DNA of 64,000 bases from contig JBHHXN010000006.1 of the NCBI GenBank assembly GCA_046757025.1, positions 25,944-89,943 on the forward strand, given 5' to 3'. How positions within the stretch are numbered: the stretch's first letter is position 1; every line of letters begins with the position of its first letter. The position numbers were made by a program, and so were the translations under genes. This stretch comes from a bacterium. GTDB lineage: Bacteria > Zhuqueibacterota > Zhuqueibacteria > Oceanimicrobiales > Oceanimicrobiaceae. Positions 1-64,000 of this stretch are shown one piece after another. The notes under the pieces were generated by a model that was not told the origin of the DNA, ran no database searches, and saw only the letters and a program-made list of their open reading frames with translations.

Positions 1-215
1 TGCTGAGAATAAACTTGGAACTGGCTATTCGTGCAAAAGGCATTTTGCTGATGCGACAATCGGGGTTTAAAGCCGCAGCGGCTCCTGACATAAAACAAAA
101 ATTGGAAGAATTACAGTACCTTGAAAAAAGTATAGGCAGAACCGGCAAACTCGCCATCCTGCCGTTTTTACATACCAGTCATCGCGATCTCTGGCAGTTG
201 TACATGGTCAAATAA
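1..215 (+). CDS. C-terminal end of a protein truncated by the window edge, probably PrsW-family intramembrane protease
   Basis: Frame is open from the window start. LRINLELAIRAKGILLMR...LEKSIGRTGKLAILPFLHTSHRDLWQLYM resembles the C-terminal extension I recall from PrsW-family proteins; the catalytic part is outside the window. Confidence 0.5.
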   Translation, partial: LRINLELAIRAKGILLMRQSGFKAAAAPDIKQKLEELQYLEKSIGRTGKLAILPFLHTSHRDLWQLYMVK

Positions 216-356
216 TCGTTGACAATATAGAGAAATATTCATAATTTTTTAACACCTCAACTGAGCGATTCATCATCGGGGGATTAGGGTGTTCAAGTTT
301 TGCTTGAGGGAAGATATCAGACCACATTTTTTTCATTTTTAAAATGAGAGGAAACT

Positions 357-1700
357 TTGTTTACTTCGTCATCTGATCAGAAAGACCTGGCGGATAATGG
401 CTTGACTACAGATGTTAAAAACATCATAGCAAAAAAAGACGATGAGATACAAAAACTTAAATCTGCGGTTGAAGAGTTAAGCGTATTAAACGATTTAGCT
501 ATTGATGCCAGCCTCTCCTTGGAAGTGGATCAGATGCTGGACATCATCGTGGAAAAATCCATCAAGGCTGTGAAAGCAGAACAGGGCTCCATTTTGCTGG
601 TTACGGAACAGGCTGATTCGCCATTAAAAACGCTCATTCGGCAGGCAGATGCAAGGAGCCGATTGCTCACTTACCGGGTGGGTACGCACATCACCGGCTG
701 GGTGCTCAAAAATCAAAAACCGCTGATGATTGAAGATCTGGCAAACGACGACCGATTCCGGCCCACGGAGCAGGAAAGCAAAGAAATCCGTTCTGTTCTG
801 TGTGTCCCCATCCGCTTAAAAGCCAAAATCATCGGTATTCTCATGGTGACCAACAAAAAGACCATGCAACCGTTTAGCGAAAGCGATTTGCGGCTGCTCT
901 CCATCATCGCAGCGCAATCCGGCCAGCTCATTCGCAATTCACAACTGCAGCAGGAAGCCCTGGAAAAGAAACGATTGCAAGACGAATTAGCGGTGGCGCG
1001 CAAAATTCAACTTAGCTTACTGCCGAAAACCAGCCCGGAGATTGAGAATTTTGAAATTGCCAATTACTTTAATCCGGCTACCGAGGTAGGCGGCGACTAT
1101 TTCGACTATTTTCAGTTCGATGATTCACAATTTGGTCTTGTGCTGGCGGACGTCTCCGGACATGGGCCGTCTGCTGCCCTAGTGATGACGTTGGTTAAAG
1201 GTATTTTACACGCCATCACCCACAAATTCAGCTCTCCCGATACCTTGTTGGCGGAAATGAATAAAATTCTCAGCGAGGTCATTCCCAAAGAGGTGTTTGT
1301 GACAATGGTGTTTTTAGTATTTGATCTGAAAGAAAACACACTGCGATTTTCCAATGCCGGGCATAATCCTATATTACACTATTCTCTCGATGGTAAGTCC
1401 TGTGGTAAAATAGAGCTCAAGGGCCCCGCACTCGGATTAACCAGTTTATCCGTGTATCAGCAAATGGATATCCCCCTGTTTTCCGGGGACGTTATTTTAA
1501 TTTACACCGACGGCGTGACCGAAGCTTTCAATCAAAAAGGTGACATGTTCGAAGAAGAGCGACTGCGGCAGGCTTTAAAACAGACCGCGTCGTACGACGC
1601 CCGCGCCATCATCGAAAATCTGCGAATGGCGCTTTATACATTTAAAGACGGCGCTCCGCAGGCTGATGACGAAGCCATGATCGCCGTAAAAATCAAGTAA
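357..1700 (+). CDS. GAF + PP2C/SpoIIE serine phosphatase (RsbU-like)
   Basis: N-terminal coiled coil, GAF domain (SVLCVPI...IGILMVTNK...F), SpoIIE motifs VGGDYFD, ADVSGHG, NAGH, YTDGVTEA, DD. TTG start preceded by GAGGGA. Confidence 0.92.
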   Translation: MFTSSSDQKDLADNGLTTDVKNIIAKKDDEIQKLKSAVEELSVLNDLAIDASLSLEVDQMLDIIVEKSIKAVKAEQGSILLVTEQADSPLKTLIRQADARSRLLTYRVGTHITGWVLKNQKPLMIEDLANDDRFRPTEQESKEIRSVLCVPIRLKAKIIGILMVTNKKTMQPFSESDLRLLSIIAAQSGQLIRNSQLQQEALEKKRLQDELAVARKIQLSLLPKTSPEIENFEIANYFNPATEVGGDYFDYFQFDDSQFGLVLADVSGHGPSAALVMTLVKGILHAITHKFSSPDTLLAEMNKILSEVIPKEVFVTMVFLVFDLKENTLRFSNAGHNPILHYSLDGKSCGKIELKGPALGLTSLSVYQQMDIPLFSGDVILIYTDGVTEAFNQKGDMFEEERLRQALKQTASYDARAIIENLRMALYTFKDGAPQADDEAMIAVKIK

Positions 1701-2087
1701 TATCAAATCAGTTTGATTTTTTAGTGTTAGAACGAAAGTCCGTTTTTGTCATTCTACAGAAAATACAACTACCGATTTATTCTCAAAGTTGTAAACAGAT
1801 TATGCAAATCAAATAATTGTGAGCTATTTTTAAAAGAACATCCCAGAGTACAGATTAGGACCGATCTTATGAAATATTCTCAAAAAAAATTCAATGAAAA
1901 CAGTCTATGCTTGCTTTTTTGCGAATTTGGTTTTCTCACTTCAAGCATATTCTAGTGATTTGTCTTCTGCTGGGTAGGCACTACTGACTTTGAAGAGCGG
2001 TCAGAGGTTATAATGAAAAATTGGTGGCATGTCTTTTAAATATAAAATACAATGTAAAATTCTGTAAAAGAAGGTGTTCTACCTTTA

Positions 2088-2242
2088 GAGGCTGTGTGAA
2101 AACACGCAAACTACGCGTCTGTCATTCTGCAGGCATCTTTTTTGTTTTGACGTAAAGTGCTGTTTATTAAAAAGATTTATCCAGAATGACATTGACGGTG
2201 AAATTGGTTATAAGTTGACATTTCGATTTTTCACACAGCCTC
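2088..2242. mobile_element. MITE with IS1182/IS5-like terminal inverted repeats
   Basis: 15-bp perfect TIR GAGGCTGTGTGAAAA...TTTTCACACAGCCTC, flanked by direct repeat TTTA (2084-2087 / 2243-2246). Internal GTCATTCTG...CAGAATGAC palindrome; no transposase. Confidence 0.75.
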
Positions 2243-2340
2243 TTTAGGCGGCAGCAGGCCGAAGCTTGATCAACTCTCCACAAGTTCATTTTGCAGATGT
2301 CTAAAAAAAGCAATTATCATCGATAAAAGGAGCGTTTCCT

Positions 2341-3657
2341 TTGATAGAAATCAAAAATTCAAAAAACCATGAAATAGCCAAGCTTACCGACGAAAACAAC
2401 CGGCTAAAGAAATCCATTGAAGACCTGAAAATTATCAATGAACTGGCAAAAATTATCAGCTCAACCATTCCCGTGGAGCAGATTTTAAATAAAGTCACCA
2501 CCGTGTCGGTTAGAGCCATTGGCGCGGAGCAGGGTACCATTTCATTGTTGAATGAACAGGAAGAAGAGGATGAATTCAAAACGTTGATTCGAAAGGTCGA
2601 TGCCTCAAAAGTGACCAACAAATATCGACTGGATGATGATTTGAGCGGCTGGATGATTAAATATCGTAAACCGTTGATGATCACTAACTTTAATCAGGAC
2701 CGTACCTTCAAAAGGCAATACGAAAATTCGGAGAAAATTCGCTCAATATTGAGTGTACCGTTGGTATGCAAAGGCAAACTCATCGGCGTTTTGAATCTAT
2801 TCAATAAAAAACAGGATGGCCAGTTTACGCTTGATGATCAACGCCTGTTATCCATCATTGCATCGCAGTCGGCACAGGTGATTGAAAATGCCCGGTTATA
2901 TGAAGAAGAGGAGCAGCTGCGTCTCATTGAGCAAGAGCTGAAAACGGCCCATGCCATTCAGGTGGGACTGCTGCCGAAAGAGAGTCCGCGAATTAGCGGA
3001 TTTGATGTGGCCGGCCGAAGTTATCCGGCCACAGAGGTAGGCGGCGACTATTTTGATTTTATTGAACTGGATGACCACCTCTGGGGCATTGCGTTGGGCG
3101 ATGTTTCGGGCAAAGGCATTCCGGCCGCGTTGCTGATGTCCAATTTACAGGCTACGCTGCGGAATCAGGCCTTGCACAACGCTTCTCTGGTTGAATGCAT
3201 AGAAAAGGCTAATCAATTTTTGTGTTACAACACTGAATCCACCAAATTCGTCACGCTTTTTTGTGGAAAACTAAATTCAGAAAAGCGAACTTTTCAATTT
3301 GTCAATGCTGGACACAATTTTCCATTTTACCTTAACACCAAAGGGGAATTTGAAACGTTGGAAATCGGCGGGGTGGTACTCGGCATGATTCCCGAGTTTA
3401 CCTTTGATCAAGGCGAGGTGCATTTGCAGCCTGGAGAAATTATTGTGGTTTATTCCGACGGAGTGACCGAAGCAGAAAACGAACTAGAGGAATTGCTCGG
3501 TGAGGAACGGTTAAAAAACATTATTTTGGATAATCGTCATTTAAGTGCTCAGGAACTGGTTGAAATTATTTATCAAAAAGTGAAAGAATTTAGCGGTGCG
3601 GCGAAACAGGACGATGACATCACCATCGTCGTATTGAAAGCAGAAAACGCTCATTAA
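2341..3657 (+). CDS. GAF + PP2C/SpoIIE serine phosphatase (RsbU-like), paralogue of 357..1700
   Basis: Same architecture: GAF, VGGDYFD, GDVSGKG, NAGH, YSDGVTEA, QDDDIT. AAGGAG precedes the TTG start. Confidence 0.92.
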   Translation: MIEIKNSKNHEIAKLTDENNRLKKSIEDLKIINELAKIISSTIPVEQILNKVTTVSVRAIGAEQGTISLLNEQEEEDEFKTLIRKVDASKVTNKYRLDDDLSGWMIKYRKPLMITNFNQDRTFKRQYENSEKIRSILSVPLVCKGKLIGVLNLFNKKQDGQFTLDDQRLLSIIASQSAQVIENARLYEEEEQLRLIEQELKTAHAIQVGLLPKESPRISGFDVAGRSYPATEVGGDYFDFIELDDHLWGIALGDVSGKGIPAALLMSNLQATLRNQALHNASLVECIEKANQFLCYNTESTKFVTLFCGKLNSEKRTFQFVNAGHNFPFYLNTKGEFETLEIGGVVLGMIPEFTFDQGEVHLQPGEIIVVYSDGVTEAENELEELLGEERLKNIILDNRHLSAQELVEIIYQKVKEFSGAAKQDDDITIVVLKAENAH

Positions 3658-3696
3658 TAACGGATTCGGATAGCAAAAAGTCATTTGTCGAGTTGT

Positions 3697-4074
3697 ATGA
3701 AGATCATCTGTTTCCGGCTAATCTCAGGCATTTTTTGCACCCTCCTTCTGATCATGTTTAGTTGTAAAAACCGGCCTCCCGAAGATATCACCGATCCCGG
3801 ACAATTGCTATATCTGGGCTATGTCAAAAAAAAAGTGAATTGTTCAAAATGTCACGGACCGGACGGTCAGGGTGGATTGGACGCACCTGATATTCGGCCG
3901 GCTTTTAAGAAATTTGGCGAAAAAAAAATTGTCACGTTTATCCTGGAAGGCAAAGGCAAAGGTAAAAATGCCATGCCGCCGTTTGCCGATGAGATCACTT
4001 CTCTGGAGCTGGAGCAATTGATGCGCTTTCTGGAGACGCTTAAACCGCTTCCCGACAGCTTACAACCGGAGTAA
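3697..4074 (+). CDS. Monoheme class I cytochrome c, probable lipoprotein
   Basis: CSKCH heme-binding motif, distal Met in NAMPPF, hydrophobic leader ending in MFS-C. Confidence 0.85.
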   Translation: MKIICFRLISGIFCTLLLIMFSCKNRPPEDITDPGQLLYLGYVKKKVNCSKCHGPDGQGGLDAPDIRPAFKKFGEKKIVTFILEGKGKGKNAMPPFADEITSLELEQLMRFLETLKPLPDSLQPE

Positions 4075-4079
4075 GTAAA

Positions 4080-4115
4080 AAAAGCGGCTATTCAATATCA
4101 AGAACAGCCGCTTTT
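4080..4115. terminator. Probable bidirectional intrinsic terminator
   Basis: AAAAGCGGCT-A-TTC...GAA-C-AGCCGCTTTT hairpin with A and T tracts, lying between convergent genes. Confidence 0.65.
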
Positions 4116-4215
4116 CTAATTGATCAAACCCTTCGCCTTTCACTGAAGGCAACAGTCGTCCTTCCCTGACAACAGAAAAGTCAATTTAATTTTGGGCATC
4201 AATCGAAAACATCAT

Positions 4216-4386
4216 CTATGGTGGTGGTTCCGTTGGATCGGCCAAAGATGCTGGGGGGGGTTCATTCGGATCTGCTTGAGCTGACGCCGGCGGTGGTTCG
4301 TTGGGATCCGCTTTTCCTTTTGAAAAAAGTCGAGACTTTAAACTCGACCACTTCCCCATTTTCTCTTCGGCAGTTTTTTTATCCAT
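4216..4386 (-). CDS. Unannotated 56-aa peptide with three ADP(N/T)EPPP repeats
   Basis: MDKKTAEEKMGKWSSLKSRLFSKGK-ADPNEPPPASAQ-ADPNEPPPASL-ADPTEPPP*. Strong SD AGGAGGTGA just upstream; ATG lies 19 nt after the kinase stop. Repeats differ at synonymous positions. Confidence 0.75.
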   Translation of the reverse strand: MDKKTAEEKMGKWSSLKSRLFSKGKADPNEPPPASAQADPNEPPPASLADPTEPPP

Positions 4387-4404
4387 GAAATTCACCTCCT
4401 TTCA

Positions 4405-7170
4405 TTACTTTTTAGAGTTCGCTGGCAAATTTGAAATTTTATTATTTAAAAATGCAACTTTTTGTAAATTACCATCCGCTCCGGCCCAAAAATCAAGAGC
4501 TAAGCGGTAGGTGTGAAAAGCCTCTTCCGGCGCGTTATCTTTTTCATAAGCCTCTGCTAATCCTAACAGCGCATAGACATTCTGTGGATTGAATTGCAAG
4601 GCTAATTTATACGTTTCAATGGCATTCTGAAGTTGACCAGCTTGTGAATAACCATCCGCTAATGCTTTCAAATAGAATGACCGGTTCAATGGAAACAAAT
4701 CCAGAGCCTTTTTAAAAGAGACCTCAGCTTCATCATAATCTTCTGCAAACAAGGAGACCATCCCTTGCAAATGATGCAAAAACCACCTTCCTTCCAGCTC
4801 TCCCAACGACGCGAAGGATCGCTCAAGAATGGCGATTTCGTGGAAAATTTCTTGTCGGTTGCCATTTTCCAGCAAGATTAAACCACGCAGCCAGTGCGCT
4901 TCCAGATTGTTGGGATTAGTAATGATGGCATCATCAATGGTCGTTTCCGCAACTGGCAGGTTGCCCGTTCTTAAATGCACCATGGCCAGATTGGTATAAC
5001 CCATGGATTTAAAATAATTACCGGCAGAAGTATTGACATACTTCGTTAAAACTTTTTCTGCTTGCGAGTATTTTCCCTGACCCGACAACGCCTGCGCAAG
5101 TCGAATGGGTACGTATTTAAAATCCGGCTGCAAGGCGAGAATGCGGTCACAAATAGTCACGGCTTCTTCATATTCGCCGATGAGTACCAGGATTTCCGCC
5201 ATGGAGTCGAGCGGATTGACGTCGGTGGGATTCAACTGCATTAACTTATCCATCATGGCCAGGGCTTTTTCCTTTTCACCTTTGGCCAGAAAAGCATAAC
5301 CAAGCGTGTTGTAGGCAAGCACGTAGGTCGAATCCAGCTCGATGGACTTTTGAATTTCCGAAATGCCCGCATCGATTTGACGAAATTTTCGGTATTGCGT
5401 CCAGCCATATTTATAATGCGTAGAGGCTTTAAAGGGGTTGATTTTGAGCAACCTTTTCTGATGAGATGCATACTCCTGCCAGCGATGTTCAATCCGGGCT
5501 TCATTACTTAAGTATTCCAATCTCATTTCAAGAGAAAGATTTTCAATATACGGTTTACCGCTTGATAACACTTGTTTGGCTTTGTTTCGATTCCCGATGA
5601 GGGAATATTGCCACGCCAGGTAATAATACGGTTCGATGAATGTGGAATCCAGGGAGATTGCTTTATTCAAGAGGGCAATGCTCTCCTTGTGCCGCAGATC
5701 CAGTGCAGCATCCTTGCCTTCTACGTAATAGCGAAATGCGTCCAGGGAGGAAGTGGTCAAAGACGCCACGCTGCTTTCTACCACATTTTCAGCAGCTTCA
5801 AAATTCAACACCCCGACCAATTGCGAAGTAAACTCATCGACGAGATTATAAAGCTGGCTGATATTGCTCTCCAGGGGTTTCAATGACGCAACAGACGTGC
5901 CTTTACGGCTGTCTAAAATCTCCGCCTCCACCTGAATGGTTTCGTTTTGTTTGTTGAGTTTACCGACAATGACCTTTTGGGCATTGGCTTTTTGCGCAAT
6001 TCGAATAGCTTCTTCCCGTGTGACGTTTTTGTTTTGGATGCCTAAATTCTGCATGATCTGATTCCTCTGTTCCGCGCTCAAAACGCGTATGGTGGAATCC
6101 TGGGACAAATCGGTATTCAATAAATCCATAAAAGCACCACTCAGCCACGACCAGTCTTCATCGACATTGTCCAGATAAAAAGGCATAATGGCGATAGCCG
6201 TACCCACCTCGTGCATTTTGCTTTCCGGCCTTAGTATGGCAAACAAAACGATGAGCAGAAGACCTAAAGAAAGACCGCCGAGTGTCGCAAACATTCGTTT
6301 TCGACTGAATTTTGGTTTTGGCTTGGGGGAAGTCTGCGCGGTTTTTGTTGCCCTTTCATCGAGCAACTCTTTCAATGTTAACTCAATTTCTCTGGCGTTT
6401 TGAATTCGGACCTCCAAGTCTTTTGCCAGAGCTTTGGTCACTAACTGTTGGTATTTATCAGATATCTCAGGTCGGATGCTGCAAATGGCTTCGGGTTCCT
6501 CATTGATGATGGCATAACCGATGGCCGCGCTGTATTCGCCTTGAAACGGTTGTCTGCCAGTACCGAGCTCGTACAAAACCGTACCCAGCGAAAAGATATC
6601 GCTGCGGTGATCGACTGGCAATCCCTGTAATTGCTCGGGAGACATGTAAGCCGCGGTGCCGATAACGCTTTCCTGCCGGGTGATTTGCGTCAGGTTTGCG
6701 ACCTTTGCCAAACCGAAATCGAGAATCTTGACTTGACCGTCTTTCGTTAAGATGATATTGCCCGGCTTGATATCCCTGTGAATGATGCCCTTTTGGTGCG
6801 CTTCTGCCAATCCCCGGGCAATTTGCACACCGATGGCATAAACTTTATCTATAGGGATTTCAGATTTAAGCAGAAGGCTTTGCAGCGTATCGCCAGGGTA
6901 GTAGCCCATGCTGATAAACATGTAATCGTCGGATTCGTCGATTTCATACACCATGGCAATGTTTGGATGCTCCAAAGCAGAAATGGCTTTCGCTTCTTGA
7001 ACGAATCTCTGACGAAACTCTGAGTCAGCAAGAAATTCTTTGTTTAGAAATTTCAGAGCAACCAGCCGGTCCAGTTTTAAGTCCTTTGCCTTATAAACGA
7101 CACCCATGCCGCCGCTGCCAATTTCTTCAAGTATTTTATAATGAGATAACTGTCGTCCGACCAAGTTCAT
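4405..7170 (-). CDS. Membrane-anchored Hanks-type Ser/Thr protein kinase with TolB-N-like domain and TPR repeats
   Basis: GSGGMG, VALK, HRDIKPGN, DFG and YMSPE motifs; TM helix (LGGLSLGLLLIVLFAIL); AIAIMPF segment; multiple TPR-like repeats. Confidence 0.93.
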   Translation of the reverse strand: MNLVGRQLSHYKILEEIGSGGMGVVYKAKDLKLDRLVALKFLNKEFLADSEFRQRFVQEAKAISALEHPNIAMVYEIDESDDYMFISMGYYPGDTLQSLLLKSEIPIDKVYAIGVQIARGLAEAHQKGIIHRDIKPGNIILTKDGQVKILDFGLAKVANLTQITRQESVIGTAAYMSPEQLQGLPVDHRSDIFSLGTVLYELGTGRQPFQGEYSAAIGYAIINEEPEAICSIRPEISDKYQQLVTKALAKDLEVRIQNAREIELTLKELLDERATKTAQTSPKPKPKFSRKRMFATLGGLSLGLLLIVLFAILRPESKMHEVGTAIAIMPFYLDNVDEDWSWLSGAFMDLLNTDLSQDSTIRVLSAEQRNQIMQNLGIQNKNVTREEAIRIAQKANAQKVIVGKLNKQNETIQVEAEILDSRKGTSVASLKPLESNISQLYNLVDEFTSQLVGVLNFEAAENVVESSVASLTTSSLDAFRYYVEGKDAALDLRHKESIALLNKAISLDSTFIEPYYYLAWQYSLIGNRNKAKQVLSSGKPYIENLSLEMRLEYLSNEARIEHRWQEYASHQKRLLKINPFKASTHYKYGWTQYRKFRQIDAGISEIQKSIELDSTYVLAYNTLGYAFLAKGEKEKALAMMDKLMQLNPTDVNPLDSMAEILVLIGEYEEAVTICDRILALQPDFKYVPIRLAQALSGQGKYSQAEKVLTKYVNTSAGNYFKSMGYTNLAMVHLRTGNLPVAETTIDDAIITNPNNLEAHWLRGLILLENGNRQEIFHEIAILERSFASLGELEGRWFLHHLQGMVSLFAEDYDEAEVSFKKALDLFPLNRSFYLKALADGYSQAGQLQNAIETYKLALQFNPQNVYALLGLAEAYEKDNAPEEAFHTYRLALDFWAGADGNLQKVAFLNNKISNLPANSKK

Positions 7171-7437
7171 GCGATAAATCTTGTATAAGGGTAAAAAAAA
7201 ACGCTCCCCTACATCCAGAACGCTTTAAGATTTGTAAAAGTGATTTTGAATAATAACCCAATGGCGAGTACCAGGATGCAACCTCAGTATCTATGATAAC
7301 AATAAATTTACTTGAAGTCAAGGGAAAATTGATAATTACACATGTTTATCCTTTTCCAAATTTTTTGTTAATTATTCTAAAATACTCCAAACAATCAAGG
7401 AAGTTGGCGTCATTTTGAAAAATTATTAAAAAAGAAC

Positions 7438-7482
7438 TTGACAATTACTAAATTATTAATTATGTTACTAACAAATTAGTAA
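7438..7482 (+). promoter_or_regulatory. Sigma70 promoter overlapped by a BlaI-type palindromic operator
   Basis: TTGACA (7438-7443), 17 bp, TATGTT (7461-7466). Palindrome TTACTAA-CAAA-TTAGTAA (7465-7482) and a second TTACTAA half-site at 7445-7451. AGGAGG SD before the repressor gene. Confidence 0.7.
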
Positions 7483-7505
7483 TTAAAAATAAATAGGAGG
7501 TCGCA

Positions 7506-7886
7506 TTGAAAAATCGAAAAAAATTAGCCGATGCCGAATGGGAAATTATGAACGGCATCTGGCACTTCAAAAAGCCCGTCACCGTCCGCGAAATGCACGC
7601 TCATCTTTATCCGAAAGGGGAGAAAGCCTATACGACGGTGCAAACCATCATGAATATTTTAGTCGAAAAAAAATTTTTAAGGAAAGATAAAATCGGTATG
7701 GTCAATTTTTACTTTCCCATTGTGGCGTATGAAGATTTCACCAGGCAGGAGACCCGAACCCTGGTTTCGCGCATTTTTGACGGCTCTTTTGGCGCGTTGG
7801 CAACTTATCTGGTGGATTCGGGAGAGCTTTCGCAAGAAGAGTTAATTCAACTGAAAGCGCTCATCAATTCAAAAAAGAAAGAATAA
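7506..7886 (+). CDS. BlaI/MecI/CopY family transcriptional repressor
   Basis: LADAEWEIM...W, AYTTVQTIMNILVEK winged HTH, FDGS...L dimerisation region; directly upstream of an M56 peptidase. Confidence 0.93.
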   Translation: MKNRKKLADAEWEIMNGIWHFKKPVTVREMHAHLYPKGEKAYTTVQTIMNILVEKKFLRKDKIGMVNFYFPIVAYEDFTRQETRTLVSRIFDGSFGALATYLVDSGELSQEELIQLKALINSKKKE

Positions 7887-7900
7887 TAGCGAGGCAAATC

Positions 7901-9616
7901 ATGAATGTGATTCATCAATTTGCAGAAACCTGGATGAGATTCTATGTGATTCATTTGCTTGAAATGTCACTTTTCATTATACTCATCTGGTTTACTGATA
8001 AATTCTTACGACTTCAAACCTGGTCACGCTATCTGCTCTGGATTCTGGCGTTGGTGAAAATCTTTGTTCCACCCGTTTTTACGTTTCCTTCAACCAGGCC
8101 ATCGCTGGTTACCGGACCGATGATTTATCTGCCTACTGTTTCACCATCTCCCTTGGCTGGGCCGCAAACTTTGCAGGCGATTTTTCCACTTCTGTTGTTT
8201 GGGTTGTGGATTTCCTGGGTTGGTTCGATGACGTATTTTATGGTGGTTAAAAATAGAAATTTTCAAAGACGCTTGCTAGACGCAAAACCCATTTCGAACC
8301 TGACTGAAACAAAGCTGAGTACCTGCTTGCCAATTTATGTTTCAAGTCAAATCCAATCCCCCGTTCTTTTTGGCGCGTGGAAACAGAAATTGTATTTGCC
8401 TATTGAATGGCAAAACTGGTCAGACAAGGAGCTAAAAAGCATCGTAGCCCACGAAACCGCCCATTTTCATAAACGGGATATTTGGGTGTTGATTTTACAA
8501 CATCTGGCCATTGTCTTGTTTGGGGTCAATCCATTAATCTGGTTAGTACATAATCGATTGAATTATGTGCGTGAATTGAATTGTGATGAAATGGCCATCC
8601 AGCACTCTGGCATAAAACCTGTAGAGTACAGCCAGCTCATCTACTCGTTTATTGAGAAACAGGCACAACCGCCCGGTCTCGTAATCATGGGCAAATCGTT
8701 TTTCAACAACGATCAATCTTTAATTAAGCGTATGAATAATATTCTTAAATTCGAGGAGTCTAACATGAAAATCAAATCAATTTGGCAAGTCATTTTATCG
8801 ATTTTTTTGGCGGTTTTGATTTTACCGTTTTCCTGGAAGTGTGCTGAAAAGCCGTCTGATCAGAGCCTTGGTAAAGAGTTTACTCCCGGCCTTGTCCAGC
8901 CACAAACGGACATTTCATCAGAAAAATCTGAGAAATTTCAGCCCTTTAATGAACCTCCCAAACCCATCGGGGGATTTCAAGCGATTCAAGCAAATATTCA
9001 TTATCCGGAGATAGCAAGAAAAGCCGGTATGGAAGAAACGGTTATCGTGCAAGTTTATGTTGATGAACACGGCGAAGTGGCGGATGCCACCGTTTTGAGG
9101 ACGAAAAATGGCGGCGAGCCGGGCTTCAAAGAAGCGGCCCTTGCCGCGGTCAAAAAAGTGAAGTGGCAACCTGCGCTTTGGAAAGGCAAACCCGTGGCGG
9201 TGCAGGTGGCGATTCCAGTGATTTTTCAATTGGCCAGCGATGGAGTCTCGTCTCCGGATAAAGAGCCTAAAGTATTCCAATTTTCTATACCCAATAATAA
9301 AGTGAAATTTCAGCCATTCGATGAAGCTCCGCAACCGGTGGGCGGATTCACAGCTATCCAGAAAAACCTGCAGTATCCGGTGATTGCGCGCAAAGCGGGC
9401 ATCGAAGGGCGGGTTGTCATCAATATTTTGGTATCAGCACAAGGAGAAATTGCCGATGCGGTAGTGATGAAATCGTTAGGGCATAGCGGCTGTGATGAAG
9501 CGGCAATCAATGCACTCAAGAGTGTTAAGTGGCGGCCGGCGAAAAATAAAGGCCAGGCGGTGGAGATGTGGGTCGCGATTCCCGTTGAGTTTAAATTATC
9601 CGAAACGGTTAAATAG
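7901..9616 (+). CDS. BlaR1/M56 family metallopeptidase fused to two TonB C-terminal domains
   Basis: N-terminal TMs, HETAH zinc motif, NPLIW, RELNCDE; two repeats of YP..ARKAG.E..V...W.PA...G..V.V...IPV.F.L. Confidence 0.9.
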   Translation: MNVIHQFAETWMRFYVIHLLEMSLFIILIWFTDKFLRLQTWSRYLLWILALVKIFVPPVFTFPSTRPSLVTGPMIYLPTVSPSPLAGPQTLQAIFPLLLFGLWISWVGSMTYFMVVKNRNFQRRLLDAKPISNLTETKLSTCLPIYVSSQIQSPVLFGAWKQKLYLPIEWQNWSDKELKSIVAHETAHFHKRDIWVLILQHLAIVLFGVNPLIWLVHNRLNYVRELNCDEMAIQHSGIKPVEYSQLIYSFIEKQAQPPGLVIMGKSFFNNDQSLIKRMNNILKFEESNMKIKSIWQVILSIFLAVLILPFSWKCAEKPSDQSLGKEFTPGLVQPQTDISSEKSEKFQPFNEPPKPIGGFQAIQANIHYPEIARKAGMEETVIVQVYVDEHGEVADATVLRTKNGGEPGFKEAALAAVKKVKWQPALWKGKPVAVQVAIPVIFQLASDGVSSPDKEPKVFQFSIPNNKVKFQPFDEAPQPVGGFTAIQKNLQYPVIARKAGIEGRVVINILVSAQGEIADAVVMKSLGHSGCDEAAINALKSVKWRPAKNKGQAVEMWVAIPVEFKLSETVK

Positions 9617-9746
9617 TGTTGGAACGAAAACGATTCTATCTTCCCGAAGGCCTCCTGGCCGAGGGTTGATTCCTGCCTGGCTCGGCGGGGACGCCTTGGC
9701 GAGGAGGTTTAGAAATTGCGCATTTCTCGAGTTTTCGTTCAGACTC
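9616..9746. mobile_element. 131-bp MITE (family B), copy 1
   Basis: Imperfect TIR GTGTTGGAACGAAAA...TTTTCGTTCAGACTC, flanked by TAAATA on both sides. An inverted homologous 131-bp copy lies at 22902-23032. Confidence 0.7.
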
Positions 9747-10028
9747 TAAATAGTGTTTGTCCGAAAATTTCACTTCTGTTCACTCTTGAGGGTATAAAAA
9801 TGGAGTAGGGCTTTTTCCCCCTTGAGGGGGATAAAGGGGATGTTTGTTCAGCGGGCATGCTGCGAGCTTATTTTACGACTCATCGCCGCGGCGAAAGCGC
9901 AGCGCGCTCGCTGCGTGAGCCGCCCGCAACCCCGTTCATTCTCCACTCAGCGGTTGTTCTTACGCCGGGCGTGTTCATACCTCGGCGCGCTGAGAAAGTG
10001 CTTTTCGCTCAAACGCCCATGAGTAGGG

Positions 10029-11474
10029 CTATTCCTGCAGCACCAGCTCTCCCCAGATGTACGGATTGGCTTTGGCAAACATGGAGCTGTCTGACGCCCA
10101 GTACCATTCACATTTTTTGCCGGGGTTCAGGATGATGTTGAAAAGACAGCGGGTGCCGTTTTTCATCTCTAAAAACTCCAGGGCTCCGGTGGTAATTTTC
10201 AGAAACAGGACGCGGGCATCATTTGATTTCAGCAATTGTGCCTGCACCTTTTGTGATCCTTTTTTATCTTGCGGGTAGATTTGCTGCAATTGCAACTGCC
10301 CATCGGCTGCCACGATATCCCAGATAAAAGCGCCGGGTTGGGAGGTAACTGAACGTTGGTTTTTCATACCGAACATGATGTTTGCCACTATGTGCTTTTT
10401 CTTGGCGTTTGTTGATGTTGGATTATTGGGGACAGTCAAAATGAAGCCATCAGTAAACCAGCCGATTTTTACCAGCGGCATATCGCAATCGCTTCTTTTC
10501 ACGGCAGCGAAACCGGGCTTTTTTAGCGATAATTGATTTGGAAGCGCATTCAAAGTTAACTTTTGGAGTTGTGTTTCGTTTATTTTCTTCACGCTTACCG
10601 TTGGCAGAGGTGGTAAAAATGCGCGGTGATTATCGAAATAGGACTCTGGCAGGCGATAAATTTCAGCTTGTTCGTTGGTGAAAACAATATCTGAGCCGTC
10701 GAAGCAAATGCCTTCACTCTGGCGTCCTTCAAGCAAAATTTTCTTATGAGGACCTGCCAAATAATTGTCGCTATCCTTGGGCTTTTCAAACAAGTAGATG
10801 TATTCGTAGCAAAGAATGGCGAGACGGCTGCCATTGGGGGAGACGTCAGCCGCCGTGACCATGCCATCGATTTCGAACTCACCAATTTTACTCAAAATCT
10901 GCTTTTGATTATCTACCAGTTGGTTGAATCGGTATAATTTTGTTCGATGGTTGCTGCGGTGTTTTGTGAGCAAATACAGATGGCCATTCGCCCAGAAGGC
11001 TGCTTCGCAGTCAAAATTCATATTTTGTGGATTGGGAAATTGCTTCTGATCTGGGTAGCTGAAGGGAATGCGCTTGCTCACACGGGCCACTTTGGCCTTG
11101 GACGGATCGGGTTCCTCGATCACATAAATGGCGAGGTCCTGGCGATCATTAGCGTTGTTGCCAAAATCCCCGATGATAAGGTGTCCCGAATCGTCCACTG
11201 CGATATCCTCCCAGTCGATATTTTCCGCATCCTCAATTCGAATATTGCCGATAAACTCACCGGTTTGCGTGGTAGCAAATATACGGGAATCGTTGCCGGA
11301 ATCATTGTGGGTCCAAAAGACATTTTTAAATTGCCGGCTTTTAACTAAACCAGACGATTCTTTGATTTCAGGGTTTTCGAAACGGGCAACAGGTTGCCAG
11401 GCTATATCCGTATTGGACTTGCAGGTAAGGAGAGTCGCGACAGCACAGAGCCAAAACCAGAGATTTATTTTCAT
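10029..11474 (-). CDS. Lipoprotein with N-terminal beta-propeller-like domain (ESSGL...WTHNDSG...DWEDIA family), function unknown
   Basis: Lipobox LLT-C; motifs ESSGL, WTHNDSG, DWEDIA, IGDFGNN, FDCEA, TAADVSP. Confidence 0.65.
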   Translation of the reverse strand: MKINLWFWLCAVATLLTCKSNTDIAWQPVARFENPEIKESSGLVKSRQFKNVFWTHNDSGNDSRIFATTQTGEFIGNIRIEDAENIDWEDIAVDDSGHLIIGDFGNNANDRQDLAIYVIEEPDPSKAKVARVSKRIPFSYPDQKQFPNPQNMNFDCEAAFWANGHLYLLTKHRSNHRTKLYRFNQLVDNQKQILSKIGEFEIDGMVTAADVSPNGSRLAILCYEYIYLFEKPKDSDNYLAGPHKKILLEGRQSEGICFDGSDIVFTNEQAEIYRLPESYFDNHRAFLPPLPTVSVKKINETQLQKLTLNALPNQLSLKKPGFAAVKRSDCDMPLVKIGWFTDGFILTVPNNPTSTNAKKKHIVANIMFGMKNQRSVTSQPGAFIWDIVAADGQLQLQQIYPQDKKGSQKVQAQLLKSNDARVLFLKITTGALEFLEMKNGTRCLFNIILNPGKKCEWYWASDSSMFAKANPYIWGELVLQE

Positions 11475-11642
11475 TACGTCGCTTTCTAAATTGGGGTTCA
11501 TCTGAAACAGGTAGAACAAACTAATTGCGCAAGCCGCGCATTCAAATCACCTTATGTTCAAATTGCTTTTGAGAGAAAACGCAAACCAGCTTTAAATGGA
11601 AGACAACACTATTTATCTATTTGCGATGCTTGCCAGCATCGT

Positions 11643-12887
11643 TTAATACCTTTTCAAAACAATACTGGCATTGGTTCCGCCAAAGCCAAAAGAATTTGAC
11701 AGGCAAACATCAATTTTGGCTTTTCTCGGCTCGTTCGGCACATAGTCCAGATCGCATTCCGGGTCAGGCGTTTCATAATTGATGGTGGGGGGGAGAATTT
11801 GATTTTCAATGGCCTTGATACAATAAATCGCTTCGATGGCCCCCGCAGCGCCCAGCAAATGACCGGTCATGGATTTGGTGGAGCTCATGGCGAGTCGGTA
11901 CGCATGCTCTCTAAAAACATCTTTCACTGCTTTGGTTTCCGTGACGTCGTTCAACGGTGTGGAAGTGCCATGGGCGTTGATGTAATCCACCTCCTCAGGG
12001 TGAATGGCTGCATTTTTCAGAGCGTTTTGCATGCAAAGTCTGGGACCGCGACCCTGGGGATCGGGCGCGGTAATGTGAAATGCGTCAGTGCTCATTCCGA
12101 ACCCGATGACTTCCGCATAGATGTTGGCATTGCGTTTTTTAGCGTATTCTAGCTCTTCGAGGATGATCACGCCCGCCCCTTCGCTGGACACAAATCCATC
12201 TCGGTGCAGATCAAACGGCCGGCAGGCTTTCTCGGGTTCGTGGTTCCGCAACGAAAGCGCGCGGGCATTGGCAAAACCGGCCATAGCCACCGGCACCAGA
12301 GTAGCTTCGGCGCCGCCCACGATCATGGCTTCTGCTTCGCCGCGGACGATGGTGTAGTAGCCATCTGCGATGGCGTGCACGCCAGTGGAGCAGGCTGAAA
12401 CGACGCCGTAACTGGGTCCGCGGATTTGGTATTTGATGGCAATCTGCCCGGAGGCTAAATTGATGATGGCCGATGGGATAAAAAATGGTGAAATGCGGTT
12501 GCTTTGTCCGTTGTACGCTTTGATCGTATTTTGTTCGATGACCGTAATGCCTCCCTGTCCCGAACCGATGATCACTCCCACGCGTTCGGTGTTGGACTCA
12601 TCGATCAATAATCTCGCATCCGTCATGGCTTCCGCTGTTGCGGCAATGGCGTACTGAATGAACGGATCCATTTTTTTTACTTCTTTTTTGTCGATAAAAT
12701 CTTCAGGATGGAAGTCTTTGACTTCACCTGCAATTTTAACTGGAATTTCAGCAATATCAAATTTCGTCAGGGGGCCGATACCGGATTCCCCGTTTAAAAT
12801 GTTGCTCCAGTTTTCTTTTACCGTTAAACCGACCGGCGTAACCATACCCATGCCGGTCACTACGACACGACGTTTCCTTTCATCCAT
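11643..12887 (-). CDS. fabF: 3-oxoacyl-ACP synthase II
   Basis: RRVVVTG, SACSTG catalytic Cys, NAHGTST, KSMTGHLLGAAG, SNSFGFGG. Confidence 0.96.
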   Translation of the reverse strand: MDERKRRVVVTGMGMVTPVGLTVKENWSNILNGESGIGPLTKFDIAEIPVKIAGEVKDFHPEDFIDKKEVKKMDPFIQYAIAATAEAMTDARLLIDESNTERVGVIIGSGQGGITVIEQNTIKAYNGQSNRISPFFIPSAIINLASGQIAIKYQIRGPSYGVVSACSTGVHAIADGYYTIVRGEAEAMIVGGAEATLVPVAMAGFANARALSLRNHEPEKACRPFDLHRDGFVSSEGAGVIILEELEYAKKRNANIYAEVIGFGMSTDAFHITAPDPQGRGPRLCMQNALKNAAIHPEEVDYINAHGTSTPLNDVTETKAVKDVFREHAYRLAMSSTKSMTGHLLGAAGAIEAIYCIKAIENQILPPTINYETPDPECDLDYVPNEPRKAKIDVCLSNSFGFGGTNASIVLKRY

Positions 12888-12941
12888 ACTTCAGGCATTC
12901 CTTTTCAAAGTTGATTCATCTGCTAACTGTTTATCAAAGAA

Positions 12942-13292
12942 TTATGCTGATTCTGCTTGAATTTCCTCAATGGCGTTAAACGCATATCGCAAATGAGGAA
13001 TGACGATGGAACCGCCTACGATCAATGCGATATTCATAGCCTCGTGCAATTCTTCGGTGGTGGCGCCTTCGGCGATTGAACGATCCAGATGGTAGAAAAT
13101 ACAGTCGTTGCAACGCAATACCATGGACGCCACCAATCCCATTAATTCCTTCATTTTAGCTGGCAAGGCGCCGTCGATATAGGCTTTATGATCCAGTGCG
13201 AAGAATTTTTTAAAATCTTGAAAACCGCTGTTCAGGATTTTCTCATTCATATCCGCACGATATTTTCTTGTTTCAGAAGTAGTGATTTTCAT
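12942..13292 (-). CDS. Carboxymuconolactone decarboxylase / AhpD-like protein
   Basis: DGALPAKMKELMGLVASMVLRCNDCIFYH, containing the CxxC..H signature. Confidence 0.88.
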   Translation of the reverse strand: MKITTSETRKYRADMNEKILNSGFQDFKKFFALDHKAYIDGALPAKMKELMGLVASMVLRCNDCIFYHLDRSIAEGATTEELHEAMNIALIVGGSIVIPHLRYAFNAIEEIQAESA

Positions 13293-13371
13293 GTTTATCC
13301 GGCTAGTTCAATATAAAATAAACTGATTTTATAAATAATAAATTCCTCTCACAAAAGCATCTCTGAAGTAC

Positions 13372-14127
13372 TCAGCGGTCACCGCCAATAATATCGCCTA
13401 AAATGCCCAGCGAACCGCCTCTTTTCACTTCACCGACGTTGCTTCGAATCGCAGAAGAAACCCGATCTGCCAGGCGGGAGAATGGCAGGGTTTGCAGGTA
13501 AACTTTGCCTGGCCCTTTTAGTTTGGCAAAGAACAAACCCTCACCTCCAAAAAACGCGGTTTTGATTCCCCCAACAAATTGTATGTCGTAATCCACGGAT
13601 TCTTCAATGGCCACCAGGCAGCCAGTGTCCACCTTCAAGGACTCTTCGGCTGACAATTGTCTTTCTATGATGGCGCCGCCGGCATGGACAAAGGCCAGTC
13701 CGTCACCCTGTAATTTTTGCAAGATGAATCCCTCACCGCCAAAAAATCCCGCCCCCAATCTTTTTGTAAACGCAATGGAAATGTCGATGCCGTAAGCTGA
13801 GCACAGGTAGGCATCTCTTTGACAGAGCATCGAGCCCGATGCATTTAAGTCCAGAGGAATAATTTTGCCAGGGTAGGGTGCGGCAAATGCGACTTTGCCT
13901 TGTCCGCTACCAGAATACTGGAAAGTGGTGATAAAAAAAGATTCACCCGTCAGGATTCTTTTGACGCCTTTAAGCAGACCGCCACCGGTGCCGGTATTCA
14001 TATTCACACCGTCAGTCATGTACATCATGGCGCCGGCTTCGGCTTGTACCATTTCGCCGGAGTCGAGCGTGATGATCACGGCCTGCATGTCATCGCCCAC
14101 GAGTTCATAATCAATTTGATGAGCCAT
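13372..14127 (-). CDS. TIGR00266 / AIM24 family protein
   Basis: AEAGAMMYM, GESFF, FAAPYPG, FFGGEGF, FGGEGLF, GPGKVYLQTLP. Confidence 0.9.
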   Translation of the reverse strand: MAHQIDYELVGDDMQAVIITLDSGEMVQAEAGAMMYMTDGVNMNTGTGGGLLKGVKRILTGESFFITTFQYSGSGQGKVAFAAPYPGKIIPLDLNASGSMLCQRDAYLCSAYGIDISIAFTKRLGAGFFGGEGFILQKLQGDGLAFVHAGGAIIERQLSAEESLKVDTGCLVAIEESVDYDIQFVGGIKTAFFGGEGLFFAKLKGPGKVYLQTLPFSRLADRVSSAIRSNVGEVKRGGSLGILGDIIGGDR

Positions 14128-14327
14128 TATTCGCCTTTTTTAGAATCTGGAATATTTATGTTATGAAATTGTTAAAAATGAAATTTAAATCCAAAGAAGT
14201 TAAAAGTCAAGATTTAAAAATCGCCGATTCTTTTTTTCTTGCTTTTTCCACTTCAAAAGATTAATTTTTTCATTCAAACTGTCGTTAATCGAACGGCAGT
14301 TTGAGTGGAATGCGAAAGGGAGAATAT

Positions 14328-16121
14328 ATGGACATTGAGACGCTGAGCCGGTTGTTTTGTCATAATGTTTCGCAATTTAATAAATCTGATTTAATGGTTT
14401 ACCGCGGAAAGGCAGGCGCTTTCTATAAGATCTCCAGCAATGAATTCAAAGACCGGGTGATCAATTTTGCACTGGGATTGAAAAAGCTGGGTATCAAGCC
14501 GGAATCAAAAGTCATTCTGCTTTCAGAAAATCGTCCTGAATGGCACATTGCCGATTTTGCCTGCCACCTTTTAAATGCGGTGGTAGTACCGATTTTTCCC
14601 ACGCTCATCGCCGAACAAATTCAATATATTGTTCAGAATAGCGACAGCGAAGCGATCATCCTTTCCAACAAGCAGCAGGCTGGTAAGATCCATCAAATTA
14701 AGCCAGAGTTGAAAAAAGTTAAAACGATTGTCACCATGGAGCCGGAAGCGGCTCTGGAAGAGGATTTGTGTTTCGAAAAAGTCATCGAATGCGGTCGCGA
14801 ACAGGACGATGCCGGATTTTTTGAGAAAGCCGTTCAATCCGCAGATGCGGACACCGTGGCCACGATCATCTACACATCTGGCACCACCGGCGCGCCCAAA
14901 GGGGTCATGCTTACTCACAAAAATATTGTTGCGAACGTAATGGGGTGTTCAAAAGTCATCGATATCACCTCCAGCGATCGGGGATTGTCATTTCTACCGC
15001 TTTCACACGCATTCGAACGAACGGTGGATTATTTATATTTTTATCGAGGCGCCACGGTAATTTATTCGAGCATTGACCGCGTTGCGGAGGACATGCTGGA
15101 AACTCAGCCTACCATCATGGCTTCGGTACCGCGGTTCTACGAAAAAGTCAAATCAAAAATTGAATCCAATGTTCAACAGAGCGGTTTTATAAAACAAAAG
15201 CTGTTTCACTGGGCGATTCAGATTGGTCGCCAAAAATTTCAAACGGACATGAATTCGCACAAACGAGGGCTGAAATTGAGTTTGTTTTTTGGAATAGCTA
15301 ACAAATTGGTTTTATCGAAAATACGAGCCCGCACGGGCGATAGAATAAAGTATTTTATTTCTGGCGGCGCGCCGCTTTCAAGCGACGTTGCACAATTTTT
15401 TTTCGCCACCGGCTTGAAGATTTTAGAGGGGTACGGTTTAACCGAAACCGCACCGGTCATCACGGTGAATCGTCCTCAAAAACCCAAAATTGGCACCGTC
15501 GGGCAATTACTGCCGGGCAACGAAGTCAAAATTGCTGAAGATGGAGAAATCCTGACCCGAGGCCCAAATGTCATGAAAGGTTACTACAAATTGCCGGCTG
15601 AGACGGCGGAAGTCATGGTGGATGAGTGGTTTCATACCGGCGACATCGGTTCATTGGATGAGGAAGGCTTTCTCTCCATCACCGATCGCAAAAAACAATT
15701 GATTGTGACTTCCGTCGGCAAAAAGGTCGCACCCCAGGCCATCGAAAAGGAAGTGGAGAACAGTCCGTATATTGAACAGGTTTTGCTCATCGGCGAAAAG
15801 CGCAACTTCATCAGCGCTTTGATCGTTCCGGATTTTGAAGCCCTGGAAATTTTTGCGAAAAAAAATAAACTCCGTTACCAAAATCGGTCTGACTTGCTCC
15901 GGCAAGCTGCTATTTTGGATTTGATTCAGAAAGAAGTCGATGCCCGGCAGTCTATATTTTCAAATTACGAAAAAATTCGAAAATTCCAGCTTTTGACCGA
16001 ACCTTTCACCATTGAAAATGATCAGTTAACACCCACCCTGAAAATAAAAAGGCGGGTGGTGGAAAAAAAATATGCGGATTTGATCGAAAGCCTGTACCAG
16101 GAGAAACCAGACAATAAATAA
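14328..16121 (+). CDS. fadD: Long-chain fatty acid-CoA ligase (AMP-dependent synthetase)
   Basis: IIYTSGTTGAPKGVMLTH, LPLSHAFE, EGYGLTET, WFHTGDIG, LTPTLKIKR. Confidence 0.9.
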   Translation: MDIETLSRLFCHNVSQFNKSDLMVYRGKAGAFYKISSNEFKDRVINFALGLKKLGIKPESKVILLSENRPEWHIADFACHLLNAVVVPIFPTLIAEQIQYIVQNSDSEAIILSNKQQAGKIHQIKPELKKVKTIVTMEPEAALEEDLCFEKVIECGREQDDAGFFEKAVQSADADTVATIIYTSGTTGAPKGVMLTHKNIVANVMGCSKVIDITSSDRGLSFLPLSHAFERTVDYLYFYRGATVIYSSIDRVAEDMLETQPTIMASVPRFYEKVKSKIESNVQQSGFIKQKLFHWAIQIGRQKFQTDMNSHKRGLKLSLFFGIANKLVLSKIRARTGDRIKYFISGGAPLSSDVAQFFFATGLKILEGYGLTETAPVITVNRPQKPKIGTVGQLLPGNEVKIAEDGEILTRGPNVMKGYYKLPAETAEVMVDEWFHTGDIGSLDEEGFLSITDRKKQLIVTSVGKKVAPQAIEKEVENSPYIEQVLLIGEKRNFISALIVPDFEALEIFAKKNKLRYQNRSDLLRQAAILDLIQKEVDARQSIFSNYEKIRKFQLLTEPFTIENDQLTPTLKIKRRVVEKKYADLIESLYQEKPDNK

Positions 16122-16129
16122 AATATCAT

Positions 16130-16158
16130 TTGCATTTTAATTATCGAATTTCTATATT
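16130..16158 (+). promoter_or_regulatory. Putative sigma70 promoter of the his operon
   Basis: TTGCAT, 17 bp, TATATT, upstream of the leader ORF. Confidence 0.5.
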
Positions 16159-16186
16159 CGGTGAATTAAAATAGAGAAATCAAATT

Positions 16187-16297
16187 ATGTTTAAAAATTC
16201 ATCAGCCAATCAGCTTCATATACCTTTTCATCATCACCATCATGTATTCTTGATGGTGAGTTGTGTGATTGCGCACAGGTACCGGTTGATGAAATAG
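16187..16297 (+). CDS. hisL: his operon leader peptide (36 aa)
   Basis: MFKNSSANQLHIPFHHHHHVFLMVSCVIAHRYRLMK*: five consecutive His codons directly upstream of a terminator and hisG. Confidence 0.85.
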   Translation: MFKNSSANQLHIPFHHHHHVFLMVSCVIAHRYRLMK

Positions 16298-16326
16298 AAT
16301 AATCCATACTTCGTAATAAATCACAT

Positions 16327-16364
16327 AACCCGCTATCAAGTTTCGGTAGCGGGTTTTTTGTTTT
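16327..16364 (+). terminator. his attenuator terminator
   Basis: AACCCGCTATC-loop-GGTAGCGGGTT followed by TTTTGTTTT, located between the leader and hisG. Confidence 0.85.
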
Positions 16365-16391
16365 AATTAGAAAAGGGAAGTGACTTTTACC

Positions 16392-17261
16392 ATGAATCTG
16401 AAAATTGGTTTACCAAAAGGCAGTCTTCAGGAAGCGACTTTAAATTTGATGCGAAAAGCCGGCTTCAATTTTTCCATTCGCGATCGCTCTTATTTTCCTG
16501 CCAGCGATGATGACGAGTTAGAAGCCATTCTCATCCGGGCGCAGGAAATCGCTCGTTACGTTTACGACGGCGTGCTCGATGTGGGCATCACCGGCAAAGA
16601 TTGGATCCTTGAAAGCGGGAAGGAAGTGGTTGAAGTGACTGAGCTTATTTACTCAAAAGCGAGTTTTCGTCCAGTGCGCTGGGTTGTGGCGGTGCCGGAA
16701 AATTCAATCATTAAAACCATTGAAGAGTTAAATGGGAAAAGAATCGCCACCGAAGCCGTGAGCATCACCAAAAAATATCTGGCGCAGAAAAATATTCAGG
16801 CAGAAGTGGAGTTTTCATGGGGCGCCACCGAAGCCAAAACCCCGGAGCTGGTGGATGCTATCGTGGAAATCACCGAGTCGGGCGCCTCCTTGCGGGCGAA
16901 TAATTTACGTATTCTGGACACGGTTTTAACGTCCACGGTCAGGCTCATCGCCAACAAAAATAGCTTTGAGGAGCCCTGGAAAAAAGAAAAAATCCAGAGC
17001 ATCGCCTTGCTCATGCATGGCGCGATTCAGGCAAGCGGTAAAGTCGGCCTAAAACTCAATTTAAAAAAATCGGATATCGATAAAGTCCGGTCTATTTTGC
17101 CGGCTATGAAACGACCCACCATCTCGCCGCTGTTAGGAAACGAATGGGTGGCGCTGGAGACCATCGTCGATGAAAAAGTGGTGCGTACCATCATCCCATT
17201 GCTTAAAAAAGCCGGCGCAGAAGACATTATTGAATATCCTTTAAATAAAGTGATAAAGTGA
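16392..17261 (+). CDS. hisG: ATP phosphoribosyltransferase (long form)
   Basis: [45 protein letters not shown]-terminal regulatory domain present. Confidence 0.96.
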
Positions 17262-17264
17262 AAA

Positions 17265-18536
17265 ATGCTAAAACTTTTTAATTCACCTGAATCTTTCTTG
17301 CAGGTGCAATCCACCAAAATGGACACCGACGAGGCGGTAGCTGAACAAGTGCGCAAAATCATCGTAAAAGTGCAATCCGAAGGGGATGCCGCTTTGCGTT
17401 TTTACACGCATAAATTCGATGGTGTCGCTGTACAGAATTTCAGAACCCCGCAAGAGAAAATCACGGCGGCAGGAAATAGTCTGCCTGATGAGCTTCGGCA
17501 GATTTTTAGCGAAGCCGTGGACAATGTGCATGCGTTTCATCAAAAACAGCTGCCGGTATCCTGGAATGACAAAAGCGAAGATGGTACCGAGCTGGGACTG
17601 CGTTTTACCCCCATAGCGAGTGTGGGGATTTACGTACCTGGTGGAACCGCCGCCTATCCATCCACGGTGATCATGACGGCGGTGCCAGCGCAAATCGCCG
17701 CAGTACCGCAGATTGCGTTGGTTTCGCCACCGGATCGAAACGGTTGCGTGAATCCGCTGGTTCTGGCGGTGGCCAATCTGCTGGGCATTCGAGACGTTTT
17801 CGCCGTCGGCGGCGCCCAGGCCATCGCTGCCCTGACTTACGGCACGGACACGATCCCAAAAGTCGATAAAATTATCGGGCCGGGCAATGCATTCGTAAAC
17901 GAAGCGAAAAGACAGGTCTTCGGTCTGGTGGGAATCGATGCCCTGGCCGGTCCAACGGAGCTGGTGATTCTTGCGGATGAAAGCGCGCCACCAGAATGGG
18001 TCGTTCGAGATCTGTGTGCGCAGGCTGAGCATGACGTTGCGGCGCGGGTGATCTTGATTTCCACGTCCAGATTGTTAATTCAGGAAGTCAACAATATTTT
18101 GCAAGCGTACATCAGCAAGGTTAAACGGAATGATATTTTACAGCAATCGTTGCGCGATCACGGGGCGGCTATTGTACTGAAGGAAATCCAGGAAGCTTAC
18201 GAGCTAATTAATAAAATCGCTCCCGAGCATCTTGAAATCATGACAAAAAATCCCGAACACAATTTTTCCCACATTCAAAATGCCGGCGCTATTTTTCTGG
18301 GCAAATACTCGCCAGCAGTGGTGGGAGATTATTTTGCCGGCAGTAACCACGTTTTGCCCACCGGCCGCAACGCGAGATTTGAATCGCCACTAAGCGTGTG
18401 GGATTTTATGAAATTCTCTTCCATCGTCAAATACTCGAAATCACGATTCAAAAAAGACGTTAGGAAAATTGCACGTTTTGCTGAATTGGAAAATCTCTTT
18501 AACCATCAGGCTGCTATGGAGTGTCGAAATGAATAG
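17265..18536 (+). CDS. hisD: Histidinol dehydrogenase
   Basis: GIYVPGGTAAYPS, GGAQAIAAL, GPGNAFV, QAEHD, APEHL, GSNHVLPT. Confidence 0.96.
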   Translation: MLKLFNSPESFLQVQSTKMDTDEAVAEQVRKIIVKVQSEGDAALRFYTHKFDGVAVQNFRTPQEKITAAGNSLPDELRQIFSEAVDNVHAFHQKQLPVSWNDKSEDGTELGLRFTPIASVGIYVPGGTAAYPSTVIMTAVPAQIAAVPQIALVSPPDRNGCVNPLVLAVANLLGIRDVFAVGGAQAIAALTYGTDTIPKVDKIIGPGNAFVNEAKRQVFGLVGIDALAGPTELVILADESAPPEWVVRDLCAQAEHDVAARVILISTSRLLIQEVNNILQAYISKVKRNDILQQSLRDHGAAIVLKEIQEAYELINKIAPEHLEIMTKNPEHNFSHIQNAGAIFLGKYSPAVVGDYFAGSNHVLPTGRNARFESPLSVWDFMKFSSIVKYSKSRFKKDVRKIARFAELENLFNHQAAMECRNE

Positions 18537-19608
18537 TTATCTCAAAAACATCAAATCGTCTATCCGCGAGCTTACTCCCTACACATTGGTACAGCATGAG
18601 TTCAAGGTGAAAATAAATCAAAACGAAAGTCCGTTTGATCTGCCTGATTGGCTCAAGCAAGAAATTCTGGCGGAATGCCTACAACTTTCCTGGAATCGCT
18701 ATCCGTCGTTCAATCCGAATCGGTTGCTGGAACGATTAGCTGCGTTGTTGAAAATTTCTTCAGAGCAGCTACTCGTGGGAAACGGCTCCAATGAGCTGTT
18801 GCAGCTTCTTATGACCGCTGTTTTAAATGAACAAAAAAAGCTGCTGCTTGTTCAACCAACTTTTTTGATCTATCAGAAAGTCTGTTCACTCACTGGCGCT
18901 GAACCCATCCGCCTGGAATTTGCTGCAGACTGGTCTTTTCCTGTTGAAGCAATTCTCGAGGTCATCGAAAAAAACAAGGTGGCTCTTTGTATTTTTTGTT
19001 CGCCGAACAATCCCACCGGCTCCACACTCAAAGCGAAGGATTTGCGGAAAATACTAGAGCGCACCTCCGGCCTGGTGTTAGTGGATGAAGCTTATCATGA
19101 ATTTTCAAATGAGCGTTATTTGAATCTTCTCCCCCTGTATCAAAACTTGATATTGACACGAACGTTTTCCAAAGCCCTTGGGCTGGCCGGACTGCGTGTT
19201 GGTTATTTAATCGCGCATCCTGCTATCATCACCGAATTGCGCAAAGCCAAATTACCCTACAATTTGAATGCGTTCTCAGAAATTGTGGCTGCAAAATCGT
19301 TGCAGCATTTTGATTTAATCGAAATAAATATCCAGAAGATAAAAACAGAAAAGCGGCGCTTGGTACAGGCTCTCTCCGATATTCCAGAAAACACGGTTTA
19401 TCCGTCGCAGGCAAATTTTTTCATGCTGGAAACGCCGGTTGCAGCGAAGGCACTTTTCGATTATTTAATCAAACGCGGAGTTTGGGTGCGAGACATTTCC
19501 CAACATCACCCACGCCTTCAAAACGTTTTGAGGATCACCGTGGGTAAAAAGTCGGAGAACGACCGCCTGTTTGAGCTGATTGAAAATTTTATTAGGAGTG
19601 AAATCTAA
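18529..19608 (+). CDS. hisC: Histidinol-phosphate aminotransferase
   Basis: NESP, NRYP, GNGSNE, SPNNPTG, VDEAY, RTFSKALGLAGLRVG. ATG overlaps the end of hisD. Confidence 0.95.
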   Translation: MNSYLKNIKSSIRELTPYTLVQHEFKVKINQNESPFDLPDWLKQEILAECLQLSWNRYPSFNPNRLLERLAALLKISSEQLLVGNGSNELLQLLMTAVLNEQKKLLLVQPTFLIYQKVCSLTGAEPIRLEFAADWSFPVEAILEVIEKNKVALCIFCSPNNPTGSTLKAKDLRKILERTSGLVLVDEAYHEFSNERYLNLLPLYQNLILTRTFSKALGLAGLRVGYLIAHPAIITELRKAKLPYNLNAFSEIVAAKSLQHFDLIEINIQKIKTEKRRLVQALSDIPENTVYPSQANFFMLETPVAAKALFDYLIKRGVWVRDISQHHPRLQNVLRITVGKKSENDRLFELIENFIRSEI

Positions 19609-19680
19609 AAGACCTTTTTGCAAAAAAAAGCGGCAGTTTTAAAGTTCAATTAAAAATATTCACTAAATGAAAACAGGAAA

Positions 19681-20259
19681 ATGGCCAAAATAAAAAGAAT
19701 CACCAAAGAGACGAACGTAGTACTTGAACTAACGTTAAGCGGTGAAGGTAAAAGTGAAATCGCAACGGGGATCGGATTTTTTGACCACCTGCTTGAGCTC
19801 TTGGCATTTCACGGCTGCTTCGATTTAAAAGTCCAGTGTGAAGGCGATTTGACCGTTTGTGGGCACCATTCCGTGGAAGACGTCGGCATGGTTTTGGGGC
19901 AGGCTTTCTTCCAGGAGTGGCAGGTCTCGAAAGATCTTCAGCGATTTGGACAGGCGCACATTCCCATGGACGACGCCCTGGCAAGCGCGGTGGTGGACAT
20001 TTCGGGTAGATCTTTTCTGGTGTTTCACGCTGAATTTAAAAGTCCCAAAGTGGGAGATTTTGAAACCGAACTGGTTCGAGAGTTTTTTCAGGCCTTTGTG
20101 AGTCACGGCCGAATCAATTTGCATTTGCAGGTGCTTTATGGCGAGAATACCCACCACCAGATTGAAGCTCTGTTTAAAGCGGCAGCGGTAGCTTTACGTC
20201 GCGCCCTCCGGCTGGATTCGGAGCGAAAAGGCGTGGCTTCCACTAAAGGAAAACTTTAA
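19681..20259 (+). CDS. hisB: Imidazoleglycerol-phosphate dehydratase (monofunctional)
   Basis: TGIGFFDHLL, HHSVED, PMDDAL, NTHHQIEALFKA, STKG; no N-terminal HAD phosphatase domain. Confidence 0.96.
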   Translation: MAKIKRITKETNVVLELTLSGEGKSEIATGIGFFDHLLELLAFHGCFDLKVQCEGDLTVCGHHSVEDVGMVLGQAFFQEWQVSKDLQRFGQAHIPMDDALASAVVDISGRSFLVFHAEFKSPKVGDFETELVREFFQAFVSHGRINLHLQVLYGENTHHQIEALFKAAAVALRRALRLDSERKGVASTKGKL

Positions 20260-20282
20260 AGGATGCGAGTTTGGTGTAAAAT

Positions 20283-20885
20283 ATGAGAATTTCAATCGCT
20301 GACTATGGCGTGGGTAACCTGAAAAGTTTGCAAAACGCGTTTTGGTATTTAGGCGTAAAATCAAAAATTATTCGGACCCCGGAAGAGCTGCGGCGCGCAA
20401 GTAAGATCGTTCTGCCAGGAGTCGGGGCGTTTGGTTACGCCATGCGCAACATTCGAAGCCAGAACCTTGAAACCGCCATCAAAGAAACCGCGCAGCACGG
20501 AACGCCGATATTAGGCATTTGCCTGGGGATGCAGTTATTGCTGACCAAAAGCGATGAAGGCGGCTGCTTTTACGGGTTGGATTTGCTTCCGGGCTGCGTG
20601 AAAAAGATGCCGGTGAAATTGAAATTGCCACACATCGGTTGGAATCAAATCAAATCGGTGGCCCATTCACAACTTCTGGCCGATTTGCCTGATTCAAATT
20701 ACGGTTATTTCGTGCATTCTTACTTTTGCGCGCTGGGCGATTCGCAATTCGTGCAGGCGACCACCAACTATGGATTTACTTTCACATCGGTTTTTGTAAA
20801 AGAAAATATTTTTGGTGTGCAGTTCCATCCGGAAAAAAGTCAGGAATTGGGATTGCGTATTTTACAGAATTTTGCGGAGATGTAA
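20283..20885 (+). CDS. hisH: Imidazole glycerol phosphate synthase, glutaminase subunit
   Basis: DYGVGNL, LPGVGAF, GICLGMQ, PHIGWN, YFVHSY, QFHPEKS. Confidence 0.96.
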   Translation: MRISIADYGVGNLKSLQNAFWYLGVKSKIIRTPEELRRASKIVLPGVGAFGYAMRNIRSQNLETAIKETAQHGTPILGICLGMQLLLTKSDEGGCFYGLDLLPGCVKKMPVKLKLPHIGWNQIKSVAHSQLLADLPDSNYGYFVHSYFCALGDSQFVQATTNYGFTFTSVFVKENIFGVQFHPEKSQELGLRILQNFAEM

Positions 20886-20887
20886 AA

Positions 20888-21601
20888 ATGCTCATCATTC
20901 CAGCCATCGACATCAAAGACGGCGCCTGTGTGCGGTTACAGCAGGGTGCATTTAACGCTAAAACGATCTACGCTCACGACCCCATTGAAATCGCTCAACA
21001 TTTTAAATCATCTGGGGCTAAAAAATTACACGTGGTAGATTTGGACGGCGCCGAATCTGGCACTTCCCAAAATACCGATGTCATCAATAAAATGATCAAT
21101 CAGGTGGCGCTCCCGATTCAGTTAGGCGGCGGAATACGCTCGCTAAACGCCATGAAATTTTGGCTGGATGCCGGCGTGGAGAAGGTCATCGTAGGCTCGC
21201 TGGCAGCACACAATCCAGAGCAGTTGTTTGAAGCGCTGAATAAATATGAGCCCGAACAAATCATTTTGGCAGTGGATGCCATAGGAGGCAGAGTGGCGGT
21301 TCGCGGCTGGCAGGAAAGCACGTCTATTACCGCCTTAGATATGATCTTAAAATTTAAACCTGCGGGATTGCAGCGACTGCTTTATACCGACATTTTGAGG
21401 GATGGCATGCTCACCGGGCCGAACCTCCAAGCAACCAAACATATCGCACAAAGCTCCGGTTTGAAAGTCATCGCTTCGGGCGGCGTTTCGTCAAAGCAGG
21501 ATTTGGATGATCTTAAAAAATTGCAAGATTACGGCGTGGACAGTGTGGTGGTGGGCAAAGCATTTTATGAACGCCTAATTTTACCCGAAGAGGTTCTTTA
21601 A
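20888..21601 (+). CDS. hisA: ProFAR isomerase
   Basis: IIPAIDIKDGACVRL, LHVVDLDGA, QLGGGIR, YTDILRDGMLTGPN, IASGG. Confidence 0.96.
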   Translation: MLIIPAIDIKDGACVRLQQGAFNAKTIYAHDPIEIAQHFKSSGAKKLHVVDLDGAESGTSQNTDVINKMINQVALPIQLGGGIRSLNAMKFWLDAGVEKVIVGSLAAHNPEQLFEALNKYEPEQIILAVDAIGGRVAVRGWQESTSITALDMILKFKPAGLQRLLYTDILRDGMLTGPNLQATKHIAQSSGLKVIASGGVSSKQDLDDLKKLQDYGVDSVVVGKAFYERLILPEEVL

Positions 21602-22359
21602 TGCTGGCCAAAAGAATCATTCCTTGCCTAGATGTGAAAGCCGGCCGAGTGGTCAAAGGGGTACAATTTCAGAATTTGAAAGACGCAGGAGATCCGGTCG
21701 AGCTGGCAAAACATTATGTACGGGAAAGGGCCGATGAGTTGGTGTTTTTGGATATCACGGCCACCCAGGAGCAGCGGCCGCTTGTTTACAATCTGGTTGA
21801 ACGGATCGCGGATCAAGTTTTTATTCCGTTCACTATCGGCGGCGGTTTAACTTCGGTATCTGAAATTCGGGAGATTTTAACGCGCGGCGCCGACAAGATC
21901 GCACTGAACACCGCGGCTGTCTTAAATCCTGAGCTGATTAAACAAGCTGCAGAAAATTTCGGTTCACAGTGCGTAGTGGTGGCAATGGATGTTAAAAGAC
22001 AACCAAATGGGTGCTATCAGGTGTACACCCACGGCGGTAACCGAGCCACACATCTCGATGCTCTGGAGTGGGCGCTGAAAGCAGAAGCATTGGGGGCAGG
22101 AGAAATCTTGCTTACCAGCATGGATCGCGATGGCAGCAACCGCGGCTTTGATTTGCAGATCACCTATAAAATTTCGACTTCGGTGAATATTCCCGTTATC
22201 GCCTCGGGCGGGGGCGGCAAACTCGACCATTTTGTAGAAGTGTTTGAACAGGGCAAAGCGGATGCCGCACTAGCTGCGTCCGTTTTTCATTTCAATAAAT
22301 TTAACATAAAAGAAGTCAAAGCGCATTTAATGAATCATAACATCGTGGTGAGAAAATGA
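21601..22359 (+). CDS. hisF: Imidazole glycerol phosphate synthase, cyclase subunit
   Basis: [46 protein letters not shown]. Confidence 0.97.
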
Positions 22360-22682
22360 CCATAGAAAATTTACCTAAATTAAAATATGACCAGAATGGT
22401 TTCATACCTGCCATTGCACAAGATCATCAAACGAAAGAGATTTTGATGTTGGCCTATATGAATCGGGAAAGTCTGGAAATTACTTTGAAAGAAAAAAAAG
22501 CTTGTTATTTTTCTCGCTCCCGGAAAAAACTCTGGCGGAAAGGGGAGACCAGCGGCCATTTTCAAATCATCAAATCCATAAAATACGACTGCGATGCCGA
22601 TGCGCTGCTTTTACAGATCGAGCAGATTGGCGCTGCCTGTCACACAGGGCATCGCAGCTGCTTTTATCGTTCCCTTATATAA
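22356..22682 (+). CDS. hisI: Phosphoribosyl-AMP cyclohydrolase (stand-alone, no HisE domain)
   Basis: [40 protein letters not shown]; 108 aa. Confidence 0.95.
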
Positions 22683-22901
22683 TAAAGATTAGCAGCAACC
22701 ACTCCGAGAAATTTTGACTGCATCGGACTTTTCATTGAAATTACTTGCCGGTTTCCTTTGCACAGGCTGTTGTTCAATGAATTCTTTTTGTAGCAGATAG
22801 AAACTTAACCTGCACACATTTTCTGCAATTTAATCCAATTGCGGTTGATTCTTTGCTTCTACTTTAATAAATTTAAAATCAGCAACAAATGCGACTGTTT
22901 A

Positions 22902-23032
22902 GTGTCTGAAAGGAAACTCGAGAAATGCGCGATTGGAGAGCCTCTTCGCGAAGGGGTTAACGCCGAGCTAAACAGGAATTCACCCTCGGCCAGGAGGCCT
23001 TCGAGAAGATAGGGTAGTTTTCGGTCAGACAT
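22902..23032. mobile_element. 131-bp MITE (family B), copy 2, inverted
   Basis: Reverse complement of 9616-9746 (shared blocks CTCGAGAAATGCGC and CCCTCGGCCAGGAGGCCTTCG); flanks TGTTTA / TATTTC. Confidence 0.7.
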
Positions 23033-23171
23033 TATTTCACACAATAATAAATCCGCAGAATCGACCGAAAATATAAGTGAGTGGAACAGCAAAACAGTAG
23101 CGGTTCAAATATACAATGCACCAGAAGGCGACATTCAATCCCATCGTAAACCGAGTAAATGAGAGAACAAC

Positions 23172-24404
23172 ATGACGAGGAACCGGAACATTCAGACCAA
23201 ACAAATTCAAAATTTAGCAAACGATATCACAGATGAAATTATTAACCTGCGAAGATATTTTCACCAGTACCCGGAGTTGAGCTGGAAGGAACATAAAACC
23301 GCCACGCACTTGCGAGAAATTTTAGTGGCTGAGGGTTTGCGGGTGAAATCCGGCATTTGCGGGACCGGCCTGGTAGCAGAGCTCAACGGTCAAGCGGCGG
23401 GTAAAACGCTGGCCATTCGTTCCGACATGGACGGCTTACCGATGTACGACGCAAAAGACGTCTCCTTTGCTTCGAAAGTCACGGGCGTGATGCACGCCTG
23501 CGGCCACGATGCGCACATGGCCATGGCTGTGGGTGCCGCCCGTGTATTGAACCGACTCGGATTCGAGCTGTCGGGAAACGTGCGTTTCATTTTTCAGCCC
23601 TCGGAAGAAGCTGCACCTAGCGGCGCCAGCGAACTGGTGAAAGAAGGCGTTATGCAAGACGTGGACAGCATTGTGGCCTTCCATGTTGACCCGGAAATGC
23701 CAGTGGGCAAAATCGGATTGCGGGCTGGTATTTTGACCGCACACTGCAACGAGTTTAATCTGACTATTTTGGGTAAGAGCGGTCACGCCGCACGTCCTCA
23801 CCAGGCCATCGATACCATCCATCTCAGCAATCGTGTCATGAGTGCGCTTTACGAAATTACCGCCAAACGCACACAGACTTTTTCCCCTGCGGTTTTGTCC
23901 ATTGGTAAGATTGGGGGCGGAAGCAAAGCTAACATCATCCCCGAGCGCGTAGATATCCAGGGAACCATTCGCACGGTGGATGAGCAAAGCCAGAATGAAA
24001 TCCTCAGTGCCATCGAAGAGTCGGTGCATGCAATCACGCGCTCCGCTGGCGGCACCTACCAACTGGAATTTCTCTCGCCCGTGCCGTCGGTGGTCAACGA
24101 TCCCCAGATCACGCAACTCATACGAGAGGCTGCCGCCTCGGTTCTGCAGGAGGACAACATTGTCGAGATTCAAAATGTCAGTATGGGCGGGGAAGATTTT
24201 TCCTGGTATCTGAAAAATACTCCTGGCGCTCTGATTCGACTGGGCGTGCACAAAGAGGGAGAAGAAATTCGCTACCTGCACACCCACCATTTTGATATCG
24301 ACGAGCAGGCCTTGCCCATTGGAGTCGCGCTCATGTGCCAGATCGTGCTGTATTATTTTTCGGATTCCAATCCTTTTGATGAACCCATTTTGCATGGTCG
24401 ATAA
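23172..24404 (+). CDS. M20D family amidohydrolase
   Basis: FHQYPELSW, RSDMDGLP, MHACGHDAH, FQPSEE, GKSGHAARPH, MGGEDFS, LHTHHFD. Confidence 0.92.
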   Translation: MTRNRNIQTKQIQNLANDITDEIINLRRYFHQYPELSWKEHKTATHLREILVAEGLRVKSGICGTGLVAELNGQAAGKTLAIRSDMDGLPMYDAKDVSFASKVTGVMHACGHDAHMAMAVGAARVLNRLGFELSGNVRFIFQPSEEAAPSGASELVKEGVMQDVDSIVAFHVDPEMPVGKIGLRAGILTAHCNEFNLTILGKSGHAARPHQAIDTIHLSNRVMSALYEITAKRTQTFSPAVLSIGKIGGGSKANIIPERVDIQGTIRTVDEQSQNEILSAIEESVHAITRSAGGTYQLEFLSPVPSVVNDPQITQLIREAAASVLQEDNIVEIQNVSMGGEDFSWYLKNTPGALIRLGVHKEGEEIRYLHTHHFDIDEQALPIGVALMCQIVLYYFSDSNPFDEPILHGR

Positions 24405-25782
24405 ATTTAAAAAACATCTCGAGCAAAATCGTTTCTTTACCGTTGGAGATAAAATTCTGCTGGCGGTGTCCGGTGGCATGGACTCGGTGGCCATGCTGCA
24501 TCTGTTTTATCGATTGAAGAACCAATTGCAGTTGCAATTTAGCATCGTACATGTGCATCACGGCATCAGAGGGGCGGAGGCGGACGAGGATCTGGAATTT
24601 GTAAGGAAATTGGCCGAAAACTACCAAATGCCGTTTTATTTTCGCAAGGTGGATGCGGTAAAGTATGCCTCCATAAACCGGCTATCTCTCGAAGAAGGCG
24701 CGCGGGAATTGCGCTATCAGGCCTATGCAGAAGTGTTGAGGGAAAGTGGCAGCCTGAAAGTGGCGACAGCCCACAACGCGAACGATCAAGCAGAGACCGT
24801 TTTAGATCGCCTGCTGCGCGGTAGCGGAATTTCTGGGTTGTGTGGAATTCCAGCAGTGCGGGGGCGGTATTTTCGACCGCTGTTGATTTTTGATCGCACT
24901 GAAATCGAAAATTATGTGCAGCAACTAAATCTAAGTTACCGGCAAGATTCAAGCAATCGCGATTTGCGCTTCAAACGAAATCGTATCAGGAATACGTTAA
25001 TGCCATATTTAACTGCTAATTTCAATCCCAATTTGGTTGCAACGCTTTGCCGTATGGGGAAGATTTTTACTGAAAATGAACGTTATCTTCGCGTCCAGTC
25101 TAAACAGGCCTTTAAATCCTTAGTTTTGTTACACAAAAAAAATGAAATAGTTCTTGATATTGTTGGATTTTTAAATTATTTTGAAATAATACAAAAATAT
25201 ATTTTAATTGAGGCATGTGAAGCCCTAAATATAAAAAAAATTGCTCTTACTTTTGATAAATTAGAAAGCATTGTTACGCTCATAAAAAATCGCAACATTG
25301 GAAAAAAAGTCGCCATAAATAAACAATTTCAGCTCAGTATTGACCACGACGGGATTGTCATAAACCAGAGCAAAGAAAAGCCGTCGGTACTCAAATTAAA
25401 CTTACTAAAAGAGACATCCTGCAATTATCAGAATTATGAACTTCATTGGAAGATTTACAAAAGAACCTCAAAATTACAATTAAACCAAATAAAAAACGCG
25501 GAAGTAGTCGATTTTGATAAAGCTGGCAGTCGATTATTGTTGAGAACATTGCAACCAGGAGATAGATTTATTCCGCTAAATTTTACCGGACATAAAAAGG
25601 TTTCTGACTATTTTTCCGATCAAAAAATACCTCATCATTTACGAACAGAAATTCCTATTTTAGAAGCACCCACTGGCATTATTTGGATATGTGGTCATTG
25701 CATTGATGATCGCTTTAAGGTGACCAGTGAAACATCAAAAATACTTAAATTGGAGTTAGTGGAACCCATCAATGCAGAATGA
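24394..25782 (+). CDS. tilS: tRNA(Ile)-lysidine synthetase
   Basis: PP-loop AVSGGMDS, HVHHGIR, ARELRY, TAHNANDQAET, DSSN, RNRIR; position upstream of hpt-ftsH. Confidence 0.95.
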   Translation: MVDKFKKHLEQNRFFTVGDKILLAVSGGMDSVAMLHLFYRLKNQLQLQFSIVHVHHGIRGAEADEDLEFVRKLAENYQMPFYFRKVDAVKYASINRLSLEEGARELRYQAYAEVLRESGSLKVATAHNANDQAETVLDRLLRGSGISGLCGIPAVRGRYFRPLLIFDRTEIENYVQQLNLSYRQDSSNRDLRFKRNRIRNTLMPYLTANFNPNLVATLCRMGKIFTENERYLRVQSKQAFKSLVLLHKKNEIVLDIVGFLNYFEIIQKYILIEACEALNIKKIALTFDKLESIVTLIKNRNIGKKVAINKQFQLSIDHDGIVINQSKEKPSVLKLNLLKETSCNYQNYELHWKIYKRTSKLQLNQIKNAEVVDFDKAGSRLLLRTLQPGDRFIPLNFTGHKKVSDYFSDQKIPHHLRTEIPILEAPTGIIWICGHCIDDRFKVTSETSKILKLELVEPINAE

Positions 25783-26320
25783 AGAAACCCAAAAATTTTT
25801 TAAAAGCAATAATTATGAAATCCTGCTGACTCGGGCACAGATTGAAGCGAAAGTCAAAGAGCTGGGGGAGCAAATATCCCGGGATTATGAGGGTAAATGT
25901 CCTATTTTGATCGGGGTTTTGAACGGTAGTTTCATTTTCTGTGCGGATCTCTTTCGCGAAATCTCCATCGATTGTGAAGTGGATTTTATTAAAATCTCAA
26001 GTTATGGCGATAAAACCGAAACATCTGGTGTGGTAAAGTTGTTGAAAGATATTGACGCTCATTTAAAGGACAGACACGTCGTGGTTGTGGAAGATATCGT
26101 CGATTCCGGATACTCTGTGCAATATTTAGAAAATAGAATGAAAATGGCGAATCCCAAATCGTTAAAATTCGTTTCATTATTGGTTAAAGAAGGCGGTAAG
26201 CAGGTTCCGTACGAAATAGATTACATCGGATTCAAAATACCGAATCGATTTGTGGTCGGATATGGGTTGGATTATGCACAAAAATTCCGAAATTTACGAG
26301 ATATTTATTTAATGGATTAG
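25772..26320 (+). CDS. hpt: Hypoxanthine phosphoribosyltransferase
   Basis: GVLNGS, VVVVEDIVDSG PRPP-binding loop, FVVGYGLD. Confidence 0.96.
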   Translation: MQNEETQKFFKSNNYEILLTRAQIEAKVKELGEQISRDYEGKCPILIGVLNGSFIFCADLFREISIDCEVDFIKISSYGDKTETSGVVKLLKDIDAHLKDRHVVVVEDIVDSGYSVQYLENRMKMANPKSLKFVSLLVKEGGKQVPYEIDYIGFKIPNRFVVGYGLDYAQKFRNLRDIYLMD

Positions 26321-26354
26321 CAACAAAATCAACGTTAACAAGGAATAGAAGATT

Positions 26355-28367
26355 TTGAATAAAAAAGAAAGCAGAAATCAACATTCGCCCAACCGAAAGA
26401 ATCAGAAAAAGGATGAAAATTTTCAATGGAAGAAAGCCACTCGCACCTTGACATTTTGGTTGATCATCATCTTTCTCTCGATATTTTTATCTCAAACCTG
26501 GAATTTCAATGAACGCGGTGAAGTTGAGATCTCTTATTCACAATTCATGGAGCATCTCAAAAATAATCAGATTATTGACGCCATCGTTGAAAACAAGGAA
26601 TTTCATGGCAAGTTAGCCAGCGAAGCCAGTCATGATTTCAATGGAAAAAGAGAAATCTACACCAAATTTAAGACCACTTTGCCAGAAGCTCCTACCGAAG
26701 AGACGGCTCAGCTTTGGTTAGAAGAATATCATCTGACCCTAAAATTTAAAGAAATCTCCAACGATTGGTGGAGTTATCTGCTCAATCTCTTGCCCTGGGT
26801 GCTGTTCGGGGTGTTCTGGATTTTTTTATTGCGGCGAATGCAAGGCGGAGGAGCCAAAGGTATTTTTACTTTTGGCAAGTCAAAAGCAAAACTGCTCACG
26901 GAAAATCAGGCCCGGGTGACGTTTGAACATGTCGCAGGTGCGGATGAAGCTAAACAAGAATTGCGGGAAATCATCGAATTTCTGAAGGAACCGGAAAAAT
27001 TTCAAAAGCTGGGCGGTAAAATTCCAAAGGGCGCCTTGTTGTTGGGACCGCCCGGAACGGGAAAAACGCTGTTGGCCAAAGCCGTGGCTGGCGAAGCTGG
27101 CGTGCCGTTTTTTAGTATGTCCGGCGCTGATTTTGTCGAAATGTTTGTGGGAGTGGGTGCTTCGCGCGTGCGCGACCTGTTTGAGCAGGGGAAGAAAAAT
27201 GCCCCTTGCATCATCTTCATCGATGAAGTGGATGCCGTTGGCCGACATCGCGGAGCTGGTTTGGGCGGGGGACACGACGAACGCGAGCAGACGCTGAATC
27301 AGCTTTTAGTAGAAATGGATGGTTTTGATTCCAACGAAGGTGTTATTTTGATTGCGGCCACTAACCGGCCGGATGTGTTGGATCACGCACTGCTGCGGCC
27401 GGGTCGATTTGACCGACGTATTGTGGTGGATTGGCCGGACTTGCGCGGCAGAGAGGGCATTTTACGAGTGCATTCAAAAAATATTCCACTATCAAAAGAT
27501 GTCAACCTGCCCAATCTGGCCAAAGGCACGCCGGGATTTTCGGGTGCGGATCTGGCCAATTTGGTTAACGAAGCGGCGCTTGCGGCTGCCCGCCAGAACA
27601 AAGACTTCGTTGAAATGAGGGATCTGGAGGAAGCCAAAGATAAAGTGATGATGGGCGCCGAACGCCGAAGCATGCTTATCAGTGATTATGAAAAAAAGGT
27701 CACGGCTTATCATGAAGCCGGGCACGTGTTGGTGGCGAAATATTCGCCCAGCTCGGACCCGGTTTACAAGGTCACCATAATTCCGAGAGGCCGTGCGCTC
27801 GGTCTGATGACCTCATTGCCCGAAGATGAGAAGCACAGTTATTCCAAAGCCTATTGGGAATCTCGCATTGCCATTGCCCTGGGCGGTCGCGCTGCTGAAA
27901 AGCTGGTCATGAACGAGCTTACTACCGGCGCAGGCAATGATTTAGAAAAAGCATCGGATATTGCCAGAAAAATGGTGTGTGAATGGGGGATGAGTGAAAA
28001 ATTAGGCCCCCTGACTTTTGGCAAAAAAGAAGAAGAGATCTTTCTTGGAAGAGAAATTGCCAAGCATCGTGATTACAGCGAAAATACCGCGCAGATTATC
28101 GATGCGGAAGTGACCCGGATTGTCACAACCGCAGAAAGACAGGCCGAAGGCATTCTCAATAAACATATCGACAAACTGCACGCTTTGTCGAAAGCGTTGC
28201 TTGAACGGGAAGTTCTGGACGGCGATGAAATCAATCAGGTGCTCAACGGCCAAACTTTGAAACCCATGAAAAGTAAAAACGAGCCTAAAAAAGCCAAATC
28301 ACGAAAAAAAAAACGAAGTGGTCAGCGACTTGAATTAGATGCGCAACCTTTGGAGAAAAAAATGTAA
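26355..28367 (+). CDS. ftsH: ATP-dependent zinc metalloprotease FtsH
   Basis: Two TMs, [32 protein letters not shown]. Confidence 0.98.
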
Positions 28368-28370
28368 CAA

Positions 28371-29978
28371 ATGCTTTCAACCCCTTTGAACATACCGGAC
28401 GCGCTGCTTATCTTTATAGTCTTGGGTGTATTTTGTGGAATCACCGTCTGGTATTTATTGAAATTCTTAAAAATAAAAAACAGAATGAGGTACACAGCAG
28501 TTGGCTTGCTTACGCTCATTCTGTTTTTTTTTGTTTTATTCCATCCTTTAACTGAAAAGTTCGCGACAAAGGCTCCTCAAAGATTTGCTGTTTTCCCCTT
28601 TTTAAAAATTTCAAATGGTAAAAGCGTGTGGTCATGGGAAAGTCTGGCCTTGGCAGATTTACCAATCAGGATGCTGCAACCGTTGGAATCAGAAAAAAGA
28701 TTATTTTACGAACCGATGGCCATTGCGCATGCAGCCATACTCGACTCCCTGGAATTCCCTTTTTACGCGAAAGATTTTGCAGAACGTGTCAATCTCGACC
28801 TGGCGGTGTTCGGTCGTTTCCGTCAGCGTGGGACTGAATTAACGGTGGAATATCAAATCTACGATGTAAAACAACAAATAGAATGCTCTAATCGAAAAAC
28901 TATAATCGATGAAAACGGCCTTTTCAAATACGGCAGACGTTTGAGCGAAGATTTGCTCAAATTCATTGTGCAAGGGCCTAATTCAGTTTCTTATCAAATT
29001 GTGGAAACGAATTATTTGGCTGAGGCTAATTATTACAATTCTTTGTTGTACGAGCTAAATGGGCAGCTTGACAGGGCGTTACAATTGGCGCAGGAAGCGG
29101 TTAAAATGGATAGCTTGCCGGTTTATTTGAATCGCTACGCTGAATTGCTGCTGAACACGGCTGAGCGCCGAAAAAATTCTGGCGGGGAGCCGGTTGCCGA
29201 ATTTAAGAGGATTCGCGATGTACTGCAGCGATCACTGGCCATCGACGAAAACAACAGCAAAACCCTGCGCTTAAAGGGGGAGCTTTATCTGGCCAATGAA
29301 CGATGGAGCCAGGCTGAAACCGCGCTAAAACTCAGTCATCAGCATAACCCATTCGATGCACGAACTTACCTGGATTTCACGCGTTTGCATAAAACCCGAT
29401 ATGCCGGGCTTGGATATAAAAATGAAGGCGCCTTGCTCGAACGTGCAATTCACCTGGATCCGTATTTTACATTAGGCTATTTGAATCTGGCTAATTTTTA
29501 CACATCAAAAAATCGTCTGCATCTCGCTTTGCACACGCTGCAAAAACTTTTGAGAATCAATCCCATTTCCGTGGACGGCCTGATGGCCTTGGGGCAAGTG
29601 TATCTGTCCCAAAACGATTTATTAAATGTGTTAGAAACCTATCAAAAAGTGGTGGAATTAACGCCTGAAAACAGCGATGTTTATTACAACATCGGCATTG
29701 TGTATTATCATCAAAAAGACTACGAAAATGCCATTAAATATTTTAAATACGCCATTGAATTAGACGATCACCTTGATTCTCATTTATATCTTGCTTATAT
29801 TTATGAAATAAAGGGCGATTTCGACCGTGCGATTCCTTTGCTGCAATCACGAATCCGTAAACGCCGGGGAGAGGACGATACATTCGCTGAAGAAGCTCGA
29901 AAACACCTTTACAAAATCATGCAGGAACGCGGAGTCATCGATTCTCTGCAATCTGATCATAAACGTTCAATCCAATAG
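28371..29978 (+). CDS. Membrane-anchored TPR-repeat protein
   Basis: Two N-terminal TMs, FAVFPF (TolB-N-like) segment, several TPRs (e.g. VYYNIGIVYYHQKDYENAIKYFKYAIELD). Confidence 0.8.
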   Translation: MLSTPLNIPDALLIFIVLGVFCGITVWYLLKFLKIKNRMRYTAVGLLTLILFFFVLFHPLTEKFATKAPQRFAVFPFLKISNGKSVWSWESLALADLPIRMLQPLESEKRLFYEPMAIAHAAILDSLEFPFYAKDFAERVNLDLAVFGRFRQRGTELTVEYQIYDVKQQIECSNRKTIIDENGLFKYGRRLSEDLLKFIVQGPNSVSYQIVETNYLAEANYYNSLLYELNGQLDRALQLAQEAVKMDSLPVYLNRYAELLLNTAERRKNSGGEPVAEFKRIRDVLQRSLAIDENNSKTLRLKGELYLANERWSQAETALKLSHQHNPFDARTYLDFTRLHKTRYAGLGYKNEGALLERAIHLDPYFTLGYLNLANFYTSKNRLHLALHTLQKLLRINPISVDGLMALGQVYLSQNDLLNVLETYQKVVELTPENSDVYYNIGIVYYHQKDYENAIKYFKYAIELDDHLDSHLYLAYIYEIKGDFDRAIPLLQSRIRKRRGEDDTFAEEARKHLYKIMQERGVIDSLQSDHKRSIQ

Positions 29979-30839
29979 ATGTCTGACCATTGTAAACTGA
30001 ATTGTGGCGGGAAAGAGCTGAATTTAGGCAGCCGCACACACTTGATGGGCATCGTAAATTGTACGCCGGATTCCTTTTACTCAGCCAGCCGGCATACATC
30101 TGTCCGAAGTGCCGTGAAAGCCGGCGTAGAAATGGTTAAAGCCGGAGCGGATTTTCTCGATATCGGCGGAGAATCGACGCGGCCAGGAGCAAAAAAAGTT
30201 TCAGCAGAAGAGGAAATTCGAAGAGTGGTTCCCGTGATCAAAGAACTCAGTTCCGTGGTGGATGTACCTCTGTCTGTGGATACATATAAGTCAAAGGTGG
30301 CCCGACTGGTGCTTGAAGCGGGTGCGAGCATGATCAACGATATCAGTGCTTTGCAATTTGACCCGGAGATGGCAGCGGTAGCGGCGGAATTTGAAGTGCC
30401 GGTGGTGCTCATGCACATCAAAGGTACACCGCAAAATATGCAGAACCATCCTGAATATGAAAATGTCATCGATGAAATTGTTTCTTACTTCGAACGAAGA
30501 ATAGAATTTGCTTTAAGTCAAGGGATTAAATTTGAAAATATCATATTAGATCCGGGCATTGGCTTTGGGAAACGCTTGCAGGATAATTATCAAATACTCC
30601 GAGAATTGGCTGTTTTCAAAAAAATGTCGCGTCCGATTTTAGTGGGCATTTCTCGCAAATCATTTATCGGGCGGGTGCTTGGCAAGCCACCCGAAGAATC
30701 GCTTGCGGGTTCCATGGCGGCATCCACGCTGGCGATCTTGAATAGCGCTGACATTTTGCGTGTGCACGATGTCAAGCCAATGAAAGAAGTTGTCACTATC
30801 GCAGATCAATTTGTTCACAAAATGAATCATGTGAATTGA
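29979..30839 (+). CDS. folP: Dihydropteroate synthase
   Basis: MGIVNCTPDSF, DIGGESTRPG, INDIS, LDPGIGFGK, SRKSFIG, RVHDV. Confidence 0.97.
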   Translation: MSDHCKLNCGGKELNLGSRTHLMGIVNCTPDSFYSASRHTSVRSAVKAGVEMVKAGADFLDIGGESTRPGAKKVSAEEEIRRVVPVIKELSSVVDVPLSVDTYKSKVARLVLEAGASMINDISALQFDPEMAAVAAEFEVPVVLMHIKGTPQNMQNHPEYENVIDEIVSYFERRIEFALSQGIKFENIILDPGIGFGKRLQDNYQILRELAVFKKMSRPILVGISRKSFIGRVLGKPPEESLAGSMAASTLAILNSADILRVHDVKPMKEVVTIADQFVHKMNHVN

Positions 30840-30840
30840 T

Positions 30841-31644
30841 ATGAGCGGTCAGCTAACCATTTATAAAATCGGCTTTATCAAAATAACCGTCTTTGATCTT
30901 CTCGATATTTTTGTCATTTTTTACATTCTCTATAAATTGTACTGCTTTATGCGGGGCTCCCGCGCCGCGCAAATGTTAGTAGGACTGGTTTTAATCCTCA
31001 TCATTTCTTTGCTGGCGCGTTTGTTCAACATGAGCGGCATGAGCTGGATTTTTGATAATTTGAAAACCGTCTGGTTAATTGCCTTTGTGATTATTTTTCA
31101 GCCCGAGCTGCGACGCATGCTGATTTTTATCGGGCAGAGTCGAATTATCCGATATTTCATCAAAGTGTCCAGCAGCAAAACATTTGAGGAAGTGATCAAA
31201 GCTGCCGTTGAATTATCAAAGCGCCGGTATGGTGGCTTGATCGTGCTGACTCGCGACACCGGCATCAAATCCATCACGGAAACCGGCATAAAAATTCAGG
31301 CGGAAGTGTCGGCTCAGCTCATCGTCTCCCTGTTTAACACGCGCTCCCCGCTGCACGACGGAGCGATAATTATTCAAAACGACATCATCGAAGCGGCGAA
31401 ATGTATATTGCCGTTGAGCCAGGAGCAAAATATCGATCCGCACCTGGGAACCCGGCATCGCGCTGCTCTGGGCATGGCGGAAGAGTCGGACGCGGTCGTG
31501 CTGGTCGTCTCTGAAGAAACCGGTAACATTTCTGTGGCTTTGGATGGGCGATTAATTCCGGATTTAGAAGAAGACGCCGTGCGAAATGTCCTGGAAAATG
31601 CCTTTAAATATTCAGCGGAAAAATCTTCCGTAAAAATGGAATAA
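30841..31644 (+). CDS. cdaA: Diadenylate cyclase CdaA/DacA
   Basis: Three TMs, IIFQPELRR, SPLHDGA, LGTRHRAALG, VVSEETG. Confidence 0.95.
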   Translation: MSGQLTIYKIGFIKITVFDLLDIFVIFYILYKLYCFMRGSRAAQMLVGLVLILIISLLARLFNMSGMSWIFDNLKTVWLIAFVIIFQPELRRMLIFIGQSRIIRYFIKVSSSKTFEEVIKAAVELSKRRYGGLIVLTRDTGIKSITETGIKIQAEVSAQLIVSLFNTRSPLHDGAIIIQNDIIEAAKCILPLSQEQNIDPHLGTRHRAALGMAEESDAVVLVVSEETGNISVALDGRLIPDLEEDAVRNVLENAFKYSAEKSSVKME

Positions 31645-31726
31645 AGTTATTCACTGCAGTGAGGCCATTTACGCCATTCAAATATTCCAATTCCCAATCA
31701 CCGTTTTTAGCATTCAAATCATTTAG

Positions 31727-32860
31727 ATGAAAAATTTCGAACTTAGTTTGATTAATATAGCGATTTGTAAACGATTACTTGTAATTGCCATTGTACTGAG
31801 CACTATTTTGTTCAAATATTCGCTGGCCAGAGCGCACGATCTCAATTCCAGCTACACGAGCATTGAAATTCAGGATAAGGCGCTAAAATGTCGGTTGATT
31901 TTTGATAAAACCGATCTGGAAAAGTTGTTCGATTTGGATGAGAATGGCGACGAGATTGTGACTAACGATGAATTGCTGATAAATGTGGCTGAATGCTACC
32001 AGTTTTTTGAAAACAAAATTTCCATCGTCATCGCGGGTAAAAAATTGTTCTTAGCAAGAGGAGACGGCTCCATTGTAGAAGATGGGCAGGGAAATATTTT
32101 TATGCAGCTTGATTTTACTAGTGAGCTGAAATTTCAACCGTGGAAAATAACTTTGATTTTGGATTTTCTCGAGGAGTTTGGATTTCAGCACAAAAATTTG
32201 ATCAAAGTGGTGCATCATTCGGAAATTCAGCAAGCGGTGTTAACCAGCGGTTATAATAAAGAAACATTTGGTTTTGAGGGTCGCGATGTAAGGCTAAGCC
32301 AACAGGTCAAACAATTTGTTTGGCTGGGGATGGAACATATTTTTATCGGCTACGATCATATTTTGTTTCTATTGGGTTTAATTGTCATCGGAGGGAGTTT
32401 CAAAAATCTCATTAAAATTGTCTCGTCGTTTACCGTTGCTCACAGCATCACCCTGGCGCTTGCGGCTTTGCAAATTGTTCAAATTCCGGGCAAAGTAGTG
32501 GAATCGGTCATCGCGTTGAGTATTGTGTACATTGCCGCGGAGAATTTTCTGATCAAAAACAGCGATCAGCGCTGGTTAATCACGTTTATTTTCGGACTCA
32601 TGCACGGCTTCGGATTCGCCGGCGTGTTGACGGAGCTGGGACTTCCCACCAGCGGACTGGTGGTGTCGCTCTTTTCATTCAATCTGGGCGTGGAATTCGG
32701 TCAAATCATGATCGTTTCTCTCACATTTCCTGTCATTGTTTTTTTTACCCGCACTCGGTGGCAAAAGCAGATCGTATTCGGGCTTTCTTCAATTATTCTG
32801 ATTTTTGGATTGATCTGGTTTATCGAGCGCGTGTTTGAGTTCAATATTCCGCTCGTTTAA
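31727..32860 (+). CDS. HupE/UreJ family membrane protein with periplasmic N-terminal domain
   Basis: Signal peptide ending ARA-H; GMEHIFIGYDHILFL, FTVAHSITL, FGLMHGFGFA, FNLGVE. Confidence 0.9.
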   Translation: MKNFELSLINIAICKRLLVIAIVLSTILFKYSLARAHDLNSSYTSIEIQDKALKCRLIFDKTDLEKLFDLDENGDEIVTNDELLINVAECYQFFENKISIVIAGKKLFLARGDGSIVEDGQGNIFMQLDFTSELKFQPWKITLILDFLEEFGFQHKNLIKVVHHSEIQQAVLTSGYNKETFGFEGRDVRLSQQVKQFVWLGMEHIFIGYDHILFLLGLIVIGGSFKNLIKIVSSFTVAHSITLALAALQIVQIPGKVVESVIALSIVYIAAENFLIKNSDQRWLITFIFGLMHGFGFAGVLTELGLPTSGLVVSLFSFNLGVEFGQIMIVSLTFPVIVFFTRTRWQKQIVFGLSSIILIFGLIWFIERVFEFNIPLV

Positions 32861-32923
32861 TCGGAATTCTTTGAAGACCAAAAGGGGTACTTAAAATATC
32901 CACCAGTTTTCCGACTTATTTTT

Positions 32924-33484
32924 TCACTTTTTCCAAAAGATATCTGTCACATCGTTTACATGATTTTCATAGCGGGCAAATACGAACAATGCATCGGAAA
33001 GGCGATTCAGATAGGACAAAATCAGCGGGTTGATTTTTTCTGATTTGGATAACGTGACGGTGTAGCGTTCCGCGCGCCGGCAGATGCAGCGTGCCTGATG
33101 CAGAACCGCGGCACACTGAGTGCCGCCGGGGAGAATGAAGTCCTGTAAAGGCGGTAACTGGTGGTTGAATTTGTCGATGAGTTTTTCGAGAAAGGACTCG
33201 TGATCTGCGGTAACGCCCTCCACCGCGATTTTCTTTTTGTCTTCATCCAGCACGCATAAGTCGCCGCCCAGTGTGAACAACTGATTCTGAATGGTTCTAA
33301 GGGCCTGATGGATTTCAGAGCACGGATGGAACGTCATGGCCAGTCCGATGACAGAATTGAGTTCATCCACGGTGCCGTAGGCCTGAATGCGTGTGGCGTC
33401 TTTTGCGATTTTTTGTCCACCACCCAGGCGCGTTTCGCCGTCATCGCCCTGCTTAGTATAAACTTTCGTTATTCGGTATTTCAT
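32924..33484 (-). CDS. ATP:cob(I)alamin adenosyltransferase, PduO type
   Basis: KVYTKQGDDGET, AYGTVDELNS, FILPGG, ARCICRRAER, YLNRLSDALF. Confidence 0.93.
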   Translation of the reverse strand: MKYRITKVYTKQGDDGETRLGGGQKIAKDATRIQAYGTVDELNSVIGLAMTFHPCSEIHQALRTIQNQLFTLGGDLCVLDEDKKKIAVEGVTADHESFLEKLIDKFNHQLPPLQDFILPGGTQCAAVLHQARCICRRAERYTVTLSKSEKINPLILSYLNRLSDALFVFARYENHVNDVTDIFWKK

Positions 33485-33487
33485 GTT

Positions 33488-33687
33488 TTACTCCACCAGA
33501 TTGGGTTTGATATCGCCGTAACCGACCGTCACGTTGTCGAGCGTGAAGAAATACGGTTCGCTCCAGCCGCGTTCGTGGCAGGCATGGTACTGGATTTGAA
33601 AATTACTTTCCTTGAGAAATAACTCGCACAGTGCTTGAATCGACCGGAGATTTCTTTTGGAAGCATTTATGTTTACATCATTCTTCC
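33488..33687 (-). pseudogene. Possible truncated gene remnant resembling the N-terminus of a GNAT acetyltransferase
   Basis: Open frame ...IQALCELFLKESNFQIQYHACHERGWSEPYFFTLDNVTVGYGDIKPNLVE* with no in-frame ATG. Family resemblance is from recall only. Confidence 0.35.
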
Positions 33688-33792
33688 TTTTTCAAAATAC
33701 CGCATAACCGCTATCTCATTTTGAAATTGAAGTTAGAACTATTAAACTCGTAACTTAAATCGTTTTTTCTAAAGGTAGCATAAAGCTATTTA

Positions 33793-33911
33793 GTGTCCAT
33801 CCGTAAAGAGCTTTTTTTGTCATTCCCGCATCTTTAAGCGGGAATCCATTGGTGAGTTATGCACGAGATTCCCGATAACGGCACTCGGGAATGACGATTA
33901 CGGATGGACAC
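33793..33911. mobile_element. MITE (family A), copy 1, 119 bp
   Basis: TIR GTGTCCATCCGTAA...TTACGGATGGACAC flanked by TATTTA on both sides. Internal GTCATTCCCGC/GGGAATCC...GATTCCCG/GGGAATGAC palindromes. Second copy at 62008-62154. Confidence 0.8.
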
Positions 33912-34105
33912 TATTTAATGCCCGCAAAGTTGGAGATAAAATAGGGTTCATCCGGATAATGTGTACTTTCGTCTCTTTTGTTGCGATAAGATATGCTCTA
34001 TTACGGACAGAATAAAGGCGACCTCCGAAAGTATTCGTTTTGGCGTCAACCTAAAATTAATGACCAATTTCAGCCATGTGTTTACCGAAAACCAAGCACC
34101 TTCTG

Positions 34106-34223
34106 GTTCCAAAATTTCTATTTTGGAACGCAAGTATGGAGAAACCCAATTTCGGAAGACTCCTTTAATAGCAGAAACAAAGTTTCTTGAGAAAGTTTGT
34201 TCCCAAACTGGAGTTTGGGAACA
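34106..34223. repeat. REP-like palindromic doublet
   Basis: Hairpins GTTCCAAAAT-TTCT-ATTTTGGAAC and GTTCCCAAAC-TGGA-GTTTGGGAAC, with GAAAC...TTTC spacers. Confidence 0.6.
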
Positions 34224-34512
34224 AGGATTTTTTCTTAGGTTGACGCGAATTCGAAAGTATCCGGGACTCGCAGAGAAACGACCGGCCTTGATTTGGGTCT
34301 TCACTTTGCATGCCGTTCGTCAATACAAAAGAAAGAGAAAGAATCAAAAAACCATTTCATGTTTTTTGAGCAGTCTTTACACAGCGCGTCAAAAGTACGC
34401 ATTTTTCGGATGAGAATAAAATAGCATGAATATAAACTGAAATCAAGCAAAATGTCTTGACATTTAGTTGTGGACGTATTATTTTAAAAACTGCGAAACA
34501 GGAGAGGAGAGC

Positions 34513-35817
34513 ATGGTTAAAACGATTTTTTTCATTATTTTATTTTCGGCGTGTGTGGGTAAACGAGTCCGGGCTGAGGATACCGAAATCGAGAGACCTA
34601 AAATCGATCACCACCAAATTCAGCGCGACCGCATCAATAAACTTCTTCCGCAAATCATGCAAGAGCAAAATGTGGAAATGTGGCTGGTGTTCACGCGTGA
34701 AAACTCCGAAGATCCCATCCTGCCCATCATAGGCATCAAACACATCGTGGCCCGCGGCGCGTTTATTTTTTCATTCAAAAATGGCAAGTACAAAAAAGTG
34801 GCCATCGCAGCCAGCTACGACGTCTCAGCCATTAAGGCGACGGGTTTATTTGATGAGGTGGTTTCCTACAAAACCGAAGGCGTTAAACCGCATTTGAAAT
34901 CATGGCTCGAAAAGCTCGATCCCAAAAATATCGCTATCAACTTTTCCAGAGACGTCACCATCGCCGACGGCTTAACCCTGGGCATGAAAAAATATCTGGA
35001 AGAAGCCCTGGGCTCGGCGATTTCAAAGAAATTTATTTCTGCCGAAAGGTTAATCGTGTCACTCATCGGCAAAAAGCTGCCCATGGAAATTGCCGCCTTG
35101 AAGACGGCGGTACTGGCGACCCAGAAAATCATCTCAGAGGCCCTGACTGCCGAGCAAATTGAAATCGGTGTGACCACGGAAAATGACCTCGGTGCGTTTA
35201 TGACAACAAGAACCGAAGAGCTGGGAATGTCGGTGGCGTTCATGAGCATTGTGGTGGGTCCCACCAGAGGCCATTCCGAGCCCACGGATCGCGCCATCGA
35301 GGCCGGCGATTTGCTCCGAATCGACTTCGGCGTGCGCTATGAAGGCTACGCAGCCGATATCCAGCGCACGGCGTATGTTCTCAAACCGGACGAAGAGCAG
35401 GCGCCTGCGGAGATTGTGAAAATGTGGCAGGTGGCGCTGCAAGCCAATCAGGCCTGTGTGCGGGCGATCCGGCCCGGAGTGACCGGCAACGATATCGATA
35501 AAATCGGACGTCAGACTTTAGTAGCCGCTGGCTACAAAGGCTACCCGCACGGCGCCGGACATGCCATCGGATTGAAAGTGCACGACGTAGGCGCCATCCT
35601 GGGTCCCGATTGGAAAGAACGCTACGGCAACACGGTATTTTTCCCACTGGAAATCGACCAGGTTTATGCAGTGGAACCGCTTTTGTACGCTCCGGATCCC
35701 CGCAATGGCCAGGAAATCAACATCGGCCTGGAGGAAGATGTTCTGGTGACGGCCAAAGGCGCAGAATACATCGGGCAGCCCCAGACGGAACTCATTGTGA
35801 TCGATTGTGGCTGCTGA
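34513..35817 (+). CDS. Secreted M24 family (Xaa-Pro) metallopeptidase
   Basis: Signal peptide; HSEP, RIDFG, ADIQRT, HGAGHAIGLKVHD, AVEP, GLEED metal-ligand motifs. Confidence 0.9.
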   Translation: MVKTIFFIILFSACVGKRVRAEDTEIERPKIDHHQIQRDRINKLLPQIMQEQNVEMWLVFTRENSEDPILPIIGIKHIVARGAFIFSFKNGKYKKVAIAASYDVSAIKATGLFDEVVSYKTEGVKPHLKSWLEKLDPKNIAINFSRDVTIADGLTLGMKKYLEEALGSAISKKFISAERLIVSLIGKKLPMEIAALKTAVLATQKIISEALTAEQIEIGVTTENDLGAFMTTRTEELGMSVAFMSIVVGPTRGHSEPTDRAIEAGDLLRIDFGVRYEGYAADIQRTAYVLKPDEEQAPAEIVKMWQVALQANQACVRAIRPGVTGNDIDKIGRQTLVAAGYKGYPHGAGHAIGLKVHDVGAILGPDWKERYGNTVFFPLEIDQVYAVEPLLYAPDPRNGQEINIGLEEDVLVTAKGAEYIGQPQTELIVIDCGC

Positions 35818-35909
35818 TTCCTTGTTGTACATTTAAAAAACTGTATTCTCTCTCCATTTTTATCTGCTGTTATTTACTGATATTGGCTTATTTCACAATT
35901 AGCTGAAAG

Positions 35910-37364
35910 TTGATGAAAACTTTTCATAAGCAATTAATCATCGCGTTAATATTTTTTGTGATCGTATTCGGAACTTCGGTTTTTTTTTCGTATCGGGGAT
36001 TGCACGCAGTATTGGACAATTTTGCTGAACAGACCGCCAAATTGGTCGTACCGCATCTAAAATCTACTCTCAAAAGCGGCATGAGTAAATTAACAGCTAA
36101 AAACACTTTTACCAGAGCACAAGAAAATCGAATACGACAGCAGCTCATCCAGGAAACCACACAGCATCAAATAATCGAAGATTTGTATTTAATCGATGGA
36201 AAAGGCCAAATCCTTTTTTCTTTAATACCGACAAGCGAAGGCAATCCTTACTCAGAAATTGAAATATTAAAGAACGGCATTCTAAAGAATCGTCAGGAAT
36301 TCGAAATGCAAAGACTCGGTGGCGCCGGCGAATTTGATATCATCTGGTTAAGTGACAGCAAACGAAAAATATATAGCGTACTCCGGTTAAATGCCAAAGC
36401 GGGTAAGCTCAAGCCGGTTCTGCACAACCTGCAAATCACATTTTATTTCATCGGATTCGGAGGCATCGTAGCGGTCATCGTTTTCTCTCTCATTTACAGT
36501 CGCACTTTGAACTCGCCCATCAAGCAAGTGGAAAAAGCCATGAGCATGATCGATAAGCGTAAATACGGCTTTCGAATCAAGTGGAAGGAGGGAGATGAAT
36601 ACGCGCCAACTTTTAAAAGGGTCAATGCGGCTTTACAGCGTTTGGAACAGTTGGATGTGGCGCAGAGAAAAGCTGCACACAGCCATCAAACCATTCGAAA
36701 TGAGCTGCGCACGTTTTCGCGTTTCCTCGATATCATGTCGCACGAGATAAAAAATCCGCTGCACGCTCTGGGCATCAATATCGACCTTCTCAAATCCAAG
36801 ATCAAAAAAAATCAGTCCAAAGAAACCATGCTGAAGAACGCGGAAATTCTTGAAAACGAAATCGAGCACATGGAGGAAGTAATTCAGGGCTTTCTCAGCT
36901 ATGTGCGGCCGGGCAAACCCAAAAGAGAGCGCGTGCCAATTAACAAAATTATCAAAGACACCTGCCAGGGGGTGTCAGCCGAAGCTGAAAAATCGAAGAT
37001 CCGCATCGAATCGCGTTTGAGCCGAAGTGTGCAGCATGTCCTGATCGATAAAGGACATCTGCAGCAAGCCCTGCTGAATATCATCATCAACGCCATCCAT
37101 GCTACTCGTGCCGGTGGCAAGATCAACGTTCGTTCCTGGACGAAAAAGAAAAAGATCTTTGTTTCCGTAAAAGATACCGGAGCTGGTATTTCTAAAGAGC
37201 AGCTAAAAAAAATATTTGACCTTTATTATACCACCAAAAAAAATGGCTCGGGACTGGGTTTACCGGTCACCAAACGATTGATCGAAGCCAATGGTGGACA
37301 AATGCAATTGGAAAGCAAATTGGAGAAAGGCACCCAAGTAACGTTCTCGTTCCCAGCAGCCTAA
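35910..37364 (+). CDS. Membrane sensor histidine kinase (HAMP-HisKA-HATPase)
   Basis: Two TMs, SHEIKNPL H-box, NIIINA, DTGAGI, YTTK..GSGLGL. Confidence 0.93.
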   Translation: MMKTFHKQLIIALIFFVIVFGTSVFFSYRGLHAVLDNFAEQTAKLVVPHLKSTLKSGMSKLTAKNTFTRAQENRIRQQLIQETTQHQIIEDLYLIDGKGQILFSLIPTSEGNPYSEIEILKNGILKNRQEFEMQRLGGAGEFDIIWLSDSKRKIYSVLRLNAKAGKLKPVLHNLQITFYFIGFGGIVAVIVFSLIYSRTLNSPIKQVEKAMSMIDKRKYGFRIKWKEGDEYAPTFKRVNAALQRLEQLDVAQRKAAHSHQTIRNELRTFSRFLDIMSHEIKNPLHALGINIDLLKSKIKKNQSKETMLKNAEILENEIEHMEEVIQGFLSYVRPGKPKRERVPINKIIKDTCQGVSAEAEKSKIRIESRLSRSVQHVLIDKGHLQQALLNIIINAIHATRAGGKINVRSWTKKKKIFVSVKDTGAGISKEQLKKIFDLYYTTKKNGSGLGLPVTKRLIEANGGQMQLESKLEKGTQVTFSFPAA

Positions 37365-37381
37365 ACAGGTAAGTTGAAAAA

Positions 37382-38764
<1,383 letters not shown>

Positions 38765-38899
38765 ATTTCGCACGATCAATTGACTTTTGAATCGGAACCC
38801 GCCAATTGCGCCTGCAGGTTAAATCGACCGGTGTCGGAGCGGTAATTTCATGCTCTGCAAAATTCAATCGGTTTGATTTTTTATTCACAAAAAGTGCCG

Positions 38900-39046
38900 T
38901 GTAATTATTACATGCGATTCACGCCTGTTTTTGTCCTCGCATGCCGCATTGTTTAATTCAGCTATGGATGAATGTGTCATAACACACAATAAATTAACAA
39001 CTTAGACCATACAAGTACCATTGTAATTATTTGGCATTCTCTTTGC
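38900..39046 (+). promoter_or_regulatory. Sigma54 (-24/-12) promoter with candidate UAS and IHF site
   Basis: TGGCATTCTCTTTGC at 39032-39046 (GG-N10-GC). Palindrome TGTAA-TTA-TTACA at 38900-38912. AATTAACAACTTA at 38992-39004 is one mismatch from the IHF consensus WATCAANNNNTTR. Confidence 0.7.
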
Positions 39047-39225
39047 CATAACAAAAGAATACGTTTGTCAAAGAAGAACGCTTATTTTGTGGTTCCCATC
39101 ACACGGAAAATTTATTATCAAAACTTAATAATATTATCTTGCTTAAATTGAGAAATTGCAAGTAACACTATTTATAAAACTGGAAGCAACTATGTGTGCG
39201 ACCGTTGGTCAGGAGGGAAAAGAAG

Positions 39226-39582
39226 TTGGCAGTAAATGTTTTAGTAATTGATGATCAAAAAAACATCGCAAATATGATGAAAGAGTATTTGCAAGAGCAT
39301 GGCATGAGCTCGGATGTGGCATTTAATGGCCGCTCGGCCATTGAAATGTTGCAGGTAAAAAAGTACCAGGTTTTGCTTACCGATTACAAACTACCCGACC
39401 TGGATGGGGAGCAGGTGATGGCGAAGTGTAAAAAAATACAGCCGGATCTAAAGGTCATTATTATCACGGCACACCGGGAAATCATTTCCCGCCTACGAAG
39501 CAAAATAGGGCGAACCTTTCAAGTGATCGAAAAACCCTGCCGGGCCAAAACGATTTTAGCCGCTATTCAGAAAATGTTGTAA
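39226..39582 (+). CDS. Single-domain response regulator (receiver only)
   Basis: VLVIDD, LTDYKLPDLDG, IITAH, EKP. AGGAGG precedes the TTG start. Confidence 0.88.
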   Translation: MAVNVLVIDDQKNIANMMKEYLQEHGMSSDVAFNGRSAIEMLQVKKYQVLLTDYKLPDLDGEQVMAKCKKIQPDLKVIIITAHREIISRLRSKIGRTFQVIEKPCRAKTILAAIQKML

Positions 39583-39624
39583 TTGAGATATTCAGAGGTA
39601 TTCATCAAATAAGGGATTTTTGAT

Positions 39625-40305
39625 ATGTTAGGCATGACCACCAAATTCAAGGCGCGACGGATGTTTCATTTTCATCCTTTATTTCAAAGATGGCTGAATT
39701 CAATTTTTATTCAGTCGCTGCTGATTTTGCCGGTCTTGAACACTGGCTCTGTGCAGTTATCATGGGATCCCAATCAGGAGAACGATCTGGCCGGCTACAT
39801 TATCTATTACGGCCAGGCATCTCAAAATTACTCTTCAACCGTTCAAGTCGGCAACCAGACCAGCCACCGAGTCAGCGGCCTCGAGGTCGGCAGGCGCTAT
39901 TATTTTGCGGTCACCGCGGTGGACTTTTCCGGCAACGAAAGTCTGTTTTCAAACGAGGTCAGCGCAGTGATTCCAGCAGACGGGGAAGAAGCGCCACCGG
40001 ACGGCGCCCAGACCCTGATGGCCGATGTCTATAATTTTCCCAATCCATTCAGAATAAATCAGAGCAGTACTACCATTCGCTACGAGCTGGCCACGGCTGC
40101 CCAAGTGACCATCGAAATTTTGGATGTGGATAACAAATTGGTGAAAACTCTGGTGGAAGATGAGTTTAAACGCCAGGGAGAGCACTTGGAAGACATCTGG
40201 GATGGCACGAACTCCAAAAATGAGCTCGTGGCAAATGGAGTATATTTTTGTCGCATAAAAGCACCCAATGTGCAAAGATTCATTAAAATCGCTGTAACTC
40301 GGTAA
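39625..40305 (+). CDS. Secreted FN3-domain protein with C-terminal FlgD-Ig / T9SS-type sorting domain
   Basis: FN3 (LSWDPNQENDLAGYIIYYG...YYFAVTAVDFSGNES..SNEV) followed by YNFPNPF...WDGTN...VANGVYF. Confidence 0.82.
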   Translation: MLGMTTKFKARRMFHFHPLFQRWLNSIFIQSLLILPVLNTGSVQLSWDPNQENDLAGYIIYYGQASQNYSSTVQVGNQTSHRVSGLEVGRRYYFAVTAVDFSGNESLFSNEVSAVIPADGEEAPPDGAQTLMADVYNFPNPFRINQSSTTIRYELATAAQVTIEILDVDNKLVKTLVEDEFKRQGEHLEDIWDGTNSKNELVANGVYFCRIKAPNVQRFIKIAVTR

Positions 40306-40326
40306 ATCAAAAAAAGAGAGAGAAGA

Positions 40327-41538
40327 ATGCAACGCTGTAATTTGCCATTAAACCGCAACAACTGGATTTTAGCAACCACGGCCTCTTTGATTCTTCTGTT
40401 TTGTCCGATGAGCTTCGGACAGGAGAGTCGCGGTGCCGCCGGCACGTTTTTAAGAATGGGCGTGGGCGCCCGGGCGTTGTCGCTGGGTGGAGCCTTTACC
40501 GGTCTGGCAAACGGCCCTTCGGCAACCTATTGGAACCCGGCCGGCCTTCATCAGATTCAAAAGCTGCAATTTGAATTCATGAACATGAATTTGCCATTTG
40601 ATCGCACCTTCAATTTTTTCACCGGCGTCATGCCGGTGAAAAACTATTTCAGTGTGGGCGTGAGCTGGATCGGTTTAAAAGTGGACAACATCGAAGGGCG
40701 GAGTTTCAACAGCTCCACACCGGAAAATATTTTCAGCAACTCGCAGAATGCCTTTCTGATTTCGGTGAGCAAAAATATCAATTCAATGATCGCCGTTGGT
40801 GGGAATTTTAAAATCATCCGAAACGACCTGGCAGACCAGTCGGCTACCGGCATGGGTTTCGATGCGTCGCTTCTGGTCAATTTCAATAACCAAATTCGCC
40901 TGGGACTGTTGCTGCAGGATATCGGTACGGATTTCAGGTGGGACCGCAATTACACCGAAGGCGTACCGTTGAATTTACGTGTGGGTGCTTCCTGGCGGGC
41001 GCACGAGCTGGTGACTGTGGTCGCCGATGTTAGCAAAACCGCGGGCCTGTCGCCGGTATTGCACCTTGGCAGCGAAGTAAGGCCCATCAGCATGCTACCT
41101 ATTCGCGTTGGTTTGAATGATAAGCAATTTACGGGCGGCGCCGGATTTGTCTTGCCGCTTTCCGAGCATACTCTGGAAATCAATTACGGTTACGCATCTG
41201 ATAAAGTGTTCGACGATGCCGTGCACCGTATTTCGTTGGTCTTTTCGTTGGATCACACGACAGGCCGATTCAAAAAGAAAAAGTCCAAACCCGTGTGGCA
41301 AACGAACAGCGTCGTTGAAAAAAACTCATACGATAAATTGAAGAAAATGGCTCAGGTGACAGCCAGCACCTTGAACGTGCGCTCCGGGCCAGGCAAGAAT
41401 TTCAGGATTGTCACCAAGGTGCAGCGGGGACAGAAATTTGAATTGCTGCAAGAAAACGGCAAGTGGCGTAAAATCAGATTAGGCAGCGGCAGCACCGGCT
41501 GGGTGCATGAAAATTACCTCAAAATTGTGTATGAGTGA
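40327..41538 (+). CDS. PorV/PorQ-family outer-membrane beta-barrel with C-terminal SH3b domain
   Basis: FLRMGVGARALSLGGAF...YWNPAGL N-terminal signature, amphipathic strands, then LNVRSGPG...W..I....GWV. Confidence 0.82.
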   Translation: MQRCNLPLNRNNWILATTASLILLFCPMSFGQESRGAAGTFLRMGVGARALSLGGAFTGLANGPSATYWNPAGLHQIQKLQFEFMNMNLPFDRTFNFFTGVMPVKNYFSVGVSWIGLKVDNIEGRSFNSSTPENIFSNSQNAFLISVSKNINSMIAVGGNFKIIRNDLADQSATGMGFDASLLVNFNNQIRLGLLLQDIGTDFRWDRNYTEGVPLNLRVGASWRAHELVTVVADVSKTAGLSPVLHLGSEVRPISMLPIRVGLNDKQFTGGAGFVLPLSEHTLEINYGYASDKVFDDAVHRISLVFSLDHTTGRFKKKKSKPVWQTNSVVEKNSYDKLKKMAQVTASTLNVRSGPGKNFRIVTKVQRGQKFELLQENGKWRKIRLGSGSTGWVHENYLKIVYE

Positions 41539-41644
41539 ATCACTTGGTTGCATACACTGGCCGCTGAGCAGGAATTTTTAATGAGGTACTGTATATTGGT
41601 GGTAGCTGAACATGCCATCGGCCTGAAACCTCGAGTTTTTTTCT

Positions 41645-42373
41645 TTACTGTAAAAGCTGCGAAATTAAATCCGGATAATCCGTCAAAACCATTTGCACGC
41701 CGCACTGCTGGCAGCGCTCGAAGTCGGTTTTGGAGTTCACCAGGTAGCCTAAAAAGCGTTTGCCGCGCCGGTGCAGGTCTGCGATTTGCGCACGGTTAAC
41801 AAGCGGCAGGCCGTGGTAAAAAGCGGGTAAGGAAAGCAGTTCACTGCGCGGTTCAAATATTTTCCCTAGACCTACCAAACACCCCAAGCCCCAAAGGCGG
41901 GTTCTACTTTCGCGCGGAAAAATGGCGTAACCCGGGAAATAGGTTTGCACGAGTTTATCTGCCTTTGCGCACCAGGTGAGAAACCACACGCCATCATGAA
42001 ATCTCAGATCTGACAGCGTTTCCTTCAAAATCTGGAAAAGCCGTTCATCGGATATTTTGCAGTCAAAAATGTAATCTTTGGCGCGATATTTTTGCAGAAG
42101 GGTGACGAGATCGATGAGATTATCGCGAAAACGGCCGTCGGGAGACTGGATTTGAAGATCACAAATTTCACTGCAATCGAGTTCATGAATCACTTTGTCC
42201 GGGTGTCCGAATCGCGCCAGGTCGGCGTCGTGGGAGAGAATGATTTTATCGTCTTTGGAAAGCCGCAGATCGGTTTCAAAACCGCTGGCGCCAGCCTGGT
42301 GCGCCCGGTCAAAGGCCAGCAGCGTGTTTTCCGGCCAGATTTTTGAGGAACCTCGGTGGGCAATTATTTTCAT
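41645..42373 (-). CDS. Glycerophosphodiester phosphodiesterase family protein
   Basis: IIAHRG, PENT, ETDLRLSKD, SHD, LTDYP. Confidence 0.9.
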   Translation of the reverse strand: MKIIAHRGSSKIWPENTLLAFDRAHQAGASGFETDLRLSKDDKIILSHDADLARFGHPDKVIHELDCSEICDLQIQSPDGRFRDNLIDLVTLLQKYRAKDYIFDCKISDERLFQILKETLSDLRFHDGVWFLTWCAKADKLVQTYFPGYAIFPRESRTRLWGLGCLVGLGKIFEPRSELLSLPAFYHGLPLVNRAQIADLHRRGKRFLGYLVNSKTDFERCQQCGVQMVLTDYPDLISQLLQ

Positions 42374-42458
42374 TTATCCGGATTTGTTCTTCTCAAAAAA
42401 ATTCGCCTCAGTTTGATACGGATATTCACAGCGCTGCAAAGCTGCAATCAATATGTGA

Positions 42459-42596
42459 AACGCAGAAAACGCCGCGGGCGCAGAGGAAAAAATAGAAAAA
42501 AGGAATAATATCAGTAACAACAATAAGTTTGGTCGTGTGGGATTGTTATACGGCTTTTCGCTTATTGAAATCAAAAACTCTGCAAACCTCTGCGTT
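42459..42596. repeat. REP-like inverted repeat remnant
   Basis: AACGCAGA / GCAGAGG arms pair with CTCTGC / CCTCTGCGTT around an AT-rich spacer. Confidence 0.4.
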
Positions 42597-42858
42597 CTTT
42601 GCACAACTACGTCAATGACTTTCACACTGTACAATTATTTGGATTTGGCAACTGGAATCCGCTTAGAAACTTTGCAAACAAAACAAAGAAATGCCGGTCG
42701 GTAGTACGGATTAAATGTTTTTGATTAGAAAATAAATCAGTGTTTTATCTGTGAAAATCCGTGGCCCAATTATTTTTTATCGCCCCGAAAGCCGCGAACT
42801 TTTGCCTGATTTTGTTCGCGACCTTCGTGACGAATCTTAACGACTTATAAACTCAATT

Positions 42859-44220
42859 TCACTTACGGGAGATCTCCATTTTCTCTTTTGCCAGTCGTTC
42901 GTATTTGGATTTGTATTTTTCATAAAGCTGTGTGTGACGGCTGGTCAAATCGATTTTGCGACCCTGGATGAATTCCTGCTCCACTCGGGTCATGATTTCC
43001 AGCGGATCGCCGTTCGTGACGATGAGCGTGGCGTCTTTGCCGACTTCCAGCGAGCCCACGCGATCGGCGACGCCGAGTATCTGAGCTGGGTAGAGGGTCA
43101 CAGCTTTCAGCGCCTCCTCTTTGGGTAAACCGTACGCTGCAGCCATCGCCGCATGGTACGGCAAATTGCGCGCATGCGCCGCTTCAAAACTAAAACCTAT
43201 GCAGAAAGAAACGCCGGCTTCGTGCAAACGCAGAGCATTTTTGTACGGAGTGTCATAGGCCTCCCATCGGCGCATGGGTGTCGTGAGCACCCCTCCAATG
43301 ATCACGGGAATATTTTTAGCTTTCAGCAATTCGGTGATACGCCAGGCGTCGCGGCCGCCCACGAGAACCATGTTCACGTCTTCCTGAGTTGCCCAGTTGA
43401 CTGACGCCTGAATTTGCAGGATTTCATCGGCATGTATGAACACCGGCGCTTGTTTTTTGAGAACAGGAATCATGGCTTCCCAGCGCAAGTCGGTGGCGTG
43501 GTAAGGCGTACCCTTGTTGCTCATCTCCGCCTCTTTGGTTTTGAGATAGGCCCGAGCTTCGGCAAATGCGTCCTGTATTTTTTGGAGGCTTTCGTCGCGG
43601 CGTTTTAGCAAATCACTGGCGCTCTGCCTGAAAAATCTCGAACGTCCACCCGCTACCATACGCGGCCAGCGTACGTGCAGTCCGGCCGGGGCTTTTAGGG
43701 TCATGTCTTCCCAGGTCCAGCCGTCCAGCATGATGAGGGCGGAGGTGCCCGAGATCAAGCCGCCAGACGGCACACTCAATGTGAGGGTGATACCATTGGC
43801 GCGGGTGACCGGGAACAGCTCGCTATCGGGGTTGATGGCGGCTTCCGCACGCACGTTGGGCTTGATGTCGCCCAATTCCGCGTAATCGCGTGAAGCGCGC
43901 ACCGCGCCGATTTCAACCAGACCCAGTGCCGTGTTGGCGGCGATCAAGCCGGGATAGACGTGTTTACCCTGGACATCGATTTCTTCAGTACCCTCGGGTA
44001 AATCGACATTTTGCCCCAGGGCCGTGATTTTTCCATCCACAAAAAGAACGGCGCCGTTTTCAATAGTTTCGCCGCTGACGGTATGGATGGTGCCGCCCAC
44101 CAGCGCGATGGGATGATCCTGCTTGGGCGCGGGAATTTGATCAGACGCTTTCAGGCTTAGAATGAAACATCCCACGAGGAAGAACATGGTGAATGTGTTT
44201 CTAAATATTTTTTGCTTCAT
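42859..44220 (-). CDS. Secreted amidohydrolase-family protein (metal motif degenerate)
   Basis: Signal peptide; GKHVYPGLIAAN (lacks HxH), ANGIT, PAQILGVADRVGSLEVGKDA. Confidence 0.85.
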   Translation of the reverse strand: MKQKIFRNTFTMFFLVGCFILSLKASDQIPAPKQDHPIALVGGTIHTVSGETIENGAVLFVDGKITALGQNVDLPEGTEEIDVQGKHVYPGLIAANTALGLVEIGAVRASRDYAELGDIKPNVRAEAAINPDSELFPVTRANGITLTLSVPSGGLISGTSALIMLDGWTWEDMTLKAPAGLHVRWPRMVAGGRSRFFRQSASDLLKRRDESLQKIQDAFAEARAYLKTKEAEMSNKGTPYHATDLRWEAMIPVLKKQAPVFIHADEILQIQASVNWATQEDVNMVLVGGRDAWRITELLKAKNIPVIIGGVLTTPMRRWEAYDTPYKNALRLHEAGVSFCIGFSFEAAHARNLPYHAAMAAAYGLPKEEALKAVTLYPAQILGVADRVGSLEVGKDATLIVTNGDPLEIMTRVEQEFIQGRKIDLTSRHTQLYEKYKSKYERLAKEKMEISRK

Positions 44221-44286
44221 TTTTTAACTCCTCGTAAAAATTTACTTTTTAAGAATCCGAATTCTTAGTTTCAATAAGGATCACGA

Positions 44287-47200
44287 TCAATTTGATGGCC
44301 GGCCGCGACCACTGTCTCTATTCTTTTTCTTCTCACCACCGGCTGTCAGCACTTTCTGGATCAATCGCGCGCGCTCTGCTTGTACCTGTTTGCGCATTTC
44401 CCGGTCTTTTTCGAGACTAAAATACTGACGGCCGTCGATCCAGGTTTGTTCGCAAATGGAGTAAGTGGAAAGCGGGTGTCCGCTCCACACCACAAAGTCC
44501 GCGTCTTTTCCCACTTCTAATGAACCGACTCGGTGATCGATTTTGAGCTGTTTTGCTGGATTGAGGGTAACGAATTTCAACGCGTCTTCTTCGCTGATTC
44601 CGCCGTATTTCACGGCTTTGGCTGCTTCCAGGTTCATGCGCCGCGCCAGCTCACCGCTGTCGGAATTGAAGGAAACCACCACGCCGGCGTTGTGCATCAA
44701 AGCGCCGTTGTGGGGGATGGCGTCGTACACTTCGAATTTGTAGGCCCACCAGTCGCTGAAAGTGGAAGCGCCCGCGCCGTGCTGCGCCAGCGCTTCGGCC
44801 ACCTTGTAGCCTTCCAAAACGTGCTGAAACGCGGCAATGGTGAAGCCGAAATCTTCCGCTACCCGCACCAGCATAAGGATTTCATCCTGGCGGTAAGAGT
44901 GGCTGTGGACGTCGCGTTGGCCATGAATGATTTCCAACAGCGCTTCCAGCTCTAAATCTTTGCGAGGTGGAATGACGCCGTTTTTCCTTTTGGTAGAATG
45001 ATATTTTTGCCATTCTTTTTCATAATCCAGAGCAGCCTGGAGACGGTCGCGAATGATCTGCTCCACACCCATACGCGTGTCGGGGTAACGCTGATTGTTG
45101 CTGGAGCGTGAACGTTTGACATTTTCCCCGAGCGCAAATTTAATGCCCTCGGGTGCATCCTTCACCAGCATCTGTTCCGGTTGCGCGCCCCAGCGCAGTT
45201 TGATTATAGAGTTCTGCCCGCCGATGGGATTGGCGGAACCGTGCAATTGGTTGGCGATGGTTAAGCCGCCGGCGATTTCGCGATAGAGAGAAATATCGTA
45301 ACTGTTGATTACGTCTCGGGTGCGGACTTCTGAAGTCACGGCTTGTGAGCCTTCGTTGATGGAGCTGAGTCCGGAGTGGGAATGGGCGTCGATCAAACCG
45401 GGCGTAACGTGTTTACCTCCGGCGTCGATGATGACCGCATTGGAAGCCGCACTTAAATTCTTTCCGATTTTGGTGATCTTGCCTTGCACCATCAGCATGT
45501 CGGTGTTTTCCAGATTTCCCTGCGGGCCGCAAGTCCAGATAGTGGCGTTGCGAACGAGTATCTGTTTCGGCTGTTCTGGAATTTGGGTAAAACCAAAGGC
45601 GCCGGGAGGATTGTTGGGAGCCGGCACGCTTTGCACTTTTTTCGCTATTTTCGCTTTTTGGGACTTTGGCCTGGCCGCTTTCACCGCTTCTTTCCAGGTC
45701 GCGCTCCAGGTAAACGTACTGCCGTCCGGCAGCGCTCCTTGTCCCATCATCTGCTTGTCTTCCACGCTGCCAGAGAGGCGAACCACCCCGGCGTAGCCCA
45801 AACTGTCGCCAGCAAAAGACATGGTTACCCGGCGGCGTTCCAGTTTGATTTTTTTCAATTTCACACGGGTGCTGTCTTGCAGCAGCGATCCACTCAACTT
45901 TTCCGGCTTGCCTTTTATTTCGAGCTCAGTCGATAGGGACTTTTCTTGGGGCAGGGCAAATGTGAGGGTCCATTTTCCAGCCGGATCGACTTCCGGCCGC
46001 TTTTTTATTTCATAGCGTTTGCCGTCAACCCAGACGTCGAGAATTTTGGTTTTTTCACCGAACAAGTCTCCGTCGGTCACCACCAAATGACCTAATTTCC
46101 CAGAGCGGACGCTGCCCAGCAGATTGCTAACTCCTAAGAGTTTCGCCGGTGTGGTGGTCAGGGCAGCCAGCGCCGCGTCGGCAGACAGGCCGCGTTTTAT
46201 GGATTCACGCAAGTTTTTTGTAAAATCAGCGGGCTTTTTTAATTTAGAGGTAGTCAGCGCAAAAGTAACACCCGCATCTTGCAATCGCTTTGGATTTTCT
46301 GGCGCCGCCTCCCAGTGACTCAATTCCTGCAGGCTGACATTCAAGGCTTCTTCTGGAGATTCGACTTTTGGCGTCTCGGGAAAACTCAGCGGCAGGATGA
46401 ACGGCACCCCGGCCTTTTTGATGGCGCCAAGCTGGCGGTATTCGTGTCCGCTACCCAGAATCCACGATTTCAAGCCAAATTCTTTGATGACGTTGATGGC
46501 CCGCAGGCAATTCAAATCGTCATTCACATTGATCAAAACCGGCTGCCGACCGCGCACGGCCATTTCTAACGAGGCCAGCGATTCATTGATCTCCGGACGG
46601 GTTTGGCCAATGGGTTTTTGGGCGTAGGCGGCGTGCGCTTTTTGATACCAATCCGCATCCAAAAAGGTCTGGCGAATCAGCGCAATAACGCCCATTTGAG
46701 AATTCGGGTAACCGCGGCTGCGAAATCCGCCGGCCCGGCTAAACTGAATATTTTGCATGACCTGATCTTTCAAAAGCTGCTGGTTGACCTCGCCGTCGCC
46801 AAGACTGACCAACGCCCCCGTGCCACTAAAAATGCCTTTATTGGGCGCAATCAGGGCCGCAGTAAATCCCAGAGAACGATATTTCTTTAAATCTTCTTTT
46901 TTAGGAGCAAACTTGTCCATAACATGGGTTTCAGGCAGCACGTTTGGATTCCAGTGCTCTGGCCCGGTTCGGGGCTTGCTGCTTTGGGATGATGAGCCGC
47001 CGGGCTGCGTTGGTCGCTGTCTGGTTTCTTTTGGCAATCCGATGTGCGAATACGATTCGATCAATCCCGGATACACGGTCAGGCCATCGTAATCCCAGAT
47101 GCGCGCGTCCGCCGGGGGGGTAACGTTTGCTCCCACCGCTTCGATGACGCCGTCTCGTAAAATGATCGTGCCCTTCTCGATAACTTGACCGGGGGCTTGC

Positions 47201-47355
47201 ACGATTCTGGCGTTGATGAGCGCGTGCACTTGCGGAGTGTTTTCGCGAATCCCCTCCACTGGTTTGGTTTGCGAAAGCACCGGCGCCGTCATGGTCATCG
47301 AAAATATCAAAACAATCGATATTCCGAAAACATGGTTTTTAGTGAGCATTCTCAT
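44287..47355 (-). CDS. Secreted two-domain amidohydrolase-family protein
   Basis: AGAGGAGG SD before ATG 47355; signal peptide. Domain 1 has PGLIESYSH; domain 2 has PGLIDAHSH, HSHSY, QHVLE, NSD, GSLEVGKDAD. Confidence 0.87.
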   Translation of the reverse strand: MRMLTKNHVFGISIVLIFSMTMTAPVLSQTKPVEGIRENTPQVHALINARIVQAPGQVIEKGTIILRDGVIEAVGANVTPPADARIWDYDGLTVYPGLIESYSHIGLPKETRQRPTQPGGSSSQSSKPRTGPEHWNPNVLPETHVMDKFAPKKEDLKKYRSLGFTAALIAPNKGIFSGTGALVSLGDGEVNQQLLKDQVMQNIQFSRAGGFRSRGYPNSQMGVIALIRQTFLDADWYQKAHAAYAQKPIGQTRPEINESLASLEMAVRGRQPVLINVNDDLNCLRAINVIKEFGLKSWILGSGHEYRQLGAIKKAGVPFILPLSFPETPKVESPEEALNVSLQELSHWEAAPENPKRLQDAGVTFALTTSKLKKPADFTKNLRESIKRGLSADAALAALTTTPAKLLGVSNLLGSVRSGKLGHLVVTDGDLFGEKTKILDVWVDGKRYEIKKRPEVDPAGKWTLTFALPQEKSLSTELEIKGKPEKLSGSLLQDSTRVKLKKIKLERRRVTMSFAGDSLGYAGVVRLSGSVEDKQMMGQGALPDGSTFTWSATWKEAVKAARPKSQKAKIAKKVQSVPAPNNPPGAFGFTQIPEQPKQILVRNATIWTCGPQGNLENTDMLMVQGKITKIGKNLSAASNAVIIDAGGKHVTPGLIDAHSHSGLSSINEGSQAVTSEVRTRDVINSYDISLYREIAGGLTIANQLHGSANPIGGQNSIIKLRWGAQPEQMLVKDAPEGIKFALGENVKRSRSSNNQRYPDTRMGVEQIIRDRLQAALDYEKEWQKYHSTKRKNGVIPPRKDLELEALLEIIHGQRDVHSHSYRQDEILMLVRVAEDFGFTIAAFQHVLEGYKVAEALAQHGAGASTFSDWWAYKFEVYDAIPHNGALMHNAGVVVSFNSDSGELARRMNLEAAKAVKYGGISEEDALKFVTLNPAKQLKIDHRVGSLEVGKDADFVVWSGHPLSTYSICEQTWIDGRQYFSLEKDREMRKQVQAERARLIQKVLTAGGEKKKNRDSGRGRPSN

Positions 47356-47597
47356 AAATTGGCCTCCTCTAAAAAGTGATGTACATTTGATTAGATGTGA
47401 TTCTGAATAAAATAATTTTGTTAGAAATGAAAAGAAATGTGTGTAAAGGGTTGTAAAAAAAAGCAAATAAAATATAGGATATTCGATTCCAAAGGGCAAG
47501 AAAATATTTGTAACAAAGTTTTACAATTTAATCCTTTAAAATGAATGGGTTGTTTGGGTAGAGAAACAGAAGAATGGTGGTGGGGGGTGTAAACCGA

Positions 47598-48395
47598 TTA
47601 TTTTTTCTCATCAAGTTGACGCTGCATCTGGCGGACGCGACTTTGCCACTCTTTCTGTTCCATCAAGTCCCCATTGGCAGAAGATGTGAGGGAGCGCACT
47701 TTTTGGAGGAGCTCTGTAGCTTCAGAAAGCTGCTTGAGTTTGATATAGAGCTCCGCTAAAAACAGGAGGTTTTCGGGAAAATCGGGAGCGAATTCGCAGG
47801 CCGCTTTCAGGTGACTTAGAGCCAGGCGGCGGCTGCCAATTCCGGATGGGGCCCCGGGAGCCCGCATGTAAAGCGCTCCCAACAAACGGTGAGGACCGCC
47901 CTGATCAAAAGCGGCATCGATGGCGATGGCTTTTAAAGCGTCGCTGCGCATGGCGGTCATGGCGGTGCGGGCTGCAGCCATTTTTTCACGCGCGAAAAGG
48001 CCGGTGGCGATGGCGCGATAATAATAACCTTCCACGCGAGCGGGGGCCGATTGAATCGCCCGGCTGGCGAAATCTCGAGCCTTCGCAGAATATCTGGATA
48101 TCAGATTTTTGTCCGGACTATGCAACGCCAGCCAGCTGCCCAATTTGGCCGCACGCCAATAAAGGTGAAAATGTTTCCGCTGAGCTTGTTCGATTTCCGT
48201 TTCGAGCCGTTCAAAGGCTTGCTGAACGGATTGAAAATTTCGGGGCTTGATTGCGTACAGGGAATCTACCAGGTACAGAGTCCTTTGAATATCCGCAACC
48301 AGCGTCGTTTCTTTTTCAACGACTTTGTTTGCGCTGCAGCTCAACAGCGACAAAAACAGCAAAACGAAAATGGGCGCTAAGTGGTCTCGCTTCAT
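47598..48395 (-). CDS. TPR lipoprotein, TRAP-T (TatT) / BstC-like
   Basis: Lipobox LLS-C; helical repeats GYYYRAIATG and GGPHRLLGALYMRAPGAPSGIG. ATG overlaps the upstream stop (ATGA). Confidence 0.7.
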   Translation of the reverse strand: MKRDHLAPIFVLLFLSLLSCSANKVVEKETTLVADIQRTLYLVDSLYAIKPRNFQSVQQAFERLETEIEQAQRKHFHLYWRAAKLGSWLALHSPDKNLISRYSAKARDFASRAIQSAPARVEGYYYRAIATGLFAREKMAAARTAMTAMRSDALKAIAIDAAFDQGGPHRLLGALYMRAPGAPSGIGSRRLALSHLKAACEFAPDFPENLLFLAELYIKLKQLSEATELLQKVRSLTSSANGDLMEQKEWQSRVRQMQRQLDEKK

Positions 48396-49321
48396 TCACG
48401 CTTTCCTTTTTCAGATGTAAAATATTTGGCCGCGGTTTCGGCCAGCAGCGTAGAATCGATTTCAGTGATTCCGGAGGACTGCATCAACGACAGCAGCTCC
48501 TGACCCAGCGCGTCCTGATTCATGTCGATGAGCGCGTGCAGCAATTCGCGTTCTTCCGCAGTGCTCCAGTCGTTACCGATCAGCACAAATAAATCGCGCG
48601 GCAAAGGCGGCGAAGTCCAGAGTATCTGCAATTCGTCCCGGATCAAATCGTCGGTTTCGAAAAAGTGTTTGAGCTCCTCATCTACCAAAATGGCTGCTGC
48701 CGGCTCCAATTGATCGATTTCACCGGCATCTCGTGCTTCGAGCATTAAGAAAAGATCGTCAGCGAGATTTTCGCTTGCCTCCAGTTTGAAATGCGTGCCT
48801 GGCTGAAAATCGGCCGGAAAAACCACCCGTTTTAAGTAAGCCCAGTCGATGGCAAAATTTGTTCGTACCCGTTGGCCTTTTAGGGCTGCAAGCGAGCTGG
48901 GTCGCCTTTTTAGGCCCAGAAGGTAGTAGTGTTCAACCTGTTTTCCAAAGCGCGGTGCCTGGGCGATGGGACGGGTGTTTTCGGCATAATTGGAAAGGTG
49001 CTGCAGATAAAATCCCGCAGGTACAAAAACAAACACTGGCCGATGTTTTTGCAAAATCACGATTGCGGAGTCCAAGCGATTACTGATGAGGCCCAGCAGC
49101 GGCTTCTGCTTAAATCGGCTGACTTTCTGACTGAAATATTCACCGATTTTATTTAAATACTCTGAAGCGGATTCGGATGTGGCCCCGGCGTCGCCGGGTT
49201 TTACAATTAAGAAGCTCGGCCTTTTGGCGTCCTGAGCAAAGGTACACAGCCACAAAAGTAGGATAGAAAAAATCGTTAAATAAATAGAGCTTTGTTGTGA
49301 CTTTTTTAAATGGCTTAACAT
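48392..49321 (-). CDS. Periplasmic substrate-binding protein, PhnD/SsuA-like (BstB-like)
   Basis: Signal peptide; PIAQ...YYLL, SLAALKGQR, ILWTSPPLP, LIDMNQDALGQELL recall phosphonate-binding-family PBPs. Start placed at ATG 49321, 2 nt after the RND stop. Confidence 0.65.
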   Translation of the reverse strand: MLSHLKKSQQSSIYLTIFSILLLWLCTFAQDAKRPSFLIVKPGDAGATSESASEYLNKIGEYFSQKVSRFKQKPLLGLISNRLDSAIVILQKHRPVFVFVPAGFYLQHLSNYAENTRPIAQAPRFGKQVEHYYLLGLKRRPSSLAALKGQRVRTNFAIDWAYLKRVVFPADFQPGTHFKLEASENLADDLFLMLEARDAGEIDQLEPAAAILVDEELKHFFETDDLIRDELQILWTSPPLPRDLFVLIGNDWSTAEERELLHALIDMNQDALGQELLSLMQSSGITEIDSTLLAETAAKYFTSEKGKRE

Positions 49322-49323
49322 TT

Positions 49324-52122
49324 CTAATTGTCCCCTTTTTTCATAAAGAGATTTAGTGCGGCCGGCAAAAGCGTCAGGGAAGAAATCAAGCACAAGGTGA
49401 TGCCGATGAATAAAATCAAACCCAGGGAGCCGATCCCGAGGTGATCGCTGGTGGCCAAAATTCCAAATCCGATCATGGTGGTGAGGGAACTGAAAAGCAC
49501 GGCTTTCGCGGCGCCGTGGTAAATGTCGATGGAATTTTGCTTCCAGGCGCGCACCAGATGGATGCCGCTGTCCACACCGATGCCGATCAAAATGGGCAGG
49601 GCAAAAAAGTTGGCGAAATTCCAGTAAATTTTTCCGGGAAGCCATTGCATCAGCCCCAATAACACACCCACACTTGAAATGAGAGGTAAAAGGGAGAAGA
49701 GGGTGGAACGCATAGAACGAGTCCAGAGCAGCAGCAAGATCAAAATGGCGATCAAAGCATAGGTTGCGGAATACAAAAAGCTGCGAATCAATGAACGACC
49801 GTTTTCATAAAGGGCAACGATTTCACCAAAAATGTTGGGATCGATCTTGCGTGTGCGCGTTACGAATTCCTCCAGCTCACGACGATTCCAGGTGTTGTTG
49901 GCCGGGTAGATCAACAGCGCCACCGAACCGTCCTTGCCCTGAAACCGCTCTCGCAAAGAAAGCGGAATTTGCGCGAGGGTCAGGGGCGGCGGATCAAGAT
50001 AGACCAGCACTTCTTTGAGCAGGGTGCGGACCGCCTGAATAAGATCGCTTTGCAAGCTTTGCAACCGTTTTAAACTAACCTCTGCAGGAAGATCGTTCAA
50101 AGTTCGATATAAACCATCCACGGTTCCGGCCAGCTCCGCCAGTGCCGCTTTCGCTTTTTCACTGCTCTGGCGGTATTTGCGGACGGTTTGCCGCACATTC
50201 CACAGCCGACGTTTGACATTGAAAAGCGAAACTTCGGCAGAATTTGAAATGTTGACCCGGGCAAGTTTCTTATGGATGGCCTGCAAAAGCTGCCTTTTCT
50301 GTGCCTCTTCGGCCGGGTACAAACTTTCGGTTCGTCTTACAAACTCCGTCGCGACCAGCAACTTTGCGCGAGTCTGCTCCATGGATGGCCGGTCCGGATG
50401 CAAACTGATGGCAAAATTCGTGCGGTCGTCGGTTGCAAGCAGCAGACGCTGCCATTTCTTCGCTTTCCCTTCCAGGGCTTGCAAATTCAATAAATTGGTG
50501 TCGAAGTCATACTGCCCGAAAAAGTAACCTGCGGATACGAGCAGTATCGCCGCCGTCAGGAACAGACTGAGCTTGTTTCGTGGAGTTTGCTCAAAGGGTA
50601 CCTGCAACGGCAGGATTTCCGCCATGGAGCGCAGACGAAATGATTTTACTATCTTGGGAAATCGCGTATCCAGCAAAAACAACATAGCTGGATAGATCAG
50701 GATCATGCATGATAAACAAATCAACAAACCCGCACCCGCGATGATTCCCAGCTCGGACAGCCCGGAAAATTCGGTGAAGTACGCAGACAGAAAAGCCACG
50801 CCAGTGGTCAATCCGCCCATCCACAAAGCACTGCCAATGGTGTGATAAGTTTTCTCGATGGCCTGAGCCGGGGAGTGCCCCGCATTGAGGGCTTGCTCAT
50901 AGTGGGTGACAAAGTGGATGGAAAAATCGATCCCGAGCGCAACCAGGATCACCGTAAAAACCATGGCCAACAAATTCAAGTGGCCGATGAACAGATAGAC
51001 AAATCCAAAAGTCATGCCGATGGCCAGACACAGGCACAGCGTTGCCAGCGCCGGCCGCAACAGGTTGCCAAAACCAAATGCAAATAAAAGTGTCACCCCC
51101 AAAAGGGCTATCAGCGTACTGCGGGTGAAATCCCGGCGCGTGGTTTTCATTTCTTCGTATTCCAGCGCCGGTACGCCGGCTAACCCCCCGGTAATGTTTA
51201 ACGAATCCGGGAGCGTGCGCAAGGCTGTCCGTAGAGCCTGTTCGGCAAACTGCATGCCTTCCGCATATTGATTCTGCCGATTGGGGTCGGCATGGATGTT
51301 GGCAAAAACCGTCAGCAGCCGACCGTCGTTGGTAAAGAAAAATCCATCACGATCGTACGCGCCATTGCTGAATACAGAAGGCAGCTCATTTTTTAAATCG
51401 AGCGGTTTTTTGAGGTTTGAGCCCGTTTGCTGCAATTCAAGCTGCAGCCACTTAAAGAACTGATTTAATCCACCTAAAAGCATAGGCAGGCGGCGGGAAT
51501 CTCCGGGCAAAGAATCCACCTGCATATACTTCGACAAAATGGAGAGCAGATGATCCAGCGTGGGATTTTGTGACCAGGTTTGTATTTCCGGCAGTTTGTC
51601 GTTGATAAAAAGGAGCATTTCATCAAGCGCCTGTTTGGGCACATATAGTAGGGCCAGCGGACCAAGTGCGTCCCAGTCGATTCGTTCTAAAATTTTTGGA
51701 AAAAGATCAGACCGCTGCCGCAGTAGTTCAGCCCAACGCGCGGCTGCCTGCTTCATGGCCTGCCGTTGTGACTTGTCCGGCAACGCAGGTAAAGCCCCTG
51801 CAGCTTCCTGTAGAGTGGAGCTTAACACCAGCACCAGGAATTTGTCGTCGCCAAATTCGGTTAGATATTTTTGGTAGGAGCGGTTGGCTTCTAACCGGGG
51901 GTTAACCAGTACGCGGCGATCCGAAATTATTTTTAATCTAAAAAAATAAACATAACCACCGAAACTGGCCAGGATGCAGGCGAGGATGATGGCGGCAACC
52001 GGAGTGCGCACCGGAATTTGACGCACTTTAAGCTCGAAATTTACTAAGAATCGAAAAAAGGTGGAAGCAAAAGCTGCAACGGAATTTTTCTTAATCTGAT
52101 TCTCAGACGACGGCAACTTCAT
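49324..52122 (-). CDS. MMPL/RND family transporter (HpnN/BstA-like)
   Basis: Two halves, each with a large periplasmic loop; LGIDFSIH and IGVDSGIH GxD motifs; SSLTTMIGFG. Confidence 0.88.
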   Translation of the reverse strand: MKLPSSENQIKKNSVAAFASTFFRFLVNFELKVRQIPVRTPVAAIILACILASFGGYVYFFRLKIISDRRVLVNPRLEANRSYQKYLTEFGDDKFLVLVLSSTLQEAAGALPALPDKSQRQAMKQAAARWAELLRQRSDLFPKILERIDWDALGPLALLYVPKQALDEMLLFINDKLPEIQTWSQNPTLDHLLSILSKYMQVDSLPGDSRRLPMLLGGLNQFFKWLQLELQQTGSNLKKPLDLKNELPSVFSNGAYDRDGFFFTNDGRLLTVFANIHADPNRQNQYAEGMQFAEQALRTALRTLPDSLNITGGLAGVPALEYEEMKTTRRDFTRSTLIALLGVTLLFAFGFGNLLRPALATLCLCLAIGMTFGFVYLFIGHLNLLAMVFTVILVALGIDFSIHFVTHYEQALNAGHSPAQAIEKTYHTIGSALWMGGLTTGVAFLSAYFTEFSGLSELGIIAGAGLLICLSCMILIYPAMLFLLDTRFPKIVKSFRLRSMAEILPLQVPFEQTPRNKLSLFLTAAILLVSAGYFFGQYDFDTNLLNLQALEGKAKKWQRLLLATDDRTNFAISLHPDRPSMEQTRAKLLVATEFVRRTESLYPAEEAQKRQLLQAIHKKLARVNISNSAEVSLFNVKRRLWNVRQTVRKYRQSSEKAKAALAELAGTVDGLYRTLNDLPAEVSLKRLQSLQSDLIQAVRTLLKEVLVYLDPPPLTLAQIPLSLRERFQGKDGSVALLIYPANNTWNRRELEEFVTRTRKIDPNIFGEIVALYENGRSLIRSFLYSATYALIAILILLLLWTRSMRSTLFSLLPLISSVGVLLGLMQWLPGKIYWNFANFFALPILIGIGVDSGIHLVRAWKQNSIDIYHGAAKAVLFSSLTTMIGFGILATSDHLGIGSLGLILFIGITLCLISSLTLLPAALNLFMKKGDN

Positions 52123-52125
52123 ACA

Positions 52126-54885
52126 CTACAAAGACTGCGTAATGCGCATCCAGGCCAGCCGGCCGATCTCTGGCAATCCCACAAATTCTCGGTGTTTATT
52201 GTTCATGAGATTCTGGATGGTCAAAGTTAATTTTGTGTTGTCAGAAAAGGGCAATTGGTAGCTGGTGTTTAAATCTACTACCGTGTACCTTTCTACTTCG
52301 CCAACGAAAATGCCGGAATTTACCGGAAATCCATCGATAAATCGGAATCTGAGATTACCGTCAAAACCCGCTTCGTCGTTGCGATAATTGATGATCGCAC
52401 CGATTTTATTTTTGGGCGCGTTCAATGCAATATCGGAGCGACCGTCTTTGCTTTCAAAATAATCTTTGTCGATATACGAATAATTGCCGGTGATATTCCA
52501 ATTTTTGTTCAGAAAGTAAGTCAGACTCAAATCCAGGCCGGTGACCGAAACGTCGCCGACGTTGCGGTAGGTGAGAATGATATCGGTGCCATTTTGAACT
52601 TCCACTGGCGAAATAATCCCGATGGGCAAGGTGGCAAATTCCGGATTGCGGGTAAATTGCGTGACCAGGTCCTTTGCCAGTTGCGGTGTGAGAATGGTGT
52701 TGGCCACGATGTCGTTGATGAGCACGGTTTCCAGGGCGTCCACATCCACAAACACGCTGGGGGTTTCCGTGCGCAAGGGGCCCACAAAATCTTTGATGCG
52801 CGAATGATACACATCCACACTGGCGAGGAACTTGTGACTCAATAATCCCTTGTAACCCAATTCAAAGGTCGTGGTGGAGGATTCGGCAACAGAACGAATG
52901 TCGCGCACAAAAGTTGGGTCGATGGGATCAAATTGCTGGGTTTCGGTGTTTAACACTCCCAGAATGCCGGGAACGGTTTCGCTGAGCTCTTTTGGCAGAA
53001 TATTCGCGATTAAATTTCTTTGTGCCGCCGGTGTGCCGGCGATAATCAAATCGCGCATGGCCGGCCACACCGTGTTTACGTCCGCAGGTATGTAGGTGTT
53101 GGCGGTGGGGATTCGGCCTTTGGAGGCTAAATACTCACCAAAGGAGGAAACCATCATCGGCCGTCCGTCGGCGCCAAATCTAAAATTGAATCCGGTTGGC
53201 CAGGTTCCCAATGCCCGGACATTGGTGAGCGTCTCTCCAAAAAAAGGCACCAGTAGCGGATCGATAGCAGCCGTGGGCTGCGTGCCGCCCAGGTTGTCCG
53301 AAAACAGGTTGTCAGAGGTTGGCGTACTAAACGCTTTGTTAAAGGTGACCCGTAAATTTCCCGCCTGGTTGGGTTTAAACACCAGTGCCGTTCGGGGGGA
53401 AAAATTCAAGCCGTCTAAACGACTGTGATCGTCGATGCGTGCGGCCACAATGAATTTGAATTTTGAAGACAAGTTGGTTTCCGATTGCAAATAAGCGCCG
53501 ATTTCATCCACGTTGTCGTGATCTTCATTGCGGCCATTTATCGTGCCTTGGGTATCGGGACGGGTGAGAAGTAAATCCAAACCGTAGGTAAAATGTTGAG
53601 TGTCGCCGATTGAAAAATTGTGTTGAGCCTGTGCCACAAACAAACTGGAGTTGTTGATGACCGTCTGGCCGGTCCGCAAAAAGTAAGTGTCGCCGGTGTT
53701 TATTTTATTCAGGAAGACCTGCGCAAAGAGATTTTTGTAGAGCAATCGTCCCTGAATGTATTTGAAGCTGGCATTCAAGGCCTGGGCCGCGCCTTGATTG
53801 GTGATCTCGATGTTGTCGCCACGACTGAATCCACCGTTAACGATGAAGCTCAATTCGGGGGTCAAACGAAAATCGACCCGGCCGTCAAACGCGGTGCTTT
53901 CGATGTCAAAAATTCGGGCGCCGATGCGCAGGGTATCGGGGTCCGCGCCGGCGTCGAGAGCATCCTGTCGCGCATTTTGCTCAGCCTGGTCGATGGATTC
54001 GAAATCATCGCCTTTGTAGTACTGAACAGAAAATTTGTAACCAATTTTGTTGTTTAAAACTCCAGCATGTCGAATGGTGCCAATGAGCACATTTCGTTCG
54101 CCTCCGCCCACGCTCACTGCCGTGCCTTTGGAATCAAACGGCGATTTCGTGAGCACGTGCATGACGCCGTTGGCGCTGTTTGGACCGTACAGCGCGGAGG
54201 CCGGTCCCGACACCACTTCGATGCGTTCCACATCCAGATTGCTGGTGGGAATTAATTGAAACGCGTTCAACCGCACTGCGGGAATGCGGGTTATGCGATT
54301 GTCCACCATGGACAGGAGGGAGCCTGAAAAAAGGTCGTTGAAGCCGCGAATCACCACGCGCGATTGATTGAGCCCGGCTGTGATGATGTCCACGGACGGC
54401 AAAGCTTTGAGATGCTCGGTTGCTGTGAGCGCCATACGAGATTCGATGGCAGACGATTCCACCACCGAGATGGAGGCCGGCGCATCCAGCATTTTTTCTT
54501 TGCGACGCGAAGCCGAGACCGTCACCGGATTGACTTGAATGCCGGTAGAAACAAGTTTAATTTCAAGAGTTTTCGTATCGCCGTCCCCAAGGATTAAATC
54601 CGAAATGCGATGCTTTTTATAGCCGATGTAAGAGATCGTCACTGTATAGGTGGCGGGCGGCAAATTGCTGATCACGAATTCTCCTGAGGAACCGGACGCG
54701 GTGCCAGTCTTGATTTCCGAAGATGAGATGACGATGTTTGCACCAGGCAGCGTTGTGCCCGTTTTCGAATCCTGGACCATGCCTTTGATTGTGGCAGTTT
54801 GAGCATAAACGGATACGGGAAAATCACCTGCTAAAAAAAGAAGTGAGATGATAATAATCGGGACCAACGGTTTTGATTTCGACAT
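52126..54885 (-). CDS. TonB-dependent receptor with N-terminal carboxypeptidase-regulatory-like domain
   Basis: Signal peptide, ISYIGY, VTVSASRR..APASISVV plug, ERIEVVSGPASALYG, NLMN near the C-terminus. Confidence 0.92.
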   Translation of the reverse strand: MSKSKPLVPIIIISLLFLAGDFPVSVYAQTATIKGMVQDSKTGTTLPGANIVISSSEIKTGTASGSSGEFVISNLPPATYTVTISYIGYKKHRISDLILGDGDTKTLEIKLVSTGIQVNPVTVSASRRKEKMLDAPASISVVESSAIESRMALTATEHLKALPSVDIITAGLNQSRVVIRGFNDLFSGSLLSMVDNRITRIPAVRLNAFQLIPTSNLDVERIEVVSGPASALYGPNSANGVMHVLTKSPFDSKGTAVSVGGGERNVLIGTIRHAGVLNNKIGYKFSVQYYKGDDFESIDQAEQNARQDALDAGADPDTLRIGARIFDIESTAFDGRVDFRLTPELSFIVNGGFSRGDNIEITNQGAAQALNASFKYIQGRLLYKNLFAQVFLNKINTGDTYFLRTGQTVINNSSLFVAQAQHNFSIGDTQHFTYGLDLLLTRPDTQGTINGRNEDHDNVDEIGAYLQSETNLSSKFKFIVAARIDDHSRLDGLNFSPRTALVFKPNQAGNLRVTFNKAFSTPTSDNLFSDNLGGTQPTAAIDPLLVPFFGETLTNVRALGTWPTGFNFRFGADGRPMMVSSFGEYLASKGRIPTANTYIPADVNTVWPAMRDLIIAGTPAAQRNLIANILPKELSETVPGILGVLNTETQQFDPIDPTFVRDIRSVAESSTTTFELGYKGLLSHKFLASVDVYHSRIKDFVGPLRTETPSVFVDVDALETVLINDIVANTILTPQLAKDLVTQFTRNPEFATLPIGIISPVEVQNGTDIILTYRNVGDVSVTGLDLSLTYFLNKNWNITGNYSYIDKDYFESKDGRSDIALNAPKNKIGAIINYRNDEAGFDGNLRFRFIDGFPVNSGIFVGEVERYTVVDLNTSYQLPFSDNTKLTLTIQNLMNNKHREFVGLPEIGRLAWMRITQSL

Positions 54886-54984
54886 GCTTTTTTCTCCCTC
54901 AGATATGATCAAGAATTGCTCATCTTGATGAATGTGATGAATAATAATAAATTAACTTAAGATTGTCAACAGTTAAATATTGGA

Positions 54985-55370
54985 ATCTGCATATCATTTG
55001 ATATTAAGAATTTTTACGATTTGGAGAGTTAGACACCCACCTAAATCCTCCTTCGAGGGAGGACTTCTTTTAACACTTGGGGGGGATGAAAGGGGGGGGG
55101 GGGCGCATCCACCGCCTCCGTTCAATCGTCATCTTTGAGTTTGAGTTTCAGTGGACCTTCTGAGCTATTTTGTGTGGGAGTCGCACGTGCCCTCTCGGTC
55201 TGTTGAGCAGGACCCTTGAGGGGAGAAGCGATTTAAGCGAGCAAAGGGGGTTTTTGTGTTTAGAAACTCCGTTTGGAATCTGGATTTCGTTTTATATTCA
55301 AAACCTTTGCGATTTGGAGAGTTAGATACCCACCTAAATCCTCCCTCAAGGGGAGAAGCGGTTTTCCCCC
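54985..55370. repeat. Degenerate dispersed repeat: two GTTAGA(C/T)ACCCACCTAAA-hairpin units
   Basis: Units ending near 55065 and 55355 match each other and 61795-61875. Region 55130-55370 aligns loosely with 61620-61910. Confidence 0.7.
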
Positions 55371-55426
55371 TTTAACTCGTTGGGTGACACCCAGAAGAAA
55401 AATCAACTAACAAAAATGGTAGAATT

Positions 55427-55469
55427 AAAAACGGAAATAGTCCAGCCAATTTGGCTGAACTATTTCCGT
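55427..55469 (-). terminator. Intrinsic terminator downstream of the second TBDR
   Basis: ACGGAAATAG-TCCAGCCAA / TTGGCTGAA-CTATTTCCGT hairpin, followed by a U tract on the minus strand. Confidence 0.65.
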
Positions 55470-55483
55470 CAGTTGATTGTCAA

Positions 55484-58087
55484 TCAGAACTTAAACCCAA
55501 GCCTGGTAAAATAAAACGTACCGCTAAATCCCATTTGTACAGCATCCCAGACTCCGCCGGTTTCGGTTTCGGTGTCCTGTTGGCTTGGATAGACATTAAA
55601 TAAATTTGCAGCCCCCAGATGCAGCGAAAGATTGTTTGAAAGGTCGTAGCCCACGGTTAAATCTGTCACGGCTTTTGATTTATAAACATCGTTGGTTCCC
55701 AACCAATCCTCAAGCACGACTTCACCAAATCGAACAAAGCGCAGATTAGCGCTAAATCGATTGATTTTGTAATCGATGGTTAAATTTATTTTGTTGTCCG
55801 GAGCAGACGCCAGCAGGAATTTTTGTTCGCGGCTGCCAAAGTAAATATCTTCTTTTCCTTTTAATTTTGGGCTGGTAGTAATGTCGCCCAGCTCCATATC
55901 ATTGAAATTACCCGCAAACGTCGCACGAATGCGGCTGTTGTTGCCCAGCAAAGTGGACCAGCTTAAGACCACATCCAGTCCTTTGGTTTGAGTGTCGATG
56001 GCATTGGTGAAAAACTGGGCGGCGCCGACGTTGAGTACCTGCAGCTCAGCTCCGATATCTGGGTCGGTGTCTTCGAAAGCACCCGTCAAAACGATGCGGT
56101 CTTTGATGTCCACAATATAGCCATCCACTGTGGCGGTGAAGCTACCAAACGATGCGGTGAAACCCACGCTGGCGTTGACTGCGGTTTCTTCTTTTAGTTT
56201 TGGAATGCCCAGGGCGCGGGTGATGGGGCTGTCATTTTTTGCGATGAGTTTGTCTACTGGTACCCCTGCTACAAAATCGGTAAAAGTGGAATTAAAATAA
56301 ATTTGAGCCAGAGAGGGGGCCCTGAAACCTGAACTCACTGACGCCCGTAAAGCAAAGCCATCCGTCAGGCTCAGGCGGGAAGCCAACTTACCGTTTACCG
56401 TGCTTCCGAAATCGCTATAATCTTCAAATCGCACCGCCGCTCCGATCATAAATTTATCTGTAAAATCGAATTCAGCATCTACATACCCACCGAGGTTGGT
56501 GCGGAATTCATCCAGCTCATTGGATGGCTGAAAACCTGGAAAACCCTGAGAGCCGCCCGGTCTTCCGAGTACATCGATTTGCGAAACCACGCCGTTTATC
56601 ACTGTATCCACAATACCGTAGTTTTTCCATGAACCTTCTTCGCCAGCGAATATCTCATAGTTGTCGATTCGGTATTCCACTCCCAAAGCGATGTTCACCC
56701 CGTTAAACAGGTTAGGAAAAAATCTGCTCAAGTTCAGTCCGGTGGTATTCTGGCTCAATTGAAATCCACCTGCATCAAATCGTGTTGGGGATTTTTCCAA
56801 CAGCGATGCATTCAAAGTTCCATCTATGATGTAGTGGAAGCGATTGGAACCGAAAGTATTGTTAAAATCGAGATCCCAGCCTTTCACTTGCGTGCGAATA
56901 CCGGCCGATATGGATTTATCTGTTATATTCGATGTAATATGCGGATTGAATCCCGTCGGATAAATCGTTGGGATGTTGCGGTTGCTGTCCGGATCCCGTG
57001 TCCAAGCAAAGGCGTCGGTAAAGCGGTGGTTAAAGCCGCCAAATGCATAAAAGCGCGTATTTTCATTGATGGCAATTCCTGAGTTAAAAATGGCAGCGAA
57101 ATTGTCAGCAGAGGCATCACCAAACTGTTGCCGGTAGATATCAAAAGCGGCCGGGTCCGCAGGACGATTTGTGCGATTTTTCGCCAGATAATCGATGGTA
57201 AAATTAGTGAATCCGCTTTCTCCGATTCGAATCCCATAATTTCCACTTACATTGTAGGATTCGCCGTCATAATCCTCTGGTACCAGTACTTTAAAATCAG
57301 AGCCGGGATCCGCTTTGTTCACGCCACTCGTGACGCTACCGGTAAATTCCTCCACGCTTGATTTTAGAACCACGTTGATCACACCAGCAATGGCATCGGA
57401 ACCGTATTGTGCACTGGCACCATCGCGTAGAATTTCAATGCGTTCAATGGCGGCAGCCGGTATGGTATTCAAATCCGTGCCGGTGTTGCCCCGGCCCCGG
57501 GAACCAAAAATGTTGATCAATGAAGATTGATGACGGCGTTTCCCGTTGATGAGCACCAGGGTTTGATCCGGGCCCAAGCCTCTTAATGTTGCCGGGTCAA
57601 TATGGTCGGCGCCATCTGCACCGGATTGTCGGGTGGCATTGAATGACGGCGCGACATATTGCAATAATTGATTGATATCTAACTGACCAGAATTGCGGGT
57701 TACGTCGCGTATTTCAATAATATCGACGGCCACGGGTGTTTCAATGGCGGTTCTATTATAGCTTCGTGAGCCCACAACCTGAATATCTCCCAGTTGGATG
57801 ATGCCTTGTTCCAGTGTAATGTCCAGTTCGGTTTGTCCTTCCAGAGTGACTTGCTGTGTTGCATAACCGATGTAACTAAATACCAGTACGGCATTGGGAG
57901 AGCTCACTCGTAAATTGTACTCGCCATGAAGGTTGGTCGAAGTACCGTTGAAGGTTCCTTTTTCGAGAATATTTACACCGTACAAAGGTTCTCCGGTGGA
58001 ATCCTGAACTTTCCCCTTGATAGCGTGTTGCGCGACGGCAAACACTGGAAAGAGTATGCATAACGCGAAAGTAAGTAGTTTTTTCAT
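55484..58087 (-). CDS. TonB-dependent receptor (SusC-like N-terminus)
   Basis: GTSTNLHGEY..FSYIGY, LRGLGPDQTLVLINGKRRH, IERIEILRDGASAQYGSDAIAGVIN, terminal F. Confidence 0.94.
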   Translation of the reverse strand: MKKLLTFALCILFPVFAVAQHAIKGKVQDSTGEPLYGVNILEKGTFNGTSTNLHGEYNLRVSSPNAVLVFSYIGYATQQVTLEGQTELDITLEQGIIQLGDIQVVGSRSYNRTAIETPVAVDIIEIRDVTRNSGQLDINQLLQYVAPSFNATRQSGADGADHIDPATLRGLGPDQTLVLINGKRRHQSSLINIFGSRGRGNTGTDLNTIPAAAIERIEILRDGASAQYGSDAIAGVINVVLKSSVEEFTGSVTSGVNKADPGSDFKVLVPEDYDGESYNVSGNYGIRIGESGFTNFTIDYLAKNRTNRPADPAAFDIYRQQFGDASADNFAAIFNSGIAINENTRFYAFGGFNHRFTDAFAWTRDPDSNRNIPTIYPTGFNPHITSNITDKSISAGIRTQVKGWDLDFNNTFGSNRFHYIIDGTLNASLLEKSPTRFDAGGFQLSQNTTGLNLSRFFPNLFNGVNIALGVEYRIDNYEIFAGEEGSWKNYGIVDTVINGVVSQIDVLGRPGGSQGFPGFQPSNELDEFRTNLGGYVDAEFDFTDKFMIGAAVRFEDYSDFGSTVNGKLASRLSLTDGFALRASVSSGFRAPSLAQIYFNSTFTDFVAGVPVDKLIAKNDSPITRALGIPKLKEETAVNASVGFTASFGSFTATVDGYIVDIKDRIVLTGAFEDTDPDIGAELQVLNVGAAQFFTNAIDTQTKGLDVVLSWSTLLGNNSRIRATFAGNFNDMELGDITTSPKLKGKEDIYFGSREQKFLLASAPDNKINLTIDYKINRFSANLRFVRFGEVVLEDWLGTNDVYKSKAVTDLTVGYDLSNNLSLHLGAANLFNVYPSQQDTETETGGVWDAVQMGFSGTFYFTRLGFKF

Positions 58088-58707
58088 TTTAACGCCTTCC
58101 TCGAAAGATTCACGGTTTTCAGTGGATTAAAAACAAATTACATTTTTGTTACCACCTCCTTGATTCATGATGAAAGGAATATTGCTTTGCGTTTGCGGTT
58201 AATTTATTAATCTCAAATGACATGATAATAACGGTTTAGAGCTGGCAATTGAATTGAAAAATGAATGGTTTTATATCGTCATTCTATTGTTTCATGAAAA
58301 AATGAAAAGATGATTAGCGTTGTTGAATGGCAATAATATTATGCTGAGCAGATCAAGGTTGAGGAAATGGATGTGCATAATTATGTATGAAATTAGTTAA
58401 ATGATTTGAAAATCGCAAGTTCAATTTGCTCAAATCAATTCAATTCAAAAAATATATTTTAATCCGGGTTAAATAATTGTTGCGGTAGGAGATGTGATAT
58501 TTAGACGCTTCGCGCCAAACATCGACAATTTTTTGTCGCTATGTTGAAAGGTCTAAAAGCGCCAATTCCGGAATCCGTTGTCCCAAATCTGCAAAAGGAA
58601 TGTTTCGGAATTCCTTTGCACTTTGCTGCATCCGCCATCTTTTCACAGCCGCAACTGTCGTCTTTTACTGAAAAACCTCTAGGTATTGATTCGCGGCATT
58701 TTTTTTA

Positions 58708-60186
58708 CTACACCACCGTTTTTGAACCCACATAATCAGGTATCTCTCCCTGGTAGCGAAACACGAATCGAATGAGTTTAGACATCCACTTTTTGTGTAA
58801 GCGGACATAATGCTGATCCGCGGCGCGACGGGCGCCCAGAAGCCAGGTTGGGTAGGGATGGATGGTGTCTGCAATGTGGGACAATTTCAGGCCGTTTTTC
58901 ATGGCCAACGCAAATTCGTTGATGATCTCGCCCGCTTGGGCTCCCGCCGCATGCGCTCCTAGGATTCGGCCTCTGGCGGTGTGCAATATTATGACGCCTT
59001 CGGAAGCATGTTCCGTCACTGCCCGATCGATTTTATCGTAAGGAAATTCGATGGTTTCAAACGGGATTTTTTCAGACTGCAATTCTTCGGCGGTTTTACC
59101 CACATGGGCACATTCGGGCTCCGTGTAGGTAACCCAGGGAATGATTTCGGACTCATATTTATAAATAGGCAAGCGAAACACCGCATTGACCGCCGCGGTT
59201 TTGGCCATATTTTCAGCTACGTGCGTGAATTTCAAAAAAGTGGTGACGTCGCCAGCGGCAAAAATGTTTCGAACATTGGTGCGGCAAAAACGATCGACTG
59301 GGATGCCGTTTTTCAAAGATCGCACTCCAGCGTCTTCTAAATGGAGGTTTTCCAGATTGGGTTGTCTTCCCACCGCCATCAGCAGGGCATCGCATGAGAT
59401 GGATTTATCGGCTCCGGTCCGTGGCCCCACCGAAAGTTTAAAAGCGCCATTGCCTTTTTGGGCTTGGTGAATGGTCGCGCCCGAATAGAAGGTCACTCCT
59501 TCTTTCTCCAACCGAGTTTGAACAAAATCCGTACACACCGGCTCATCCCGAATGAGAATCCGTGGATCAAGCGCAATGACCGTCACCCGGGTACCGAGCA
59601 AGTTGAATGCCTGAGCCATTTCCACGCCAATGGGACCGCTTCCCAGAATAACCAGATGTTTTGGCTGCTGCTGCAATTCAAACAGCGATTCATTGGTTAA
59701 AAAATCGGAAGCTTGCAAGCCGGCGATTGGCAGCCGAAGGGGAGAGCCGCCCGCGGTTATGATCGCGCTTCTGAATGACAGAGATCGACTGTCCTTCTCA
59801 GTGGTCACTTTTATGGAATGCTTATCGATAAATTGCGCGCGGCCGTGTATGACTTCCACACCGCGGGCGGTGATCACTTCGGGTGAGTCGGCGTCTTCAA
59901 AGATTTGCTGGCGGGTTTTTCGAATCGAATCCATGACCGCAGGAAAATCGATGAGCAAGTCCTTGTATTTTACACCATTTTTTTGGTTCTTTGCTACCGT
60001 CGAAACGCCCTTGGCGATGTGCAGTAAGGCTTTGCTAGGAACACAGCCGTTCCAGGTGCAATCTCCTCCCAGCCGATGCTTTTCGATGAGGGCGGTGCGG
60101 GCACCAAAAGCCGCACAGATTCCAGAGGCCGTCAAGCCGGCGGCGCCACCGCCGATCACCACGATGTCATAGTCGTATTTTTTCAT
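58708..60186 (-). CDS. Class I FAD-dependent pyridine nucleotide-disulfide oxidoreductase (MerA/Lpd-like)
   Basis: IGGGAAG, redox motif GGDCTWNGCVPSK, GSGPIG, HPYPT; no C-terminal Cys-Cys pair. Confidence 0.9.
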   Translation of the reverse strand: MKKYDYDIVVIGGGAAGLTASGICAAFGARTALIEKHRLGGDCTWNGCVPSKALLHIAKGVSTVAKNQKNGVKYKDLLIDFPAVMDSIRKTRQQIFEDADSPEVITARGVEVIHGRAQFIDKHSIKVTTEKDSRSLSFRSAIITAGGSPLRLPIAGLQASDFLTNESLFELQQQPKHLVILGSGPIGVEMAQAFNLLGTRVTVIALDPRILIRDEPVCTDFVQTRLEKEGVTFYSGATIHQAQKGNGAFKLSVGPRTGADKSISCDALLMAVGRQPNLENLHLEDAGVRSLKNGIPVDRFCRTNVRNIFAAGDVTTFLKFTHVAENMAKTAAVNAVFRLPIYKYESEIIPWVTYTEPECAHVGKTAEELQSEKIPFETIEFPYDKIDRAVTEHASEGVIILHTARGRILGAHAAGAQAGEIINEFALAMKNGLKLSHIADTIHPYPTWLLGARRAADQHYVRLHKKWMSKLIRFVFRYQGEIPDYVGSKTVV

Positions 60187-60258
60187 TTGCACAAATGGTT
60201 GAATGGGTATTTGAAAAGGCCTTTCGTTTTTGTATTTTTAATATGAAGCATTAACAAT

Positions 60259-60684
60259 TTAAAATGTACATAATTCCCTGAATTTGTCTGGAACTTCAAC
60301 TATTTTGCGCGCTTCATAATCGAAAAACACCAGACCGGTTTTAGCTCGGGCAACTTCCCGTCCTGTTTGCAGGTGAGTTATTTTATAGACGATCGCACAT
60401 CCGTACTTGTGAAATTCTTCGGTGGTCACCTCTATTTGCAGTCGATCACTGTGAAAAGCTTCGGATTTGAAAACGATGGCCGCTTCGGTCATGATGGTGC
60501 CACAACCCGCGACATCTAATTCCGTAAATCCAAAATGACCTAAAAATCGCACGCGGGCTTCGTGAATAAACGCCAGGACTTTTTCGTTGCTCAAATGACC
60601 GGCGTAGTTGATATCGTTCACCCGCACGCGAACTTCGGTGGAAAAAGGAAATTTGTCAGGTAGTTTAATTTTCAGTCGTGCCAT
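60259..60684 (-). CDS. Hotdog-fold acyl-CoA thioesterase (4HBT/YbgC-like)
   Basis: VRVNDINYAGHLSN, HEARVRF, TGLVFFDY. Confidence 0.87.
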   Translation of the reverse strand: MARLKIKLPDKFPFSTEVRVRVNDINYAGHLSNEKVLAFIHEARVRFLGHFGFTELDVAGCGTIMTEAAIVFKSEAFHSDRLQIEVTTEEFHKYGCAIVYKITHLQTGREVARAKTGLVFFDYEARKIVEVPDKFRELCTF

Positions 60685-60766
60685 AAGCTTGGTTTCCCGA
60701 TGTATTTGTAAGCTTAAATTTAAGTATTGAACAATTTCAAAAACCTGCTGCGGCATAACTTTGCAG

Positions 60767-61561
60767 TCACTCAGAGACCTTTAACATTTGTCGAACCATC
60801 CCAAAATTGGCATTGGCGGGGTCCATAGCCAGTACTACCAATTCTACTTCGCCGCTAGCAAGGAGCTTCAAATCACCATGAAAAGTGCTTTCCTCGCCTG
60901 AGAAATCAAGTACTGTTTCCTGGATGATTTGTTCGTTTTTAACGATTTGCGCAATGACCTGAATTTTATCAGCATCCCAGAGCCCACCGGGCTCAGTAGG
61001 GCAGCCTCACGTCATGGTGATATTGGCCGTGACGGTGATTTTCTCATTATTGTGGAATTCGGCGTCAGCAGCCGGGGAAAGCAGCGAAACCCGAAATCCG
61101 TGAATTTCCAGCAGAATGCCCTCTCCCAGTATGTCCTGACCGGGCACCACCAGCAAGGTCTTAGACGCCTTGTAAGTCGATTGCGGCGGCTCCAGCGGAC
61201 CTTCAGCCACAACTGTAACAATAGTCGGTCGGGCTAACTCAAGAGTTGCAAGAAATCCCGCGGTATTTGGTGTATCGTACACGGTTTCTCCTCGTACACG
61301 CGGTTTGATCATAATTTTTTCTGTCGTGCCGGTGCCGCCCGTTTGTATCCCTTGGGCCATGACTTTGCCGGTAGCTTCGTTAAAAATGGTGATGCGAGCG
61401 CCGCCAACTTTGGTGCCGATAACTTTTGCGTCTCGCGAAATAGCCCGCACCAACACCTTTGTTGCAATTGGCTGGGAATGCACATAATCGGTGATCAAAA
61501 AAATGCTTGCACAGCCAAGCAGCGTAATGAATATCACTACTTTGTGATTTGATTGAATCAT
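60767..61561 (-). CDS. Probable exported selenoprotein (264 aa, Sec185 in MT-U-GCP motif)
   Basis: GGAGG SD before ATG 61561; hydrophobic N-terminus. In-frame TGA at 61007-61009 is followed by 79 more open codons (GCPTEPGGLWDADK...NFGMVRQMLKVSE*). SECIS-like hairpin GAGCCC-GGT-GGGCTC follows the TGA. Confidence 0.75.
60971..61006 (-). promoter_or_regulatory. Candidate bacterial SECIS element
   Basis: UGA-GGCUGCCCUACU-GAGCCC-GGU-GGGCUC-UGGGAUGCU. The G-initiated apical loop starts 19 nt after UGA, and a lower stem can form. Confidence 0.65.
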
Positions 61562-61619
61562 ATAGTCCTCCAATGAGTTTATAATTTTTTTAAGTTAAAT
61601 TCTTGAGTTATCGATTTTC

Positions 61620-61910
61620 ATTTTGAGTTTGAACTTGAGTGTCAGTCAACCTTCTGTGCTTTTCTCATGGAATTTGCAGAACACCTCTCTCATCCCGCTG
61701 AGCCGAACCCCCAAGAGGAGAAAGGATTTTTCCCCTTGGAGGGGGAAAAAAGGGGGTGTTTGTGTTTAGAGCCGCTGTTACCATCCCTTTTGGGATCTGC
61801 ATGTCATTTTATCTTCAGAACCTTTGCGGTTTTGCGAGTTAGACACCCACCTAAACCCTCCCTCAAGGGAGGATTTATTTTTCCCCCTCGAGGGGGACCA
61901 CAGGGGGTGT
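61620..61910. repeat. Degenerate dispersed repeat, copy related to 54985-55370
   Basis: GTTAGACACCCACCTAAACCCTCCCTCAAGGGAGG unit and CCCCT..GAGGGGG..AGGGGGTGT palindromes; a related motif occurs at about 9815-9845. Confidence 0.7.
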
Positions 61911-62007
61911 AAGGTACACCGGGCTTCAGCAATTGCAAATTAATGAATACTTGAGTTGCAAAAGCGCAGATATTTTTTTGCTCAAAGTAAAGACACCCGC
62001 CTATTTA

Positions 62008-62154
62008 GTGTCCATCCGTAAAGAGCCTTTTTTTGTCATTCCTGCAATTTTTAAGCGGGAATCCATTGTTCCGTTAGGCACGAGATTCCCGATGAGCTAG
62101 TCCCTGCATGTTTTAAGCAGGGAGCACTCGGGAATGACGAATTCGGATGGACAC
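62008..62154. mobile_element. MITE (family A), copy 2, 147 bp
   Basis: GTGTCCATCCG...CGGATGGACAC TIR with TATTTA direct repeats. Same interior as 33793-33911 plus an extra palindrome (CCCTGC...GCAGGG). Confidence 0.8.
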
Positions 62155-62157
62155 TAT

Positions 62158-63159
62158 TTAGTCACTTATTTTTAACACCGCAGCGCCGCGAATTTCTGCC
62201 CGTTTCAAGCGGTTCAAAACTAGATTGGCTTGTTCAAATTCATAAACTTCAACTTCGGTCTTAATTGGAATTTCCACGGCTAATTTAAGTAATTCAACTG
62301 CGTCTGCGCGTGTGCAGTTTGCCACACTCTGGATGATGCGTTCGTGATAGATCAGATCATAGGGGAGCGCAGGAATCGGACTCATGTGAACGGCGTTAAT
62401 AGCCAGAACGCCGCCTTTGCAAAGTACGCGCAGGGCTTCGGGTACCAGCTTGCCTGCAGGGGCGAAAAGAATGCTGCTGTGCATGGTTTCAGGTGGAGTG
62501 TCCTGGGACAGACCGGTCCACTTTGCACCTAACTCCATGGCATGCTCGCGATGCGCCGCGCTGCGCGTAAACACGTACACTTCGCATCCCCAGTAGCGGG
62601 CTATTTGAATTGCTACGTGCGCCGAAGCGCCGAATCCGTACAATCCCAATCGCTGACCAGGTTGAATGCGGCTCAACTGCAGTGCGCGATAGCCGATGAC
62701 GCCCGCACACAGCAAGGGCGCCGTCTGCTCTGCCGGTAAATCGGGTGGAACGGCATGCGCATAATCTGCCTGAATGCACGTAAATTCTGCAAATCCTCCC
62801 GATCGATCATAGCCTGTAAAAAGGGCCTGGTCACACAAATTTTCGCGTTCAGTTCGACAGTACTCGCACTTTTGACAGGTTGCGTTGAGCCAAGTGACGC
62901 CCACCCGATCGCCTGCTTTAAAACGGTTGACATCTTTACCGTACTTTTCCACTGTGCCCACTATCTGATGCCCGGGTATAATTTTCGGATGTTTGGGACT
63001 CAATTCCCCTTCTGCAACGTGTAAGTCGGTATGACACACGCCGCAAACCAGGACTTTGATCAAAATCTCATTGGCCGCAATTTCAGGTATGGATACTTCT
63101 GTAAAGGTTAATGGATTTGATTCAATTGGTTCAGGATTTGTTAAAATCTGCGCTTTCAT
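62158..63159 (-). CDS. Zinc-dependent alcohol dehydrogenase family protein
   Basis: CGVCHTDLH, PGHQIVG, structural Zn motif CQKCEYC...NLC, PLLCAGVIGYRAL, GLYGFGASAH. Confidence 0.93.
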   Translation of the reverse strand: MKAQILTNPEPIESNPLTFTEVSIPEIAANEILIKVLVCGVCHTDLHVAEGELSPKHPKIIPGHQIVGTVEKYGKDVNRFKAGDRVGVTWLNATCQKCEYCRTERENLCDQALFTGYDRSGGFAEFTCIQADYAHAVPPDLPAEQTAPLLCAGVIGYRALQLSRIQPGQRLGLYGFGASAHVAIQIARYWGCEVYVFTRSAAHREHAMELGAKWTGLSQDTPPETMHSSILFAPAGKLVPEALRVLCKGGVLAINAVHMSPIPALPYDLIYHERIIQSVANCTRADAVELLKLAVEIPIKTEVEVYEFEQANLVLNRLKRAEIRGAAVLKISD

Positions 63160-63189
63160 CGTTCTTTACAATTGTAATTTTGACAGCGA

Positions 63190-63657
63190 TCATTCGAGAA
63201 ATCGATGGCGGTCAGTTGTTTCAGGCAAGCGGCAGGTTGAATATTTTCCAAACCACTTGTAGCGATTTTTTGCGATCATTTTATAAAGTGCGTTGCGAAA
63301 AGAAACCGGAATGATTCTTAACCAAGCGACGGTTCGCCAGATGCCACCGATCTCTTTGAATATTTCTAAGATGGCATCCGACTGGAAAAAAGTGCGTTCC
63401 TGCAGTGTATCCGCGTTTTGAACATAGATCACACCTTGCGCTTTTTCACTTGGTTCCGTTGGCACCAATGTGAATTTGCGCACGGTTTTTCCTTGCAAAG
63501 GCGCAAAGCGCAGCGTGGCCTGCCGGTCAATTTTGATCAAAAATTTGACTGTCCAATGACACAGGGCACAAACGCCGTCATAAAAAACCACTGAACGGAT
63601 TGCGGCCTCGCTTTCCCGACCGTTTGGTGAAAGGACGGTTGTGGTGGTTTTATTCAC
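63190..63657 (-). CDS. DCC1-like thiol-disulfide oxidoreductase (DUF393)
   Basis: FYDGVCALC, FAPLQG, SDAIL, YKMIAKNRYKWFG...C. Confidence 0.9.
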   Translation of the reverse strand: MNKTTTTVLSPNGRESEAAIRSVVFYDGVCALCHWTVKFLIKIDRQATLRFAPLQGKTVRKFTLVPTEPSEKAQGVIYVQNADTLQERTFFQSDAILEIFKEIGGIWRTVAWLRIIPVSFRNALYKMIAKNRYKWFGKYSTCRLPETTDRHRFLE

Positions 63658-64000
63658 TTTTTTTCTTTAAGCGGTTTTGAATTTCAAACGAAATTTAAGG
63701 GATTGCATTGACGATGTCAAGGAAAGTTATGAATCAATCACTACCAAATTTTTTAGGAATATCAACACGACTTGAAAATAAAAAACTGTGTAGTCGTGTT
63801 CTAAGTATTCCGCCTGTTTAGTCGTCCAGTAGGGCTCTTGTTTGTTTTTTAGTTCTTATTTGTTTGGCAAAAAAAATCTCCGATTCAAAAATGATCCCGC
63901 AATGCCGGGTTGATAAGATGAAATATTGCCTATTTTTTTTCTAATTTAACTCAAGTTTCGCAGTTGTGTAATCAATGGTTTTTAAGGTATTTTTCTTAAC

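Follow-up and report, generated by a model that had tools for sequence, protein, structure and literature searches.

A receptor Ser/Thr kinase and an adjacent proline-rich peptide gene of uncultured double-membraned bacteria carry the apparent genetic signature of an agr-like ligand-receptor cassette

The agr (AgrD-AgrC) and ComQXP systems of Bacillota work with peptide pheromones. In the available parts of the agr and ComQXP accounts (PMC3673130, PMC13220807), the peptide gene adjoins the gene of a membrane receptor histidine kinase, and a hypervariable block spans the peptide and the sensor, with the catalytic part conserved; specifically, the agr block covers agrD and the 5' part of agrC, and AgrD bears an N-terminal amphipathic anchor (PMC3673130). 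In the RRNPP systems (Rap-Phr, PlcR-PapR, AimR-AimP), as far as the available text describes them, an ultrasmall ORF adjoins the gene of a TPR receptor that is cytosolic and binds the re-imported peptide, with strain-specific codes. Moreover, the leaderless communication peptides of the RopB clan, as the available text gives them, are hydrophobic signals of 8-10 aa (PMC10518010). In plants, the corresponding part of the source describes signal-less precursors that are freed on damage, namely PROPEP1/Pep1-PEPR and prosystemin/systemin-SYR1 (PMC6547358). Lastly, for bacterial Ser/Thr kinases with TPR, the available part of the source gives the role of the repeats as chaperone or substrate binding and names no peptide gene (PMC1262709).

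The locus described here lies at 4216-7170 of the window (the whole stretch of 64,000 nucleotides analysed) and comes from a family of uncultured double-membraned bacteria, in which a kinase-peptide pair is confined to one receptor sub-clade and bears what looks, at the level of sequence, like the genetic hallmark of an agr-type ligand-receptor cassette. Its parts are:

4405..7170, minus strand: gene of a 921-aa single-pass receptor-type Ser/Thr kinase, catalytic motifs GxGGMG, VALK, HRDIKPGN and DFG intact and conserved
6400..7140, minus strand: Hanks-type kinase domain (aa 11-257; PF00069, E 4e-54), predicted cytoplasmic
6232..6288, minus strand: transmembrane helix (aa 295-313, from hydropathy), preceded by a Lys/Arg-rich stretch
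5806..6201, minus strand: alpha/beta domain of TolB-N / LpoB / FlgT fold (aa 324-455; model pLDDT 90), predicted periplasmic
4429..5745, minus strand: TPR superhelix of about 12 repeats (aa 476-914; model pLDDT 87.5; generic TPR superhelix matches)
4392..4402, minus strand: ribosome binding site AAAGGAGGTGA, 11 bases
4216..4386, minus strand: peptide ORF of 56 aa without signal peptide, its ATG 18 nt past the kinase stop codon (at the 19th base)
4312..4359, minus strand: basic leader of the peptide (aa 10-25), predicted membrane-associating helix
4288..4311, minus strand: core 1, ADPNEPPP
4252..4275, minus strand: core 2, ADPNEPPP
4219..4242, minus strand: core 3, ADPTEPPP, C-terminal
7293..7321, minus strand: sigma-70-type promoter-like site TTGACT-17-TATCAT, 151 nt before the kinase start
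4077..4115, no strand: GC-rich hairpin flanked by A and T runs, likely a bidirectional terminator

The promoter-like site likely yields one transcript for kinase and peptide, and a similar site lies upstream of 6 of the 12 related kinases examined, in five cases at a distance of 129-155 nt (mean in shuffles 0.33, maximum 5). The hairpin, likely a terminator common to the convergent cytochrome c gene, would make the peptide gene the last of its transcript; strong hairpins also lie within 150 nt past most peptide stops at the related loci. For a candidate internal promoter of the peptide (site 4468-4441), inspection by eye shows no evident counterpart in the remaining upstream regions, and a read-through fusion of kinase and peptide is rejected, as the two ORFs are in frame here but are separated by two stops, and the gap is a multiple of three in only 7 of 16 loci. 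A search of Rfam at the peptide in six loci returned no family. The same ribosome site also precedes another gene of this genome, which we take from its sequence to be GroES-like.

By the positive-inside rule, the receptor would be oriented N-in, C-out, and a single transmembrane segment separates kinase and TPR in 21/21 receptors with the linker in view (23 examined; hydropathy 2.05-3.08). The TolB-N-like domain gives weak Pfam LpoB/FlgO matches and its best Foldseek matches are LpoB and TolB (E 1e-7, TM 0.63-0.69); the whole ectodomain retrieves generic TPR superhelices only, and its repeats 1-7 likely form the putative peptide-binding groove. At the protein level this is an ordinary member, of the same domain architecture, of the TPR-bearing kinases in the available part of PMC1262709. 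Receptors of the kinase-TM-TolB-N-like-TPR type are numerous in these genomes, and about 20 kinase paralogues occur in the present one.

The pairing with a peptide gene is far more restricted. A small ORF led by a ribosome site follows the kinase in 16 of 19 close relatives and in 0 of 38 distant paralogues, GGAGGT of the site is retained in 16/19, and the pairing persists at loci whose neighbours otherwise differ. Of the 2448 long ORFs in the genome, the kinase gene alone has behind it a small ORF whose ribosome site matches at 9 bases or more. This is the 56-aa ORF with the near-perfect SD reported in the earlier note, an observation that is borne out and not due to chance. Phylum-wide, the pattern of a strong site with an early Pro-Pro-Pro has 13 matches in 167 genomes; four are known loci, and none of the other nine, all inspected, is a small ORF adjoining a receptor. 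One distant paralogue (L073) is followed by a TTG-start 20-aa ORF with Pro-Pro-Pro, judged a chance occurrence with a weak site, and the 113-aa partner of another receptor (L078) has no homologue outside its own genome (1/167). Conversely, two intact receptors lack the peptide gene, L063 of this genome and L043. In quick trees, 10-11 peptide-bearing kinases form one clade (AU p=0.42 for the placement of the L005 kinase outside it), and the kinase domains of L063 and L043 fall in another (AU p=0.012), an arrangement that also fits a peptide serving the kinase.

The 56-aa peptide matches no Pfam or NCBIfam family and retrieves only itself in sequence and Atlas searches, and its relatives are hypervariable (9-57 aa), mostly composed of P, K, G, S, E, A and D, with no residue in common besides Pro and no hydrophobic stretch, consistent with the earlier claim that a classical signal peptide is lacking. 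Pro-Pro occurs in frame in 13 of 14 complete peptides, L010 being the exception (shuffles: mean 2.4, max 7 in 2000), and its counts in frames 0/1/2 are 28/4/2; this bias shows, within what sequences can tell, the selection at the peptide level that had been proposed from the three cores. Of these, cores 1 and 2 indeed differ at 6 of 8 codons with every change silent, and the DPxEPP motif occurs five times in the six frames of the genome, three of them in this ORF. The expectation of small ORFs with repeated cores after orthologous kinases holds for the ORFs and fails for the repeats, which are found in 2 of 14 complete peptides; the triple repeat is a side feature, not a general one. A leader-like helix is present in 6 of 14 peptides, five long ones share the pattern G-x-W-x-x-[LI], and the short peptides have no basic leader. 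The leader of the 56-aa peptide, described earlier as basic and amphipathic, is basic, but its hydrophobic moment is not significant (shuffle p=0.37), although three of six related leaders are amphipathic (p 0.002-0.033).

The peptide varies together with the sensor. Loci L041 and L044, from near-identical strains, have kinases that are 99% identical in amino acids; their DNA agrees at 96-100% over the upstream gene and the kinase, at 52-72% from the ectodomain through the peptide and at 94% beyond, and the peptide cores are TPPPRGGGG and KPPPPGGGGG, respectively. Close relatives thus exchange the peptide and the predicted outside sensor as a unit, so that the peptide probably serves its kinase as a strain-specific signal. 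Between L044 and L045, amino-acid-changing codons number 1/255 in the kinase and 60/243 in TPR1-7. With groove positions assigned through the TPR consensus rather than model coordinates, variable positions among four close receptors are enriched in the predicted groove (28/42 vs 44/112 other exposed positions, p=0.002), as they are between L044 and L008 (17/42 vs 21/112, p=0.006); two of the six pairwise tests, on mutually dependent pairs, are non-significant (p=0.053, 0.19), and over all 28 receptors the conservation of the groove is barely above that of convex positions (0.58 vs 0.52). Peptide classes correspond to the ectodomain clades of a quick tree, and, as the earlier note anticipated, the peptide covaries with the TPR part: core similarity correlates with the TPR1-7 groove (r=0.31, p=0.012, n=13) and not with the kinase (r=0.00, p=0.44, n=10). 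However, non-groove exposed positions correlate at least as well (r=0.43-0.45 vs 0.26-0.31 for the groove), which means that the correlation can result from physical linkage and nothing more. A complex prediction for the ectodomain, run from an alignment, with the 56-aa peptide scores 0.17 against a mark of 0.32.

Taken together, the ribosome-site-led ORFs in 16/19 relatives and the covariation with the TPR part make a ligand-receptor pair the best reading, and the peptide is, with a probability that we put slightly above even, a strain-specific ligand of the TPR domain of the neighbouring kinase. The RRNPP-like pair suggested earlier is upheld in this respect and not in its topology, since a periplasmic TPR domain is predicted and the peptide lacks a signal sequence. 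No published description of such a kinase-peptide cassette was found.

The comparison with agr and ComQXP, within the available accounts, extends to the adjacency of the two genes and to the joint variability of peptide and sensor over a conserved catalytic part (here L041 vs L044), with the N-terminal amphipathic anchor of AgrD as a further parallel. In contrast, the receptor here is a Ser/Thr kinase with a TolB-N-like and TPR ectodomain, the host is a diderm, the neighbours include no AgrB, other processing gene or response regulator, and the peptide is hydrophilic, Pro-rich and free of a cyclising Cys. The RRNPP systems share, as far as described, the ultrasmall ORF beside a TPR receptor gene and the strain specificity, whereas here a membrane helix separates the TPR from the effector, and the N-terminal effector is a PF00069 Hanks kinase instead of an HTH or three-helix domain. 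The peptides, of Pro/Gly/charged composition, have neither the secretion signal nor the hydrophobic leaderless form of those systems; that the known leaderless signals are hydrophobic weakens the case for a ligand. The plant systems, in the available text, resemble this one in the signal-less precursor (membrane-held in PROPEP1) whose active part is C-terminal or nearly so, and in the single-pass receptor kinase with an extracytoplasmic repeat ectodomain (here by predicted topology). They differ in having leucine-rich repeats where TPR are found here, no homology being claimed, and in that damage release is demonstrated in plants and presumed here.

A single housekeeping-type promoter would drive both genes, and the strong ribosome site would make the peptide abundant. 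Because it is hydrophilic and lacks a signal sequence, it would remain cytoplasmic, with the basic helix tethering the long forms to the inner membrane. As there is no signal peptide, and neither the Peptidase_C39 exporter (PF03412) nor AgrB (PF04647) was found in this genome (94.8% complete), we infer one of two routes, which share the weight given to a ligand about equally: the preferred one is entry into the periplasm on inner-membrane leakage or lysis of kin cells, and the other is a hypothetical leaderless exporter, which would give a density signal. The peptidase-resistant Pro-Pro core may then sit in the TPR1-7 groove, gripped at its prolines by aromatic and Asn/Asp residues, with strain specificity set by the variable residues next to the prolines and avidity added by the three cores of the 56-aa peptide. 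Binding would shift receptor pairing and hence kinase activity, and a syntenic GAF-SpoIIE phosphatase is a possible eraser. A bolder version, to which we give a probability well below even, would make this a bacterial analogue of plant danger-peptide signalling: an abundant, signal-less cytoplasmic Pro peptide as a kin-specific alarm, freed only on inner-membrane breakage or clone-mate lysis and read in the periplasm by the TPR receptor Ser/Thr kinase, with peptide and groove co-swapped for private channels and chimeric peptide-less receptors eavesdropping on other strains.

Among the alternatives, a peptide whose cytoplasmic target is the kinase domain (for which it would be a membrane-tethered pseudosubstrate, inhibitor or substrate) and which covaries with the ectodomain merely through DNA adjacency is unlikely, if the foremost. 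It dispenses with export, the basic helix would place the long forms next to the kinase, every complete peptide contains Ser or Thr, and the clade division of the kinases agrees with it; yet two different peptides accompany a 99% identical kinase, peptide similarity does not track the kinase, and the loss of the L043 peptide is mechanically explained, since the transferred segment covers TPR1-9 (71-97% to L008), is down to 43% by TPR12, and so ended before the peptide gene.

It is less probable still that a foreign ligand (phage or competitor protein) drives the diversification of the groove, with the peptide either hitchhiking or setting the resting state as a self-made plug or mimic. An arms race likewise yields groove variation and cassette swapping, and chimeric receptors do survive without the peptide gene, but a hitchhiker would not retain the 11-base ribosome site and in-frame Pro-Pro that persist at 39-47% receptor identity, the neighbours tested include no defence genes, and none of 51 pattern matches in viral contigs is a relative. 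A RiPP-like precursor, modified by an enzyme encoded elsewhere into a signal or a product with another job, has an equally low probability in our estimate: a leader-plus-core layout, with cores repeated in two peptides, radical SAM genes after three distant receptors (L080-L082, 25-27% identity), two of them with a strong-site small ORF behind, and a weak ectodomain match to TIGR04510, a peptide-modification-system cyclase (82 bits, cut-off 400), speak for it, whereas no modifying enzyme is among the neighbour ORFs of any close locus, 5 of 14 peptides have only 9-19 aa and no leader for an enzyme to grip, and Pro is the sole shared residue. Ribosomes stall on polyproline close to a stop codon, and with the extreme length variation, the last position ahead of a terminator and the hairpins that Pro and Gly codons could form in short forms, the ORF might work through translation, by the stalling on polyproline of ribosomes loaded at the strong site, which would stabilise the kinase mRNA or report EF-P/proline status, but this is improbable, as most loci have no downstream gene to regulate, the conserved G-x-W-x-x-[LI] helix and the silent divergence of non-Pro core residues indicate a product, and the joint swapping with the groove is left unexplained.

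No published report of a ligand for kinase-TM-TolB-N-like-TPR receptors was found. In this sub-family a candidate ligand is encoded beside the receptor, and L041 and L044 supply cognate and non-cognate pairs from nature on kinases that hardly differ, so that recognition by a bacterial receptor Ser/Thr kinase can be tested directly. Damage-only release would mean a kin-specific danger signal of a kind known from plants, and export would imply that diderms have an undescribed route for leaderless peptides of hydrophilic character. With about 23 full-length clusters at 50% among 1.8 billion proteins, the receptor family is a narrow one and its reach is limited. Lastly, the listed sequencing runs with this DNA include no RNA run, and the contigs of four DNA runs, three of them possibly the source, contain one peptide change, Leu48Phe, located in a spacer and carried by a single contig.

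The receptor gene of the window and the small ORF that follows it are arranged with their signals as listed here.

4405-7170, minus strand: receptor ORF, 921 aa; in order, a Hanks kinase domain, a basic stretch and a single transmembrane helix, an alpha/beta domain, and some 12 TPRs
4386-4216, minus strand: peptide ORF, 56 aa, starting 18 bases past the receptor stop and preceded by AAAGGAGGTGA
About 4077-4115: hairpin likely ending the transcript, 3' of the peptide ORF
151 nt upstream of the kinase gene: sigma-70-type site

By modelling and structure search, the receptor alpha/beta domain has the fold of the N-terminal domain of TolB, LpoB, and FlgT, which are periplasmic proteins. The 56-aa ORF does lie behind the near-perfect ribosome site described in the earlier note, and of the 2448 long ORFs of the whole genome the receptor ORF is the only one with such a strongly led small ORF behind it; likewise, the three cores (ADPNEPPP twice, ADPTEPPP once) are indeed written with differing synonymous codons, the codon differences being almost only silent. 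The ribosome site and this codon pattern suggest that the peptide ORF is translated.

The pairing of receptor and peptide is real and conserved. A close set of 15 receptor genes from genomes and nine metagenome loci was examined, leaving out L042, L044, and L049 (duplicates of genome loci), L045 (whose contig ends inside the gene), and L047 (many N), and the proposed inspection of kinase orthologues for small ORFs led by a ribosome site revealed, in 16 of 19 close receptors, GGAGGT plus a start codon that lies 3-36 nt past the receptor stop. The three close receptors without such an ORF are L063 (the second copy in the window's genome), L043, and the frameshifted L014, and none of 38 distant-paralogue loci (45 minus five duplicates and two without a visible stop) has such a ribosome site or small ORF. 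The pair is retained at loci whose remaining neighbours vary. Among 20 locus rows, several of them on short contigs, a convergent GAF-SpoIIE phosphatase lies downstream in 7 (one gene being counted twice) and a divergent BlaI/BlaR1-TonB pair upstream in 4; the window has both as well. A palindrome, TTACTAA-N4-TTAGTAA, overlaps a sigma-70-type promoter of this BlaI / BlaR1(M56)-TonB-C pair at 7464-7481 of the window and recurs upstream of blaI-like genes in the related loci L101, L033, L036, and L035, intact at four of the five loci and as a half site at the fifth; it is likely the operator of the BlaI-like repressor. In L014 (G006:C256), the receptor gene is frameshifted, the peptide ORF is missing, and what lies downstream is an apparent toxin-antitoxin gene remnant, presumably HigB-like by resemblance.

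Members of the close receptor clade (39-49% ectodomain identity) turned up in 12 of the family's 20 other genomes and in 1 of 2 of the same order; the clade, among 167 genomes of the phylum, was not found beyond these family and order matches, considering the best candidates of each genome (at most eight). The lineage of the host, Zhuqueibacterota, is taken to be KSB1 (PMC11683472). In a profile search against 1.8 billion representatives, a clear score gap set off some 23 full-length clusters at the top.

Fourteen complete peptides of 9-57 aa were collected, and two more are cut by contig ends. Pro-Pro is present in the ORF frame of 13 of the 14 (three-frame counts 28/4/2; 2.4 of 14 in shuffles), in cores such as NPPPDP, SVGPPPGG, PADPPPG, EPKDPPS (twice), SQPPPK, TTPPPK, and DNPPPTGG. 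The conserved unit is thus a single Pro-Pro core and the triple repeat a local elaboration, so repeated cores, once expected as a general trait of the downstream ORFs, are not one. Of the basic amphipathic leader, the basic helix stands, opening six long peptides (five with G-x-W-x-x-[LI]); the hydrophobic moment exceeds that of shuffles in three of the six, and the window peptide is not among them. In a quick tree, the five peptides of 9-19 aa all belong to one ectodomain clade (support 92) and three long peptides of the PS[NV] type to another (support 99). Three short-peptide-clade loci have a gene for a C1-family cysteine peptidase downstream of the peptide (L044:7231-8373, L041:4140-6597, with one broken and one intact copy, and L101:8446-9552); none was found in the window's genome at E 1e-10.

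The peptide follows the ectodomain half of the receptor. Specifically, L041 and L044 share 96-100% identity both in the gene upstream and in the kinase (99% at the amino-acid level in the latter), drop to 52-72% precisely from the ectodomain start through the peptide, return to 94% about 1.3 kb on, and encode peptides unlike each other. Between L044 and L045, a single residue of 255 is changed in the kinase versus 60 of 243 in TPR1-7. Taking positions 2, 5, 6, 9, 12, and 13 of each TPR1-7 repeat as groove-facing by the TPR consensus, varying columns among four close receptors number 28 of 42 there versus 44 of 112 at other exposed positions (p=0.002; 4 of 6 pairwise tests below 0.05). In this groove, TPR2-5 retain aromatic residues and TPR5-6 retain Asn/Asp/Glu, which would suit a proline-rich chain. 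L010 encodes the sole peptide without Pro-Pro, and its receptor alone of the 18 shown has His instead of Trp/Tyr at TPR2 position 9, a single case. The anticipated co-variation with the TPR domain emerged as well: the more alike the TPR1-7 regions, the more alike the peptide cores, a correlation that neither the kinase nor the TolB-like domain shows. It is equally strong at non-groove positions and is therefore explicable by linkage.

On balance, these comparisons argue, with moderate confidence, for a strain-specific ligand-receptor pair. The peptide would likely be made abundantly, from the receptor's own transcript, and would stay in the cytoplasm or on the cytoplasmic side of the inner membrane. 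Two routes, weighted about evenly, could bring it to the periplasmic groove, where binding would switch the kinase: escape when the membrane is damaged or kin cells lyse, or a putative leaderless exporter. Counting against the reading, the peptide lacks a signal sequence, neither a C39 exporter nor AgrB turned up in the window's genome, and across the family conservation of the groove scarcely exceeds that of the convex face.

That the peptide is instead a cytoplasmic inhibitor or substrate of the kinase is unlikely. As this reading predicts, the kinases of both intact peptide-less receptors, L063 (G000:C53:2996-5755) and L043, belong to another clade (AU p=0.012), although their ectodomains are of the peptide type. 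In L043, however, the borrowed segment takes in TPR1-9 and peters out by TPR12; the peptide gene would thus have been left behind, and chimeras of this kind might just as well be listeners. L043 sits between group II intron pieces. It is improbable that the peptide is a plug or hitchhiker beside a groove sensing foreign ligands. Little credence is given to a RiPP precursor modified in trans, and a translational role of the peptide ORF is just as doubtful.

Compared with known systems, the favoured ligand-receptor pair resembles agr in its swapped block (PMC3673130), RRNPP systems and leaderless communication peptides in gene layout (PMC10518010; PMC13220807), and plant PROPEP/PEPR in its topology, predicted here, and signal-less peptide (PMC6547358). 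It lacks defining features of these bacterial families; of the RRNPP-like arrangement suggested earlier, the gene layout is shared. In its accessible part, a survey of the architectures of bacterial kinases mentions TPR kinases without peptide partners (PMC1262709). No publication on the pair was found in openly readable full texts, though small-ORF catalogues in supplements might list the peptide, and as far as the literature was searched, the pair is an undescribed variant of peptide-receptor signalling.

Other partners accompany five full-length receptors that are more distant (25-28% identity). Behind L078 come a 113-aa ORF opening with a DPPIWP motif, a GAF-sigma-54 activator, and a second small-ORF copy; behind L079, a 97-aa ORF bearing a GPPWP motif and a similar activator; and behind L080-L082, radical SAM genes. 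This suggests recurrent coupling of the ectodomain family to small peptides that are modified or contain Pro-Pro. Downstream of a related receptor kinase, two small-ORF copies with a DPP-[IV]-WP start flank a GAF-sigma-54 activator (L094:8648-8989 and 10880-11122), and this ORF has no homologue in 166 other genomes. A radical SAM gene directly follows a related kinase-TPR receptor at L096:8984-10389, L097:6955-8553, and L098:81-1157, and at two of these loci a further ORF, of 76 or 111 aa, lies behind a strong ribosome site; they are candidate RiPP-plus-receptor clusters. At L095:12074-14195, an ORF with a Trp/Pro/Cys-rich tail adjoins a radical-SAM-like gene; a related receptor and a GAF-sigma-54 activator precede them by a few kb. 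Lastly, eight shorter proteins (P0018, P0019, P0082, P0101, P0111, P0142, P0143, and P0171) combine more distant ectodomain forms with a winged-helix N-terminus, confirmed as Trans_reg_C for P0018.

What the first reader, a model, noticed from the sequence alone, without database searches (positions are those of the whole stretch)
47598..54885. BstABC-like lipid transport operon with an added TonB-dependent receptor
Seen in sequence: four tightly coupled genes (gaps of 3 nt and 2 nt, then a 4-nt overlap) encode a TBDR, an MMPL/RND transporter, a PhnD-like binding protein and a TPR lipoprotein. Established: Methylococcus capsulatus BstA (RND), BstB (phosphonate-binding-family PBP) and BstC (TatT-like lipoprotein) bind and move sterols, and HpnN moves hopanoids. 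Inference: the same triad plus a TBDR forms a complete trans-envelope route. It might import polycyclic lipids rather than export them. No cyclase gene is present in this window.
Basis: partly seen in the sequence, partly recalled or inferred. Interest (0 to 1): 0.8.

Follow-up and report, generated by a model that had tools for sequence, protein, structure and literature searches.

The report
Probable sterol-like lipid scavenging operon
An uncultured vent bacterium with no detectable genes for making sterols or hopanoids carries three relatives of a known sterol-binding system in one gene run behind an outer-membrane import receptor, so it likely scavenges a sterol-like lipid from its surroundings, though no cargo, direction or contact has been tested.

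Summary
The four genes and their spacings are exactly as described. The binding protein and the lipoprotein are distant but real relatives of BstB and BstC (best PDB hits 7t1m and 7t1s by sequence and Foldseek). The RND protein is HpnN/BstA-like but forms its own clade. All three fall far below the curated Bst and HpnN cut-offs, so this is not BstABC itself.

In 167 genomes of the phylum, 13 carry the BstB-like gene and none has a full-length triterpene cyclase. The receptor sits directly upstream of the RND gene in 9 of 11 relatives where this can be seen. It belongs to one clade, which all 9 cassette-free genomes of the family lack. It is missing beside the trio in two relatives and in the one informative outside contig, so it is a family-level addition.

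Best reading (0.40): TonB-driven uptake of an external sterol/hopanoid-type lipid for membrane use. Rivals are another hydrophobic cargo (0.25) or export of a home-made lipid (0.30). Nothing is shown about ligand or direction. The scan noted the same cassette before on another genome (e1-6994091). New variant of a known kind; interest 0.55.

The parts
54941..54969 (-). sigma-70-type promoter-like site, TTGACA-17-TATTAT
   Evidence: 11 of 12 consensus. TTGACA also lies in the upstream region of 7 of 11 orthologous TBDR genes, window included, read by eye.
52126..54885 (-). TonB-dependent receptor, 919 aa: signal peptide, CarboxypepD_reg-like N-terminal extension, TonB-box-like VNPVTVSA (motif recalled), plug, beta-barrel
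   Evidence: cassette-linked clade
49324..52122 (-). HpnN/BstA-like MMPL/RND inner-membrane transporter, 932 aa
   Evidence: HpnN 430 of 752 bits; BstA 230 of 1400; best PDB hit HpnN 5khn, E 1e-42
48392..49321 (-). BstB-like periplasmic binding protein, 309 aa
   Evidence: only PDB hit 7t1m, E 1e-5; best fold match 7t1m, TM 0.70/0.83
47598..48395 (-). BstC/TatT-like TPR lipoprotein, 265 aa, lipobox LLSC (Cys20)
   Evidence: (7t1s, E 2e-16)
55430..55470 (-). terminator-like hairpin closing the upstream, separate TBDR gene; marks the upstream limit of the operon
   Evidence: 19 pairs

Best explanation
The four genes form one conserved gene run that likely imports a sterol- or hopanoid-type lipid from outside and likely places it in the cell's own membranes, in a bacterium that lacks detectable genes to make such lipids. 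Inferred steps: (1) the TonB-energised receptor pulls the lipid through the outer membrane; (2) the BstC-like lipoprotein, predicted to be tethered to the outer membrane, takes it up in its central cavity; (3) the BstB-like protein carries it across the periplasm; (4) the proton-driven RND protein either inserts it into the inner membrane (the NPC2-to-NPC1 direction, recalled) or returns what reaches the inner membrane to the outer one (the HpnN direction). Shown: gene order, folds, conserved pocket residues, family-level linkage and absence of biosynthesis genes. Not shown: ligand, direction, protein contacts, expression.
For: Bst kinship. BstB and BstC are the best PDB hits by sequence and by Foldseek. 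The BstB sterol-head residues E118/Y120/N192 (PMC10942540 section 9) align to E130/Y132/D214, kept as E in 15 of 16, Y in 12 of 16 (F in 4) and D in 16 of 16 orthologues. Of the BstC cavity residues inside the aligned range, 16 of 23 are identical, against 53 of 152 overall (counted by hand; binomial p 7e-4).

RND-PBP unit. Three natural RND-PBP fusions are among the best 150 hits, and the RND and PBP trees agree (rho 0.77, p 3e-4).

No own source of the lipid. G000 has no cyclase, squalene synthase, epoxidase or HpnH above cut-off. None of the 13 PBP-bearing genomes of 167 has a full-length cyclase.

Receptor linkage. It lies upstream of the RND gene in 9 of 11 relatives and forms one clade with support 1.0. 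That clade is present in 9 of 11 cassette-bearing and 0 of 9 cassette-free family relatives. The neighbouring amidohydrolase (4 of 9), close aminopeptidase P (G053, G057) and GDPD persist in cassette-free genomes.

Use. TonB genes are present. No KstD or KshA was found in 21 family genomes, which favours membrane use over breakdown.

Precedent. A TBDR deletion slows growth on estradiol (PMC7793797), and added hopanoids are taken up by an shc mutant (PMC3883690).
Against: Characterised HpnN/MmpL relatives are exporters (PMC8277102), and BstABC is proposed to export. The sterol-anchoring E86 of BstC aligns to a variable column (D 9, G 5, E 3 of 24). The conserved GGPxR motif is shared with the fatty-acid-binding TatT 8g52, which ties with BstC in VIA-align (Z 22.4 vs 22.2, behind human PTPIP51 at 22.6). 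Bst families are known to differ in cargo (PMC11713862). The trio stands without the receptor in G054, G142 and L133, and the receptor clade stands without the trio in G048. Receptor and trio trees agree only weakly (rho 0.38, p 0.018 with the RND; 0.14, p 0.19 with the PBP). In L133 the trio sits beside IPP isomerase, polyprenyl synthase and sulfotransferase genes, which fits a home-made isoprenoid. Six of the 13 cassette genomes have a squalene-synthase-like gene. The genomes are incomplete MAGs and kin are not independent.
Confidence: 0.4

Rival explanations
1. The trio exports a home-made, non-cyclised lipid (linear isoprenoid, sulfated or amino-acid lipid) from the inner to the outer membrane, as HpnN does. 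The receptor is either the outer-membrane end of that route or a co-transcribed importer of something else, such as peptides.
For: Known HpnN/MmpL proteins export. The trio occurs without the receptor (G054, G142, L133). L133 has isoprenoid genes upstream and a sulfotransferase downstream, repeated in L134. Aminopeptidase P precedes the receptor in L007, L042, L045 and L113, and amidohydrolases follow the trio in several loci. Receptor and trio trees agree weakly.
Against: No candidate biosynthesis gene tracks the cassette. Squalene synthase-like genes occur in 5 of 11 cassette-bearing and 3 of 9 cassette-free family relatives (p 0.67). The L133 sulfotransferase is found in 0 of 13 cassette genomes at E 1e-10. 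The receptor clade follows the trio, not the peptidases.
Confidence: 0.3
2. The operon is an importer, but of another hydrophobic compound: long-chain fatty acids or alcohols, alkanes, quinones or carotenoids.
For: TatT proteins of the same fold bind long-chain fatty acids (PMC11713862). The receptor's best NCBIfam model is TOL_0244 (150 of 645 bits), a receptor induced sevenfold on n-C28 alkane (PMC6304351). BstC E86 is not conserved.
Against: The three partners together are known only from the sterol system. The lipoprotein is closer in sequence to BstC (E 2e-16) than to the TatT chains (1e-6, 2e-3). The RND is closest to hopanoid transporters. The TOL_0244 match is far below cut-off and covers only residues 123-522.
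Confidence: 0.25
3. The receptor's position is inherited synteny without a shared function.
For: The linked cases come from one family, and G048 keeps the receptor clade alone.
Against: The link spans 10 genera with changed flanks. The gap is 3 nt in two of them and the genes overlap or nearly touch in others. The receptor clade is missing from all 9 cassette-free family genomes, while other neighbours survive there.
Confidence: 0.05

Closest known systems
BstABC of Methylococcus capsulatus (PMC10942540; PDB 7t1m, 7t1s)
   Same: Same three protein types in the same A-B-C arrangement, same folds, BstB head-group residues kept, most BstC cavity residues kept.
   Different: 17-25% identity in structural alignments and far below the NCBIfam cut-offs. 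No osc, sdm or smo genes nearby, and no cyclase or epoxidase in the genome. An added TBDR leads the operon; 'TonB' occurs 0 times in the main text of that paper.
HpnN hopanoid transporter (TIGR03480; PDB 5khn)
   Same: Best family and PDB match of the RND protein. The transmembrane Asp399 and Thr881/Thr882 are invariant in 36 of 36 clade members and match most HpnN sequences.
   Different: 430 of 752 bits; lies outside the HpnN clade, in a clade of 37 next to Planctomycetota HpnN-like proteins. No shc in the genome.
TatT/TPAT lipoproteins (Tp0956 3u64, Es_TatT 8g52)
   Same: Same helical ring fold and lipoprotein anchor; proposed lipid uptake role.
   Different: No TRAP P/Q/M genes alongside; partnered with an RND protein and a PhnD-fold protein instead.
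TBDRs tied to hydrophobic cargo: EdcT (estradiol, PMC7793797), Nov2c232 (bile salts, bioRxiv 2021.05.19.444901), TOL_0244 (alkane, PMC6304351)
   Same: Precedent for TonB-dependent uptake of steroids or hydrocarbons.
   Different: EdcT and Nov2c232 lie in catabolic clusters; none is described with Bst-like partners in the passages read. Sequence kinship to EdcT or Nov2c232 was not tested.

Membership tests
BstABC | RND + PhnD-fold PBP + TatT-like lipoprotein in one operon | tested here: met
BstABC | NCBIfam equivalog cut-offs (BstA 1400, BstB 350, BstC 350 bits) | tested here: not met
   229.7, 52.8 and 80.2 bits
BstABC | co-location with sterol synthesis genes (osc, smo, sdmAB) in a sterol producer | tested here: not met
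   no cyclase, epoxidase or squalene synthase in G000; neighbours are amidohydrolases and a TBDR
BstABC | BstB fold and head-group residues E118/Y120/N192 | tested here: met
   TM 0.70/0.83 to 7t1m; E130, Y132, D214 by sequence alignment; the paper itself calls this site unverified
BstABC | BstC fold, lipobox and cavity-lining residues | tested here: met
   Foldseek rank 1 is 7t1s; Cys20 in 24 of 24; 16 of 23 cavity residues identical
BstABC | BstC E86 sterol-hydroxyl anchor | tested here: inconclusive
   aligns to D95 here, but the column is variable (acidic in 12 of 24) and the register rests on one HMM alignment
BstABC | hydrophobic cavity volume and sterol binding | not testable with these tools
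HpnN | TIGR03480 cut-off and placement within the HpnN clade | tested here: not met
   430 of 752 bits; separate clade, support 1.0
HpnN | hopanoid biosynthesis (shc, hpnH) in the genome | tested here: not met
   (genome 94.8% complete)
HpnN | conserved transmembrane Asp and Thr-Thr (proton-relay role recalled) | tested here: met
TonB-dependent transporter | plug + 22-strand-type barrel + TonB box; TonB in the genome | tested here: met
   PF07715, PF00593; TonB-box-like segment by recalled motif; 14 TonB_C matches
TOL_0244 family TBDR | NF053590 cut-off 645 bits | tested here: not met
   149.8 bits
PhnD phosphonate ABC system | PhnD family model and adjacent ABC permease/ATPase genes | tested here: not met
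   BstB is the only NCBIfam hit at E 0.01; no ABC genes beside it
TRAP-T (TPAT) | TatT gene in an operon with TRAP P, Q and M genes | tested here: not met

The most novel reading that the evidence does not exclude
A dedicated four-part, TonB-energised machine by which free-living bacteria that cannot make triterpenoids harvest hopanoids or sterols from neighbours (e.g. vent methanotrophs or animals) and build them into their membranes. An HpnN/BstA-type RND protein would run inward like NPC1, and the TPR lipoprotein would dock on the receptor.
Probability: 0.3. Interest if true: 0.85.

Novelty: new variant of a known kind. Interest (0 to 1): 0.55.

Why it matters
If true, it supplies a candidate machine for an open question stated in the Bst paper: how bacteria acquire sterol-type lipids they do not make. 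It would show that the Bst trio can work without biosynthesis and possibly in reverse, give the trio an outer-membrane gate, and mean that hopanoid or sterol biomarkers in a cell need not come from that cell. All four proteins can be expressed heterologously, so the idea is testable although the host is uncultured.

Tried and rejected
Riboswitch or other RNA control of the receptor: 0 Rfam hits in the window and 5 loci.

Phage or plasmid carriage: no lipoprotein relative in viral contigs or plasmids.

Expression: no RNA holder listed; this says nothing either way.

The receptor's own structure was not predicted (both folding jobs went to the PBP and the lipoprotein). The ESM Atlas gave only generic TBDR clusters.

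The sulfotransferase of L133/L134 as part of this cassette: rejected for this family (0 of 13 cassette genomes). My recalled link between BT_0416 and Stf3 was not found in PMC9417993, and kinship to BT_0416 was not tested.

An 'anti-correlation' with cyclases: rejected as a claim. Only 6 of 167 genomes have a cyclase-sized hit, and the three scanned score below the SHC cut-offs.

Weak PF13243 hits in G059 and G142 as cyclases: rejected (283-417 aa, 30-41 bits vs 323).

Weak BstC-model hits in other families as members of the cassette: rejected. None of the 10 loci read has the PBP or this RND clade.

A wide cross-phylum survey of gene order: not achieved. The genome scan gave 2 loci and the metagenome scan 10, only one of them (L133) from outside the family with DNA upstream of the RND gene.
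Full report
OBSERVATION. The minus strand carries a TBDR (54885-52126), an MMPL/RND protein (52122-49324), a PhnD-fold binding protein (49321-48392) and a TPR lipoprotein (48395-47598), with gaps of 3 and 2 nt and a 4-nt overlap. An 11-of-12 sigma-70 site precedes the TBDR and a 19-pair hairpin closes the upstream, unrelated TBDR, so the unit likely starts at this receptor. Rfam found nothing in the window and five loci. Four runs of one hydrothermal-vent study hold the stretch (one may be its source), and one contig spans it whole. The named close relatives of the RND protein are labelled candidate division KSB1, so the host is probably of that group. It has TonB genes and two heme-copper oxidase subunit I genes.

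WHAT THE PROTEINS ARE. The binding protein's only NCBIfam hit is BstB (52.8 of 350 bits) and its only PDB sequence hit is 7t1m. Its AlphaFold model (pLDDT 87.7) matches 7t1m best (E 6e-18, TM 0.70/0.83), narrowly ahead of oxyanion binders such as ArrX (E 1.5e-16, TM 0.63/0.75). BstB's docked sterol-head residues E118, Y120 and N192 map to E130, Y132 and D214, conserved in 15, 12 (plus 4 F) and 16 of 16 orthologues and in 20, 24 and 29 of 32 wider relatives. The lipoprotein hits BstC (80.2 of 350 bits; 7t1s E 2e-16). Its model (pLDDT 91.7) ranks 7t1s first in Foldseek, but in VIA-align PTPIP51, TatT 8g52 and 7t1s tie at Z 22. The lipobox Cys is invariant in 24 of 24. Of the 23 BstC cavity residues inside the aligned range, 16 are identical against 35% overall (hand count; p 7e-4). 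Core residues are conserved in any fold, part of this motif is shared with fatty-acid-binding TatT, and the E86 anchor column is variable. The RND protein scores HpnN 430 of 752 and BstA 230 of 1400, with HpnN 5khn its best PDB hit. In a tree of 124 sequences it lies in a clade of 37 (support 1.0) outside the 73-member group that holds the above-cut-off HpnN sequences (49 proteins were scanned for labels). No true BstA was in that set, so its position relative to BstA is untested. Three of the best 150 PBP relatives are RND-PBP fusions with an extra hydrophobic segment at the junction. One is from a Gemmatimonadetes MAG whose neighbouring locus tag is a lipoprotein relative (P0068, P0023). Other PBP relatives are labelled Acidobacteriota, Planctomycetota and Longimicrobiales.

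CONSERVATION. In 167 genomes of the phylum the PBP has 14 hits, 13 of them strong (G000, 11 of 20 family relatives, G142; the weak, stop-containing G138 hit is set aside). The BstC model has 12 strong hits in the same genomes, lacking only G061. All four genes lie in order on one contig in 7 genomes (G000, G049, G051, G055, G059, G060, G068). In G068 a 129-aa ORF lies between TBDR and RND, and in G049 the RND gene is in two ORFs. In G052 and G063 TBDR-RND and PBP-lipoprotein end at contig ends, compatible with the same order. In G062 TBDR-RND is intact but another gene precedes the PBP. G054 and G142 have the trio without the receptor, and G061 is uninformative. The receptor is thus directly upstream of the RND gene in 9 of 11 informative relatives. 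In a tree of 48 TBDRs the linked ones form one clade (support 1.0) of 12: ten linked, one cut by a contig end, and G048, which has neither the RND orthologue nor the PBP. Among the 20 family relatives the clade is in 9 of 11 cassette carriers and 0 of 9 others (Fisher p 3e-4, overstated because kin and linked genes are not independent; one search scored only 5 candidates per genome). Other neighbours do not track: the amidohydrolase is in 9 of 11 vs 4 of 9, GDPD in 18 of 21 genomes, and close aminopeptidase P also in G053 and G057. Against this, distance matrices of ten linked genomes correlate strongly for RND-PBP (0.77) but weakly for TBDR-RND (0.38, p 0.018) and not for TBDR-PBP (0.14, p 0.19). 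Outside the family the only informative locus, L133 (1 of 10), has the trio without a receptor. There it lies divergent from type 2 IPP isomerase and polyprenyl synthase genes and is followed by a sulfotransferase, which recurs in L134. The receptor is therefore a family-level addition on present evidence.

SOURCE OF THE CARGO. G000 (94.8% complete) has no cyclase domain of either kind, no squalene/phytoene synthase, no squalene epoxidase and no HpnH above cut-off. Cyclase-like proteins of relatives find nothing in it by tblastn. None of the 13 cassette genomes has a full-length cyclase. Six of the 13 have a squalene-synthase-like gene, which does not track the cassette. KstD (E 1e-25) and KshA were found in 0 of 21 family genomes, though no control genome passed the cut-offs, so sensitivity is not demonstrated. 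A Bst-like trio with nothing cyclic to export, led by an import-type receptor and without steroid catabolism, is most simply read as lipid scavenging for membrane use (0.40). The direction of the RND step is the weakest link, since the characterised relatives export. Export of an unknown own lipid (0.30) and import of another hydrophobic compound (0.25) remain open. Two genomes flagged unpublished (G158, G162) enter only the tallies of 167; no specific claim rests on them.

LITERATURE. PMC10942540: abstract, passages and sections 9, 10, 12, 13. PMC11713862, PMC6304351, PMC7793797, bioRxiv 2021.05.19.444901, PMC3883690, PMC8277102 (first 300,000 characters) and PMC9417993: passages only. 'TonB' has 0 occurrences in the main text of the two Bst papers. 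Their figures and supplements, including genome-neighbourhood diagrams, were not seen and could show the receptor. Searches listed no paper on a TBDR joined to a Bst-like trio; the library omits most subscription papers. The NPC1/NPC2 direction, the TonB-box motif, the proton-relay role and outer-membrane sorting of the lipoprotein are recalled. This scan described the same cassette and reading earlier on another genome (e1-6994091). That note is not independent evidence; my import reading was written down before I saw it.

VERDICT. The cassette is real and conserved, and it works like a BstABC-type trans-periplasmic lipid relay without being a member of BstABC or HpnN. Its added receptor and its cyclase-free hosts make inward transport the best guess. 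New variant of a known kind; interest 0.55.

Noticed in passing
L133:3661-11880 and L134:2014-2417: In other lineages the same trio is followed by a PF13469 sulfotransferase (43% identical between the two loci). In L133 it is also divergent from IPP isomerase and polyprenyl synthase genes, with no TBDR: perhaps a variant that handles a sulfated isoprenoid.
   Followed up: partly
L049:728-17941, L056, L186:4178-16928: A different cassette in other families: weakly BstC-like TPR protein, DUF1302-like protein, HAE3-type MMPL and LolA-like protein. It lies near FabH-like, sulfotransferase and secreted arylsulfotransferase genes.
   Followed up: partly
L124:9361-15720 (G000 contig C4): Second MMPL (805 aa) with two MlaC-domain proteins (one fused to DUF3047) and an outer-membrane efflux protein, near radical-SAM genes; a separate lipid export locus.
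   Followed up: partly
P0054, P0061, P0068: Natural RND-PBP fusion proteins with an extra hydrophobic segment at the junction.
   Followed up: yes
L062:604-2484, L058, L059, L061, L063: Six genomes of the phylum carry 605-653-aa cyclase-like genes (split in G088), most with a DADD motif. The three scanned score below SHC/OSC cut-offs; product unknown.
   Followed up: partly
window 41645-47499 (minus strand): A secreted double amidohydrolase (about 1022 aa), a 453-aa amidohydrolase and a GDPD follow the cassette. They often neighbour it but also occur without it.
   Followed up: yes
L041:7747-10463 and L040:1320-1658: In G049 the RND gene is split in two ORFs. In G052 a small ORF resembling a PemK/MazF toxin (label recalled) sits between PBP and lipoprotein.
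   Followed up: no
window 55040-55370: The intergenic region upstream of the promoter holds two near-identical copies of a short repeat (GAGGATTTAGGTGGG...AACTCTCCAAATCG) and a poly-C run that varies between runs.
   Followed up: no
L044:15113-15913 and L133:1949-2818: Fatty-acid hydroxylase/sterol desaturase family genes lie near the trio in two loci.
   Followed up: no

Follow-up and report, generated by a model that had tools for sequence, protein, structure and literature searches.

The question raised by this locus is whether a gene that standard gene calling closes at a TGA codon continues through it and, if so, which residue this codon specifies and what the complete protein might do. 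The gene lies in a stretch of 64,000 nucleotides (the window) from a bacterium of the phylum Zhuqueibacterota. The initial annotation had noted, without giving a strand, that the open reading frame is cut at a TGA and that the frame stays open for 79 further codons. We found this to be correct on the minus strand. The table-11 frame ends ...ANITMT at codon 185, which is the single in-frame TGA, and reading on yields GCPTEPGGLWD...VSE up to a terminal TGA (Table 1). A plus-strand reading of the same interval was rejected, since no open frame is present there. The read-through product of 264 aa carries U185-G186-C187; the public protein set and gene calls hold a truncated version of 184 aa. No paralogue of the gene was found in its own genome, and a promoter and terminator scan around the gene gave a chance-level result only.

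Table 1. Features of the gene, in window coordinates.
Feature	Position	Strand	Basis
Ribosome-binding site GGAGGA	61566..61571	-	sequence, 4 nt upstream of ATG 61561
Whole gene, 264 codons + terminal TGA, one in-frame UGA	60767..61561	-	sequence; full-length Cys homologues of ~260 aa, 50-60% identity
Predicted signal peptide, residues 1 to ~29	61475..61561	-	hydrophobic helix 5-23 in model
N-terminal domain, residues 30-155, predicted transthyretin-like/CnaB-type beta-sandwich	61097..61474	-	AlphaFold model, fold search
C-terminal domain, residues 156-264, predicted Ig-like beta-sandwich with U-G-C-P..PGGLW loop	60770..61096	-	model
In-frame UGA, inferred Sec185	61007..61009	-	frame, Cys column, TGA-only scan, hairpin comparison
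Cys187, second residue of U-x-C pair	61001..61003	-	conserved Cys in homologues
Predicted bSECIS: 6-bp stem, GGU loop, 18-nt spacer, -9.1 kcal/mol	60980..60994	-	
True stop, TGA	60767..60769	-	no hairpin behind; relatives stop at same place, some with TAA/TAG

We compared the region around codon 185 with homologous proteins. With the read-through protein as query, 674 proteins were recovered at E 0.001, and among the best 120 of these all 119 other than the window's own truncated version carry C-G-C at positions 185-187. Homologues hence align across the TGA with Cys at this column, as proposed, and the motif MMCGCP..PGGLWD that the initial annotation had given is indeed found in them. A search of 50%-identity representatives returned 529 clusters. 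In the best 150 of them column 185 is occupied by Cys in 134, by a gap in 12 and by some other residue in 4; 7 records terminate immediately ahead of this column. The second Cys of the pair, at position 187, is present in 119/119 close homologues and in 133 of these 150 distant ones (13 gaps). Among 61 genomes of relatives the gene was present in seven, with TGA in five (own genome counted) and Cys in two, and in a sample of the whole phylum it was present in 9 of 167 genomes. An unpublished genome (G099, loci L071 and L249) adds one row to several of the counts given here; our conclusions are independent of it.

GTDB was scanned with a pattern of TAA, TAG, TGA or TGG before G-C-[PT]-x-x-P-x-G-x-W-[DN], which a Cys codon cannot match. 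The scan revealed 92 matches, comprising 91 TGA, no TAA, no TAG and a single TGG in an unrelated, non-homologous sequence. All 91 TGA loci are homologous on at least one side of the codon and 81 on both. In 77 of these 91 loci the frame past the TGA remains open for 77-83 codons. By record title, 49 belong to Acidobacteriota, 14 to Thermodesulfobacteriota, 11 to Nitrospirota and 6 to five other phyla (11 unassigned). The TGA form occurs in at least eight named phyla, at 29-80% identity. A GTDB pattern search that started from a single protein, with poorly conserved patterns, matched no relative, and a search of a phage collection for the family gave no match. In metagenomes, where any TGN was accepted at codon 185, we estimate about 880 matches; the 120 listed comprise 74 TGC, 11 TGT, 35 TGA and no TGG. 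Furthermore, codon 185 is unchanged in contigs (not raw reads) of three sequencing runs, two of which cover the stretch of the gene and may be its source, while the third contributes one contig over the codon.

The bSECIS model describes a stem of 4-16 bp with a loop of 3-9 nt that has a G in its first two places, a spacer of 16-37 nt and an energy of -7.5 kcal/mol or lower (PMC13188914). The hairpin behind the UGA, GAGCCC-GGU-GGGCUC, lies within all of these limits, as computed with our own script rather than bSECISearch. Its distance had to be corrected: while the initial annotation let the hairpin start 19 nt after the UGA, 12 nt separate UGA and stem, so that the stem starts at nt 13 and the GGU loop at nt 19. 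Compared to shuffled sequences the hairpin is unremarkable on its own (z of -2.5 when 46 nt are folded, and of -0.9 with 100 nt), and the weight therefore rests on comparative tests. Of the 2110 TGAs at the end of long frames in the own genome, 51 have such a hairpin, and the terminal TGA of this gene has none. Ten of the 51 are followed by more than 60 open codons; among them are this gene and the presumed HdrA- and GrdB-like genes described below.

For the comparison between genes, duplicates were removed on the first 45 nt and a perfect stem in the bSECIS window was required. A hairpin of -7.5 kcal/mol or lower was found in 102/116 TGA genes compared to 5/82 Cys genes, and with a cut-off of -5 kcal/mol in 115 of the 116 and 17 of the 82. 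When synonymous codons were redrawn at the GC3 of each gene, 8.7 of 116 hairpins were expected. As kin genes are not independent, these ratios are no formal probabilities. The peptide EPGGL is encoded by the hairpin codons GAG CC(C/A) GGN GGG CT(C/T) in 54/54 TGA genes and in 1/21 Cys genes, even though the Cys genes of this test are more GC-rich than the TGA genes. The same five residues provide an unusually clean natural experiment on SECIS design. In a profile-drawn sample of Acidobacteriota all 11 TGA genes reached -9.1 kcal/mol or lower; the 7 Cys genes caught by the motif all remained above -7.5. Four distant rows of this sample escaped the motif, and at least 7 of its 11 TGA genes overlap with the GTDB scan. 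The test is a strict one, as the Sec-type selD of the own genome scores only -3.1 in it.

The position of the loop differs by clade, at 18 nt (54 genes), 21 nt (34), 16 nt (12), 17 nt (12) or 20 nt (4), with stems such as GAGCCC/GGGCUC, CAUGCC/GGCAUG, CAAGCC/GGCUUG and UCCCGGA/UCUGGGA. Because the stem changes register between clades, covariation in one fixed register was not significant among 20 genes chosen by hand, as 113 of 500 shuffles scored at least as high. With other bacterial genes that have a SECIS in the coding region (PMC13188914) the gene shares a UGA on a Cys column, a 3-nt, G-first loop 18 nt downstream and the presence of sel genes. It differs from them in that the family forms its hairpin in several registers (16, 17, 18, 20 and 21 nt) over the same peptide.

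The selenocysteine machinery expected in the genome is complete: selA, selB, two selD and tRNA-Sec were all detected above curated cut-offs. The Sec-type selD lies beside selB (contig C73:3532-4455). The second selD (contig C344:1415-2341) has no TGA and is situated inside a 755-codon frame, probably as part of a fusion. We also noticed two further probable selenoprotein genes with hairpins in this genome. One, with the motif DCSI-U (contig C90, ~18400, +), we take to be HdrA-like, the other, with the motif U-PMC (contig C2, ~8350, +), presumably is GrdB-like. A TGA on contig C58 (~5420, +) precedes an open frame and a 15-bp hairpin of -23.7 kcal/mol; this TGA is probably a genuine stop, and its stem probably resembles a terminator and is no SECIS. 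Across a test set of 50 of the 91 GTDB scan loci plus 6 relatives, selA was present in 50 of 54 TGA-bearing genomes and in both Cys-bearing genomes. Three of the four TGA-bearing genomes in which selA was missed have selB and tRNA-Sec, and in the fourth (G077) neither selA nor these were found. As selA also occurs in 229 of 301 sampled genomes of the phylum of genome G066 (a background count that includes the unpublished genomes G133 and G252, used here only) and in 11/11 Cys-type carriers there, its co-occurrence with the TGA form is necessary and weakly discriminating. In none of 216 loci are sel genes or tRNA-Sec found near the family gene.

An ordinary reading of codon 185 would take the TGA for a genuine stop, a fault of the assembly or a codon for Trp, and the C-terminal part for a remnant or a product in its own right. 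The public gene calls, which end the protein at 184 aa, agree with this reading, yet we consider it highly improbable. The TGA is never exchanged for TAA or TAG in the 91 homologous loci and the length of the downstream frame is kept. Neither the 120 metagenome loci listed nor the homologous GTDB matches contain TGG; a tRNA-Trp(CCA) is encoded in the genome, where TGA also serves as a stop codon. The presence of the hairpin goes with that of the TGA. The initial annotation had already named a recent nonsense mutation and a misread TGC or TGG as possible explanations. The TGA is common to four family relatives in addition to the 91 GTDB loci, and the contigs of the three runs, two of them possibly the source, show no other letter. 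With TGA-only loci, no homologous TGG and agreeing contigs, a nonsense mutation, an assembly error and Trp recoding are all very unlikely. We conclude from the sequence comparisons that the internal UGA is very likely decoded as selenocysteine, Sec185. The decoding route is the conventional one via SelB and a bSECIS.

The gene had initially been described as a Cys-to-Sec variant (CxC to UxC). The exchange of Sec and Cys at this column stands; as the two forms interleave on an unrooted tree and Sec forms are under-represented in protein databases, it may have run either way, Cys-to-Sec or Sec-to-Cys. This tree (FastTree) was built from 229 rows (67 Sec, 162 Cys) that remained of 271 after reduction at 80% identity. 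The Sec forms group together on it without making up one clade (16 changes compared to 58 for shuffled labels), and at least four Sec/Cys changes are forced by well-supported branches.

The protein is very probably exported, judging from its N-terminal sequence. A hydrophobic core was found, by a simple hydropathy rule, in 110/110 homologues that have an 18-50 aa leader starting from Met. A lipoprotein reading based on LLGC at positions 14-17 was set aside because a lipobox-like motif is present in only 4 of 150 representatives. Searches with Pfam and NCBIfam profiles assigned no family to the query (best Big_7, E 0.064), and 123 members gave scattered weak Ig-like matches only; a Moricin profile that matches 15 of the 123 is probably a signal-peptide artefact. 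A PDB sequence search returned nothing at E 10 with a first alignment and two weak matches (E 0.15 and 0.68) with a second.

AlphaFold (29-row alignment; pLDDT 89.7, pTM 0.79) predicted an N-terminal helix followed by two beta-sandwiches. Modelled alone, the N-terminal domain reached a pLDDT of 95.8; its best match is 8qox_B (Z 10.8, rmsd 1.6 A over 87 residues), and transthyretin-like domains of carboxypeptidases and CnaB domains follow at Z ~8. The C-terminal domain resembles generic Ig-like folds (best Z 11.9, rmsd 2.0 A over 98 residues), and U185-G-C187 is carried by the predicted loop after strand 174-183. Foldseek gave low-TM generic matches only, and an ESM Atlas search with a natural Cys homologue recovered unnamed clusters only. 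None of these generic fold matches points to a function. The conserved residues lie mostly in loops: R39, D44-A45-K46, G49, G53-G54, T77-G78-x-T80, P122, G155, C185-G-C187-P, W195, N252 and G254, with RDAKxIG..GG and TG.T as the conserved loops of the N-terminal domain. From strand order, rather than coordinates, we infer that the conserved loops of both domains face the domain junction.

Fusions also occur in the family. Two representatives (group P0123, P0139, P0155) are joined to domains with a C-S-C motif, which we take to be beta-lactamase-like from their motifs. In one fusion of this group the family stands behind an unnamed domain and the record ends at the Sec position.

The initial annotation had suspected an undescribed selenoprotein family, and this is the case: the family is uncatalogued in Pfam, NCBIfam (June 2026), the PDB and the selenoprotein catalogue of 2026, and it is new. 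Table 1 of that catalogue comprises 119 families (PMC13188914), and none of its UGC or UxC entries matches by profile or fold. The profile scans included all entries that have a Pfam or NCBIfam identifier; the few with only a CDD, a PANTHER or no domain identifier were set apart by name and motif. The family is not described in the openly available parts of the literature, including PMC12013277, PMC1976440, bioRxiv 2022.07.06.499078 and PMC13326102 without its Table S2; the available text of the last curates known selenoprotein families only. What is added is a broad family: a single narrow pattern finds 91 GTDB loci, and clustering at 50% identity gives 529 clusters overall. Its Sec points to the probable active residue of a protein that otherwise bears only the label "hypothetical protein" and is truncated by gene callers.

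Several known proteins resemble this one in part. DUF1573 is, we presume, a small exported Ig-like domain like the C-terminal domain here. The DUF1573 selenoprotein (PF07610, OS_HP2) is one of the UGC or UxC entries in Table 1 of the catalogue, next to a TlpA, thioredoxin-like Sec.2 and SO_0444 (PMC13188914), and has the U-G-C motif in common with our protein, which differs by its two domains and its UGCP..PGGLW context. PF07610 did not match the query at E 0.1 and is not among the 25 of 36 Pfam families shown for the 123 members (the other 11 with one member each). A DUF1573-type profile is likewise absent among the 21 NCBIfam families of the members, and DUF1573 is not among the fold-search matches listed. 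The UGC TlpA, thioredoxin-like Sec.2 and the SO_0444 transporter share the U-x-C motif, but have a thioredoxin fold or are membrane transporters, in contrast to the two beta-sandwiches here; no thioredoxin-type profile matched the query or members, and the models are almost all-beta.

A closer analogy is offered by CsgC, an exported Ig fold and kin to nDsbD, with an invariant redox-active CxC at the BC loop and a potential of -139 mV, according to the openly available part of PMC3173608. The likeness consists in an exported Ig-like sandwich with a CxC-type pair in the BC-loop region, which is predicted here and named by strand order. The present protein differs from CsgC and nDsbD by an extra transthyretin-like domain, the position of the motif at the start of the loop and the use of Sec. 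Neither protein gave a sequence match or appears among the 50 fold-search matches listed, no PDB sequence match lies below E 0.15, and no curli genes were seen near the family gene.

We analyzed gene neighborhoods for functional pointers. In the window the gene is located between a zinc alcohol dehydrogenase and a thioesterase gene. Next downstream (58708-60192, -) lies the gene of an uncharacterised pyridine nucleotide-disulfide oxidoreductase that scores under every NCBIfam cut-off shown, and upstream (63190-63657, -) that of a DCC1-like thiol-disulfide oxidoreductase. These two redox genes are not conserved beside the family gene elsewhere, and a conserved operon across phyla was not found in the loci compared. 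Three sphingomonad plasmids, a close group at 86-100% identity, carry the Cys gene behind a run of rhodanese, RND, BigR-like ArsR and DUF3365 genes, as seen in two annotated regions, and beside genes for an Sqr-like oxidoreductase, TlpA and cytochrome bd. Plasmids NC_020562.1 and NZ_CP059320.1 carry the Cys form in a mobile sulfide/oxidative-stress island that also includes catalase and Dps. On another plasmid the Cys gene lies directly after dsbB, near TauE genes.

Among 50 Cys loci with flanking ORFs we detected DUF3365/Tll0287 in 4, a BigR-like ArsR in 3, a SorA-like gene in 2 (L147, L183); rhodanese, DsrE, AhpC and a SufS-like gene each turned up once. These are raw, uncontrolled counts from a minority of Cys loci. 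Such neighbors are absent from most Sec loci, whose surroundings are lineage-specific. In one clade of 21 loci (L045, L054, L101 and related) a protoporphyrinogen oxidase gene lies upstream of the Sec gene and the SECIS is shifted, with its loop at 21 nt; genes further upstream are presumably hemH- and hemE-like. The sulfur and redox context of some Cys forms is a hint at function. Since Cys forms exist in cultured sphingomonads, the function of the family is directly testable. One Cys form is the Sphingomonas plasmid protein WP_236626950.1.

The explanation that we favor, with moderate confidence as a whole, is that of a UGA-decoded, exported two-sandwich protein with a U-G-C redox-exchange loop. 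SelB with Sec-tRNA would bind the GGU-loop hairpin 18 nt downstream and insert Sec185, following established bacterial decoding. The signal peptide would export the chain, which is predicted to fold into the transthyretin-like and Ig-like domains. Sec185, as the first and more reactive residue, may attack a disulfide, a persulfide or an oxidant, and Cys187 could resolve the adduct as a selenenyl-sulfide. Sec in the first position fits an attacking nucleophile because of its chemistry (PMC13188914). The invariant residues D44-A45-K46, G49, T77-G78, W195 and N252 of both domains might form a substrate pocket, as far as strand order indicates. By analogy, thiol-disulfide or persulfide exchange outside the cytoplasm seems a reasonable, if only just probable, function for such a protein, and if this redox function is true, the short list of redox-active Ig folds would grow. 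A more far-reaching version, which we regard as tentative and rather doubtful, is a new type of periplasmic reactive-sulfur enzyme with a non-thioredoxin site between both domains. Here, Sec185 and Cys187 would take up sulfane sulfur and hand it on, or else reduce persulfides, in concert with Sqr, rhodanese and DUF3365 haem proteins, and repeated Sec/Cys switching would have re-evolved the SECIS in different registers while the peptide stayed nearly constant.

Two other readings accept the selenoprotein and assign it a different role. The U-G-C motif could belong to a periplasmic chaperone or buffer for soft metals (Cu, Hg, Ag) that does not turn over disulfides. CxC pairs with a nearby Met can bind Cu(I), and M183 is present in 105 of the best 150 representatives. 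The copper proteins CrdA (Z 8.8) and CueP (Z 7.6) do appear low in the fold lists, however within the range of a common arrangement and below many unrelated matches. Single loci adjoin a multicopper oxidase, an ArsP-type permease or a DUF692 gene, but no cop, cus or mer neighborhood recurs in the loci examined, and no His is conserved across the distant members of the best 150 representatives. We therefore judge a metal-binding role unlikely. Less likely still is a purely structural Se-S or S-S bond within a protein that acts as a surface adhesin or as a carbohydrate-binding module. Both domains resemble spacer or accessory domains of pilins, S-layers and glycoside hydrolases, and the two fusions to presumably beta-lactamase-like domains would suit such a part. 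Yet Sec is retained at one position in at least eight phyla, and the hairpin limits the choice of synonymous codons; a purely structural bond would hardly justify such a cost. Moreover, the strongly conserved loops resemble an active site more than a spacer, and catalogued Sec residues are mostly catalytic (PMC13188914).

The region upstream of the gene contains repeats. Two 43-nt copies (61717-61759 and 61868-61910), 79% alike and each with a palindrome, are REP-like, and a related 14-nt palindromic pattern has 13 matches on both strands of the own genome. Further upstream, a perfect 13-nt inverted repeat (62006-62018 and 62144-62156, 125 nt apart) encloses two 19-nt direct repeats; this unit could be a small MITE-like element.
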